Of a DNA stretch of 64,000 nt, positions 1 through 64,000 are shown one piece after another. The notes under the pieces are model-generated. The model worked only from the letters and a program-made list of their open reading frames with translations, ran no database searches and was not told where the DNA came from. The position numbers and the translations under genes were made by a program. How positions within the stretch are numbered: position 1 is the first letter of the stretch; each line of letters begins with the position of its first letter. The stretch lies in the NCBI RefSeq assembly GCF_054482525.1, contig NZ_CM137006.1; one strand, written 5' to 3'.

Positions 1-23731: not shown

Positions 23732-24643
23732 ATGGATGACTGTGGTGCGGTTTTGCATAATATTGAAACAAAATGGCTTTATGATTTTCTGACCCTGGAA
23801 AAATGCCGCAACTTTTCCCAGGCGGCAGTCAGTCGCAACGTCTCGCAACCGGCATTCAGCCGCCGCATCCGTGCACTGGAACAGGCGATTGGCGTTGAAT
23901 TGTTTAACCGCCAGGTGACGCCGCTGCAACTCTCGGAACAAGGGAAAATCTTTCATTCGCAGATCCGCCATCTGTTACAACAGTTAGAAAGCAACCTGGC
24001 AGAGCTGCGTGGCGGCAGCGATTACGCGCAACGTAAAATCAAGATTGCCGCTGCACACTCTCTTTCCCTCGGTCTGTTACCGTCCATTATCAGCCAGATG
24101 CCGCCGCTCTTTACCTGGGCGATTGAAGCCATTGATGTCGATGAAGCGGTCGATAAACTGCGTGAAGGGCAAAGTGACTGTATTTTTTCCTTTCACGACG
24201 AAGATTTGCTGGAAGCGCCGTTTGACCACATTCGCTTATTTGAATCTCAATTATTCCCCGTCTGCGCCAGTGACGAACACGGAGAAGCACTGTTTAACCT
24301 CGCGCAGCCACACTTTCCGTTACTGAATTACAGCCGCAACTCCTACATGGGGCGATTGATTAATCGCACCCTGACGCGCCACAGTGAGTTAAGTTTCAGC
24401 ACCTTTTTTGTCTCTTCGATGAGCGAGCTTTTAAAGCAGGTTGCCCTCGACGGCTGTGGGATTGCCTGGCTGCCGGAGTACGCCATCCAACAAGAAATTC
24501 GCAGCGGGCAGCTCGTTGTACTGAATCGGGAAGAACTGGTGATCCCGATTCAGGCCTACGCATACCGGATGAATACCCGCATGAATCCCGTTGCCGAACG
24601 CTTTTGGCGTGAACTGCGCGAGCTGGAGATTGTGCTTAGCTGA
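23732..24643 (+). CDS. hypT: LysR-family transcriptional regulator (hypochlorite-responsive HypT)
   Basis: 303-aa ORF; N-terminal LysR HTH ([35 protein letters not shown]); matches recalled K-12 YjiE/HypT. Confidence 0.9.
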
Positions 24644-25028
24644 CATTCTCCAGCGTCGCACTACGCCAACCGCCATTATCCCAGATCAGATCAAACGTTA
24701 GCGGTTCATCGTCGTGGTACAGCATTATCTCAAGGCTGATCGCCAGCGTGTGGCTGTACGCTTCTTTCAAATTGACCTGCAACGCCGCAATCCGTGGCTC
24801 ATGAAATAACAGTGCAGAACGCAGCTGACGGCAATACCAGCTCTGAAGATGTTTGTCGCTCTGGTTATGCACTTGCCACTCGGGCATGCCTGAAACAAGT
24901 AATGACGGTAATGCCGAATGAGGAGAATTAAAAAGAGTGAGGAGATCGCTGCATACCGATTTACGCAGCGATGACGTTTTATTGCCTGAAATTTCAGGTA
25001 AAACAGCCTGAAGTGATTGGCGCATCAT
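24636..25028 (-). CDS. iraD: anti-adaptor protein IraD (RssB inhibitor)
   Basis: Track ORF 24636..25037; [30 protein letters not shown]... from ATG at 25028 gives 130 aa; 3' end overlaps hypT by 8 bp (convergent). Confidence 0.85.
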
Positions 25029-25700
25029 TTTGCGCACTCCTGACGTTTAGCAACATATGCGGCTTGCCCTGAACACCGGGCACCACTGTATTGATGCTCA
25101 TTTTCCATAGCCATTCCCTTTTGTTCATTACATCCATGTCAGTCTGAGACAGGCCTGAATCCTGTCAGCAAAGTATAAAACCTTACTTGCCTATGAATAT
25201 CTACTGACTTTTCAGGAAAAAAGTCATGATTTGATAAAAATCATCAAACTCAAAAAAAAACTGCTAGTATATTCTGAATATTCCGAATAGTTACGCAGAT
25301 GAAAATACTTGTCACCGTCGCTACATAATCCCGGAAAGCAATTATTTATCTTCGCATAATCAGCCATGTATTATTTGAAACAATTAGTTTGTAAATAATA
25401 TAAATTGATAACATATCAAATACATCAAAAATACCATTCACAGGCATTATTAATATAGACATCAATATAGCAACATCAAATTCCAATTAGTAATAAGATA
25501 TGCTTTTAAATTGCATGCAAATAATTTTAAATGAGCGTTTTTTGATACTTTATAGTGTTTCCTACCCTTTAATATCACTGTGTAGAGTTGATATCACTAC
25601 AACAGAAACATGCATGTCATTTGTTTACTTCTCTTTTTACTACAGAAAAATTTATCTATTTTTCTAAACATCAGTGAAATACTCATAAAAGGTAACTATT

Positions 25701-26531
25701 ATGTCTATGCCATTAAGCAATGCCCTTCAGAGTCAAATTATTACAGATAATCACTTCCTTCATCATCCAAAAGTCGACAGTGAGTTAACACGTAAATATG
25801 AACGTGCACGCCTGGATACGGAAAATATCTATCTTCTGCCTCTTGCTCGTGGCAATAACCATAATTACGATGGAAAAAGCGTTGTCGAAATTAGAAAACT
25901 TGATATTAGTAAAGAGTACTGGCCATTTAATTATGTGACAGAAACATGCAGAGAATCCGATGGTATTACAACAACAGGACGTATGCTCTATCGAAATTTG
26001 CGAATCACCACAGTTTTAGACGAAATATATGGTGGTATATGTAAAAAGGCGCATGCTGCCACAGAGTTAGCAGAAGGATTACGGCTAAATTTATTTATGA
26101 AGAGCCCTTCCTATCCTGTTGAGGACTATACAGTTCATGAAATAACATTAGGCCCTGGTTGCAATGTTCCTGGTTATGCCGGAACCACGATAGGATATAT
26201 TTCAACCCTTCCAGCATCTCAGGCAAAAAGATGGACCAATGAGCAGCCAAGGATTGATATCTATATTGATCAGATAATGACGGTAACAGGGGTAGCAAAT
26301 TCTTCCGGATTCGCCCTTGCCGCATTACTTAATGCTAATATTGAAATGGGAAATGACCCAATAATTGGTATAGAAGCCTATCCCGGTACCGCGGAGATCC
26401 ATGCAAAAATGGGATATAAAGTTATCCCCGGTGATGAAGATGCAAAACTCAAACGTATGACTTTGCAACCGTCATCTCTTCCAGAGCTGTTTGAATTAAA
26501 AAATGGTGAATGGAATTATATTGGTAAATAA
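25701..26531 (+). CDS. yjiC: uncharacterised protein YjiC
   Basis: 276-aa ORF MSMPLSNALQSQIITDNHFLHHPKVDSELTRKYE... preceded by ~640 bp of very AT-rich DNA (25060-25700). Confidence 0.8.
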   Translation: MSMPLSNALQSQIITDNHFLHHPKVDSELTRKYERARLDTENIYLLPLARGNNHNYDGKSVVEIRKLDISKEYWPFNYVTETCRESDGITTTGRMLYRNLRITTVLDEIYGGICKKAHAATELAEGLRLNLFMKSPSYPVEDYTVHEITLGPGCNVPGYAGTTIGYISTLPASQAKRWTNEQPRIDIYIDQIMTVTGVANSSGFALAALLNANIEMGNDPIIGIEAYPGTAEIHAKMGYKVIPGDEDAKLKRMTLQPSSLPELFELKNGEWNYIGK

Positions 26532-26670
26532 CCACTGAGAAGAATGAGTACTCACGTTCAGGTTATACAGATAGTTAAACAATACCCTGTAGTTTAGAAG
26601 TAATACTCATTGCGACTTCTTAATTTAAGAAAGCGCAAGGAACGTTTCCCCTTGCGCTTATCATAATAAG

Positions 26671-27444
26671 TCAGGCGTCGACTTTATCCAGCGGCCATGA
26701 ATCAAACAGATAGCCGTCAAAATAAATATCGTCAACGTTCGAGAATTCCAGCAGACGTTGCTTAACGTTTTCCAGATGCTGCCACATTGCCAGCTTCGCC
26801 GCACGGGCATCTTTTTTGATTAACGCGGCGAGGATCTGTTTGTGATCGCCCAACCACTCTTTGCGATACAGGCTGTCATCCAGATGGCTGTGCAACTGGA
26901 TCCACATCGGATTGTTTTCCCGCCACTGCCAGGACTGACGGAATAACTCCACCAGCATGCTGTTATGCGTTGCTTCGGCAATAGCGAGATGGAACTGCAT
27001 ATCACCGCTTTCGCTGCTGCCCGGCGCGCTGGAAGCCAGTTCACGCTCTTCCAGTTGCAATGCCTGACGCATTTTGACGATATCTTCGCGGGTAGCCTGC
27101 AAAGCGGCAAACTCGGCGATGTTACTTTCCAGTAACTGACGCGCCTGTAACAGCTCAAAAGGACCGGCATCATTGCAGACGTTGGCATCCGGACTGTCTG
27201 TGTTGTGGCTGCCTGAGCTATCAAGAACATAAATACCGGCACCCCGGCGCACTTCCACCAGCCCTTTGATCTCCAGCATGATCAGCGCTTCACGTACCAC
27301 CGTCCGCGTGACATCAAGCATTTCTGCAATTTCACGCTCCGGCGGCAGCCGTTCGCCAGGATTGTACGGTGTCTTTATGATCAGATCGCGGATCATCGCC
27401 CCGACTTCCTGGTAAGGTCTTTGCGCAGAGGTGGCAGATTTCAT
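26671..27444 (-). CDS. uxuR: GntR/FadR-family repressor of hexuronate utilisation
   Basis: 257-aa ORF MKSATSAQRPYQEVGAMIRDLIIKTPYNPGERLPPEREIAEMLDVTRTVVREAL...; recalled UxuR. Confidence 0.92.
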   Translation of the reverse strand: MKSATSAQRPYQEVGAMIRDLIIKTPYNPGERLPPEREIAEMLDVTRTVVREALIMLEIKGLVEVRRGAGIYVLDSSGSHNTDSPDANVCNDAGPFELLQARQLLESNIAEFAALQATREDIVKMRQALQLEERELASSAPGSSESGDMQFHLAIAEATHNSMLVELFRQSWQWRENNPMWIQLHSHLDDSLYRKEWLGDHKQILAALIKKDARAAKLAMWQHLENVKQRLLEFSNVDDIYFDGYLFDSWPLDKVDA

Positions 27445-27480
27445 GGTGTTGTGTCCGTTAGGTGCGGTTAATCAAATTTT

Positions 27481-27516
27481 TGCCGGATGCGGCGTGAACG
27501 CCTTATCCAGCCTACA
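27481..27516. repeat. REP element
   Basis: tgccggatgcggcgtgaacgccttatccagcctaca between uxuB and uxuR. Confidence 0.5.
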
Positions 27517-27658
27517 ACGGGCAATTTTACGGCGCCCGTCAATCTCAAACTATATCATTAGCACTGGAAGTTGGCACGTACAGGTGGGCAAAAAAACGAA
27601 AACTGGTCAACCAAATATCAGTTTGATTGACCAGTAAGTCTGTAGGGTAATCAGTTAG

Positions 27659-29119
27659 TTACAGCGCAGCCACACACTCGCGCGCGCCACGTTCGCACAA
27701 CTGCTGATATGCCGTCGTCACCGCGCCAACAAAGTCGGCATTTTGTGGCAAATCATCGGCAAAAATACCACTCAGGCCCAGCAGCGCTTTCACGCGGTCT
27801 GCGCCCTGATACTGCGCGTTGATCTTCTGGAACTCCGCCAGCATCGGGTCGACCACGTCAATAGCTTTACCCTGCTCATCCACGCCCTGGGTGTAACGCA
27901 TCCAGCCAGCCACGCCCAGCGCCAGGTGACGCCAGCTACCGCCGTTTTGCAGGTGCAGACGCACCGGATCCAGCAGACGCTGCGGTAACTTCTGGCTGCC
28001 GTCCATTGCAATCTGCCAGGTACGGTGACGCAGAGACGGGTTGCTGAAACGCTCGATCAGCAGCGTCGCATAGGCGTTCAGGTCTGTACCTTCCGGCATC
28101 GACAGCGTTGGCGCTTGTTCCTGCATCATCAGGGCGAAGGCCGCTTTGCGATAATCCGGGTTAGTCATGGTGTCGGCAATGGTTTCATAGCCGCCGAGGT
28201 AACCGAGGTACGCCAGGAAAGAGTGGCTGCCGTTAAGCATGCGCAGTTTCATCATTTCGAACGGCACAACGTCTGCAACGAACTGTGCGCCCACTTTATC
28301 CCAGTCCGGACGACCATTAACGAAGTTATCTTCAATCACCCACTGACGGAACGGTTCGCAGGCAATGGCGCATGGGTCGTAAACACCCAGCTGGTCAGCA
28401 ATTTCCTGTAAGGTTTCTGGTGTCGCCGCCGGAACGATGCGGTCAACCATGGTGCACGGGAAGGTGACGTTCTCTTCAATCCATGCCGCCAGCTGTGGAT
28501 CACGCGCCTGAGCCAGCCCCAGAACCGCGACCTTCGCCACATGACCGTTTTCACGCACGTTGTCGCAGGACATCACAGTAAACGCTTTCAACCCTTTTTC
28601 ACGACGCAGACGCAAGGCTTCGACGATGTAACCAATCGCGGACTTCGGCGCAGTCGGATTTTCCAGATCGTGCTTGATCAGCGGGTTATTGAGATCCAGC
28701 TGACCGCTTGCCGCATCGGCACAGTAGCCTTTTTCCGTCACCGTCAGGGAGACAATCGCCGTCTGCGGACGCGCCATCGCGTTGAGAATACCTTCACAAC
28801 CGTCGATTTCCGGATGCAGGGCTTCTTTCATCGAACCGATAATTTTCAGCTCGGTGCTTTCTGCGCCTTTTTCCGCCACGGTGTACAGCAGTTGCTGTTT
28901 TTTCAGGTTTTCGATCAGCACGCGGTCGTTACCTGGCATCAGGTTAACTTCGCAGATACCCCAGTCGCTGTCGGTGCTTTCCAGCAGATGATGGGTATAC
29001 AGCGCCTGGTGCGCGCGGTGAAACGCCCCGCAACCGAGATGCACAATGCGTGATTCCAGACGAGAATGATCCCATGACGGGCGGGCAACCGGCAGATTGC
29101 TGTCAACAATAGTAGTCAT
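27659..29119 (-). CDS. uxuB: D-mannonate oxidoreductase (fructuronate reductase)
   Basis: 486-aa ORF MTTIVDSNLPVARPSWDHSRLESRIVHLGCGAFHRAHQALYTHHLL... (mannitol-dehydrogenase family Rossmann motif). Confidence 0.92.
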   Translation of the reverse strand: MTTIVDSNLPVARPSWDHSRLESRIVHLGCGAFHRAHQALYTHHLLESTDSDWGICEVNLMPGNDRVLIENLKKQQLLYTVAEKGAESTELKIIGSMKEALHPEIDGCEGILNAMARPQTAIVSLTVTEKGYCADAASGQLDLNNPLIKHDLENPTAPKSAIGYIVEALRLRREKGLKAFTVMSCDNVRENGHVAKVAVLGLAQARDPQLAAWIEENVTFPCTMVDRIVPAATPETLQEIADQLGVYDPCAIACEPFRQWVIEDNFVNGRPDWDKVGAQFVADVVPFEMMKLRMLNGSHSFLAYLGYLGGYETIADTMTNPDYRKAAFALMMQEQAPTLSMPEGTDLNAYATLLIERFSNPSLRHRTWQIAMDGSQKLPQRLLDPVRLHLQNGGSWRHLALGVAGWMRYTQGVDEQGKAIDVVDPMLAEFQKINAQYQGADRVKALLGLSGIFADDLPQNADFVGAVTTAYQQLCERGARECVAAL

Positions 29120-29199
29120 CGTAAACTCCAGAATCCGTCTTCAGAGAGTGACGGCAAGGAAGAAGGAACCGGCACGGCGCGCAGCCATGCCGGTGGATA

Positions 29200-30384
29200 T
29201 TAACGGCTAAAGAAAGCGCGCTGGATCGCCAGTTCGACACCGCGAACTTCGGCCAGGCCTTTCAGACGACCAATTGCGGAGTAACCTGGGTTGGTTTTCT
29301 TCTTCAGGTCGTCCAGCATCTGATGACCGTGGTCCGGACGCATCGGGATCAGGTCTTCTTTGCCTTCCGCTTTACGACGGTGTTCTTCTTCAACAATCGC
29401 TTTCACCACTTCGTACATATCAACGTCACCGTTCAGGTGCGCCGCTTCGTGGAAGGTTTTCGGGTTATCTTCACGCATGGTGGAGCGCAGATGGGTGAAG
29501 TAAATACGCGGACCGAACTGCTTGATCATATCAACCAGATCGTTGTCAGCACGCACGCCGTAGGAACCGGTGCACATGGTGAAACCGTTCGCCATGCTGT
29601 TTACGGTATCAACCATCCACTGCATATCTTCAATGGTGGAAACAATGCGTGGCAGGCCGAGGATCGGGCGCGGCGGATCGTCCGGGTGAACCGCCATACG
29701 GACGCCAACTTCTTCAGCAACTGGAATAATCGCTTTCAGGAAGACAGCAAAGTTTTCGCGCAGTTTGGCTTTATCGATATCTTTGTACAGCTCCAGGTGC
29801 TTACGGAACTGGTCGAGGGTATACCCTTCTTCCGCGCCCGGCAGACCTGCGATGATGTTACGCGTCAGACGCGCTTTGTCTTCGTCGCTCATAGTGGCGA
29901 AGCGTTCAGCGGCCTGAGCAATTTCTTCTTCGGTGTAATCCGCTTCCGCGCCTGGACGCTTCAGGATATGCATTTCGAATGCAGCGAATTCGATCTGGTC
30001 GAAGCGCAGAGCTTTGGAGCCGTCTGGCAGCACGTATTCGAGGTCAGTACGGGTCCAGTCGAGCACCGGCATGAAGTTGTAGCACACGGTGCGAATGCCG
30101 CACTGCGCCAGGTTGCGCAGAGTCTGCTGATAGTTAGCGATCCACTGCTCGTAGTTGCCAGTGTGGGTTTTGATATCTTCGTGAATTGGCACGCTTTCTA
30201 CGACAGACCACACCAGGCCTGCATCTTCAACGATCGCCTTGCGTTTGAGGATCTCTTCTACGGACCATACTTCGCCGTTCGGGATATGGTGCAGCGCGGT
30301 AACCACGCCAGTTGCGCCCGCCTGACGGACATCAGCTAAAGAAACCGGATCGTTTGGGCCGTACCAGCGCCAGGTCTGTTCCAT
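29200..30384 (-). CDS. uxuA: mannonate dehydratase
   Basis: Track ORF 29200..30420; conserved N-terminus [32 protein letters not shown] starts at ATG 30384 (394 aa). Confidence 0.92.
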
Positions 30385-30545
30385 GATTTTTCCTCTTTCA
30401 CATAGTGGGTTCCACAGCAAAGAGACGCGGAACCCTGGAGTTGTTTAGGTATCCGGATGAATAACCAGACCGCAGCCGTGGCGTTGCATCGGATGAGATG
30501 GCGTATAAGTTCTACCTTTTGGTAAGACATGTCAACCCGAAATCT

Positions 30546-30563
30546 GAAATTGGTTAACCACAT
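30546..30563. promoter_or_regulatory. putative UxuR/ExuR operator palindrome in the uxuA-gntP divergent region
   Basis: gaaattggttaaccacat contains the palindrome TGGTTAACCA resembling the recalled UxuR/ExuR operator core (AAATTGGTATACCAATTT). Confidence 0.45.
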
Positions 30564-30723
30564 CACAAGAATTTCACTCTCATGGTTGTTGCTGCAAATT
30601 GCAGCAAAGGGTAATCGATGGTTATTGATCAGAGGATGTGACATTCATCGCAACAATGGTTGACCAATTTACATAACATGTCGCCCAAAATAACAACGGT
30701 TCAACCAGGTAAGGTAAAACGTT

Positions 30724-32067
30724 ATGCATGTGCTTAACATTCTCTGGGTGGTATTCGGCATTGGTCTGATGCTGGTACTGAATTTGAAGTTCAAAATCAA
30801 TTCAATGGTGGCTTTGTTGGTGGCGGCGCTGTCCGTCGGGATGCTGGCGGGCATGGATTTGATGTCGCTGCTGCACACCATGAAAGCGGGCTTCGGCAAC
30901 ACGCTGGGGGAACTGGCTATCATCGTGGTGTTCGGTGCGGTCATCGGTAAATTGATGGTCGACTCCGGCGCGGCTCACCAGATAGCACATACGCTGCTGG
31001 CGCGTCTCGGTCTGCGCTATGTACAGCTGTCGGTGATTATCATCGGCCTGATTTTCGGTCTGGCGATGTTTTATGAAGTGGCCTTTATCATGTTAGCGCC
31101 GCTGGTTATTGTTATTGCCGCCGAAGCTAAAATTCCGTTCCTGAAACTGGCGATCCCGGCAGTAGCAGCTGCCACTACCGCACATTCACTGTTCCCACCG
31201 CAGCCGGGTCCGGTGGCGCTGGTGAATGCTTATGGCGCGGATATGGGGATGGTTTATATCTATGGCGTCCTGGTGACGATCCCAAGTGTCATCTGCGCAG
31301 GTCTGATCCTGCCGAAGTTCCTCGGCAATCTTGAGCGCCCAACGCCGTCTTTCCTGAAAGCGGATCAACCGGTTGATATGAATAATCTGCCCTCTTTCGG
31401 CGTTTCGATTCTGGTGCCGCTGATCCCAGCGATCATTATGATCTCCACCACCATCGCCAATATCTGGCTGGTAAAAGATACCCCTGCGTGGGAAGTGGTT
31501 AACTTTATCGGTTCCTCGCCGATTGCAATGTTTATTGCGATGGTGGTTGCATTCGTACTCTTTGGCACCGCGCGTGGTCATGACATGCAGTGGGTGATGA
31601 ACGCTTTTGAAAGCGCGGTGAAGAGTATTGCAATGGTGATTCTGATCATCGGTGCAGGTGGTGTGCTGAAGCAGACCATCATCGACACCGGCATTGGCGA
31701 CACCATCGGCATGTTGATGTCCCACGGAAATATCTCGCCCTACATCATGGCATGGCTGATCACCGTACTGATTCGTCTGGCGACGGGTCAGGGTGTGGTT
31801 TCGGCGATGACCGCCGCCGGGATTATCAGTGCTGCAATCCTTGATCCAGCAACCGGTCAGCTGGTTGGCGTGAATCCGGCGCTGCTGGTACTGGCGACGG
31901 CTGCGGGTTCCAACACCCTCACCCACATTAATGATGCCTCATTCTGGCTGTTCAAAGGTTACTTTGACCTGTCAGTAAAAGACACGTTGAAAACCTGGGG
32001 TCTGCTGGAGCTGGTCAACTCCGTGGTTGGGCTGATTATTGTGTTGATTATCAGCATGGTAGCGTAA
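30724..32067 (+). CDS. gntP: gluconate/fructuronate permease (GntP family)
   Basis: 447-aa [55 protein letters not shown]...; recalled GntP. Confidence 0.92.
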
Positions 32068-32201
32068 AAGAGCACCAGAGCCTGCCATTGGCAGGCTCTG
32101 ACTGATGACAAAGTCTAAAAATGTGCCCGGCCAGTCCCCTCGACCCTCCGGGGAGAGGGTTAGGGTGAGGGGAACAGACCAGCAAAGTGCGCTTTGTTTA
32201 T

Positions 32202-32237
32202 GCCAGATGCGACGCTGACGCGTCTTATCTGGCCTAC
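32202..32237. repeat. REP element (within a gntP-fimH intergenic repeat cluster)
   Basis: gccagatgcgacgctgacgcgtcttatctggcctac; an adjacent G-rich motif ggggagagggttagggtgagggg is also present. Confidence 0.55.
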
Positions 32238-32309
32238 AAAGGGCTAACGTGCAGGTTTTTAGCTTCAGGTAATATTGCGTACCAGCATTAGCAATGTCCT
32301 GTGATTTCT

Positions 32310-33212
32310 TTATTGATAAACAAAAGTCACGCCAATAATCGATTGCACATTCCCTGCAGTCACCTGCCCTCCGGTACGTGCGTAATTTGCCGTTAATCCC
32401 AGACTTACCGCCGAAGTCCCTACTGCTCCTAACGATACCGTGTTATTCGCTGGAATAATCGTACCGTTGCGCGTCAACTGTACGCCGACGCCCTGCGCTG
32501 GTGAAAACGAGGCGGTATTGGTGAAAATCGAGTTGCCCGCATCTGCGGTTGTGCCGGAGAGGTAATACCCCAGGTTTTGGCTTTTCGCACAATAAACGGT
32601 AAGAGGAATTGGCACTGAACCAGGGTAGTCCGGCAGAGTAACGGTGACATCACGAGCAGAAACATCGCAGCCACCAGTGGGCACCACCACATCATTATTG
32701 GCGTAAATATTCCACACAAACTGAAAATCATCGCTGTTATAATTGTTGGTCTGTCGCAAAATAAGCACGGCAATTAATGAACCAGCTTTAATCGCCACCC
32801 CGCCCGCACTGCTCACAGGCGTCAAATAAAGCGCCACCGGCCACGGCTTATCCGTTCTCGAATTATAAACAACGCGCGGCGTTTCGCTGGTGGTCGGAAA
32901 TGGATAGCTACTGCCACTATATTTTACGGTCCCGGAAAAATTAGATAACACGACGCCGTAAGCCGAGCCTCGTTGCAGTGTGACATAGTCTGTAATGGTT
33001 TCCGGATAATCGTTATGGCAAAAGATTTGCGTCGAAAGATCCACGACCAGGTTTTGCCCCACATTCACGGCGGGCGCAAGGTTTACATAAACATTGGCGC
33101 TGCCACCGCCAATAGGGATAGCTGTACCATTGGCGGTTTTACAGGCGAATGACCAGGCATTTACCGACCAGCCCATCAGCAGTACAGCAAACAGGGTAAT
33201 AACTCGTTTCAT
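32310..33212 (-). CDS. fimH: type 1 fimbrial tip adhesin (mannose-binding)
   Basis: Track ORF to 33221; MKRVITLFAVLLMGWSVNAWSFACKTANGTAIPIGGGSANVYVNLAP... from ATG 33212 (300 aa). Confidence 0.93.
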   Translation of the reverse strand: MKRVITLFAVLLMGWSVNAWSFACKTANGTAIPIGGGSANVYVNLAPAVNVGQNLVVDLSTQIFCHNDYPETITDYVTLQRGSAYGVVLSNFSGTVKYSGSSYPFPTTSETPRVVYNSRTDKPWPVALYLTPVSSAGGVAIKAGSLIAVLILRQTNNYNSDDFQFVWNIYANNDVVVPTGGCDVSARDVTVTLPDYPGSVPIPLTVYCAKSQNLGYYLSGTTADAGNSIFTNTASFSPAQGVGVQLTRNGTIIPANNTVSLGAVGTSAVSLGLTANYARTGGQVTAGNVQSIIGVTFVYQ

Positions 33213-33231
33213 TACAATCATCTCTTCGGGT

Positions 33232-33735
33232 TCAGCTGTAGGTATAGGTGATGCTAATCACTGCCTGAATGGTTCCCTGAGTGGCTCCGCCATTTACTGT
33301 CAATGCTCTGACCTGTAACGGGAAGTGCGCTGATTGTGAGGAATCATCCACCTGAACTGTTTTGGTTGCGCCACTATTCAATGTGTTGCCACTGTCATCC
33401 TGTAGCTCTAACTGGATGTTTTGCGCGGTCCCCTGGTTTTTATAATATCCGGTACTGTCGGCTGCCCCGCTGAAGCTGGCAGTGACCCTCGACGTTCCCA
33501 CCGGACAATTAGTCAACTCAAGCGCAACATCATGCCAGGCCGATGCCGCCCCGGCAGACATCAGACTGAAAGAATAAAGATCGCCGAGATCTACCGTGGC
33601 ATTGGTGGTGGAAACCGTGCACGGTTTGGCGACGACCTTACCGTTCACCGTGATGGTGACATCGGCTGCCTGTATCGTCGCACTTGCGAGCGCCAACATT
33701 GCCGCCAATAAATACCCACGTTTGCGCCATTTCAT
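33232..33735 (-). CDS. fimG: type 1 fimbrial minor subunit
   Basis: Track ORF to 33741; MKWRKRGYLLAAMLALASATIQAADVTITVNGKVVAKPCTV... (167 aa). Confidence 0.9.
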   Translation of the reverse strand: MKWRKRGYLLAAMLALASATIQAADVTITVNGKVVAKPCTVSTTNATVDLGDLYSFSLMSAGAASAWHDVALELTNCPVGTSRVTASFSGAADSTGYYKNQGTAQNIQLELQDDSGNTLNSGATKTVQVDDSSQSAHFPLQVRALTVNGGATQGTIQAVISITYTYS

Positions 33736-33747
33736 GAGCATCTCCAG

Positions 33748-34278
33748 TTACTGATATTCAAGAGTGAAGGTAGCCGTGGCATTGATATGCCCCGCAGTGA
33801 CAGGCACCTGTGTCGCCATTAGCCGGGCGTAAAAATTCAGCGTATTTGGTTTACCCGGCGTCAGGGTCGTCCACGAAATCGCGGACGATGGGGCATTAAG
33901 GGGTATCTGATTTTGTTGCTCATTCAGAAGCTGTATTCCCAGTCCCGCAGCCGCTGACACCGTATTTTCAAGTGCAAGCAGGTTGGCATTGTGGCTATCT
34001 GCAACACCGGTAAACCCAACTTTTACGGCAGAAACGGCATTACCACAGGGTGACAGCAAAATACGAAATGGAACGACAGGAGTCGTCGCGCCAATGTTGT
34101 TAAATTGCTTCGCCGCGTTTTCCATCAGATCAACAGTAAAATTGGTTGATTCAGCGGCCACACTACAGCCGTTATCTCTGACATAGCCGCGGATAGTAAT
34201 CGTGCTATCCGCAGCCAAAGCGTGACTTACCGCCAGCCACAAAAAAGCGCACAGAAGATAAAAAGGTTTGTTTCTCAT
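33748..34278 (-). CDS. fimF: type 1 fimbrial minor subunit
   Basis: [40 protein letters not shown]... (176 aa). Confidence 0.9.
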
Positions 34279-34287
34279 CACGCCCCC

Positions 34288-36924
34288 TTAACGACATTCA
34301 GCTGATAGCTGGGTTAATAACTGCTGCTGACTCTCTGGTGGCAGTTGATAATTGGCGACACAGTGAGCATTTTCCTCTTCTCCCCATTTCACCTGAACTT
34401 TTCCCGCTAAAGGCATTCCGCTGAGGTAAACCTGACCATTATCCGCAACAATGCCGCTACTCTGGCTACTCTCTGATGTCACCATCGCCCCAAACGGCAG
34501 CGGCTTATTATTGTGGGTTAGCGTCATGAGCAGTTTTATCCCAACGCGCGCTTTAAACTCTGCTCGCACTATCGCCCCACGAGTGGGAACAACGTTAGCG
34601 ACCGCGTTATCTAAATCGACGTTATCAGCCAGGGTATTGGTATCCAGCGCTACTCTGTTTTCCCGATATTCAGTGGCATAAGGCAGCACGGCATAACCGC
34701 GCCAGTCGGTACGCACCCCCGTCTGGTTTTCGACTTTTGCATCTTTTGCGCCAGGCGCTTTAACAAGCACTACCGTATCGTTTAACGGCTGCCCCAGCGT
34801 TACGCCATTGGCATGAGCCAGTACCCCACCGCTGACTCCGTAATAGAGCTGCTTAATATCATCGCTATGGCTGTAACCGATGTTGGCATTGCCGTAACCA
34901 CCGCGATAATTCAGCGTGGCGTAGCCTGTACTTCCGCTATTACCATCACCTCCCCCGGCGTAACCGGTTTGCACGCTATAGCTGAGGTTGTTGTCTTCCA
35001 GCAACGTACCGTATACACCGGCCAGATTGGTCATCCGACCGTTGAGATCGTGTGACATGCTGTAACTGGCACTGGCATGTCGCCACTGAGATTTACTGTC
35101 AGAACGCAGCCAGTGGCTGAAAGGAATATTGACGTTAAGCGCTAACATCTGATCCCGTCCTTTTTGCCAGGCGTTTTTCGTCAGGCTATAGCTGAGCGTC
35201 CAGTTGATATCTTCGAATGCAGTATTTAAACCAGCCTGGAATTGCTCATCGACATTATTCGTTCCCCAATAAGTTTGATGGCTACCACTCAAATACAGTG
35301 TTGATGAGCGCCCGAGTTGCTGAGTAACGGTGAGCTGTAATTTCCCGCGTTTGTTATAAGCGAGGTTGTAATAGTCGGTGAATTTCGGCTTAACCTGAAT
35401 AACTCCGTCCTGTGTTTCGATGTTGTAGCCATTCATTCGACTGTATGTTGTATCAGCGAAATTAAAATATCCGCTGGTCGAATAACGGTAACCCACTAAC
35501 TGAATATTCGTGCCTGACTCATTGAGCGATTTGTTATAGAGAAAACGCACCGATTGTCCGTCATGCTGACTGTCATCGGGAAGTGTGGAATTAGCCTGCG
35601 TCATATCCACAGACAGAGCACCCAGTGCCCCCATGTTTTTCCCGATACCGAAATTAAAAGCACGATAACGATCCGCCAGTTGCGTTCCACCATATATTGT
35701 CCAGCCAGCCGGAAGGCCGTGGAGTAATGTACTCTGGAAAAAGCGGGGTTTTTCCTGTTGCGCATTTCCACTACGGTATTCTCCTGCCGTAATGGAATAA
35801 CGAGTATGCCCTTCACGTTGCAAAAGCGGGACTGACGAATAGGGTACGGTAAAAATCTGCGTGCTGCCGTCAGCCTCTTTGATCGTTACCTGCAAGTCAC
35901 CACTATTACCTGCGGCATAGATATCGTTGATGGTAAAAGGCCCCGGTGGCACCGTACTATTATAAATGTCATACCCATTTTGTTTAATAGTGACCTGTGC
36001 AGTACCACGAGCAATACCGTGGATCACCGGGGCAAATCCTCTTTGGCTATCGGGTAACATATTGTCATCTGAGGCCAATTGTGCGCCGCGAAAGTTAATA
36101 CCATCGAAAATATCGCCCTGAGTATAACCATCACCCAGCGTCAGCCGGGAACGTAACGGAATTATGTCTCGCTCAAGCCAGGTATTGATATGCTGCCATT
36201 TATTTTTGCTACCTGATGAACTGTCGCTACTGTTATAACTCCAGGTGGTATTGTCGCGTAAACGCCACGCACCAATATTTAACCCACTCTGTAGGTTTAA
36301 ATATGCATAATGGCTGTTACCCCCAATCCGATTCTGTACACTATTTCCGCTAAAATTATAATTGAGCAATCCGGCATTAATACCGGGATCCCATAACTCA
36401 GGAGGAATATAACCACGCGCGCGATTACTCATAAATGCCTGAGGGATCGTCAGGTTGAGTCGCTGCTGACCAACATCTAAATGCGCAGTAGCGTCATGGA
36501 TCATTGAGGTTAATGGCACGCAGGCATCATCCGCCAGCAGATTCATACCGGAGACAGAAGCCGTATTCAGCCCCATACCGGCAAGTTGCGCGCGTGTCAG
36601 GCAGGGAACAATCCCTTGTTCACTGTCGCCCGTATTAAATGTGACATCACGCGTTGCCATATAACCATTATTCAAATAGATATCGACACGATACGTCCCT
36701 GGCGGTAATTCTTGCCCATTCTCAAAACGCGATAAATCAGCCACAGCCTGGGGATCATCCGCTAAAAAACGCGGGTTAAAATAGAGTTCGGCAGATGACA
36801 AAGGTGCCTGTGCGGCAAAAGCACAAGCAACAAAGAACCGGACAAAAAAACCAGCCAAACGATGCTTACGAATATGCAAGCATTGTGTGTTTCGCTGGTA
36901 AAGTCTTAAATTCAGATATGACAT
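34288..36924 (-). CDS. fimD: type 1 fimbrial outer-membrane usher
   Basis: 878-aa ORF MSYLNLRLYQRNTQCLHIRKHRLAGFFVRFFVACAFAAQA...; usher family. Confidence 0.93.
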   Translation of the reverse strand: MSYLNLRLYQRNTQCLHIRKHRLAGFFVRFFVACAFAAQAPLSSAELYFNPRFLADDPQAVADLSRFENGQELPPGTYRVDIYLNNGYMATRDVTFNTGDSEQGIVPCLTRAQLAGMGLNTASVSGMNLLADDACVPLTSMIHDATAHLDVGQQRLNLTIPQAFMSNRARGYIPPELWDPGINAGLLNYNFSGNSVQNRIGGNSHYAYLNLQSGLNIGAWRLRDNTTWSYNSSDSSSGSKNKWQHINTWLERDIIPLRSRLTLGDGYTQGDIFDGINFRGAQLASDDNMLPDSQRGFAPVIHGIARGTAQVTIKQNGYDIYNSTVPPGPFTINDIYAAGNSGDLQVTIKEADGSTQIFTVPYSSVPLLQREGHTRYSITAGEYRSGNAQQEKPRFFQSTLLHGLPAGWTIYGGTQLADRYRAFNFGIGKNMGALGALSVDMTQANSTLPDDSQHDGQSVRFLYNKSLNESGTNIQLVGYRYSTSGYFNFADTTYSRMNGYNIETQDGVIQVKPKFTDYYNLAYNKRGKLQLTVTQQLGRSSTLYLSGSHQTYWGTNNVDEQFQAGLNTAFEDINWTLSYSLTKNAWQKGRDQMLALNVNIPFSHWLRSDSKSQWRHASASYSMSHDLNGRMTNLAGVYGTLLEDNNLSYSVQTGYAGGGDGNSGSTGYATLNYRGGYGNANIGYSHSDDIKQLYYGVSGGVLAHANGVTLGQPLNDTVVLVKAPGAKDAKVENQTGVRTDWRGYAVLPYATEYRENRVALDTNTLADNVDLDNAVANVVPTRGAIVRAEFKARVGIKLLMTLTHNNKPLPFGAMVTSESSQSSGIVADNGQVYLSGMPLAGKVQVKWGEEENAHCVANYQLPPESQQQLLTQLSAECR

Positions 36925-36990
36925 TATTCCTCCGGTTTAAAATCACCCGGCAGTCAATTCTTTTTATTCAGGCGAAAAATTCCCCCTGCG

Positions 36991-37716
36991 TTATTCCATT
37001 ACGCCCGTCATTTTGGGGGTAAGTGCGCCATAATCATTTATTGTTCGGTAAGTAATATTGCTTCCTGCATCAGAAGGCAATTTAACCGTGCTTTCGCCCA
37101 TTGGAGGCACCAATGCATTTTCAAGAACCCGGGTTCCGGCATTCAACTCTGTTACCGTCAGGTAATAGGGTGTCGGGTTAATCAGCGTCAGAGAATTCGC
37201 GCTACGACGAAATCTTAATTTTTCTGCGGCCTGATCGGGTGGCAACGCTAATTTAGCCGGGCGATAGTACAGTTTAATGCGGCTGATAATTGCGAGCTGT
37301 AGCGTATTCTCAGTCAATTTTGATTTATCCATTGACGGAATCGCTTTAACGTTCATCCAGAATAAACTTTCCCGATCCTGTGGCAATTGGTTATTTGTTG
37401 CATCAAGAATACGTAAGGTATTCTCTTTTTTTCCCTTCATCGCAAACAGAGGTGGCGTCACGATAAAACGACCATCCTTTACACCATCGGCATTTTCCAC
37501 CCATGATTGAATTAAATAGGTGCTATTTTCATCATTATTTGTCACGGCAAGTTGCACTTGTTTTTGCCCTGCCGGATAAATTACGCGGGTCGCACCTAAG
37601 GCCACTCCCGCTTCAGCGCGTCCGGCAACCATCATTGCCATGAACATCAGGATACCTGCCAGCAAGCAGAATGTTATTTCCTGCGATTTCCTTACATTGA
37701 CGTTTTTATTACTCAC
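36991..37716 (-). CDS. fimC: type 1 fimbrial periplasmic chaperone
   Basis: 241-aa ORF MSNKNVNVRKSQEITFCLLAGILMFMAMMVAGRAEAGVALGATRVIYPAGQKQ... Confidence 0.93.
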   Translation of the reverse strand: MSNKNVNVRKSQEITFCLLAGILMFMAMMVAGRAEAGVALGATRVIYPAGQKQVQLAVTNNDENSTYLIQSWVENADGVKDGRFIVTPPLFAMKGKKENTLRILDATNNQLPQDRESLFWMNVKAIPSMDKSKLTENTLQLAIISRIKLYYRPAKLALPPDQAAEKLRFRRSANSLTLINPTPYYLTVTELNAGTRVLENALVPPMGESTVKLPSDAGSNITYRTINDYGALTPKMTGVME

Positions 37717-37752
37717 TGTCCTGTTCCTGTTATCACATTATCTGCTGAACAA

Positions 37753-38292
37753 TTACTGATAGGTTAAAGAGAACCAGGCCTGGGCATTGGCGATGCCGCC
37801 AGTAACCCGACGCCCGGTAGCACGATATTTGGCGATGAAATGTAGCGAAGTAGAGCCTGAGTAAAGCCGTTTCCAGTTTGCAGGAGGACGATTAATCGGT
37901 ACGAGGTTTCCTTCATCATCAAACAACGCTACGCCAATATTGGCGGCTATCCCTGGCCCCTCTCCCACGGAAAGCACATCCGGATTTTTACCATCCGCGA
38001 CACCGTGAAACGCCACACCCACACGTTCACTCACCACCGTGCTACATTCCCGTAAATGAATAACAAAAGGCACCGGTGCGCTATCTTCCCCTACCGCATG
38101 AAACCGGTTACTGCTGATTTGCCCCATATTGACCGTCATTTGTTTATCACCGGCTTCAATCCGGCAAGTTTCCGCAATAATGACGCCCTGAAATTGCATA
38201 TTTCCGCCGGGCAGCGTGGTATTCCATTTATTTCCGGCCAGAGCAAACATTGGCAGTAACGACGCTAATAGAAATAATCTCTTCCTTTTCAT
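37753..38292 (-). CDS. fimI: fimbrin-like protein FimI
   Basis: Track ORF to 38424; [30 protein letters not shown]... from ATG 38292 (179 aa). Confidence 0.85.
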
Positions 38293-38356
38293 CGTTATTT
38301 TTATCGCACAAGGGTGGGCATCCCTGCCCGTAATGACGTCCCTGAACCTGGGTAGG

Positions 38357-38905
38357 TTATTGATACTGAACCTTGAAGGTCGCATCCGCATTAGCAGCAC
38401 CCGGGGTTGCAGCAGCGGTTGCAAAATAACGCGCCTGGAACGGAATGGTGTTAGTACCGTTATTCAGGGTTGTTTCTGCACTAAATGTCGCACCGTCCAG
38501 CGCCAGCGCAGCACCGGTTCTGTCCAGAATTTGCACACCAACGTTTGTTGCGCTACCTGCAGCAGAACTCTGCAGAGCCAGTACATCAGTATGCGTAGCA
38601 TCAATTGCCGTACCTAAGAAGGCAACAGCGGCTTTTGTGGCAACAGTGGTATCGCAATCATTCAGCTGAATGTTAAAACCAACAGCAGAGCTGGTTGCTC
38701 CAGCCTGCTTCAGGCTAGCGGTACGAACCTGTCCTAACTGAACGGTTTGATCAACAGAGCCTGCATCAACTGCGCAAGCGGCATTAACAACTTCCCCTTT
38801 AAAGTGAACGGTCCCACCATTTACCGTCGTAGTATCAGCCAGAGCCGCTGCGGAACTGAGGGACAGAGCCGACAAAACAACGATTGCCAGAGTTTTAATT
38901 TTCAT
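38357..38905 (-). CDS. fimA: type 1 fimbrial major subunit
   Basis: Track ORF to 39064 reads through the switch; true start [23 protein letters not shown] at 38905 (182 aa). Confidence 0.93.
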
Positions 38906-39023
38906 GCTGCTTTCCTTTAAAAAACTATTTCTAAATCGACATGGGCAGTCGTTCTGTACACTTTGTTTTGTCAACGAGTTTGACTGCCAACACTGCACAG
39001 TTTTCCCCCAAAAGATGAAACAT

Positions 39024-39337
39024 TTGGGGCCATTTTGACTCATAGAGGAAAGCATCGCGCACAAACTTTTTCAGTTTATTTGTTGGCTTGATATTCTACC
39101 GTTATCTTTATTTATAGATTTTTATATTGCATGAGGTGGTTTTTGGAGAGAAGAATGAGGAAGTTGCTTCGAGACACAGAAACGTTAGCTTTACATTTAG
39201 CGGAGGTGATGTGAAATTAATTTACAAGAGAAATAATTTACATATCAAACAGTTAGATGCTTTTTGTCGTTTTTTAATATTTTTATGCTTGAGAAAAAAT
39301 ACGTAACTTATTTATGATATGGACAGTTTGGCCCCAA
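39024..39337. promoter_or_regulatory. fimS: fimS invertible phase-variation switch (314 bp) bounded by 9-bp inverted repeats
   Basis: TTGGGGCCA at 39024-39032 and its reverse complement TGGCCCCAA at 39329-39337; spacing is exactly 314 bp, the known size of the fim switch. Confidence 0.85.
39289..39319 (+). promoter_or_regulatory. fimA sigma70 promoter inside fimS (-35 TTGAGA, 18-bp spacer, -10 TATGATA), here pointing away from fimA
   Basis: ttgaga at 39289-39294 and tatgata at 39313-39319 on the plus strand, i.e. directed toward fimE; promoter hexamers are as I recall them from the literature. Confidence 0.65.
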
Positions 39338-39384
39338 TTGTCTTGTATTTATTTGTTTTTTAACTTTATTATCAATGAGTTAAA

Positions 39385-39981
39385 TCAAACCTCTTCTCTT
39401 TTTAATTTTTCGTTTATGAGATTATTTCTTTCCCATAATCCGGCAAAACGAGCAGCATTACTGGCGGTATAACGCACAGTATGGCGAATATTTCGATGCC
39501 CGAGATAATCCTGAATTAAACGGGTATCGGCACCACGCTCCGCCAGTTCATAACCACAAGCATGCCTTAACATATGAGGATGAGTCTGCGTTACGGTTCC
39601 AGCTTCAATACCGGCATCGCGAATAATGCGATAGGCCTGCTGGCGAGAAAGCCGACTCCCGCGGCGAGAAATAAATATAGCGTCGGTCCGGTCAGCGCCT
39701 TTCCAGTTAGCACGTTCCTGGGTCCAGCGTTCCACGGCTTCACGCTCATCAAAACGTAACGGGTGAACGGTAGAAAATCCGTTCTTCAGTCGGCGAATAT
39801 TTATTCGACCTTCATTAAGGTCAAGGTCCTGATAATGCAGATCAAGCAGTTCACTAATACGCATCCCATGCCGATATGCCAACAGAATAAGACAATAATC
39901 TCTGGCTCCCGTTGCCCCGTAACAAACCGCCTGCATCATGGCCTGAACTTCTTTACCGGTAAGATAACGACGTTTACTCAC
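39385..39981 (-). CDS. fimE: tyrosine recombinase FimE (ON-to-OFF switching)
   Basis: 198-aa ORF MSKRRYLTGKEVQAMMQAVCYGATGARDYCLILLAYRHGMRISELLDLHYQD...HMLRHACGYELAERG...LGHRNIRHTVRYT. Confidence 0.93.
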   Translation of the reverse strand: MSKRRYLTGKEVQAMMQAVCYGATGARDYCLILLAYRHGMRISELLDLHYQDLDLNEGRINIRRLKNGFSTVHPLRFDEREAVERWTQERANWKGADRTDAIFISRRGSRLSRQQAYRIIRDAGIEAGTVTQTHPHMLRHACGYELAERGADTRLIQDYLGHRNIRHTVRYTASNAARFAGLWERNNLINEKLKREEV

Positions 39982-40459
39982 AATAGTAGTACTCCTAACT
40001 GAGATATATTTGAATGAATACCTATAGGAAACCTCAATCGGTCAAAATTAGCCCAATAGATAAAAAGATAACCACACACGAAGTGATGTGGCTATCAGTC
40101 AATTACATTAAATATCATACAAAAATAAAATATCACTGATGTGACAACATCTATTTTCATTGATTTGATTCAATATAACAATAGATTGCAGTGGATTAAC
40201 TTCCCAGTTGCTTAAAAAATAAAGAAAAAAGTATGAAAACAGGAGAATTTAAGTGATGTGTAAATTTATGAATGATTTTGTTTATTTATTTTGAAGAACA
40301 CAAACCATTGTATTTTGTATGGATATGGTTAACTTAATGTTTATTATGATAATTAAGAATCACACTTACAATAACATCAATTAATAAATGGTTAATCATT
40401 TTTGATATATCGTAAGAATAATGTGTTTTTTAACACCATCCCTGGTATCCCATCTATCT

Positions 40460-41062
40460 CTATAAAACAGCGTGACGCTGTCTCCCTCTAGCTCTATCCC
40501 AGATGCCGTAAAAACGCCCTGCATTGCTGGCGGTATACCAGACTGTATGACGAATATTGCGATGCCCAAGATAATCCTGGATAAGTCGCGTATCTATTCC
40601 CATATTCGCCAAAGCAAAACCACACGAATGGCGTAACATGTGCGGATGAATCTCCAGTGATAACCCAGCATTACCACCAGAAGTCGAGATAATATGGTAA
40701 AACTGTTGCCGAGAAAGCGGATTCCCCTTACGTGATAAAAATACCCACTCGCTCTCAGCATGCGGATACGAAGTACGGATACTCAACCAGTTTTTTAAAG
40801 CCTGAACTTCTTTGTTCAATAGCGGGTGCGTTGTTGAAAAGCCTTTTTTTAATCGATGGATATATATACACTTTGCCTTAAGATCAATATCCGAAATCCT
40901 CAATCGACAAATTTCACTCGCCCGGAAACCATGAATAAAACAAAGCAAAGTCAGACAATAATTACGTGCTGCATGAGGCCCGGTATTTGCTGCTTTAAGG
41001 AGTGACTCGATTTCACTATGGGTCAGGAAGTTCCTTTTTTTGTTATCAGCCTTATTCTTCAT
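40460..41062 (-). CDS. fimB: tyrosine recombinase FimB (bidirectional switching)
   Basis: Track ORF to 41092; MKNKADNKKRNFLTHSEIESLLKAANTGPHAARNYCLTLL... from ATG 41062 (200 aa). Confidence 0.93.
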   Translation of the reverse strand: MKNKADNKKRNFLTHSEIESLLKAANTGPHAARNYCLTLLCFIHGFRASEICRLRISDIDLKAKCIYIHRLKKGFSTTHPLLNKEVQALKNWLSIRTSYPHAESEWVFLSRKGNPLSRQQFYHIISTSGGNAGLSLEIHPHMLRHSCGFALANMGIDTRLIQDYLGHRNIRHTVWYTASNAGRFYGIWDRARGRQRHAVL

Positions 41063-42515
41063 CGTTTTTCCCTTATAATTACAGACGCGCACTAGCTGTG
41101 CTGGGTTAGCAATAATCCAACATTTTAATCCTGATTATGTTTATAAAAGCGAACGTTTGCTTAATAACTAACGTAAGTGGACCAGTTCTTCAGAGTGAAC
41201 TTAAATGGAGTGGCAACAGTTACTTATAATAACGTTGCCATACAAACGCTATGCTCCTGCATGCTATGTACCTTTATATATTTATCAATCTGATACGAAT
41301 CTAATAATAACCCTCATCATTAATGCAACTAATCTTATCTATATATCATGTGATATGTTCTGTAACAAGTAAAATCAACATAAAAAATTCAGCAAAATTT
41401 AATATTCGTTCAACTAGCCGTCTCACATATGACATTATTAGTCAACTCCATTTGCCACAAAATGGCTATTTCATGGAACGCAGTAATTTCTTAGTGGCTA
41501 TTATCATGCTAATGCTTAGGTCCCTAGCGATTATTCCTGGCTGGTTCGTCAGTTTAGGCCATGAGATTGTTACATTCCTTTTTATCATGGAGATATGGGG
41601 GAAAGCAGGAGACGATTTTTTCATCTACATTCGTTGATAAATATGGCTTTGGTCACTAAGACTTAAACCCTCCTCAATCACAGCTGTTCGCCGGGCAATA
41701 CGGCAAACAAACTAAGTGAAACATCATCCTGAAAACACCAACATCAACAAGCCTCTCCAGATCGACTTCAGGAGTGACCAGTTACAAGCCACAAATCAGG
41801 AAACATATTTCATGGTGAGAATTATGATCAGTCTGATGGCGGGTAAACCCTTATTTTCACCCCGCTCACTGAGTTAGCTTGCAAATCTTCCCTTGTTTAG
41901 ACTCTAGATAAATCTCATATAAAACAGGCAATTAAACAAAAACCTTTGGTTTGTGACGGCCTCCACAAATGTTCGTTTAGCTTCACATGGCATCTTCTTC
42001 TTAGAAAAAGATCGACATATTTTGTGACACGAATTGCAAATCTGGTTTTGTTGTATGGATTGCGTGATTTTTGATCTGGTATAACAGGTATAAAGGTGCA
42101 CCACGATAGTCAATGAGACAGGGCATCTCGCAATCTATGGCAAACATCACTTCAGTTCTTTCTCATCGGGTGATGAAAACGCACTTCAGTCTGAAAGGAA
42201 TATGAAAATGAGATCAACAGACACTCTATTTTATGACTCTGGGTAAAATGGATTGAGTAAGTGATATAGCTTACGAACATTCAAATCAATTAAACATCAG
42301 AAGAGATTTTATACTCAGGTATTTAATCTGGCTCTCTGTTTATTTAAATAATGTGGAAGAGAATTTTCACAGGAGACCTTATACAAAAAATATAAAATAC
42401 AGTTACCCGTTGCCAAAGACACTATAAGCCTGGCAAAAAATATTACACAACATAAATGCTAATTGTTTATGCGGGCTTTGTATTGCTTTCTGTATCCTAC
42501 AAATGAGTGAAATTT
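41063..42515. promoter_or_regulatory. long AT-rich fimB-nanC divergent intergenic regulatory region
   Basis: ~1.45 kb non-coding AT-rich DNA between divergent fimB and nanC; in K-12 this region carries the fimB and nanC promoters and NanR/NagC/IHF sites (established knowledge, individual sites not mapped here). Confidence 0.5.
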
Positions 42516-43232
42516 ATGAAAAAGGCAAAAATACTTTCTGGCGTATTATTACTGTGCTTTTCGTCACCATTAATTTCTCAGGCTGCGACACTGGACGTAC
42601 GTGGTGGATATCGTAGCGGAAGCCATGCCTATGAGACTCGACTCAAAGTCAGTGAGGGATGGCAAAATGGATGGTGGGCAAGCATGGAAAGTAATACCTG
42701 GAATACCATTCATGATAATAAAAAGGAAAATGCCGCACTCAATGATGTTCAGGTTGAAGTTAATTACGCGATTAAACTTGATGATCAATGGACGGTGCGC
42801 CCGGGAATGTTAACGCATTTTAGCAGCAACGGCACACGCTACGGACCCTACGTAAAACTGTCCTGGGACGCGACAAAAGATCTTAATTTTGGCATTCGCT
42901 ATCGTTACGACTGGAAAGCTTACCGACAACAAGACTTATCCGGTGATATGTCTCGTGATAACGTTCATCGTTGGGATGGATATGTCACTTACCATATTAA
43001 TAGTGATTTCACCTTCGCATGGCAAACGACGCTATACAGCAAACAGAACGATTATCGCTATGCAAACCACAAGAAATGGGCGACGGAAAATGCATTTGTT
43101 CTACAATACCATATGACGCCCGATATTACGCCATACATAGAATATGACTACCTTGACCGTCAGGGTGTTTACAACGGCAGAGATAATTTATCGGAAAACA
43201 GTTATCGCATTGGTGTGTCATTTAAACTGTAG
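42516..43232 (+). CDS. nanC: N-acetylneuraminic acid outer-membrane channel (KdgM family)
   Basis: MKKAKILSGVLLLCFSSPLISQAATLDVRGGYRSGSHAYETRLKVSEGWQNGWWASMESNTW... (238 aa from ATG 42516). Confidence 0.9.
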   Translation: MKKAKILSGVLLLCFSSPLISQAATLDVRGGYRSGSHAYETRLKVSEGWQNGWWASMESNTWNTIHDNKKENAALNDVQVEVNYAIKLDDQWTVRPGMLTHFSSNGTRYGPYVKLSWDATKDLNFGIRYRYDWKAYRQQDLSGDMSRDNVHRWDGYVTYHINSDFTFAWQTTLYSKQNDYRYANHKKWATENAFVLQYHMTPDITPYIEYDYLDRQGVYNGRDNLSENSYRIGVSFKL

Positions 43233-43251
43233 TAGACAGGAGACAGTCACA

Positions 43252-44358
43252 ATGAATAAAACAATAACGGCGCTTGCTATCATGATGGCTTCATTTGCCG
43301 CAAACGCGTCTGTATTACCGGAAACTCCTGTGCCATTTAAAAGTGGTACCGGGGCAATTGATAACGACACTGTCTACATTGGTTTAGGTAGCGCAGGTAC
43401 AGCATGGTACAAGCTGGATACACAGGCCAAAGATAAAAAATGGACAGCGTTAGCTGCATTCCCTGGCGGACCAAGAGATCAAGCAACCTCTGCATTTATT
43501 GATGGCAATCTGTATGTGTTTGGCGGCATTGGCAAAAACAGCGAGGGCTTGACTCAGGTATTTAATGACGTACACAAATACAACCCCAAAACCAATAGCT
43601 GGGTTAAATTGATGTCGCACGCGCCGATGGGCATGGCGGGCCATGTGACTTTTGTACACAACGGCAAGGCTTATGTTACTGGCGGTGTTAACCAGAATAT
43701 CTTCAATGGCTATTTTGAAGATCTCAACGAGGCTGGAAAAGATTCAACCGCTATAGATAAAATCAACGCCCACTATTTTGACAAAAAAGCAGAAGATTAT
43801 TTCTTCAATAAGTTTCTGTTGTCTTTTGATCCCTCAACACAGCAATGGAGTTACGCTGGCGAATCTCCCTGGTACGGGACGGCTGGTGCGGCGGTTGTGA
43901 GTAAAGGTGATAAAACCTGGCTTATTAATGGCGAAGCCAAACCAGGATTGCGAACGGATGCCGTATTTGAACTTGATTTCACCGGTAATAATTTAAAATG
44001 GAATAAGCTTGCTCCCGTCGCATCACCAGATGGCGTCGCTGGCGGTTTTGCAGGCATGAGCAATGACTCACTGATATTTGCCGGAGGGGCCGGATTCAAA
44101 GGTTCACGGGAAAATTACCAAAACGGTAAGAACTATGCGCATGAAGGCCTGAAAAAATCATATAGCGCTGATATTCATCTTTGGCATAACGGAAAATGGG
44201 ATAAATCTGGTGAATTATCGCGAGGTCGGGCCTACGGAGTATCATTGCCCTGGAATAATAGTTTATTAATTATTGGCGGTGAAACTGCAGGCGGCAAAGC
44301 GGTGACGGATTCAGTTTTAATTTCTGTGAAGGATAATAAAGTCACAGTACAAAACTAA
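43252..44358 (+). CDS. nanM: N-acetylneuraminate epimerase/mutarotase (Kelch-repeat beta-propeller)
   Basis: MNKTITALAIMMASFAANASVLPETPVPFKSGTGAIDNDTVYIGLGSAGTAWYKLD... (368 aa from ATG 43252). Confidence 0.9.
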   Translation: MNKTITALAIMMASFAANASVLPETPVPFKSGTGAIDNDTVYIGLGSAGTAWYKLDTQAKDKKWTALAAFPGGPRDQATSAFIDGNLYVFGGIGKNSEGLTQVFNDVHKYNPKTNSWVKLMSHAPMGMAGHVTFVHNGKAYVTGGVNQNIFNGYFEDLNEAGKDSTAIDKINAHYFDKKAEDYFFNKFLLSFDPSTQQWSYAGESPWYGTAGAAVVSKGDKTWLINGEAKPGLRTDAVFELDFTGNNLKWNKLAPVASPDGVAGGFAGMSNDSLIFAGGAGFKGSRENYQNGKNYAHEGLKKSYSADIHLWHNGKWDKSGELSRGRAYGVSLPWNNSLLIIGGETAGGKAVTDSVLISVKDNKVTVQN

Positions 44359-44366
44359 CGCTTCAG

Positions 44367-44390
44367 GGCCCCGGTAAAGGGGCCTTGCTA
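44367..44390 (+). terminator. short GC-rich hairpin after nanM
   Basis: ggcccc-ggtaaa-ggggcc followed by ttgctatcaatttg. Confidence 0.4.
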
Positions 44391-44422
44391 TCAATTTGTC
44401 ATTTGTATTACGCGAAAATTAT

Positions 44423-45409
44423 ATGAACGCAATAATATCGCCCGATTATTACTATGTTCTTACCGTTGCTGGTCAGTCTAATGCCATGGCGTATGGCGAA
44501 GGACTGCCATTACCGGACAGGGAAGATGCGCCTCATCCCAGAATTAAACAATTAGCGAGATTTGCGCATACGCATCCCGGAGGCCCGTCATGTCACTTTA
44601 ACGACATTATTCCACTGACTCACTGCCCACACGATGTTCAGGATATGCAGGGTTATCACCATCCTCTGGCAACGAATCATCAAACACAGTACGGCACCGT
44701 TGGCCAGGCACTGCATATTGCACGGAAATTACTGCCCTTCATTCCTGATAATGCAGGGATTCTCATCGTTCCGTGTTGCCGTGGCGGATCGGCTTTTACC
44801 GCAGGCAGCGAAGGGACATATTCAGAACGGCACGGAGCCAGCCATGATGCTTGTCGTTGGGGAACGGATACTCCGCTATACCAGGATTTAGTCAGCAGAA
44901 CGCGAGCCGCACTGGCAAAAAATCCGCAGAACAAATTCCTCGGCGTATGCTGGATGCAAGGCGAATTTGACTTAATGACCAGTGACTACGCGTCACACCC
45001 TCAACACTTTAATCATATGGTTGAAGCCTTTCGTAGGGATCTAAAACAATACCATTCTCAGCTTAATAAAATTACTGACGCACCGTGGTTTTGCGGCGAT
45101 ACCACCTGGTACTGGAAAGAAAATTTCCCTCATGCGTATGAAGCTATTTATGGCAATTATCAAAATAATGTTTTAGCCAATATTATTTTCGTCGACTTCC
45201 AGCAACAAGGTGCAAGAGGACTGACGAACGCGCCTGATGAAGATCCGGACGATTTAAGCACGGGATATTACGGTTCAGTGTACCGGTCACCGGAGAACTG
45301 GACGACGGCACTGCGAAGCAGTCATTTCAGCGCGGCAGCCCGTCGGGGGATTATTTCTGACAGGTTTGTAGAAGCAATTTTGCGTTTGTCACATTTTCAC
45401 AAAGAATAG
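44423..45409 (+). CDS. nanS: 9-O-acetyl-N-acetylneuraminate esterase (SGNH hydrolase)
   Basis: Track ORF from TTG 44396; ATG at 44423 gives MNAIISPDYYYVLTVAGQSNAMAYGEGLPLP... (SGNH GQSN motif), ~328 aa. Confidence 0.88.
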   Translation: MNAIISPDYYYVLTVAGQSNAMAYGEGLPLPDREDAPHPRIKQLARFAHTHPGGPSCHFNDIIPLTHCPHDVQDMQGYHHPLATNHQTQYGTVGQALHIARKLLPFIPDNAGILIVPCCRGGSAFTAGSEGTYSERHGASHDACRWGTDTPLYQDLVSRTRAALAKNPQNKFLGVCWMQGEFDLMTSDYASHPQHFNHMVEAFRRDLKQYHSQLNKITDAPWFCGDTTWYWKENFPHAYEAIYGNYQNNVLANIIFVDFQQQGARGLTNAPDEDPDDLSTGYYGSVYRSPENWTTALRSSHFSAAARRGIISDRFVEAILRLSHFHKE

Positions 45410-46154
45410 TACACGCTATTCCTTGTGCAATCAGGCCAGCTCGCAATAAAGGCAGCAACTATGCTTGAAGCCCCTTTCACCGCCGGATAAATAATATCCT
45501 TACGGCAATTGGTAACCGTATAAAATGCTTGATGTTTTGAACTGCCGTTGACGAAGATGAAGTAATCTGCTTTTTTGGCAGCATCCAATAACGCATCAAT
45601 GGCAACGCGATCATTGTTGAGCTCAATTCATAGCGCCGGATACAATTTCAATAAGGCGTCTTTACCACGTTGCGTGGCATTTTTGTAATACTGTAAAACA
45701 CCCGCTTTTTCCCGCGGAGATTCCGATACAACGGAGACGTTACGCTTGCTGGTATGGTTTCTGTCGGGAGGGTACTACCGATATCCTTACAAACGTAGAG
45801 CTGTTCCATCATGCGTGCCAACAACAGCATACGGATATCCAACCGTTCCCAGCGACGTAGGAACATCTCGCGAATGTTAATCCAGTACTGTAGTCGGCGA
45901 TCGCTATCACCAGATTCACAATCATAAAGAACCTCTGCAATATCAAGAGTATACTTGAGAATTTATGTCGATTCATTTTTCGTGCACAACATTTCGATAG
46001 CTTCGAGGGCATCATGGTATTCTTTGTGACTGAAGGTCCATGAAAGTAACGTATCCAGAATAATCCCTGTAGTTGCCAAAATGAGTTGATCACTACACAA
46101 TGATTTGTTTGTACAGAAGGAACGATTATTATATGTTCTTGTAGGGCAGAGCAC
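45397..46154 (-). pseudogene. frame-disrupted remnants of a larger gene (possibly the yjhR-like gene that neighbours nanS in K-12)
   Basis: Four short minus-strand ORFs in three frames (45397-45588, 45648-45866, 45809-46093, 45963-46154); my translation across 45720-45400 reads ...SPREKAGVLQYYKNATQRGKDALLKLYPAL*IELNNDRVAIDALLDAAKKADYFIFVNGSSKHQ... with an in-frame TGA, i.e. a decayed C-terminal coding region. Confidence 0.4.
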
Positions 46155-46271
46155 GTTGCTACGGTAACAGCGTTGAAGATAATTTGGTCGAGACTGTAGT
46201 GGCCCAGTTTAAAAGGTAGCAGAATTTTAAAAGTGTCAGGTGCATAGAATTAAAAAAATGGAACTATAAAA

Positions 46272-48005
46272 ATGGAAATCATGTTACCAAAAAACACCTT
46301 ATATGACAGAGAGCAAAATGTCTTTTTTGAAAAGGTTACGGCCTTAATTGGCGAAAATGGTGCTGGTAAGTCCTCGATTTTACAATCCGTATTTATTAAC
46401 TGTTTAACAAAAAAATATCTACCAGAAACAAAGGTTGTTTGTTTTTCTTCTGGACAAAATGAGAAATACTCAACGTACTTCTCTGATTATCTTTCTCATG
46501 AAAGGCAAGCAAATAGAGGTCTTAACTTAGATTGTTGTTATTACGATAAATCATGGTCAAAGTTACTAATATTCATATCCACAATTTGTAAATCAAATGG
46601 TCTTGTTAGAAATTTTTTATGTGAGAAAGGCTATATTGATGTATCAGATGATAAAAATGATGATATATCAAGCAAGCTTACATTGACGGTCCGAGTAAAT
46701 TCGGCTTACGTTAATCGAGTAAAAATGGCATTAGCACAAGAAGAACAAGGTATTGAAAATACTTTAAGGTATTCAGCTTATCATAGGACTTTAGAAAGTT
46801 TCATTAATAATATTGTTAATGCTGATTATGATTTCGAGTCTCCACTTGAAGCTCAAGAGATCTTGCTAACTCATTCAAATTTTTTCAATCCATCATTTGA
46901 GGAAGCAGAAGATTCCTTTTTTGATCCTATCATAACATTTTTCACTCAAGCAGCAGATAATGATTACTTTATAATAAAACCATCATTACAGCTAGAGTTT
47001 AAAAATAATATCGAACTGAATGATATTAGTGATGGGGAATATCAAGTACTCTTTTTATACTCTCTGCTTGATATTTTTGATAGTCCTAATACTTTATTCT
47101 TATTAGATGAGATAGATTCCCATTTACATTACAAGAATATTGAGCTCTTATGGCATCGACTACATAGTATTAATGGTTATGCGATAACAACCACCCATCT
47201 ATTAGACTCAATTACAGCTACTGATAATGATTTTAAAAACTTAAAGATTGTTGATAAAGGAAAAATAAAAGAAGATGATAAAATAAAAACTATAATAGAA
47301 CGTTTATCTGTCTTGACAAGAATATCAGACGTACAGTTCGAAGTGTGTCGTAAACTAGAAAACATAGTATTGATGGATGATTATAATGATTGGACTATTT
47401 TTTATGCCTTAGCAAAGAAAAAAGGACTTGATGTATCAAAGTTAGATGGCCTCCATGCAATAAAACAGTCCTCTGGTTACGATAATTTAAATCAAGAGTT
47501 CGCAAAACCAAAAATAGAGTGGATTAATTCGCTTTCAAATGTAAATACTGATAAGAAAGTCAAAAAAATATTCATGATCTGCGACAAAGATGAGGCTCCA
47601 ATTACCTATCAGAAAGATGGAGTTCAAGTCAATGGAAGTGAATATTCAAAACATATAGCGAAGTTAGAAAATAAAAACAAAAATAAAATATATCTCCTTG
47701 CTTGGAAAAGAAGAGAAATAAAAAACTACTTATTATCTTATACGGCATTGTCTCATCATGGATTTATCGGGCAAATAAACAATGGTGATCTGCCGGCTAA
47801 CAGTTATTTAAAAGAAAACAATCCTGGAGATAATTCAGCAATTAGCCGGCTTAATGTAAAACATTGCATCACAAAAATAATTGATTCTGATGGTATAGGA
47901 TTAGATATCTCAAAACTTTACTCATATATAGAACTTATACCACCTGCTGAGATCAGTGAAGATATAGTGAACATGTACAATTTTTTGGTGGAGAAATTAA
48001 AATGA
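46272..48005 (+). CDS. ABC/SMC-type ATPase (AAA_21/OLD-like) with a C-terminal ~240-aa putative nuclease-like (TOPRIM/DUF4435/RloB-like) domain
   Basis: 577-aa ORF in very AT-rich DNA; Walker A GENGAGKSS (aa 27-35), Q-loop FSSGQ, signature-like DISDGEYQVL, Walker B/H-loop LFLLDEIDSHLH; C-terminal region with acidic clusters (VLMDDYND, FMICDKDE) and LAWKRREIKNYLL motif; start M1 vs M4 uncertain. Confidence 0.8.
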   Translation: MEIMLPKNTLYDREQNVFFEKVTALIGENGAGKSSILQSVFINCLTKKYLPETKVVCFSSGQNEKYSTYFSDYLSHERQANRGLNLDCCYYDKSWSKLLIFISTICKSNGLVRNFLCEKGYIDVSDDKNDDISSKLTLTVRVNSAYVNRVKMALAQEEQGIENTLRYSAYHRTLESFINNIVNADYDFESPLEAQEILLTHSNFFNPSFEEAEDSFFDPIITFFTQAADNDYFIIKPSLQLEFKNNIELNDISDGEYQVLFLYSLLDIFDSPNTLFLLDEIDSHLHYKNIELLWHRLHSINGYAITTTHLLDSITATDNDFKNLKIVDKGKIKEDDKIKTIIERLSVLTRISDVQFEVCRKLENIVLMDDYNDWTIFYALAKKKGLDVSKLDGLHAIKQSSGYDNLNQEFAKPKIEWINSLSNVNTDKKVKKIFMICDKDEAPITYQKDGVQVNGSEYSKHIAKLENKNKNKIYLLAWKRREIKNYLLSYTALSHHGFIGQINNGDLPANSYLKENNPGDNSAISRLNVKHCITKIIDSDGIGLDISKLYSYIELIPPAEISEDIVNMYNFLVEKLK

Positions 48006-49909
48006 ACACCTCTTTATTTGAAGATCTACTTACACTAATCAAGAAAAAGAGTTCGATAAGAAATACAGAGCAAGCAGTAGAGTTAATTTCATTATTTATT
48101 TTTTTACATTATATAAAATTATATCTTTATGAAAATGATAAAAGATTTTCAGATATAAAAAACATATCAAGCAACAACATTAATGAAATTAAATATTATT
48201 ACCAGCAACTATATGAAAGTTTTATTTTCTCGATAGATATAAAAAATATAAACCACGACATGCTTGAAAACCTCAGGAGTAAGATAGGTTTTTTAATTAA
48301 TAACATCAATGACCATGAAATAATTAAATATATAGATTATTCTATTTCGCAGATACATTCACTTACAGAATTCCATCAATATGCAAATTCTTATCAATCT
48401 TTAATTCTTAGGATGGTTAATGAATCGGGTCGTTCAGGTGAATATGTTACTCCATCTGCTTTAGTTCAGCTCATGGTTGAAATGTTATCACCTACAGATG
48501 GCACATCAATCTACGACCCAGCATGTGGAACTGGGGGTTTATTAATAGAGTCAGCACGATATATTAAAGGCAACAGTTTAAACAAAAACTTAAATTTAAA
48601 TTATTCCCTTATTGGTAATGACACATCATCATTTGCCTGTCTAATCTCAATTGTTAACCTTTTAATCAATAAAGAATTTAATTTTGAAATAATACTAAAA
48701 GATAGCTTAGATATAAATTATAAGAATAAAAAATATGACTTTGTTTTAACTAACCCACCATTTGGGAAAAAGAGCTGTTGGGATAATATTCATATTGACA
48801 CACATTATAAAGGACCTAATCTAGACTATTACTTCCTGGAGCATGTTATTGACTCTCTCGCTGTTAATGGCAAAGCAGCCATGATATTACCAGAGCGTTT
48901 TTTATATGATGTGAGTGAAGAGTGCATCACTCTTAAAGATAAGATCTTCCAAAATTATAATTTAGATTGTATTTTATCTATACCGTCAGGTGCATTGCTT
49001 CCTTACACTGCAGTAAAATTATGTATTCTTTTTATAAGTAATTCTGGCCCAACAGATAGAATATTTTTCTACAATTTAAATAATGGTGAAAAATACTCAC
49101 GTACAAATATTATAAAATTCGATGATTTTATAGATTTTTTAGAGTCAGCAAAAAATAGAACAATAACTGAACACTCCTGGATTATCAATATTAGTGATAC
49201 ACCTTCATCTTATAACTTACTCTTAAAAGATAAAGAGCGAAACTCATATGAGTTTCTTAGTGATTCTATAGTTAACATTGAACAGACAATACGTAATAAT
49301 GAATTATTACTAACAGAGTTGTCTTTATTAAGAGAAAAAATAGCAATCTTAGAGTCAACAATAAAAAATCATTCGCATGAATATGAATTTGAGAGACTTA
49401 AAGTTGGAAATATTGCAATAGTAAAATCCGGAAATTTATTACAAAAAAACAGGCTGTTACCCACTGGACCAATTCCTGTATACGGTGGAAATGGAGTTAT
49501 TGGATATAATAATGAAGCAATGGAAAATGGTGAAAATATTATTATTGGTAAGGTCGGAGCTCTTTGCGGAAACGTTCGGTATGTTCAAGGTGATATTTGG
49601 GTGACAAATAACTCATTAATTATTAAGAATTATTCACCAAATAAAGTTTTAACACCCTACCTTGCAAAATTATTATCTACTTTAAACTTAAGAAGGCTCG
49701 CCGTTGGTACCGCTCAGCAATATTTAACCACGACACAAATAAAAAATGTAGAAGTTAGTATTCCACCTTTAACGACCCAGTATAAATTAAATATTTGGCT
49801 TGATGAGTTAGATAATACGCTTGAACAATATAATAATCTCATTGAAAAAATAATGAATGATAAGCGAGAACTTAAAGAGAATTTGTATAAAGGTCTTTTA
49901 ATAGAATAG
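48002..49909 (+). CDS. N6-adenine DNA methyltransferase (HsdM-like, gamma class) fused to a single HsdS-type target-recognition domain (M-S fusion)
   Basis: 635-aa ORF overlapping the upstream ATPase gene by 4 nt (ATGA); motif X/I GEYVTPSALVQLMVEMLSPTDGTSIYDPACGTGGLL, motif IV FVLTNPPFGKK, then a TRD with HsdS hallmarks (GNIAIVKSGN...IPVYGGNGVIGY...IPPLTTQYKLNIWLDELDNTLEQ). Confidence 0.85.
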   Translation: MNTSLFEDLLTLIKKKSSIRNTEQAVELISLFIFLHYIKLYLYENDKRFSDIKNISSNNINEIKYYYQQLYESFIFSIDIKNINHDMLENLRSKIGFLINNINDHEIIKYIDYSISQIHSLTEFHQYANSYQSLILRMVNESGRSGEYVTPSALVQLMVEMLSPTDGTSIYDPACGTGGLLIESARYIKGNSLNKNLNLNYSLIGNDTSSFACLISIVNLLINKEFNFEIILKDSLDINYKNKKYDFVLTNPPFGKKSCWDNIHIDTHYKGPNLDYYFLEHVIDSLAVNGKAAMILPERFLYDVSEECITLKDKIFQNYNLDCILSIPSGALLPYTAVKLCILFISNSGPTDRIFFYNLNNGEKYSRTNIIKFDDFIDFLESAKNRTITEHSWIINISDTPSSYNLLLKDKERNSYEFLSDSIVNIEQTIRNNELLLTELSLLREKIAILESTIKNHSHEYEFERLKVGNIAIVKSGNLLQKNRLLPTGPIPVYGGNGVIGYNNEAMENGENIIIGKVGALCGNVRYVQGDIWVTNNSLIIKNYSPNKVLTPYLAKLLSTLNLRRLAVGTAQQYLTTTQIKNVEVSIPPLTTQYKLNIWLDELDNTLEQYNNLIEKIMNDKRELKENLYKGLLIE

Positions 49910-49915
49910 ATCACA

Positions 49916-49946
49916 GTAGCAGGGTGTCCACAATACACCCTGCTAC
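49916..49946. terminator. hairpin between the convergent M-S methyltransferase gene and hsdR (putative bidirectional terminator)
   Basis: gtagcagggtgt-ccacaat-acaccctgctac: 12-bp perfect inverted repeat with 7-nt loop, 7 nt after the methyltransferase stop. Confidence 0.5.
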
Positions 49947-49989
49947 TGGTTGCAAGTAAGTTGCAATATCTGTACTGCTGAAGCTACGA

Positions 49990-52900
49990 TTAATAATGCT
50001 CCTCAATATACCCATACGCCTTCTGGAACAACTCTTTATCTTTCCCTAGTCCAAACTGGGCCAAGGTCAGCAAAAGCGCCTTTTGGATTTCGCGCGGGCC
50101 ACTGTTAGAATTTTGCCAGCCATCAAAGCGGGTAGCTTTCACAATTTTATCAATTTGCTCTACAACATCACCGATTAACTTAGGGGTAGTTTCCGGACGT
50201 GTTTCGAGGAAAAGCTTAGTCAACGCCTGTTTATTATCAGCTTCAGTTACTGGACGCTCGCCCGTTTCGCGCTCGGCTTGAACGGTATCTTTCGCTGCAT
50301 CCAACAGGCCTTTCAACCAGTCAATGGCCTTGATAACACCAGCTTCATAGTCCTGACGCAGTTTTTCAAGGCGCTCGCCCAATGCCACAAATTTAGGATC
50401 ATGACTGCCGCGCAAACGTCCCATAAGATCAATCTCCAGGCGTTTAGCACGTTGTTCCTGCTCTTTAGCGGTCAGGGTAAAAATAGCGTGCTCGTCCATG
50501 ACCAACTCGTCAATATCATCGCGAATACGATTGATATCAGTATGCTCATGGATCATCTTGATTGTTTCGGGGCCAAGGGCAGCCCAAACAAGCGCACCTG
50601 TCTGCCCTACCGGACGCACCGATTCATAAATTTGCGCCAGCCATTTATAGTCCTGACGATAAGGGGTCAAAAAAGGGTCTGGGTTGATAGCTGACCATAA
50701 CTTGGATAACACACCAAAGCTGGCAGCGAATTCATCGCGCTTCTCGTTGGTCGGCAGGCATTCCTGCGCGGCCATAATACCTTCAAAACCAGCTATGGAC
50801 CGATCCACACCAGGGAAGAAGGACAAACATTTATTCAGTTGTAACGGCAATAGCTCTTTAAATGCCTCAATTCCCTCTACAACTCCTTCAATTTCTTCAG
50901 GGTTATAGGCCAGAGCGGTACGCAGATTTTCGAAAACGCCGAGGTAGTCGATAATTAATCCCATGTCCTTGCGTACAGTATCGGTTTCGTACAGCCGGTT
51001 AGTTCGGCACATGGCCTGCAGAAGGGTATGATCGCGTAGAGGCTTATCGAGGTACATGCAGTAGCAAATCGGGGCATCAAAGCCCGTAAGCAGCTTGGCG
51101 GTTACGATAATAAGCTGTAATGGATATTCAGGATCTTTAAAGCACTCAATTAGATCCTTTTGCACCTGCTCTTCGGCATCGATGTGCTGCCAGCGTTCAA
51201 AATCGACTTGTTTGACAGGCAGCTCCAACTCATCATGCCATTTAAGCCAATCCTTGTTGAGCTTGTCTTTTTTGCCACCCTCTTCAACTTTAATCGGAGC
51301 CTGGTCAACGTTCATAACCACTTCAACTGCATCAAAACCAAGCTTTTCACCGAGCAAATAATACATCTGCACACAGGCTTCGCGATCGTATACCACAACC
51401 ATGCCTTTCATCTTTTTCGGCATAACATGGTTGGTAAAATGCTCAGCAATATCATTACTCACCGCAGCCATACGTCTGGGAGATTTCAGCATAATAGCCA
51501 GCTTGCCGGCACGTCTGGACAATGCTGCTTTTTCTTCTTCATCCAGGTTGTTTTCGGTAGCCAGTTGCTCGAACTCTTCATTGATGGCATCACGATCCAC
51601 TCGGAGTTCAGCCAGCCGAGGTTCGAACTTCACCGGGTTAGTTGCGCCATCCCGGATCGACTGCTTATAGCTATAGCGGCTCATATAGCGACCTGGATCT
51701 TCTTCGGCACCGAACAATTTGAACGTATTACGATCAATGCCAGAAATCGGAGTACCAGTCAGGCCATAGAAGTGGGCATTGGGCAACGCCCAGCGCATTT
51801 TCTCGCCTAATCCCCCTTCCTGTGTACGGTGAGCTTCGTCAACCAACACAATGATATTGTCCCGGTTGTTCAGGCCATTAGGGTTGCTATCGTCAATTTC
51901 GATATCTTTAAATTTAAAGATGGTGGTGATTAAAATGCCACGGCTGTCTTGTTCAATGTATTCACCCAACTTTTTGCAGCTTTGCACTTTAATCAGATTC
52001 TTAACGTCGGCTCCACCAAAGGTCTCGTTAATTTGGCTGTCCAGATCTCGCCGGTCCACAACGATAAGTACCGTCGGGTTTTTTAACGCATTATCGGCAC
52101 GTAGCATTTTGGCGGCGTAAAGCATCAACAAGGATTTACCCGATCCCTGGAAATGCCAAATAAGACCTTTTTTTGGATAGCCTCTGCGAACACGCTCAAC
52201 AATTTGTTTTGCAGCTTCAAATTGCGGATAACGCGGCAAGATTTTAACGCGTTTAGGTGGAGTATTTTTGCCCGTTTTGACGGTTGAAAATAATGCAAAA
52301 GATTCCAGTAACTGCAATAAGGTTTGCGGATTTAACAAACTCTCACAGCTATTGAGTACCGATGCCAGACCCGGCAAAATTTCATCACGAAGCTCAGTAT
52401 TATGCCAGGGTCCCCAGTCTTTAACTCGGGCATTAATGGCTCCATAGGCAAAGGTTTTACCTTCGCTGGCAAAGCACAGCAAGTTAGGTACAAAGAAAGA
52501 TTCAACATTTTTCCAGTAGTACTTTTTGCCACCCATGAAATCGGCAGCACCGTCTTGCCAGGTCACGCTGGGGCGTGTTGCGGTTTTAACTTCGCCTACT
52601 ACCAGTGGCATGCCGTTCACATAAAGAACAATATCAAAATAGACTTCAGTGGCCGCGATATAGTGAACCTGCTGCGCCACTACAAAGTGGTTGTTCTCTA
52701 TATTGTCAAAATCAATCAGATTGATGGTGATATGGTCGCCATTCTTACCAAAAGGCAAGGTTTTGTCGGCCATCAACCATTCCTGGAAGTTTTCATTGGC
52801 CTTTACCAAGCCGGTATGGCGGGCTTCTAAAACCACTCCTCGCAGTTTGTAAATGACCTCATCGGCATAGTCAGGCTGTCTGCCGATATCAGGGTTTAAC

Positions 52901-53052
52901 GAACAAAGCGCGTCTTTTAGCCACTCATCAACGAATATATCCTGCGCTTGTTTAGGCAGGTTTTCACCGTGGCAGTAAGTCCACTTGACTCCGCTTAAAC
53001 CTTTTAAACGGTCGATAATTCCATTTTCTGTGACGGTTTGTTCGTTAAACAT
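49990..53052 (-). CDS. hsdR: Type I restriction enzyme R subunit (DEAD/DEAH helicase-nuclease)
   Basis: Track ORF 49990..53070 begins at TTG; ATG six codons in (MFNEQTVTENGIIDRL...) has AAGGAAAT RBS; Walker A HFQGSGKSLLM, DEAH box VLVDEAHRTQ; ~1020 aa. Confidence 0.9.
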   Translation of the reverse strand: MFNEQTVTENGIIDRLKGLSGVKWTYCHGENLPKQAQDIFVDEWLKDALCSLNPDIGRQPDYADEVIYKLRGVVLEARHTGLVKANENFQEWLMADKTLPFGKNGDHITINLIDFDNIENNHFVVAQQVHYIAATEVYFDIVLYVNGMPLVVGEVKTATRPSVTWQDGAADFMGGKKYYWKNVESFFVPNLLCFASEGKTFAYGAINARVKDWGPWHNTELRDEILPGLASVLNSCESLLNPQTLLQLLESFALFSTVKTGKNTPPKRVKILPRYPQFEAAKQIVERVRRGYPKKGLIWHFQGSGKSLLMLYAAKMLRADNALKNPTVLIVVDRRDLDSQINETFGGADVKNLIKVQSCKKLGEYIEQDSRGILITTIFKFKDIEIDDSNPNGLNNRDNIIVLVDEAHRTQEGGLGEKMRWALPNAHFYGLTGTPISGIDRNTFKLFGAEEDPGRYMSRYSYKQSIRDGATNPVKFEPRLAELRVDRDAINEEFEQLATENNLDEEEKAALSRRAGKLAIMLKSPRRMAAVSNDIAEHFTNHVMPKKMKGMVVVYDREACVQMYYLLGEKLGFDAVEVVMNVDQAPIKVEEGGKKDKLNKDWLKWHDELELPVKQVDFERWQHIDAEEQVQKDLIECFKDPEYPLQLIIVTAKLLTGFDAPICYCMYLDKPLRDHTLLQAMCRTNRLYETDTVRKDMGLIIDYLGVFENLRTALAYNPEEIEGVVEGIEAFKELLPLQLNKCLSFFPGVDRSIAGFEGIMAAQECLPTNEKRDEFAASFGVLSKLWSAINPDPFLTPYRQDYKWLAQIYESVRPVGQTGALVWAALGPETIKMIHEHTDINRIRDDIDELVMDEHAIFTLTAKEQEQRAKRLEIDLMGRLRGSHDPKFVALGERLEKLRQDYEAGVIKAIDWLKGLLDAAKDTVQAERETGERPVTEADNKQALTKLFLETRPETTPKLIGDVVEQIDKIVKATRFDGWQNSNSGPREIQKALLLTLAQFGLGKDKELFQKAYGYIEEHY

Positions 53053-53053
53053 T

Positions 53054-54241
53054 TTATATTTCCTTATCAATCATAGCTTGGCGCAGTTGAATAATTTTCC
53101 CCAAGGATTCATTGTGCCTATAAATATTCTCATACGAACACTTAAACGTATTAATGATTGATGCTTGAATATCGAAGGGAGGAATAGGAATTTGAATTTT
53201 TAAAAAGTTATCTTTATTTATTTTCTTCATACTTCCGCTAGTTCCAGCAGCAATACCTTGAATAGCTCGACGGCCATATGGAGACATCAGATAGTACATT
53301 AAAAACTCTTTTTTAATAAATTTTTCGTCAACAGCCAATCTCCACATCGTGTCTGGGAAAATCGTATTCCCATTGCCAGTCGATCCTTTATATTTTCCAA
53401 CTAAACCAACCAACTCCGCTGTATTAGAACGAGAGATTAACAAATCACCATCATTGCATGTTTTTCCTTTTAAAAAATGATCTTCTGTAATATTTTTTAA
53501 AGTAGTTTCTCTGAATCCTGATTTCGACAAACTATTTAGGTTCAGGACATAGTACCCAGTCCCGACTGCGGTTTCAACAGGAGAATATCCCCCTTCTGGA
53601 GAATCAATTAAAACATCTTTAATAGAACCAAAAGTCCATCCAACCGGAAGAGGAACACATTTATTCTCCCTCGAATCAAAGTAGTTATCAAAAGTCCGTA
53701 GACCAATAGCATATAATAATCTTTTAGCTGCTTTGAGAGCACTTAAATATAGAAGTTCTTTCTTTGCTAACGAATCAAAGATTATTAATGACGAGTATTG
53801 CTGTTCAATGCTCGGTATATTAACTTCTAGTTTATTTAAATCACTCCATTTTATTCGCGATGATAGCGAGCCGGCGGAATTTGCAATCACCTTTTCCATA
53901 AAAGAGGTTGATTGCATCAAGTGGGGTAAGTACCCATCCAATAAGTAGTTGTTTTTCCTTGGTTTAATTACCATTGCATCAGCAGAGCAAATACCATTAA
54001 TAGGGCTCACCGACACCCTTTTTAAATATGTATTTCGTCTACTAAAAATTATTTCGCCACACTTTACCTTAAAGGCTTGTGTTTTCAATTCAACGTCAGC
54101 CCCCCAATCATGAACATAAAAATAACCAGATTTCAAATGTTCCAACCCAATAAAATGCTTAGCATCGTCGCTTGTTGGGGAGATTCTAACCATAACCTGT
54201 TCAGCAAGATCACCAAATGTAACATTTCTTTTATTATTCAT
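53054..54241 (-). CDS. hsdS: Type I restriction-modification specificity subunit (two target-recognition domains)
   Basis: Track ORF 53054..54292; probable start MNNKRNVTFGDLAEQ at 54241 overlapping the hsdM stop; two TRD halves with a central conserved region; the stop lies within ~15 nt of the hsdR start. Confidence 0.85.
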   Translation of the reverse strand: MNNKRNVTFGDLAEQVMVRISPTSDDAKHFIGLEHLKSGYFYVHDWGADVELKTQAFKVKCGEIIFSRRNTYLKRVSVSPINGICSADAMVIKPRKNNYLLDGYLPHLMQSTSFMEKVIANSAGSLSSRIKWSDLNKLEVNIPSIEQQYSSLIIFDSLAKKELLYLSALKAAKRLLYAIGLRTFDNYFDSRENKCVPLPVGWTFGSIKDVLIDSPEGGYSPVETAVGTGYYVLNLNSLSKSGFRETTLKNITEDHFLKGKTCNDGDLLISRSNTAELVGLVGKYKGSTGNGNTIFPDTMWRLAVDEKFIKKEFLMYYLMSPYGRRAIQGIAAGTSGSMKKINKDNFLKIQIPIPPFDIQASIINTFKCSYENIYRHNESLGKIIQLRQAMIDKEI

Positions 54242-55739
54242 TATTATATTTCTCTCTATCAATTTCATAGCCAATGCTATCCAAGCTATCAAACAATACC
54301 TTGATATTTCTTTTGAGTTTTACGCTACTGACTTTCCATGATTCGATAGCATGCTGAATATCATTCATTTTGACATTGTTTTGAGATTTCACATAAAGTG
54401 AAATCGATAAATTATAGAAATTTTCTTTAATAGCTTCGATATCCACTAAAGCGGTTATGTCGTTTTTTTTCTCCGGATTAAAATAAGCCTCGCATAATAC
54501 TTCCAAATCATCATCAGATAGGCGACTATGGGCACGTTCACGGGTAACATACTCAACCCCGTTGATAAACAAAACCTTATTTTTGCGTTCAGCAGGTTTA
54601 TTGCAATTAAGCACCACCAAGCAAGATTCCATCGGCGAGTTGTAAAACAGATTTGGTCCCAAACCAATCACCGCTTCGATTATGTCGGATTCAATCACCT
54701 GTTTACGAATGGCTTGTTCAGAATCACGGAACAGTACACCATGCGGCCAGAGCATGGCAGCACGACCGGTGTCGGGTTTTAAACTTTTGATTATATGGGT
54801 ATAAAACGCATAATCAGCACAACCTTGTGGAGGCACGCCATAGAGATTACGCCCATAGGGATCGGCTGCAAACTTGTCACGATTCCATTTCTTAATGGAG
54901 TATGGTGGGTTAGCAAAAATCACATCAAACTGCTTGAGCCGATCGTTTTCAATAAACTTTGGCTCAGCCAAAGTATCACCACGCAGCACATCAAACTCTT
55001 CAATATCATGCAGGAACATATTCATACGAGCAATAGCGGAAGTCAGCAGGTTCACTTCCTGACCATAAAGGTGCACAGAGCGCCACTCTTCTCCTCTTGC
55101 ACGAAGATCCATCACTGCATTTAGCAACATCCCTCCAGTGCCACACGTTGGATCATAGGCTGTTTCACCCGGTTTTAAGCCCATAATGCGCGTCATTAAA
55201 TGCACGACTGTTCGGTTGGTGTAGAACTCTGCTGCCGTATGACCGGAATCATCAGCGAACTTTTTAATCAGGTATTCGTAGGCCTCACCAAGATCATCCT
55301 GAGCGACAGATTTAATACCGAGCGGTATTTTACTGAAATGTTCAATCAGATCAGCCAGCAGATGATCGGGCAGGCGCTCTTTATTGGTCCACTGCGCATC
55401 ACCGAAGACGCCATGTAAACGCGGATTATTGGCTTCAATTAGTCGAAGCGCATTCTGGATCGCTTCACCAATGTTTTTACTGGTATTGCGTACCTTTTCC
55501 CAACTGGCTTCAGAGGGAATATTGAAACGGTGAAACATCGGCATGGCGGCATATTCAGCATCACCTTCATGGAGTTCCAGCGCTTCGTTATATTCTTCCA
55601 GATAGACATCTGACAGGCGTTTGTAAAACAGCAACGGGAAGATATACTGCTTGTAGTCTGATGCGTCAATTTGGCCACGAAGAAATTCGGCGGCTCCCCA
55701 GAGCAGCTCTTCCAGCTTTTTATTACTCATAGTACTCAT
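54234..55739 (-). CDS. hsdM: Type I restriction-modification N6-adenine methyltransferase subunit
   Basis: 501-aa ORF; HsdM N-domain (LEELLWGAAEFLRGQIDASDYKQYIFPLLFYKRLSD), motif I DPTCGTGGML, motif IV NPPYS; motif X reads AEFYTNRT rather than the usual GEFYTPR. Confidence 0.9.
   Translation of the reverse strand: MSTMSNKKLEELLWGAAEFLRGQIDASDYKQYIFPLLFYKRLSDVYLEEYNEALELHEGDAEYAAMPMFHRFNIPSEASWEKVRNTSKNIGEAIQNALRLIEANNPRLHGVFGDAQWTNKERLPDHLLADLIEHFSKIPLGIKSVAQDDLGEAYEYLIKKFADDSGHTAAEFYTNRTVVHLMTRIMGLKPGETAYDPTCGTGGMLLNAVMDLRARGEEWRSVHLYGQEVNLLTSAIARMNMFLHDIEEFDVLRGDTLAEPKFIENDRLKQFDVIFANPPYSIKKWNRDKFAADPYGRNLYGVPPQGCADYAFYTHIIKSLKPDTGRAAMLWPHGVLFRDSEQAIRKQVIESDIIEAVIGLGPNLFYNSPMESCLVVLNCNKPAERKNKVLFINGVEYVTRERAHSRLSDDDLEVLCEAYFNPEKKNDITALVDIEAIKENFYNLSISLYVKSQNNVKMNDIQHAIESWKVSSVKLKRNIKVLFDSLDSIGYEIDREKYNNE

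Positions 55740-64000: not shown

Follow-up and report, generated by a model that had tools for sequence, protein, structure and literature searches.

Type 1 fimbriae of Escherichia coli carry at their tip the adhesin FimH, a target of anti-adhesive drugs (mannosides), vaccines and antibodies whose alleles serve in strain typing. Substitutions of one residue away from its pocket change tissue tropism and virulence. The fimH allele analyzed here lies in a stretch of DNA of 64,000 nucleotides, which is referred to as a whole as the window. In an earlier note on this DNA, two residues of the lectin domain had been flagged alike as variants to compare, namely Ala27 and Val66 in the numbering of the mature protein. 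The locus thus raises the question which of the two residues is informative about the strain, how that residue came to be there, and what it would do to the adhesin.

The fimH gene and its surroundings

The region is fimH, and the gene is intact in an intact fim operon (Table 1). The gene is located on the minus strand, about which the earlier note was silent; a plus-strand reading of 32310-33212 was rejected, as that frame is full of stops. Translation of the minus-strand open reading frame (window 33212..32310) yielded a precursor of 300 amino acids, MKRVITLF...GVTFVYQ*, and fimH is annotated at identical coordinates in near-identical genomes. Both peptides quoted in the note, ...VNLAPAVNVGQ... 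and ...GSAYGVVLSNFSG..., were found in this translation, and Ala27 and Val66 are indeed present when the residues are numbered after removal of the signal peptide of 21 residues. The precursor matched the Pfam families PF09160 (FimH_man-bind; 241 bits, E 4e-72, all 145 profile positions) and PF00419 (Fimbrial; 33 bits), that is, an N-terminal lectin domain and a C-terminal pilin domain are arranged behind a Sec signal peptide. The mature chains in solved FimH begin at precursor F22, and 277 of the 279 residues of the mature window protein are identical to solved 1QUN and to mannose-bound 1KLF. The residues of the FimH mannose pocket (F1, N46, D47, D54, Q133, N135 and D140) and of the tyrosine gate (Y48, I52 and Y137), as well as the cysteines of the disulfide C3-C44, are all unaltered in the window protein, and residue 66 does not belong to the pocket.

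The gene order was found to be fimB-fimE-fimS-fimA-I-C-D-F-G-H-gntP with fimH as the final gene of fimAICDFGH, and the sole difference between this cluster and that of strain SCU-102 is nucleotide 260 of fimH. The invertible element fimS comprises 314 bp, is colinear with the MG1655 reference and has the 9-bp inverted repeats TTGGGGCCA/TGGCCCCAA at its ends. A promoter-like TTGAGA-18-TATGAT within fimS, probably the fimA promoter, is directed away from the minus-strand gene fimA, and the assembly would accordingly show fimS in the phase-OFF orientation. In related genomes RefSeq represents fimG by a 147-aa 'fimbrial protein' that begins 60 nt further downstream than the 167-aa product of K-12 fimG; as the window retains the longer open reading frame intact, the difference is one of start-site annotation and involves no sequence change.

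Two further parts of the window were compared with the related genomes. The pentapeptide-repeat gene, which has internal repeats of about 196 nt with 89% identity, lacks 45 nt (15 aa, three pentapeptide units) with respect to 19KM1776, matches SCU-102 in length and carries a K506T substitution at 11708 that is private with respect to both. The defence-type island adjoining nanCMS encodes an AAA ATPase with an N6 DNA methylase, type I restriction-modification genes (R, S and two M), a restriction endonuclease, an AAA protein of 1,171 aa and an HNH endonuclease, and it also contains a TIR-domain gene that is frameshifted and has internal stops. Its hsdS/hsdM part is identical to 19KM1776 and PCN033 and diverges from SCU-102 from 53055 on (about 90% identity further along). 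The SNPs that are private with respect to both nearest complete genomes number only three, all of them nonsynonymous: K506T (11708), FimH G66V (32953) and Y125H (48374), the last being in the N6 DNA methylase. The SNP at 59640 is synonymous and was detected with respect to 19KM1776 only.

Table 1. Location of fimH, its coding segments and neighbouring features in the window; the fim genes other than fimH were placed by the annotation of 19KM1776, with which the window is colinear beginning at 11673.
Feature	Position	Strand	Remarks
Pentapeptide-repeat gene	~10192-12591		
fimH CDS	32310..33212	(-)	300 codons + TAA; type 1 fimbrial D-mannose-specific adhesin
Pilin domain, PF00419	32313..32672	(-)	precursor residues 181-300; protein same as K-12
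Lectin (mannose-binding) domain, PF09160	32709..33143	(-)	precursor residues 24-168
Codons 65-70 (GVVLSN), 'alpha-switch'	32940..32957	(-)	within bulge-helix segment 60-72
Codon 66	32952..32954	(-)	GTC, Val; from GGC (Gly) by G>T at gene nt 260 (window 32953)
Codon 27	33069..33071	(-)	GCC, Ala; in 'swing' segment (residues 23-32, window 33054-33083)
Signal peptide codons	33150..33212	(-)	21 residues, MKRVITLFAVLLMGWSVNAWS; same as K-12
Remaining fim cluster	33232..41062	(-)	
fimG	33232-33735	(-)	
fimF	33748-34278	(-)	
fimD	34288-36924	(-)	
fimC	36991-37716	(-)	
fimI	37753-38292	(-)	
fimA	38357-38905	(-)	
fimS switch	39024-39337		inverted repeats located
Promoter-like site in fimS	39289-39318	(+)	TTGAGA-18-TATGAT
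fimE	39385-39981	(-)	
fimB	40460-41062	(-)	
Defence-type island	46272-64000		

Positions 27 and 66 compared with K-12 and with published variants

The window protein is the E. coli consensus FimH (A27 form, WP_000832227.1) with the single substitution G66V. The comparison with K-12, for which the note had called, separated the two proteins at both positions: fimH of MG1655 (NC_000913.3, b4320, NP_418740.1) differs from the window gene by 15 nt, 13 of which are silent, and V27 and G66 of K-12 are the only amino-acid differences. The view of position 27 as a well-known FimH polymorphism agrees with the literature, in which this residue is a polymorphic and positively selected site (PMC5302871, PMC3554634) that modulates the tense/relaxed equilibrium (PMC5302871) and is located in the swing segment, residues 23-32 (PMC5084802). 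Among 5,426 complete E. coli genomes, the codon-27 30-mer with GCC was detected in 3,987 and that with GTC in 934, whereby these seed counts need exact 28-mers and miss alleles with further nearby polymorphism. A27 is the majority and consensus state and tells nothing special about the window strain; it was also found in all 22 EHEC FimH sequences of Bouckaert et al. (PMC1618777). The use of A27 as a pathotype marker was rejected since it is the majority state, and Dreux et al. also argue against it (PMC3554634). With regard to the opposite residue, the high-affinity FimH A27V/V163A was attenuated in the mouse bladder (PMC5302871), and therefore high-affinity FimH is not always advantageous. 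The equal flagging of both residues could thus be kept only for V66, which is informative, being rare and recent, whereas A27 is ordinary; the emphasis moves from A27, the common form, to V66, and it is K-12 that is the variant at position 27.

That position 66 is variable had been stated in the note as well, and the site is a published hot spot (PMC3554634, PMC10117834). Dreux et al. list G66A/C/S among the FimH hot-spot mutations (PMC3554634). According to the passages on this site in PMC10117834, which cite Weissman 2007 and Chen 2009, the hot spot comprises changes to R, A, S and C and is positively selected in uropathogenic strains, and G66S and G66C moderately raise mannose binding while catch-bond behaviour is kept. 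In the same study an adhesion-evolution experiment selected for G66C (G87C of the precursor), and of all the mutations in that study this one was the most widespread in natural genomes (PMC10117834). Furthermore, E. coli Nissle with G66R showed an about 4.1-fold higher adhesion (PMC13275912), G66D was reported as a rare substitution in one EHEC strain (PMC1618777), and G66C and G66S were found in Crohn's-associated isolates (PMC5443141). G66V, G87V or Gly66Val in FimH was not found in the full-text literature searched.

Origin and recurrence of V66

The nucleotide sequence of the window fimH matched none of the complete RefSeq E. coli genomes. In PCN033 (pig ExPEC), SCU-102 (human rectal swab) and 19KM1776 (dog rectal isolate), nucleotide 260 of the gene is G as compared to T in the window, with no other difference over 6,903 nt, and the G66 parent haplotype is thus present unchanged in three genomes. 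Over longer distances, the window differs from SCU-102 by three SNPs in 45,555 nt, including fimH nt 260, and from 19KM1776 over 64 kb at 32953, 48374 and 59640 and by the 45-nt repeat-number difference with adjoining mismatches, which falls in the pentapeptide-repeat gene. In seed searches of the 5,426 complete genomes, G66 (GGC) on the N70 background was detected in 4,569 and V66 (GTC) in five, four of them on the N70 background (D4 from dog, AH62 and AH65 from chicken, and W619 from pig) and one on the S70 background (85.0412, a human urine isolate). At nucleotide 255, only five bases from the mutation, the window has C and every other V66 gene examined has T. Given this C255 marker and the parent haplotype in three genomes, V66 arose by mutation, not by import, through a very recent single G>T transversion within the window strain's own lineage.

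With regard to hosts, the V66 carriers and nearest relatives are mostly from dog, chicken and pig, with only five complete-genome carriers, and a skew of V66 towards animal-associated E. coli is possible. Of the V66 carriers, the two chicken strains share one haplotype, which also has A202V, and the dog strain also has Q269K.

Two other origins of the T at nucleotide 260 were weighed. Acquisition of V66 by homologous recombination from a V66-carrying E. coli would be in line with the known recombination of fimH and with the presence of V66 on many backgrounds, but such an import would have to explain why the window keeps the C255 of its own lineage when all other V66 genes examined have T255, and why PCN033, SCU-102 and 19KM1776 show no other difference across 6.9 kb. 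Among the V66 genes examined, none was seen with a C255/T260 donor allele and a mosaic boundary. Import was rejected on the basis of the lineage's own C255 and the identical flanks, and its probability is close to negligible. Alternatively, the strain could truly possess the consensus FimH and the T could stem from faulty sequencing or assembly. However, this codon change recurs in many independent assemblies on other backgrounds, the window has other private SNPs with respect to its relatives, as a genuinely distinct isolate would, and it would be coincidental for a consensus-level error to fall right on a known hot spot; this outweighs the facts that G>T is typical of oxidative-damage artefacts, that the difference from three otherwise identical genomes concerns a single base and that the exact nucleotide allele is absent from the complete RefSeq genomes. 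An error is therefore considered highly improbable, and a recent mutation in the lineage of the strain remains the preferred explanation.

The same amino acid change was found repeatedly outside this lineage (Table 2). Among the ten matches listed for the A27/V66 protein, none had the window haplotype and 11-17 silent differences were counted. The 15 V66 genes examined represented 12 nucleotide haplotypes that are 3-18 nt apart, and within about 160 nt around the site eight different local backgrounds could be told apart among V66 genes. Moreover, each of the six residues that can replace G66 in a single step occurs on this A27 protein background, V being among the rarest of them.

Table 2. 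Public contigs with the exact FimH protein, counted for the hot-spot test on the A27 consensus background unless V27 is given; the counts are swollen by sampling and clonality and do not represent independent events.
FimH form	Contigs
G66 (parent)	at least 1000
G66S	at least 1000
G66C	400
G66R	209
G66D	44
G66V	31
G66A	28
K-12 form (V27/G66)	at least 1000
V27/V66	5
G15V	3
G73V	1
G116V	1
G8V, G14V, G16V, G31V, G61V, G65V, G79V, G117V, G123V	0 each

As the lectin-domain glycines examined all have GGN codons, the same second-position G>T is open at every control site. Nevertheless, G>V at the 12 other lectin-domain glycines was found in a total of five contigs as compared to 31 contigs at G66. With only the ten distinct V66 haplotypes entered and every control contig taken as an independent event, the binomial P for the concentration at site 66 was 1.5e-8. 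Purifying selection at the control glycines, rather than positive selection at position 66, could give the same contrast. As in the hot-spot variants of Sokurenko and co-workers, the change in the window is a single recent one on a conserved FimH background; its position has been hit repeatedly and independently on unrelated backgrounds and, by the published segment definitions, is located outside the pocket in the region governing the transition from low to high affinity. The occurrences of V66, which appear to be many, independent, individually rare and at the tips of lineages, fit the picture of short-lived adaptive mutations drawn for FimH hot spots (PMC3554634). From this pattern we infer that G66V is a short-lived 'pathoadaptive' tip mutation and not an old lineage marker. 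The counts offer a small and clean example of convergent evolution at one particular site of a core gene.

Proposed effect of G66V and relation to known FimH proteins

In low-affinity FimH the pilin domain clamps the lectin domain, whereas in the high-affinity form, reached via tensile force or ligand, the domains are apart, and natural variants outside the pocket shift this pre-existing two-state equilibrium (PMC5302871, PMC8064603). Residues 65-70 constitute the alpha-switch in the bulge-helix segment 60-72 (PMC5084802; see PMC8064603). At low affinity the alpha-switch adopts a 3-10 helix with three state-dependent backbone hydrogen bonds, and at high affinity an alpha helix with six of them (PMC5084802). 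Following this, we propose that valine in place of the flexible Gly66 would restrict the alpha-switch segment and that the restricted switch would, in turn, bias the pre-existing equilibrium in favour of high affinity. Binding to mannosylated receptors would then be expected to become stronger and less shear-dependent, as reported for other site-66 substitutions. Since every single-step replacement of G66 recurs, the loss of glycine itself is the simplest reading, and it would be the loss of its backbone freedom, and not the particular side chain gained, that favours the ordered high-affinity form. Valine has a beta-branched side chain and forms helices poorly, less readily than Ser, Cys, Arg and Ala, and therefore G66V need not behave like G66S, G66C or G66R. 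Taken all together, we consider it probable that the window carries an intact fimH with a recent de novo G66V of the pathoadaptive type, in which restriction of the alpha-switch shifts the adhesin towards its high-affinity state. Both the direction of the functional effect and its size are inferred here, as is the view that selection and not mere tolerance is behind the recurrence.

The recurrence could also be explained if G66V were neutral or slightly deleterious and came back since the permissive site 66 tolerates any side chain, with no appreciable effect on adhesion. This would be in accordance with the presence of all six single-step substitutions, as expected of an unconstrained site, with the low frequency of V, A and D each, and with the fact that V66 is present in only five of the 5,426 complete genomes. 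A permissive site is, however, difficult to reconcile with the published functional effects of S, C, R and A at position 66, with the experimental selection of G66C for adhesion and with the location of residue 66 in a segment that changes its secondary structure between the two states. Additionally, 4,569 genomes with the N70 background have kept glycine, and therefore site 66 is not drifting freely; a neutral change thus seems rather unlikely. It may also be asked whether Gly66 acts as a conformational 'latch', the loss of which to any residue is selected, with G66V as an undescribed member of this series. In that case the phenotype of G66V could differ in kind from that of the polar replacements, as a beta-branched hydrophobic residue could favour another tense/relaxed point or non-specific surface adhesion. 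We regard this as distinctly unlikely and retain the reading of G66V as a recent substitution of the pathoadaptive type that would shift FimH towards high affinity.

G66V adds one more uncharacterised allele to a well-known class, and the knowledge of FimH is unchanged by it; recording the recent and recurrent V66 at hot spot 66 shows the specialist which allele to test.

Comparison with known FimH proteins places the allele as follows. The consensus FimH WP_000832227.1 of PCN033, SCU-102, 19KM1776 and TUM14771 is identical in 299 of 300 residues and has Gly at mature position 66 where the window has Val; in PCN033, SCU-102 and 19KM1776 the nucleotides and the surrounding 6.9 kb are likewise identical save nt 260. 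FimH of K-12 MG1655 shares 298 of 300 residues with the window protein, including signal peptide, pocket and pilin domain, as well as the operon position beside gntP, and differs by V27 (GTC; the minority state) and G66. The solved structures 1QUN, 1KLF and 5MTS, whose mature sequence is as in K-12, differ from the window at positions 27 and 66 only. With FimH of UTI89 (A27/A62/V163) the window protein has A27 and V163 in common, and the principle that residues away from the pocket set the tense/relaxed balance (PMC5302871) is shared, whereas it has S62 (as K-12), N70, S78 and the change at position 66. The positively selected sites analyzed in that study of uropathogenic E. coli by the Hultgren group were 27, 62 and 163, with position 66 lying outside its scope; A62S was the low-affinity variant (PMC5302871), and since the window protein has S62, an affinity-raising change on its A27/S62/V163 background is plausible. 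The closest counterparts of the allele are the published variants G66S/C/R/A/D, which concern the same residue, need only one nucleotide change in the GGC codon, mostly in the consensus background, are located outside the pocket and were reported as hot-spot or pathoadaptive (PMC3554634, PMC10117834, PMC13275912, PMC1618777, PMC5443141). From these G66V differs by its valine and, on the same background, by a frequency 7 to more than 30 times below that of S, C or R.

Follow-up and report, generated by a model that had tools for sequence, protein, structure and literature searches.

The type 1 fimbriae switch fimS of Escherichia coli, assembled in phase OFF

The fim switch (fimS) of Escherichia coli is a 314-bp segment that the tyrosine recombinases FimB and FimE flip by cutting and rejoining the DNA within 9-bp inverted repeats. 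The inversion sites consist of these repeats together with flanking half-sites, IHF and Lrp assist the reaction, and the recombinases have distinct directionalities, with FimB inverting the segment both ways and FimE acting chiefly in the ON-to-OFF direction; where FimE is active, most wild-type cells are OFF, i.e., afimbriate. The fimA promoter (PfimA) has been placed within fimS, at the end away from the repeat termed IRR in phase OFF. In the ON state, the fimE transcript runs through the switch into fimA, and in the OFF state only, a Rho-dependent terminator within fimS shortens and destabilises that transcript. By the established mechanism of this switch, the sigma-70 fimA promoter of an OFF element is located at the fimE-proximal end and points away from fimA, which leaves the fimbrial operon without a promoter, and inversion to OFF also puts the Rho-dependent terminator into the path of the fimE transcript.

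Several described switches bear on the element in the window, by which we mean the whole 64,000-nucleotide stretch of DNA analysed here. The K-12 fimS (MG1655, NC_000913.3; the element of Abraham et al. 1985) shares with it the length of 314 bp, the repeats, the site between fimE and fimA, the OFF orientation, the promoter region, the repeat flanks, and both FimB and FimE; it differs by 10 substitutions within fimS, 12 of the 182 FimA residues (170 identical), 1 bp in the spacer between fimE and the repeat termed IRL, and small changes just upstream of the fimA start codon. E. coli C3 (NZ_CP010119.1) carries a phase-ON fimS with flanks and repeats identical to those of the window, whereas its element is reverse-complemented (matching the window's element, once that is inverted, at 307/314 positions), such that TTGAGA-18-TATGAT adjoins fimA and reads into it. 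Other E. coli switches of the same class, viz., hyxS with FimX and ipuS with IpuA/IpuB, likewise have a promoter segment inverted by tyrosine recombinases; however, they differ in locus, repeats, and target genes, and the window element is fimS proper rather than such a paralogous switch. Finally, fim switches locked in the OFF state have been described, namely the switch-region deletion of EHEC O157:H7, the fimB insertion of ST131, and, as reported, EPEC E2348/69. The window has the OFF orientation in common with these but lacks any deletion in the switch or disruption of a recombinase, and no sequence reason for locking was found in it. The locus described below is a textbook switch, found in the state that assemblies usually show.

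Extent of the element and its place in the fim locus

The element, its repeats, and the flanking fim genes are as follows:

39024..39337, no strand: fimS, 314-bp invertible element in phase OFF (from the repeats, collinearity with MG1655, and three in-silico orientation assays)
39024..39032, plus strand: fimA-proximal 9-bp inverted repeat TTGGGGCCA, IRR in the K-12 fimB>fimE>fimA convention, with the same flank as in K-12
39329..39337, plus strand: fimE-proximal 9-bp inverted repeat TGGCCCCAA, IRL, with the same adjoining sequence as in K-12
38357..38905, minus strand: fimA, major type 1 fimbrial subunit, 182 aa, cut off from its promoter in the OFF orientation (annotation in identical RefSeq genomes)
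39385..39981, minus strand: fimE, tyrosine recombinase (ON-to-OFF), 198 aa, intact, 100% identical to K-12 FimE
40460..41062, minus strand: fimB, tyrosine recombinase (both directions), 200 aa, intact, 100% identical to K-12 FimB and annotated in SCU-102

The two repeats form a perfect pair, TGGCCCCAA being the exact reverse complement of TTGGGGCCA, and the 9-mer occurs just twice in the 64-kb window, the two copies spanning exactly 314 bp end to end. The preliminary description had proposed a 314-bp element delimited by inverted repeats, with fimA on the minus strand at lower coordinates; both statements hold, with 39024-39337 exact to the base and fimA at 38357-38905 (minus strand). The repeats alone are not statistically remarkable, as 14 of 100 shuffled versions of the window (dinucleotide content preserved) contained the 9-mer at least twice. 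Since the 9-mer and the promoter motifs are on their own near chance expectation, it is homology to MG1655 that shows what the element is. An alignment of the whole fimE-fimA intergenic region with its MG1655 counterpart runs from one end to the other at 98% column identity with no inversion, and the element itself is collinear with the MG1655 fimS at 304/314 identical positions and without indels; this homology also disposes of a chance inverted repeat as an explanation. The ten substitutions lie at positions 39060, 39090, 39099, 39100, 39120, 39164, 39168, 39174, 39197, and 39228, that is, all in the central and fimA-proximal part as assembled, with the promoter end and both repeat regions invariant.

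The genomic setting is likewise that of fimS. The element sits between fimE and fimA with both recombinase genes adjacent, 118 bp separating IRR from the fimA ATG and 47 bp separating IRL from the fimE stop codon. The gene order on the minus strand is fimB-fimE-fimS-fimA-fimI-fimC-fimD, with fimF, fimG, and fimH beyond; as fimE and fimA flank the element, with fimB on one side and fimI through fimH on the other, the fim locus in the window is reversed with respect to the usual K-12 drawing. RefSeq genomes identical to the window name 39385-39981 the type 1 fimbria switch DNA invertase FimE, and fimB retains 5 TTG codons. Taken together, 39024-39337 is almost certainly the switch fimS that serves the fimAICDFGH operon for type 1 fimbriae in E. 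coli, present in this assembly in phase OFF.

Orientation of the switch: assembly, population, and genotype

Orientation was assessed by in-silico versions of published assays, none of them dependent on the promoter hexamers, run on the window as assembled and with 39024-39337 reverse-complemented. The sites concerned are:

39056..39059, no strand: BstUI site CGCG, a unique orientation marker near the fimA-proximal end as assembled
39300..39305, no strand: SnaBI site TACGTA, a second orientation marker inside the promoter spacer
39289..39318, plus strand: PfimA candidate, -35 TTGAGA at 39289-39294, 18-bp spacer, -10 TATGAT at 39313-39318, matching the sigma-70 consensus at 10/12 positions

For the 726-bp OL4/OL20 amplicon cut with BstUI, the published fragments are 539+187 bp for OFF and 433+293 bp for ON (Conway et al. 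2023; PMC9993118); the corresponding 726-bp amplicon of the window gives 187+539 bp as assembled and 433+293 bp once flipped, and MG1655, digested in silico in this way, likewise yields OFF-type fragments (540+188 bp). With SnaBI (published OFF 440+161 bp, ON 403+198 bp; PMC11724981), the fragments are 439+161 bp as assembled and 195+405 bp flipped, and with HinfI (published diagnostic band of 359 bp in OFF, 489 bp in ON; PMC4349694), they are 361+197 bp and 480+78 bp, respectively. The HinfI and SnaBI fragments are 1-9 bp off the published sizes, and strain differences are the likely cause of these offsets. The fourth test used a published probe for the promoter-distal end of the phase-OFF fimS, whose two primers converge, at a distance of 135 bp, only in the window as assembled, both falling on one strand after flipping; this result anchors PfimA to the fimE-proximal end in OFF. 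All four tests (BstUI, SnaBI, HinfI, and probe) therefore return OFF. The preliminary description had placed the promoter hexamers on the plus strand at the fimE-proximal end, reading toward fimE, and had concluded that the switch is in phase OFF and that the promoter cannot drive fimA. The hexamers indeed lie at 39289-39318 (plus strand), with the probe putting the promoter at the same end, and the orientation-specific digest that it had suggested as a check, here performed in silico, yields the published OFF fragments as assembled and the ON patterns after flipping, in support of that conclusion. As a practical point for orientation PCR on this lineage, the primer OL4 of the standard K-12 switch assay (38871-38890) has one mismatch to the window strain (GACAAAACAACG... 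versus GACAGAACAACG...), and the HinfI primers, designed on UTI89, have three mismatches each.

How this state compares with other isolates was assessed in a census of complete RefSeq E. coli genomes (n=5,426), using 128-bp queries that span each of the element's two junctions in either orientation. The 1,625-bp fimE-fimA stretch was found in 4,736 of the 5,426 genomes. At the fimE-side junction, the window's (OFF) orientation was recovered in 4,463 genomes and the flipped (ON) one in 248, and the fimA-side junction, scored independently, gave near-equal counts (4,464 and 247, respectively), i.e., ~95% OFF and ~5% ON among the ~4,711 complete genomes with the junction. The flipped class represents true phase ON, as a direct check of C3 revealed identical flanks, an inverted element, and the promoter beside fimA. 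The segment thus occurs in nature in both orientations between the same repeats, as befits fimS. The preliminary description spoke of a switch "captured" in the OFF state; the orientation stands, and the emphasis is to be tempered, for OFF is the default of ~95% of E. coli assemblies, including that of MG1655.

The identity of the element, its orientation as assembled, its intact repeats, and the intact recombinase genes are direct observations of this analysis. Beyond these, we infer a mixed source culture, an assembly that reflects the state of most of its cells, and a switch that works in this strain. Given the predominance of afimbriate cells in wild-type populations with active FimE, an OFF consensus is what an ordinary culture would be expected to produce. 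The OFF call might instead have arisen from the assembler, with the 314-bp inversion bubble of a half or mostly ON culture resolved arbitrarily as OFF. Invertible elements are typically heterogeneous in sequenced DNA, as noted in the paper on SVRE, which lends this some plausibility; however, FimE is intact here, in keeping with a mostly OFF population, and the ~95% of independent assemblies that are OFF fit a real majority state and not a coin-flip resolution, making an artefact of this kind highly unlikely.

A still less probable alternative, to which we assign a very slight chance, is that the switch is genetically locked OFF in the manner of EHEC O157:H7 or of lineages with an inactivated fimB, in which case the orientation would be a fixed genotype and not a snapshot. 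The OFF state of the assembly and the existence of such lineages in the literature would be consistent with locking, but the two 9-bp repeats match perfectly, the element keeps its length of 314 bp without insertions or deletions against K-12, the sequences adjoining the repeats are the same as in K-12, and FimB and FimE are full length and identical to their K-12 counterparts, while most assemblies are OFF in any case. A locking mutation is accordingly rejected on the strength of intact repeats, the lack of a deletion, and intact recombinases, this evidence covering the window, with the trans-acting IHF, Lrp, and leuX tRNA lying outside it. The assembled OFF state is best read as a snapshot of a population and not as a genotype, and it says nothing on the ability of the strain to make fimbriae. 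Where fimbriation is predicted or transcripts are mapped from this assembly, it should be borne in mind that the fim operon promoter sits on an invertible segment, and the census (~95% OFF and 5% ON in ~4,700 complete genomes with the junction) may serve as a reference figure.

The candidate fimA promoter

Within 38800-39500, TTGAGA-18-TATGAT is the best match to the sigma-70 consensus and the only strong one. A gap of 10 bp lies between its -10 hexamer and the repeat on the fimE side, and 256 bp separate the promoter from the repeat on the fimA side; because the motif is on the plus strand and both fimE and fimA are on the minus strand, the candidate points toward fimE and away from fimA. Its sequence is invariant between the window and K-12, and its place agrees with the end of phase-OFF fimS to which the literature assigns PfimA. 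A scan of the same region returned 2 promoter-like sites as against 2.1 in shuffles, which is chance level in AT-rich DNA, a weaker site (9/12) being on the minus strand at 39248-39219. No relevant paper emerged from a full-text search of the literature that paired the hexamers with fimA. TTGAGA and TATGAT are accordingly taken as candidate hexamers of PfimA, on the basis of the consensus scan, conservation, and the promoter reportedly described by Olsen & Klemm 1994.

The chance-level frequency of promoter-like matches and the presence of the 9/12 site on the minus strand leave room for a reading in which the hexamers are a fortuitous match, the true promoter sits either on the minus strand or at the end nearer fimA, and the element is really in phase ON. 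This reading has a practically negligible probability and is rejected: the three restriction assays and the probe give OFF as assembled and ON only after flipping, MG1655, which is collinear with the window, itself yields the OFF BstUI fragments, and a published study (PMC6458436) gives the UTI89 reference as OFF.

With the element in phase OFF, the promoter, whose -10 hexamer has its last base at 39318, lies ~60 bp from the stop codon of fimE (39385) and faces the 3' end of that convergent gene. This geometry raises the conjecture, to our minds a long shot, that the OFF-oriented PfimA might make an antisense RNA into the 3' end of fimE and thus help to lower FimE alongside the Rho-dependent terminator. 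The idea of antisense transcription into fimE was reportedly considered in the early literature on orientational control. A literature search on such control of fimE yielded a single modelling paper, without mechanistic detail, and a review consulted for antisense transcription held nothing relevant. A scan of 38800-39500 for intrinsic terminators found none, which is compatible with a Rho-dependent one and does not constitute a demonstration of it.

Neighboring sequences and the distal defence island

Several features of the fim locus and its surroundings merit description in their own right. In the mechanical list of open reading frames, fimA is stretched upstream to a TTG at 39064, producing a 235-aa frame (38357-39064, minus strand) that crosses the 9-bp repeat into fimS. 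The real start is the ATG at 38905, which gives the 182-aa protein, and the TTG-extended version is a trap for gene callers that is present only in the OFF orientation. Directly downstream of fimA, the MG1655 annotation has a 35-nt small RNA, FimR2, whose equivalent in the window would lie at ~38300-38356, between fimA and fimI; a scan of the entire window against Rfam (gathering thresholds) returned no family, FimR2 being without an Rfam-detectable counterpart. On the other side of the locus, the intergenic region between fimB and nanC (41063-42506) is unusually long (~1.4 kb) and AT-rich, with only short mechanical open reading frames, and is presumably the known regulatory region through which NanR and NagC control fimB.

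Beyond nanC, nanM, and nanS lies a defence island (46272-63113) with the following genes:

46272-48005, plus strand: AAA ATPase, AriA/PtuA-like
48002-49909, plus strand: fused N6-methylase/specificity protein, its gene overlapping that of the AAA ATPase
49990-53070, minus strand: hsdR of a type I restriction-modification (R-M) system
53054-54292, minus strand: hsdS of the type I R-M system
54234-55739 and 55736-57337, minus strand: two tandem hsdM paralogues of the type I R-M system
58481-59644, minus strand: PDC-S02 candidate defence protein
59598-63113, minus strand: homologue of MkoC (Mokosh), 1171 aa (PADLOC E = 0, 1692 bits)

SCU-102 is 100% identical to the window over fimE-fimA, and in that strain (38812-40829 of the compared locus), an HTH gene, an integrase, and a tRNA-Leu come after the R-M island. 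No tRNA genes were found in the whole 64-kb window, and its segment 57338-64000 has PDC-S02 and MkoC where SCU-102 has the HTH gene, the integrase, and the tRNA-Leu; thus, the distal content of the island differs between strains with identical fim regions. Elsewhere in the window, a 1746-aa open reading frame (15146-20386, plus strand) corresponds to the gene annotated as the inverse autotransporter IatD in SCU-102.

Follow-up and report, generated by a model that had tools for sequence, protein, structure and literature searches.

A putative dpdD pseudogene remnant at the nanS edge of the leuX defence hotspot HS37 in Escherichia coli

Introduction

DpdD is part of the restriction half of the Dpd 7-deazaguanine restriction-modification (R-M) system, which is encoded by dpdA-K and was reportedly described in Salmonella Montevideo by Thiaville and colleagues in 2016. 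The S. Montevideo dpd cluster sits at leuX, in a hypervariable region (PMC5699537). HS37 is a leuX-anchored defence hotspot between lptG and uxuR with an adjacent integrase, and Dpd is listed in 2% of the HS37 loci in Enterobacteriaceae (PMC12707154).

Here, we analysed a window of 64,000 nucleotides of E. coli PCN033 (assembly GCF_054482525.1, contig NZ_CM137006.1), in which nanS is followed by short minus-strand open reading frames (ORFs). The RefSeq annotation of PCN033 leaves 45410-46271 blank, and pieces of this interval are called 'hypothetical protein' in other genomes. An earlier note, made from the letters of the window, had taken the ORFs for the tail of a frameshifted yjhR-like gene. 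Homology indicates that they are instead what is left of a dpdD gene (Table 1).

Table 1. Features at and beyond the nanS edge of the island in PCN033 (window coordinates)
Feature	Coordinates	Strand	Basis
nanS (sialate O-acetylesterase), intact	44423..45409	+	RefSeq annotation of PCN033
Junction 1, conserved backbone / variable leuX-HS37 island	45387..45388	.	synteny breakpoint with most E. coli
3' flank of former dpdD; remnant ORF stop at 45399-45397; overlaps nanS tail	45388..45444	-	homology to L005; DpdD profile end ~45445
Putative dpdD pseudogene relic	45445..46067	-	residues ~506-714 of 716-718-aa DpdD; tblastn, HMM and Pfam label
In-frame TGA (PAL-stop-IEL)	45628..45630	-	Ser in relatives; P0001 reads PELSIEL
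Frameshift, shared	45680..45708	-	tblastn segments overlap at 45681-45708; alignment to P0001
In-frame TAA (NEST-stop-ILKY), lineage-specific	45963..45965	-	PCN033, L006, L007, L008; other genomes NESKQILKY
Junction 2, 5' truncation of dpdD	46067..46068	.	protein and nucleotide homology both end at 46067
Non-coding spacer, 204 bp, GC 0.363	46068..46271	.	in all 102 carrier genomes
AT-rich two-gene module, GC 0.299	46272..49909	+	Pfam, NCBIfam, PADLOC; colinear with relic in 102 genomes
AAA_21-type ATPase	46272-48005	+	profile matches
N6-adenine methyltransferase fused to single type I specificity domain	48002-49909	+	profile matches
Intact homologue of K-12 yjhR pseudogene, 1171 aa	59598..63113	-	Pfam AAA_11, AAA_12, PLDc_2

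Results

The remnant corresponds to the C-terminal third of DpdD

The minus strand from 46067 to 45445, once a frameshift and two in-frame stops were bridged, gave a translation that corresponds to the last ~210 of the ~716 residues of DpdD. In profile searches it matched the PADLOC DpdD model PDLC02826 (E = 9.4e-67, positions 515-726 of 729) and the NCBIfam equivalog NF041061 (E = 3e-46, positions 496-704 of 704), far beyond chance. Its NF041061 score of 158.6 bits lies below the curated whole-protein cut-off, and the relic does not encode a full-length DpdD (~700-770 aa and 300 bits for NF041061), since only positions 496-704 of the profile are represented and homology ends at 46067. Nor does an uninterrupted reading frame run through the relic in PCN033.

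The closest database protein, P0001 (67% identity, E = 6e-82), is labelled PF28109:DpdD, the precomputed Pfam label found on the relic's database matches. The Pfam-A scan of the joined translation returned 0 families, a false negative, as the copy scanned was without PF28109; the identity was settled by the NCBIfam and PADLOC profiles.

In tblastn, residues 505-714 of full-length DpdD proteins (716-718 aa) aligned to 46067-45445. For P0007, aa 507-635 aligned to 46067-45681 and aa 627-714 to 45708-45445, and the same pattern was observed for P0008. Over the matched segments, identity between the relic and its nearest full-length DpdD proteins is only 37-58%, and the closest relative of all, the locus on Logan contig L005 that carries P0001, is itself an independent dpd remnant, with nucleotide homology from 46067 down to 45399 (74.5% over 671 nt).

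The four minus-strand ORFs on which the earlier note was built (45397-45588, 45648-45866, 45809-46093, and 45963-46154) are present in three different frames, as is the in-frame TGA, and the idea that they rebuild the tail of a larger, decayed gene holds in outline. However, two frames suffice for the reconstruction, frame 2 from 46067 to about 45685 and frame 1 onward to 45445, and the frame-0 ORF at 45809-46093 is an overlapping chance ORF without a part in it. The remnant also does not fill the whole interval to 46271, as had been supposed: DpdD homology covers 45445-46067 only, and 46068-46271 is a spacer without detectable homology. Judged by these matches, 45445-46067 is the tail of a dpdD pseudogene and not a yjhR remnant.

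Shared and lineage-specific lesions

The lesions were compared among 14 sequences (8 complete genomes and 6 independent Logan assemblies). The 5' truncation, the frameshift, and the TGA were common to 14 of 14. At the frameshift, frame 2 (...GKKRVFYSITK) passes into frame 1 (NATQRGKDALL...), where P0001 reads ...KKLVIYSLTESAARRGKDALI...; the shift falls within 45681-45708, and the A5 run at 45680-45684 is most simply its site.

Besides the TGA, which had been the only stop noticed, PCN033 has the TAA at 45965-45963, and variable alignment columns at 45967 and 45965 underlie the difference between genomes with and without it. The other lineage-specific lesions are 1-bp indels at 45479, 45576, and 45932, and one extra stop in L006. 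Such stops and 1-bp indels, differing between lineages, are as expected of neutral decay. The 884-bp segment (45388-46271) contains 4 indel columns versus 0 in the flanking 400 nt of nanS and 400 nt of the ATPase gene. Substitutions in the relic are distributed 8/4/8 over the codon positions, numbers (n = 20) that are small and weakly informative on constraint. A relic in this state would be non-functional and presumably unable to contribute to restriction.

Both junctions of the relic

The 45300-46400 region was matched by 5009 genomes, and in all but 102 of them the matches listed stop at query base 88, which is window base 45387 (one stops at query base 76). Synteny is lost at 45387/45388 in ~4,900 E. 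coli genomes, 7 codons before the nanS stop, and the alignment with K-12 ends at the same base. The last 7 codons and the stop of nanS (45388-45409) thus come from island-side DNA, and the NanS C-terminus reads ...EAILRLSHFHKE in PCN033 and ...EAILQFWRER in K-12. The boundary between backbone and island, which the earlier note had put near 46271, is therefore in the last nanS codons, and the remnant is old island cargo, not backbone.

At the other junction, beyond 46067, dpdD lacks about 505 codons, the remainder of the dpd cluster is absent, and the translation upstream is unrelated to DpdD. The spacer that follows matched none of the sequences compared with it: dpd genes, other island DNA, plasmids, and, by tblastx, the DNA ahead of the ATPase gene in five relatives. 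It has a consensus-only promoter-like site at 46156-46183 and may hold a putative promoter of the ATPase gene. In 45200-46400 as a whole, promoter-like (4 versus 2.7±1.5) and terminator-like sites (2 versus 0.7±0.9) were not above shuffles, and an Rfam search over 45000-46600 at E ≤ 1 gave 0 matches.

No direct repeats, IS ends, or microhomology pointing to a deletion mechanism were found at either junction. The repeat search returned two inverted pairs only, one of 20 nt with 75% complementarity and an exact one of 12 nt. An arm ending at 46067 belongs to a weak match that was judged to be due to chance.

The shift to AT-rich sequence that had been described as abrupt is real, but it is stepwise, from 0.484 GC in nanS to 0.437 in the relic, 0.363 in the spacer, and 0.299 in 46272-49909. 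The AT-rich stretch covers only ~3.8 kb and two genes, and GC is again ~0.44-0.48 from roughly 50000.

Distribution and island context

The 884-bp segment was found in 102 of 5,426 complete genomes, always in the same context; a plasmid search with the relic gave no match. In all 102 carriers the relic is colinear with 4.7 kb or more of the cargo downstream, and 100 of them are colinear over the whole 18.6 kb. Beyond the ATPase and methylase pair, the cargo continues with a type I R-M system. Continuation of synteny into the downstream genes, which would have spoken against a boundary here, is accordingly seen among the 102 carriers but not in the ~4,900 other genomes.

In PCN033, a tRNA-Leu (record 4803690-4803774) and a tyrosine integrase (4803961-4805226) lie 68.5 kb from the relic, and uxuR lies on the fim side. 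The locus thereby agrees with a leuX-anchored hotspot in its tRNA-Leu, integrase, and uxuR, and the suggestion that a differently loaded leuX island has its distal boundary here, to be sought through leuX and an integrase beyond the window, was borne out. The content is variable and rich in defence genes: K-12, CFT073, O157, and strain 35 carry different cargo at the nanS edge, including McrBC, type I R-M systems, helicases, and PT-REase and BrxA fragments, and the PCN033 island contains two type I R-M systems, an Mrr-type endonuclease, a TIR pseudogene, and more. These results indicate that the relic marks the far edge of the leuX defence hotspot HS37.

Other parts of a dpd cluster were sought by tblastn (E ≤ 0.01), the queries being DpdG, H, I, J, and K of two relatives with intact clusters. 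Neither the window nor the other 49 kb of the island gave a match. No dpd gene appears in the RefSeq annotation of the 68-kb island, and the association of dpdD with dpdA, dpdB, dpdC, and other dpd genes that defines a Dpd system was not found around the relic.

Discussion

A proposed history of the locus

The locus is very probably best explained as a dpdD relic left by cargo replacement at the nanS edge of HS37, with later decay. A dpd cluster ending in dpdD would once have occupied the nanS-proximal edge of HS37, its end joined to nanS at 45387/45388. A deletion or cargo replacement would then have taken dpdA-K and the first ~505 codons of dpdD, and this event would have put the spacer, the ATPase and methylase pair, and then the type I R-M system against the stump at 46067/46068. 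The frameshift and the TGA would have arisen in the stump before today's carriers split, and lineage-specific stops and 1-bp indels since. We infer this order of events, and the former presence of a complete cluster at the nanS edge, from the comparisons above.

The closest intact relatives have the genes in the order dpdG-H-I-J-K-D; dpdD stands last there and is followed by unrelated genes, which explains the survival of its tail. An intact dpd cluster of the relic's dpdD lineage was not found beside nanS or elsewhere. The ATPase and methylase pair is co-directional after hsdR in Vibrio and Oceanospirillaceae relatives and inverted in PCN033. A simple in-place inversion was rejected as the cause of the truncation, as the 5' part of dpdD would then adjoin hsdR, where only 80 bp without dpd signal are found.

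Alternative explanations

A different course of events, possible but rather doubtful, is the import of a dpdD stump that was already truncated. It would have come as one segment with the spacer, the ATPase and methylase pair, and the type I R-M block, brought in by homologous recombination that used nanS at one end, and its source would have been the HS37 island of another Escherichia or enterobacterium; the direct ancestors of the carrier E. coli would then never have had a complete Dpd system. The colinearity of relic and downstream cargo in all carriers is consistent with such an import, as the block behaves as a unit, and an intermediate state was not seen in any E. coli genome of the complete-genome collection. 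In addition, carriers differ by 6.0 substitutions per 100 nt in the last 400 nt of nanS versus 3.8 in the relic, a possible recombination edge, and the HsdR and HsdM of the block are 86% identical (aa) to Vibrio pacinii proteins, indicating that this cargo travels widely. However, the GC contents of the relic and the ATPase and methylase pair differ sharply, which argues against a single shared origin, and the dpd-derived DNA abuts nanS, so that a dpd cluster beside nanS in some enterobacterial genome would be required anyway. Import would relocate the decay without changing the identity of the sequence.

It is very unlikely that the stump is still used, whether by expressing a small protein (a 143-168-aa ORF, sometimes called 'hypothetical protein' by PGAP, or the DpdD C-terminal domain), as an antisense element or terminator for nanS, with which it converges and whose last codons it overlaps, or as the promoter region of the ATPase gene. 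Many carriers have an open ORF of 163-168 aa (P0002, which has 71 member sequences, and P0003), and it is annotated in some genomes, but the TAA interrupts it in PCN033 and in three more of the sampled genomes, as does a 1-bp insertion in L010. Other bacteria repeatedly carry short ORFs for the DpdD C-terminus (P0004-P0006), but in E. coli the shared TGA interrupts this domain, which most lineages have also lost 1 bp from, and P0004 sits directly behind an IS transposase elsewhere and is also a remnant. The Rfam result and the shuffled controls likewise give no sign of a regulatory element. The only present-day contributions evident for the relic region are passive: the last 7 codons and stop of nanS and, possibly, a promoter in the spacer.

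Independent recurrence of 3'-terminal dpdD stumps (in E. coli, at L005, and at the P0004, P0005, and P0006 loci, to which a 148-aa PADLOC 'DpdD' model can be added) raises the question of whether they are mere leftovers. That the dpdD end has a preferred recombination or cassette-exchange site where dpd islands end, or that its C-terminal domain of ~130 aa has a selectable stand-alone role, for example as a decoy or regulator, seems highly improbable; in either case, some stumps would be kept for a reason. The E. coli copy is clearly broken and could at most be a fossil of such a process.

The proposal that a yjhR-like helicase gene, such as stands beside nanS in K-12, left these fragments after frameshifting is almost certainly wrong. 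It draws on position only, as the K-12 yjhR pseudogene lies ~600 bp past nanS on the opposite strand. Comparison of 45300-46400 with the K-12 nanS-yjhR-topAI region (blastn at word size 7 and six-frame tblastn) gave no match past 45387, K-12 yjhR and its flanks being without nucleotide or translated similarity to 45388-46400, and the fragments match DpdD at E = 9e-67. K-12 yjhR (L002 12688-13907) aligns instead to window 59599-60819 (70.4% over 1229 nt, E = 7e-159). It corresponds to the 3' third of the gene there, whose product is an SF1 helicase with a C-terminal PLD nuclease; this gene lies 14 kb further into the island than the dpdD relic and is not part of it.

An intact gene hidden by sequencing or assembly errors in PCN033, a concern already raised in the earlier note, for which the short A run at the frameshift, a typical homopolymer-error site, might speak, can be dismissed with near certainty, because the frameshift and TGA are identical in the 14 independent assemblies, which marks the region as a decayed remnant, and repair of all lesions would still yield only 30% of DpdD.

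Implications

The finding is ordinary and of small practical value, and it does not challenge current understanding. The interval 45410-46271 could be annotated as a dpdD pseudogene. Expecting yjhR from its position in K-12 gave the wrong answer in a cassette-exchange hotspot, and cargo turnover at the leuX hotspot has left a dated footprint in the relic. It suggests, short of proof, that a Dpd system once stood at the nanS edge in an ancestor or donor of ~2% of sequenced E. coli and was then replaced by methylation-based systems.

Comparison with known systems

Like the Dpd locus of S. Montevideo, the relic lies in the leuX hypervariable region, where Dpd is listed as HS37 cargo, and its ~210 residues can be aligned over their full length to the C-terminal third of the DpdD profiles. 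Unlike a Dpd system, it comprises 30% of one gene, broken and divergent from the sampled full-length DpdD proteins, with no dpdA/B/C or dpdE-K annotated nearby.

The L005 and P0004 loci are independent dpd-cluster remnants, each with a 3'-terminal dpdD stump left after loss of the cluster. L005 differs in that it keeps dpdJ'-dpdK'(aa 1-54)-'dpdD(aa 461-717) beside queD, not nanS, and the P0004 loci in that the stump is IS-adjacent in L028, with queD and not nanS beyond. In both, the frames are still open.

In E. coli, the nanS edges of K-12 and CFT073 show comparable scars. Truncated and frameshifted defence-gene remains follow nanS in K-12 (a PT-DNA-binding restriction endonuclease fragment and yjhR), HNH, PT-REase, and BrxA fragments follow it in CFT073, and the backbone breakpoint of both is likewise in the last nanS codons. 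With the variable region beginning within nanS, the final 6-7 nanS codons differ with the island variant that supplies them. The PCN033 relic, in contrast, is unrelated to the K-12 scars in sequence and gene family, the PCN033-type edge occurs in the 102 carriers among the 5,426 genomes, and the yjhR-type gene that is a pseudogene beside nanS in K-12 is intact in PCN033, 14 kb further in.

Identity of the decayed gene beside nanS

The chromosome of E. coli PCN033 (NZ_CP006632.1) matches the window at 100% identity; the strain is a porcine ExPEC belonging to phylogroup D (PMC4578781). RefSeq leaves 862 bp beyond nanS without annotation, and the methylase gene is followed by type I R-M genes, then by a TIR pseudogene and the genes for an Mrr-type endonuclease and a large 'AAA domain' protein (see the table).

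The four minus-strand ORFs and the in-frame TGA described in the earlier note were all present, and the three minus frames, read in parallel, gave one coherent protein-like sequence. Only two of them are used, however: a frame 2 segment is followed by a frame 1 segment, indicating that the relic spans two frames joined by one frameshift and carries, in PCN033, two in-frame stops, and the frame-0 ORF is an overlapping chance ORF.

A search of 5.8 billion clusters with the joined translation yielded six relatives, and each bears the precomputed Pfam label PF28109, the family named DpdD. The translation also matched the NCBIfam DpdD equivalog (E 3e-46, model positions 496-704 of 704) and the PADLOC DpdD model (E 9.4e-67, positions 515-726 of 729), whereas the local Pfam copy gave no match because it lacks the recent family PF28109. 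With two full-length DpdD proteins in tblastn, residues 505-635 aligned to 46067-45681 and residues 627-714 to 45708-45445. DpdD is usually ~700-770 aa long, and the relic covers its C-terminal third (exhaustive HMMER search with P0001, the DpdD-type protein of the closest relative). DpdA, DpdB and DpdC insert preQ0 and ADG into DNA, and DpdD-K confer the restriction phenotype (PMC10164549; PMC5699537).

The proposed identity as a yjhR-like remnant did not survive comparison with K-12: 45300-46400 matched the nanS-ythB-yjhR-topAI region at the nanS end only, up to 45387 (blastn, word size 7; six-frame tblastn), and the fragments match DpdD. On homology, the decayed gene at 45445-46067 is dpdD, not yjhR.

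Features of the nanS-leuX region in PCN033 (window positions unless marked "record")
Feature	Position	Strand	Comment
fimB, nanC, nanM, then nanS	nanS 44423-45409	nanS +	RefSeq
Junction 1	45387/45388		Within nanS
dpdD relic	45445-46067	-
Frame 2 portion	~46075 to ~45685	-	...GIILDTLLSWTFSHKEYHDALEAIEMLCTKNEST*ILKY...GKKRVFYSITK
Frame 1 portion	on to ~45445	-	NATQRGKDALLKLYPAL*IELNNDRVAID...KGASSIVAAFI
In-frame TAA	45965-45963	-
In-frame TGA	45630-45628	-
Frame-0 ORF	45809-46093	-	Chance overlap
Junction 2	46067/46068		End of DpdD homology
Spacer	46068-46271
AAA-family ATPase	46272-48005	+	RefSeq
N6 methylase	48002-49909	+	RefSeq
Type I R-M (HsdR, HsdM)	49990-57337	-
Tandem hsdM genes	54234-55739; 55736-57337	-	Different lineages
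TIR-domain gene	57533-58296	+	Frameshifted, internal stop (RefSeq)
Mrr_cat endonuclease	58481-59470		Just downstream of helicase-PLD gene
Helicase-PLD gene	59598-63113	-	1171 aa, intact
tRNA-Leu (leuX)	record 4803690-4803774
Tyrosine integrase	record 4803961-4805226
leuX-proximal island end	record 4805550-4817369		L003 (island locus) 551-12370

Boundaries of the relic

A match to the nanS end was present in 5,009 of the 5,426 complete genomes of E. coli; in all but 102 of these, the matches listed end at 45387 or up to a few bases short of it. In addition, NanS terminates in ...EAILRLSHFHKE in PCN033 versus ...EAILQFWRER in K-12. The loss of synteny inside nanS and the divergent NanS ends indicate that the true boundary between backbone and island lies at 45387/45388, not at the composition step where it had been placed, and that the relic is on the island side. 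The last 6-7 nanS codons and the stop (45388-45409) vary by island variant (RLSHFHKE* here, QFWRER* in K-12), and several RefSeq genomes (KLY, CFT073, O157 LSU61, DETEC-P881) list nanS as a pseudogene or a truncated gene. Among carriers of the relic, substitutions per 100 nt were higher in the last 400 nt of nanS (6.0) than in the pseudogene (3.8).

At the other end, DpdD homology stops at junction 2 at the protein and nucleotide levels alike; the Logan contig L005, which bears P0001, matches the relic at 74.5% over 671 nt (46067-45399). The 204-bp spacer matched nothing it was compared with. The reported drop to AT-rich defence genes is real but stepwise, the GC content falling from 0.484 (nanS) to 0.437 (relic), 0.363 (spacer) and 0.299 (ATPase and methylase pair); the AT-rich part spans only ~3.8 kb, and the type I R-M region past it has a GC content of 0.44.

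Distribution and decay

The 884-bp segment 45388-46271 was found in 102 genomes; every copy is complete, shows 97.5-100% identity and lies on the chromosome beside nanS. All 102 are colinear through 50100, and 100 to the window end. Lesions were compared in eight complete genomes across the identity range and six Logan assemblies. All 14 sequences share one truncation point as well as the frameshift and the TGA, whereas the TAA is seen in PCN033 and three sampled copies (L006, L007 and L008), and a 1-bp deletion at 45479 in 6 of the 8 complete genomes. L006 has an additional stop, L010 a 1-bp insertion at 45932 and L012 a 1-bp deletion at 45576. These common and lineage-specific lesions exclude sequencing error.

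As a further sign of neutrality, the relic contains four indel columns, whereas the 400-nt stretches compared from nanS and the ATPase gene contain none. Its 20 substitutions are distributed 8/4/8 over codon positions 1-3, which on its own is weak evidence. The lesion pattern argues against a retained coding function. An Rfam search, promoter and terminator scans and a repeat search around the relic gave nothing to build on.

Origin of the stump

The two intact clusters nearest to the relic (L013 and L016) have the order ...dpdG-H-I-J-K-dpdD, with dpdD last and unrelated genes after it. Internal deletion or cassette replacement would be expected to spare a terminal gene at the edge of the island, suggesting that a dpd cluster ending in dpdD once adjoined nanS, that all sequence before codon ~506 was then lost or exchanged, and that the stump would have been decaying ever since. 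It is also possible, though we consider it less likely, that the decay took place in a donor and the entire block was acquired later. Neither further dpd fragments within the island nor an intact cluster of the relic's dpdD lineage was found.

L005 is itself an independent stump: the last 25 dpdJ codons precede dpdK codons 1-54 fused to dpdD codons 461-717, then queD. Unrelated bacteria repeatedly carry short C-terminal pieces of DpdD, 130-250 aa long (L005, L027-L029; proteins P0004-P0006), typically beside queD (PTPS). P0004, too, is a neighbour of queD, and one of its contigs places it immediately after an IS transposase. PADLOC holds a 148-aa 'DpdD' model. Such fragments may represent a stand-alone domain; they are probably repeated relics of the terminal gene.

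The neighbouring restriction-modification genes

In Vibrio pacinii and an Oceanospirillaceae MAG (L020 and L026), the AAA_21 ATPase and the methylase/specificity fusion (the pair at 46272-49909 in the window) follow hsdM-hsdS-hsdR co-directionally, 25 bp past hsdR. HsdR and HsdM of V. pacinii share 86% amino acid identity with the window proteins. The tandem hsdM arrangement of the window recurs in V. pacinii, where hsdM1 is immediately preceded by the end of an hsdM2-like gene. The hsd genes and the pair look like a conserved six-gene composite. In contrast to these relatives, the pair is inverted in E. coli, and therefore converges on hsdR, and its GC content is far lower (0.30 against 0.44). 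The pair also shows weak PADLOC matches to MADS mad2 and mad3. The TIR-domain gene is a further decayed defence gene in this block.

The leuX island and its known counterparts

The K-12 yjhR pseudogene matches 59599-60819 (70.4% over 1229 nt, E 7e-159), the 3' third of an intact ORF whose product combines an SF1 helicase (AAA_11, AAA_12) with a C-terminal PLD nuclease domain. This gene, present in >800 E. coli genomes (e.g. UTI89, ABU 83972), is the full-length counterpart of the pseudogene.

The earlier placement at the distal edge of a leuX island was borne out by a tRNA-Leu gene and an integrase 68.5 kb from junction 1. The intervening cargo in PCN033 includes a second type I R-M system, TA modules, IS elements and other genes. 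That second system lies at the leuX-proximal end together with the AAA ATPase associated with it; a MazG-like protein, a thymidylate synthase and a dGTPase-family protein are also encoded there. The island thus holds two or more type I systems.

Cargo at the nanS edge differs in other strains, often with its own scars: ythB, a PT-DNA-binding endonuclease fragment and the yjhR pseudogene in K-12; fragments of HNH, PT-endonuclease and BrxA in CFT073; a transposase fragment and helicases in O157:H7; and intact PT-endonuclease, McrBC and type I R-M in strain 35. The PCN033 region is 'hotspot #37', anchored at leuX. Among 41 defence hotspots of E. coli it has the highest occupancy, and Dpd is recorded in 2% of such loci across Enterobacteriaceae (PMC12707154); the dpd cluster of S. 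Montevideo likewise lies at leuX (PMC5699537). The relic lacks annotation but is an object of a familiar kind, and its hotspot is well described.

Follow-up and report, generated by a model that had tools for sequence, protein, structure and literature searches.

An OLD-family ATPase-Toprim protein paired with an M-S fusion methyltransferase in Escherichia coli: a probable phage-defence module of an uncharacterised, though not unprecedented, kind

Two overlapping genes at positions 46,272 to 49,909 of the window (the whole stretch of 64,000 nucleotides analysed here) form a probable phage-defence module of an uncharacterised, though not unprecedented, kind. The first encodes an ABC-type ATPase with a predicted Toprim nuclease domain, and the second a DNA methyltransferase fused to a single target-recognition domain, or TRD (M-S fusion). 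At least 13 genera have kept the two genes together, well beyond chance, and the pair is a horizontally mobile AT-rich cassette, an offshoot of a family of EcoAI-type operons with the order hsdR-ATPase-hsdM. No named system tested matches the pair, although its theme, an ABC-ATPase/Toprim module tied to restriction-modification (R-M), is a known one. The features are:

46272..48005, + strand: gene 1, OLD-family ABC ATPase fused to a predicted Toprim nuclease, 577 aa (WP_000404909.1; ORF, Pfam, AF2 model)
46350..46373, + strand: Walker A/P-loop GENGAGKS, aa 27-34, K33 invariant (58-sequence alignment A1)
46452..46991, + strand: insert regions of the ABC head, aa ~61-240, candidate sensor (identity between ATPase allele types)
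47028..47123, + strand: ABC signature S253-D-G-E-x-Q258, Walker B D279-E280, D-loop D282 and H284 (invariant columns)
47304..48002, + strand: C-terminal Toprim-like nuclease domain, aa ~345-577 (outside Pfam/PADLOC coverage)
47376..47390, + strand: first acidic motif D369-x3-D373, family consensus [E/D]-x3-D-W (alignment A2)
47583..47591, + strand: Toprim DxD motif D438-K-D440, within I-C-D-[KR]-D (D438 and D440 invariant)
48002..49909, + strand: gene 2, M-S fusion gamma-class N6-adenine DNA methyltransferase with one TRD, 635 aa (WP_001097954.1; ORF, junction, Pfam, PADLOC)
48389..49198, + strand: N6_Mtase catalytic domain, aa 130-399, motif I YDPACGTGG and motif IV NPPF (Pfam PF02384, E 5.9e-42)
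49385..49852, + strand: single HsdS-type TRD, aa 462-617, with helical spacers on either side (Pfam PF01420, E 2e-15)
49990..57337, - strand: complete convergent Type I R-M system, context outside the cassette (ORFs, RefSeq annotation)

Both ORFs lie exactly where the preliminary description, which had reported two AT-rich genes overlapping by ATGA, had put them. The junction is AAATGAAC, with GGAG about 10 nt upstream, and the start codon of gene 2 (ATG) therefore runs into the stop codon of gene 1 (TGA). GC content is 0.29-0.33 at 46-50 kb and 0.44-0.48 in the flanks on both sides. The window is identical to the chromosome of E. coli PCN033, in which the pair is annotated merely as "AAA family ATPase" and "N-6 DNA methylase", and nanS lies upstream of gene 1. 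Other named defence genes also surround the pair in the RefSeq annotation. The region of the pair was found in 102 complete E. coli genomes (95-100% DNA identity, at least 80% of the length), and both genes are annotated in the 20 records listed. The convergent Type I system (GC 0.35-0.48) consists of hsdR (49990-53070), hsdS (53054-54292), hsdM (54234-55739) and a second hsdM (55736-57337), and is present in 109 E. coli genomes, versus 102 for the pair, occurring without it in strain A33. We have rejected the adjacent hsdR as the R subunit of the cassette itself, since it is convergent, has another GC content and belongs to this separable M-M-S-R system.

The ABC-type ATPase recognised earlier in gene 1 is borne out by its Pfam matches, which are to AAA_21/SMC_N/ABC_tran only, and by a 58-sequence family alignment in which Walker A (G27, G30, G32, K33 and S34), S60/N63/E64, the signature (S253-D254-G255-E256-Q258) and Walker B D279-E280, together with D282, H284 and H309, are invariant or nearly so. 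The closest PDB structures to the full-length AF2 model (pLDDT 92.3) are GajA, Ts OLD and the retron Eco8 OLD. The C-terminal 230 aa are confidently predicted to adopt an OLD/AriB-type Toprim fold with the metal-binding acidic residues kept. D438 and D440 are invariant in the family alignments, and in alignment A2 position 25 is D or E throughout, with D29 and W30 invariant. Of the C-terminal nuclease-like domain first proposed, the Toprim fold and the conserved acidic residues have stood; a Pfam TOPRIM/DUF4435 match has not, as Pfam has no family for this domain, OLD-like TOPRIM and DUF4435 included, in the query or in 35 homologues. PADLOC models matching this domain numbered zero. The PADLOC output for the full protein, listed as the best 25 of 54 matched families, contained partial matches of the ATPase head to AriA, mad3, AbiLi and PtuA, and matches confined to short P-loop/signature stretches for PDC-M62A, PDC-M01A, PDC-M25A, PDC-M38A and HEC-01A. 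The best sequence-profile matches of the head are AriA (1e-14) and AbiLi, and NCBIfam gave no match above cut-off for the pair.

A way to look at the possible role of the ATPase is to compare its regions between alleles. Two allele types, 45% identical, are found inside R/M backbones of 93-98% identity, and it is above all in the ABC inserts that they differ (17-33% identity), the termini being 68-81% identical. No other part of the family diverges as fast as these inserts. Judged from the sequences, this is the pattern expected for an arms-race sensor and would make the inserts a candidate sensor region. The inserts of such ATPases have been proposed as their trigger-sensing, diversified sensor parts (bioRxiv 10.1101/2024.01.29.577857).

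Gene 2 is, as had been suggested, a gamma-class N6-adenine methyltransferase fused to a single HsdS-type TRD. Pfam detected N6_Mtase (aa 130-399, E 5.9e-42), one Methylase_S (aa 462-617, E 2e-15) and nothing else, and PADLOC MTase_I (1e-63) and Specificity_I (4e-26), together with a partial mad2 match. Motifs I (Y171-D-P-x-C-G-x-x-G179) and IV (N251-P-P-F-G255) are at least 98% conserved among 52 family members, which suggests that the methyltransferase is catalytically intact. The M-S fusions are a discrete and well conserved family of about 55 clusters, and their nearest relatives outside it are ordinary HsdM proteins. HsdM_N was detected by Pfam in the HsdM of the four-gene relatives and not in the M-S fusion, whose first ~106 aa do not align with that HsdM. 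Across the family the TRD is the best conserved segment (46-61% identity, versus 36-50% for the methyltransferase core and 14-35% for the N-terminus), whereas the HsdS proteins of the four-gene relatives are about 30% identical. The M-S protein carries a half-HsdS and presumably acts as a homodimer that resembles an M2S core.

The preliminary description had the OLD-like protein replace HsdR, and the operon context does not support this. Of 49 species-level loci, about 41 have the ATPase-Toprim gene between the hsdR and the hsdM of a complete Type I operon of the EcoAI type, the HsdR of which retains the D...EAK nuclease motif; since the ATPase-Toprim co-exists with an HsdR with a nuclease-competent motif in these loci, it is not ancestrally the replacement of HsdR. 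Directly after the ATPase comes a Type I-like methyltransferase gene (HsdM or M-S fusion) in 48 of the 49 loci and in all other loci fetched, with gaps of 1-4 nt or an overlap, and an ATPase without an adjacent methyltransferase was not found in about 60 loci. Because this order holds across phyla and across methyltransferase lineages just 27-32% identical, the constant partner is the methyltransferase and not HsdR. EcoAI-family hsdR genes are without this ATPase on 53 of 57 plasmids, so the ATPase-Toprim is an accessory, not a core Type I subunit. The ATPase-Toprim family had no match among phage records.

As for the M-S-type pair, its conservation in the 13 or more genera upholds the earlier view of a genuine coupled two-gene unit. 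In about 10 of 13 genera (this window included) its immediate neighbour is the hsdR of a Type I system that is complete and unrelated. Vibrio, Raoultella, Klebsiella, Pseudoalteromonas and Snodgrassella have these genes on a single strand, in the order M-S-R-ATPase-MS. No Type I gene was found within 9-10 kb of the pair in Desulfovibrio, Pectobacterium and Cellvibrio, twice on mobile elements. Constant co-occurrence with an R subunit, which had been named as the mark of an ordinary Type I fragment, is thus mostly but not strictly observed, given these standalone pairs. The cassette has a GC content of 27-38%, unlike the neighbouring Type I genes in every host, and is for this reason an independent unit.

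The pairing had been thought unnamed, which holds for the named systems tested (PADLOC, NCBIfam), but R-M-linked or embedded ABC-ATPase/Toprim modules have already been published, among them PARIS, HEC-04 and those of the "guilt by embedding" approach (PMC9122126; bioRxiv 10.1101/2024.01.29.577857; PMC12839542, which cites Krishnan et al. 2020). PARIS (AriA, an ABC ATPase, plus AriB, DUF4435/Toprim) shares with gene 1 the ABC ATPase head, AriA being the top PADLOC match (E 1.1e-14, 53 bits, aa 22-297). At the C-terminus the fold and acidic residues of AriB resemble those of gene 1: the spacing of E26...D30 is that of D369...D373, and D88/E90 correspond to D438/D440 (AriB residues from PMC11464382). 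Single-protein fused forms of PARIS exist (PMC9122126). The differences are that DUF4435 was matched in 0 of 35 members, that the PADLOC AriB/AriAB models miss the C-terminal domain (AriAB matches just aa 239-295, E 2e-6) and that the ATPase-Toprim family precedes a Type I-like methyltransferase gene. PARIS needs no methyltransferase and is usually carried by P4-type satellites, and for the first of these reasons the likeness to PARIS leaves the obligate methyltransferase partner unexplained. The pair and PARIS also have a thematic tie to Type I R-M, via anti-restriction sensing; AriA senses Ocr directly.

PrrC, of the EcoprrI Type I locus, is like gene 1 in its layout, an ABC-type NTPase at the N-terminus and a nuclease at the C-terminus, and like most relatives of gene 1 in being embedded in a complete Type I operon with an obligate tie to R-M proteins; its role as a guardian that the anti-restriction peptide Stp sets off is documented (PMC12707154). 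However, its C-terminal domain is an ACNase and not a Toprim, it sits between hsdS and hsdR instead of between hsdR and hsdM, its host family is Type IC and not EcoAI/Type IB, and the E. coli pair has its own M-S fusion without a dedicated HsdR. The matches listed for gene 1 by PADLOC (best 25 of 54) and NCBIfam include no PrrC model. HEC-04 is also an ABC ATPase-Toprim fusion embedded in methylase-containing defence operons, but these are Hma systems and it works alone (Payne et al., bioRxiv 10.1101/2024.01.29.577857); no HEC-04 model was among the best 25 of 54 PADLOC matches listed for gene 1, nor on its C-terminal domain. GajA and the retron Eco8 OLD have as partner the UvrD-type helicase GajB or a retron, where here it is a methyltransferase, and the sequence likeness of GajA to gene 1 is confined to 40-70 residues of ATPase motifs (PADLOC).

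Gene 2 has the HsdM-like catalytic domain and the HsdS-type TRD with helical spacers of Type I M2S cores, half-HsdS proteins and M-S fusions. In Type I R-M, however, HsdS is separate and has two TRDs, where gene 2 is M plus a single TRD in one chain; the transcription unit has a dedicated SF2 HsdR, where the two-gene cassette has none; and the TRD is hypervariable, where that of the M-S fusion is hyper-conserved. The earlier exclusions hold. Gabija was ruled out by the absence of a UvrD/PcrA-type (GajB) gene from the annotated 36-kb region around the pair, Type IIG/IIB/ISP by the lack of a nuclease or helicase domain fused to the methyltransferase-TRD polypeptide, and the pair is neither BREX nor DISARM. 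We have also discarded MADS, for which mad6, mad7 and mad8 are mandatory (bioRxiv 10.1101/2023.03.30.534895): the RefSeq annotation around the pair lists only the Type I M-M-S-R system and other named defence genes, and the only matches were partial ones to mad2 and mad3, the latter on ATPase motifs of gene 1 (aa 239-316).

By analogy with PrrC and PARIS, we tentatively favour, as quite possible if short of probable, that the pair is a methyltransferase-tethered latent nuclease guarding against anti-restriction. We infer a physical complex in which the methyltransferase core would bind the ATPase-Toprim and keep it silent, as EcoprrI does with PrrC. A phage anti-restriction factor (a DNA mimic of the Ocr/ArdA type or a Stp-like peptide) would engage or disrupt this core, the ABC head would rearrange in an ATP-dependent manner, and the Toprim nuclease, freed or activated, would cut tRNA or DNA and so abort the infection, as PARIS does. 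Since about 41 of 49 loci encode, directly upstream, a full HsdR with an intact nuclease motif, a back-up nuclease fits the PrrC precedent (PMC12707154) better than does a replacement of R. The constant methyltransferase partner, the accessory status of the ATPase on plasmids with EcoAI-family hsdR, the matches of the head to AriA and AbiLi, the sensor-like divergence of the ABC inserts within near-identical R/M backbones and the non-diversifying TRD, unlike that of a primary restriction specificity subunit, all seem to point to a guard. Against it would speak the invariant AdoMet/catalytic motifs, needless in a pure bait and needed in a self-protecting R-M module, and the fact that fixed-specificity systems, Type II or Type III-like, normally have conserved TRDs. 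As standalone pairs exist, the cassette needs no neighbouring restriction enzyme to guard, and in them the M-S dimer itself could be the bait.

Those same motifs, at least 98% conserved in the 52 homologues, are expected if methylation protects self DNA, and it is possible, although we doubt it, that the pair is a self-contained R-M-like system. The M-S homodimer would methylate a fixed, probably symmetric bipartite site and recruit the ATPase-Toprim to cut unmodified DNA, the OLD-type nuclease being the restriction subunit and taking the part of an SF2 HsdR. The translational coupling of the two genes, the pairs that stand alone in Desulfovibrio, Pectobacterium and Cellvibrio, the GC content that sets the cassette apart and the DNA cleavage by OLD-family and GajA nucleases (PMC11464382; bioRxiv 10.1101/2024.01.29.577857) fit this well. 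Yet most ATPase-Toprims of the family share operon and methyltransferase with a complete HsdR, the pair is right beside hsdR in about 10 of 13 genera, and no segment of the M-S protein is better conserved than the TRD, while the HsdS of the relatives is about 30% identical. In Type I-like restriction systems, the domains that set specificity usually diversify. Taking in both this and the guard nuclease, a speculative and rather doubtful idea would be an unrecognised, self-sufficient class of two-protein ATP-dependent R-M or guard system, in which the M-S dimer directly controls the OLD-family nuclease, as a restriction subunit on unmodified sites or through an M-S bait that turns attack by a DNA mimic into nuclease activation. 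If so, the same nuclease would be a regular fourth subunit in an EcoAI-type Type I subclade.

That the two proteins lack any functional coupling appears improbable. The ATPase-Toprim would then be an autonomous hitch-hiking defence (class 1 OLD/HEC-04-like), as HEC-04 defends alone from within Hma systems (bioRxiv 10.1101/2024.01.29.577857) and unrelated defence genes are commonly embedded in Type I operons (bioRxiv 10.1101/2024.01.29.577857; PMC12255303), and the M-S protein an orphan or auxiliary methyltransferase that may give a neighbouring HsdR a second specificity and could share that HsdR in the five genera with the one-strand order. This sits poorly with an ATPase directly upstream of a methyltransferase across such divergent lineages and phyla, never found without one in about 60 loci, with the conserved 4-nt overlap, with a pair that moves as one compositional unit and with an M-S N-terminus without HsdM_N and unalignable to the relatives' HsdM. 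It is very improbable indeed that the pair is an ordinary Type I fragment, the functionless, decaying remnant of an R-ATPase-M-S operon that has lost hsdR. The pair does descend from that family (its ATPase is 53% identical to L002), but neither ORF is broken and the catalytic residues have all been kept across the 13 or more genera, a conservation that largely refutes decay, as do the near-identical copies in 102 complete E. coli genomes and the discreteness of the M-S family.

The sequence of the window is identical to that of the E. coli PCN033 chromosome, where the pair lies downstream of fim and nanCMS, within a defence-rich variable segment. The preliminary description had placed both ORFs exactly:

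46272-48005, plus strand: ATPase-Toprim gene (577 aa), 'AAA family ATPase' in RefSeq
48002-49909, plus strand: M-S fusion gene (635 aa), 'N-6 DNA methylase' in RefSeq

The ATG of the second gene overlaps the stop codon of the first (AAATGAAC), and its start is preceded by GGAG. The very AT-rich character claimed for the pair is real, with a GC content of 0.29-0.33 across it versus 0.44-0.48 on both flanks. Matches to the pair region, all of them chromosomal, come from 102 of the 5426 complete E. coli genomes, with DNA identities of 95-100% and a coverage of 80% or more of its length. The cassette is carried by ca. 2% of complete E. coli genomes, as well as by many Salmonella. Between nanS and the ATPase gene there is an 860-bp AT-rich non-coding stretch (45410-46271) in which only weak sigma-70-like promoter matches are found (e.g., TTGCTA-16-GATAAT at 46156-46183). 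No regulator gene is present in this stretch, while the relatives of the ATPase in four-gene Type I operons (R-ATPase-M-S) have an HTH gene upstream.

Pfam detects only ABC/SMC-type ATPase signals in the first gene (AAA_21, SMC_N, ABC_tran). The ABC head that had been proposed for it is well supported by an alignment of 58 sequences, in which the Walker A lysine K33, the signature S253-D-G-E-x-Q, the Walker B residues D279-E280 and also D282, H284, and H309 are invariant or nearly so. The C-terminal 230 residues gave no Pfam match in either the query or 35 homologues, no PADLOC match even at E = 10 and no match to any PDB sequence. Used alone as the query of an exhaustive search against 1.8 billion cluster representatives, this domain retrieved only 120 clusters, and the full-length matches were mostly proteins of 565-750 aa carrying it at the C terminus. 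The domain thus forms a small family in its own right (about 120 clusters at 50% identity, without a Pfam model), whose alignment displays four motifs: L-[IVM]-[ED]-[DN]-x-x-D-W, I-C-D-[RK]-D, W-K-R-R-E-I-E-N-Y-L-L, and E-I-S-E-D-I. The full-length structural model (pLDDT 92.3) is closest to GajA, the OLD protein of T. scotoductus, the retron Eco8 OLD, and PtuA. For the C-terminal domain, Foldseek against AFDB50 found, beyond its own family, AAA_21-fused C-terminal domains, DUF4435, DUF4276, and 'OLD protein-like TOPRIM' proteins, and the T. scotoductus OLD and Eco8 OLD nuclease appear among the lower ranks of its structural matches. The conserved acidic residues D369 (D or E in all sequences), D373, D438, and D440 are spaced as the metal ligands E26, D30, D88, and E90 of the PARIS protein AriB (PMC11464382). 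It is these structural matches and acidic residues, and not Pfam, that bear out the OLD/TOPRIM-like C terminus suggested previously.

The second gene was confirmed as a fusion of an N6-adenine methyltransferase with a single HsdS-type target recognition domain (TRD), both by Pfam (N6_Mtase at aa 130-399, E 6e-42; one Methylase_S at aa 462-617, E 2e-15) and by PADLOC (Type I methyltransferase, 1e-63; Type I specificity, 4e-26). Its homologues form a discrete family of ca. 55 clusters (620-643 aa), after which scores fall to ordinary HsdM proteins. In this family motif I (YDPxCGxxG) and motif IV (NPPFG) show a conservation of at least 98%, and the enzyme is therefore expected, from its sequence, to be active. 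The segment with the highest conservation is, unexpectedly, the TRD, with 46-61% identity in the distant members; the corresponding values are 36-50% for the catalytic core and 14-35% for the N terminus.

We have compared the neighborhoods of full-length ATPase homologues together with 49 species-level loci from GTDB genomes, the latter retrieved with a single peptide motif (W[KRH][RH][RK][EQ]I[EK]NY) that under-samples divergent members; among the loci, L060 was not resolved and L065 was atypical. HsdR was detected with phmmer using four reference HsdRs (E below 1e-6). The dominant arrangement (about 41 of the 49 loci) is one tight operon of hsdR (ca. 771 aa), ATPase-Toprim, hsdM, and hsdS, with intergenic gaps of 1-4 nt, found from Gammaproteobacteria to Bacteroidota and Cloacimonadota. 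Its HsdR is annotated as EcoAI/FtnUII family and retains the D...EAK nuclease motif. Since on 53 of 57 plasmids the EcoAI-family HsdR genes lack such an ATPase, the latter is an accessory of one subclade and not a core subunit. The gene directly following the ATPase encodes a Type I-like methyltransferase in 48 of the 49 GTDB loci and likewise in all of the other loci retrieved, an order that spans methyltransferase lineages only 27-32% identical, with ATPases about 50% identical. In two Bacteroidota loci (L053 and L054) M-S fusions have also arisen inside R-ATPase-MS operons.

In E. coli, Salmonella, Vibrio, Raoultella, Klebsiella, Acinetobacter, Pseudoalteromonas, Snodgrassella, and Chryseobacterium, the two-gene form lies immediately beside the hsdR gene of an unrelated but complete Type I system (HsdR of 1020-1104 aa). 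Standalone pairs, defined as those without a Type I gene within 9-10 kb whatever the rest of the genome contains, occur in Pectobacterium, in Cellvibrio, where the pair is part of an integrase/RepA island, and in a Desulfovibrio MAG, whose pair has Fic proteins and an MbeA-like relaxase as neighbors. The GC content of the pair is 27-38% in every host, even where the remaining locus has 52-55%, and the Type I system next to it in the window, which 109 of the 5426 complete E. coli genomes contain, is located at a leuX island in strain A33 without the pair. We conclude that the pair is a mobile cassette, separable from the Type I systems beside which it tends to land. In the Cellvibrio fontiphilus locus (L068, 13877-20016) the genes beside it encode a protein with a faint HATPase_c match, Multi_ubiq/ThiF/BubE (Bub-like ubiquitin-type) proteins and a zeta toxin, with an AAA_15/AAA_21 ATPase and a 236-aa unknown protein upstream.

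Within the four-gene family, identity between genera is 85-99% for HsdR and HsdM. HsdS, at about 30%, is as hypervariable as specificity subunits normally are, and the ATPase varies between 45 and 95%. The ATPase-Toprim protein comes in two allele types (590 and 598 aa, 45% identical to each other) that fill one and the same position in operons with 93-98% identity in hsdR and hsdM (ATPase genes of L038, L039, L041, and L043 compared with that of L002). Their divergence is concentrated in the inserts of the ABC head (aa 61-240, 17-33% identity, with the minimum of 17% over aa 131-240), and the N terminus and C-terminal helices stay at 68-81%. This sequence pattern suggests either cassette-like recombination or strong diversifying selection. 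A trigger-sensing surface would be expected to show such mosaic divergence, and ABC inserts have been proposed to act as sensors in defence ABC ATPases (bioRxiv 10.1101/2024.01.29.577857).

The domain architecture, the intact catalytic residues of ATPase, Toprim, and methyltransferase, the obligate and translationally coupled order of the two genes, the frequent occurrence together with a complete HsdR, and the mobility of the two-gene form are established here. Tentatively, the ATPase-Toprim protein might be a latent nuclease held on the methyltransferase core, from which an attack on that core by phage anti-restriction factors would set it free, as there are precedents in PrrC/EcoprrI (PMC12707154) and PARIS (PMC9122126, PMC11464382). 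We favor this possibility, which fits three observations: most operons contain HsdR, the inserts evolve fast, and the TRD does not diversify. The main alternative is the restriction-modification-like model of the preliminary description, in which the ATPase-nuclease takes the place of HsdR; the invariant catalytic motifs of the methyltransferase and the existence of standalone pairs speak for it, and we consider it rather unlikely. That the two genes merely travel together without functional coupling appears improbable, and that the pair is a decaying Type I remnant, highly improbable.

As to novelty, the pair had been considered different from any named system, and the PADLOC and NCBIfam models agree: matches to the first protein are confined to ATPase-head motifs, leaving the C-terminal domain unmatched, and the M-S protein hits only generic Type I methyltransferase and specificity models. 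A literature search by accession returned no mention of the proteins, and an earlier in silico description of the clade is possible; a passage of PMC12839542 credits 'OLD-ABC + TOPRIM' modules in R-M-like contexts to Krishnan et al. (2020). The general theme, to which those modules also belong, is already established by PARIS and its fused forms, HEC-04, and genes embedded in Type I, BREX, and Hma systems. Defined by the ATPase-Toprim family, the R-ATPase-M-S operons represent a conserved variant, with four genes, of EcoAI-type Type I systems; it is widespread in Gammaproteobacteria and Bacteroidota and unrecognized by current Pfam, PADLOC, and NCBIfam annotation. If the coupling is real, this would be the first Type I-like methyltransferase core acting as dedicated partner of an OLD/PARIS-type ABC-ATPase nuclease, joining two large defence families (R-M and OLD/PARIS/Gabija) and providing a simple two-gene model for trigger sensing by an ABC ATPase. 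Carriage of the cassette may affect host range in phage therapy and transformation efficiency.

About a third of the R-ATPase-M-S operons contain an unknown protein of ca. 672 aa after hsdS (L002, 12512-14530; also L006, L018, L034, L042, L044, L045, L055, and L056). Pfam, PADLOC, and PDB sequence searches gave no match; its N terminus is GHKL/Bergerat ATPase-like (EAVVNS, DNGCGF, GxxGVGR), and by these motifs it may be a MORC-like fifth component.

Other features of the window are as follows:

10192-12591: 799-aa pentapeptide-repeat protein, in a patch of 33-40% GC
15146-20386: 1746-aa inverse autotransporter (IatC-like) adhesin, after the pentapeptide-repeat gene
25-26 kb: further low-GC patch with a 276-aa ORF lacking NCBIfam matches
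53054-57337, minus strand: neighboring Type I system, in which hsdS and hsdR are preceded by two hsdM paralogues in tandem (501 and 533 aa)
57533-63816: frameshifted TIR-domain gene, 329-aa 'restriction endonuclease' and 1171-aa helicase-like AAA protein (weak PLuB/ProA-like matches)

The M-M-S-R layout of this Type I system also appears in Salmonella (L014) and Vibrio crassostreae (L010). The region beyond it, from 57533 onward, is a defence island, and in the PCN033 locus an HNH endonuclease and an IS2 copy lie just past the end of the window.
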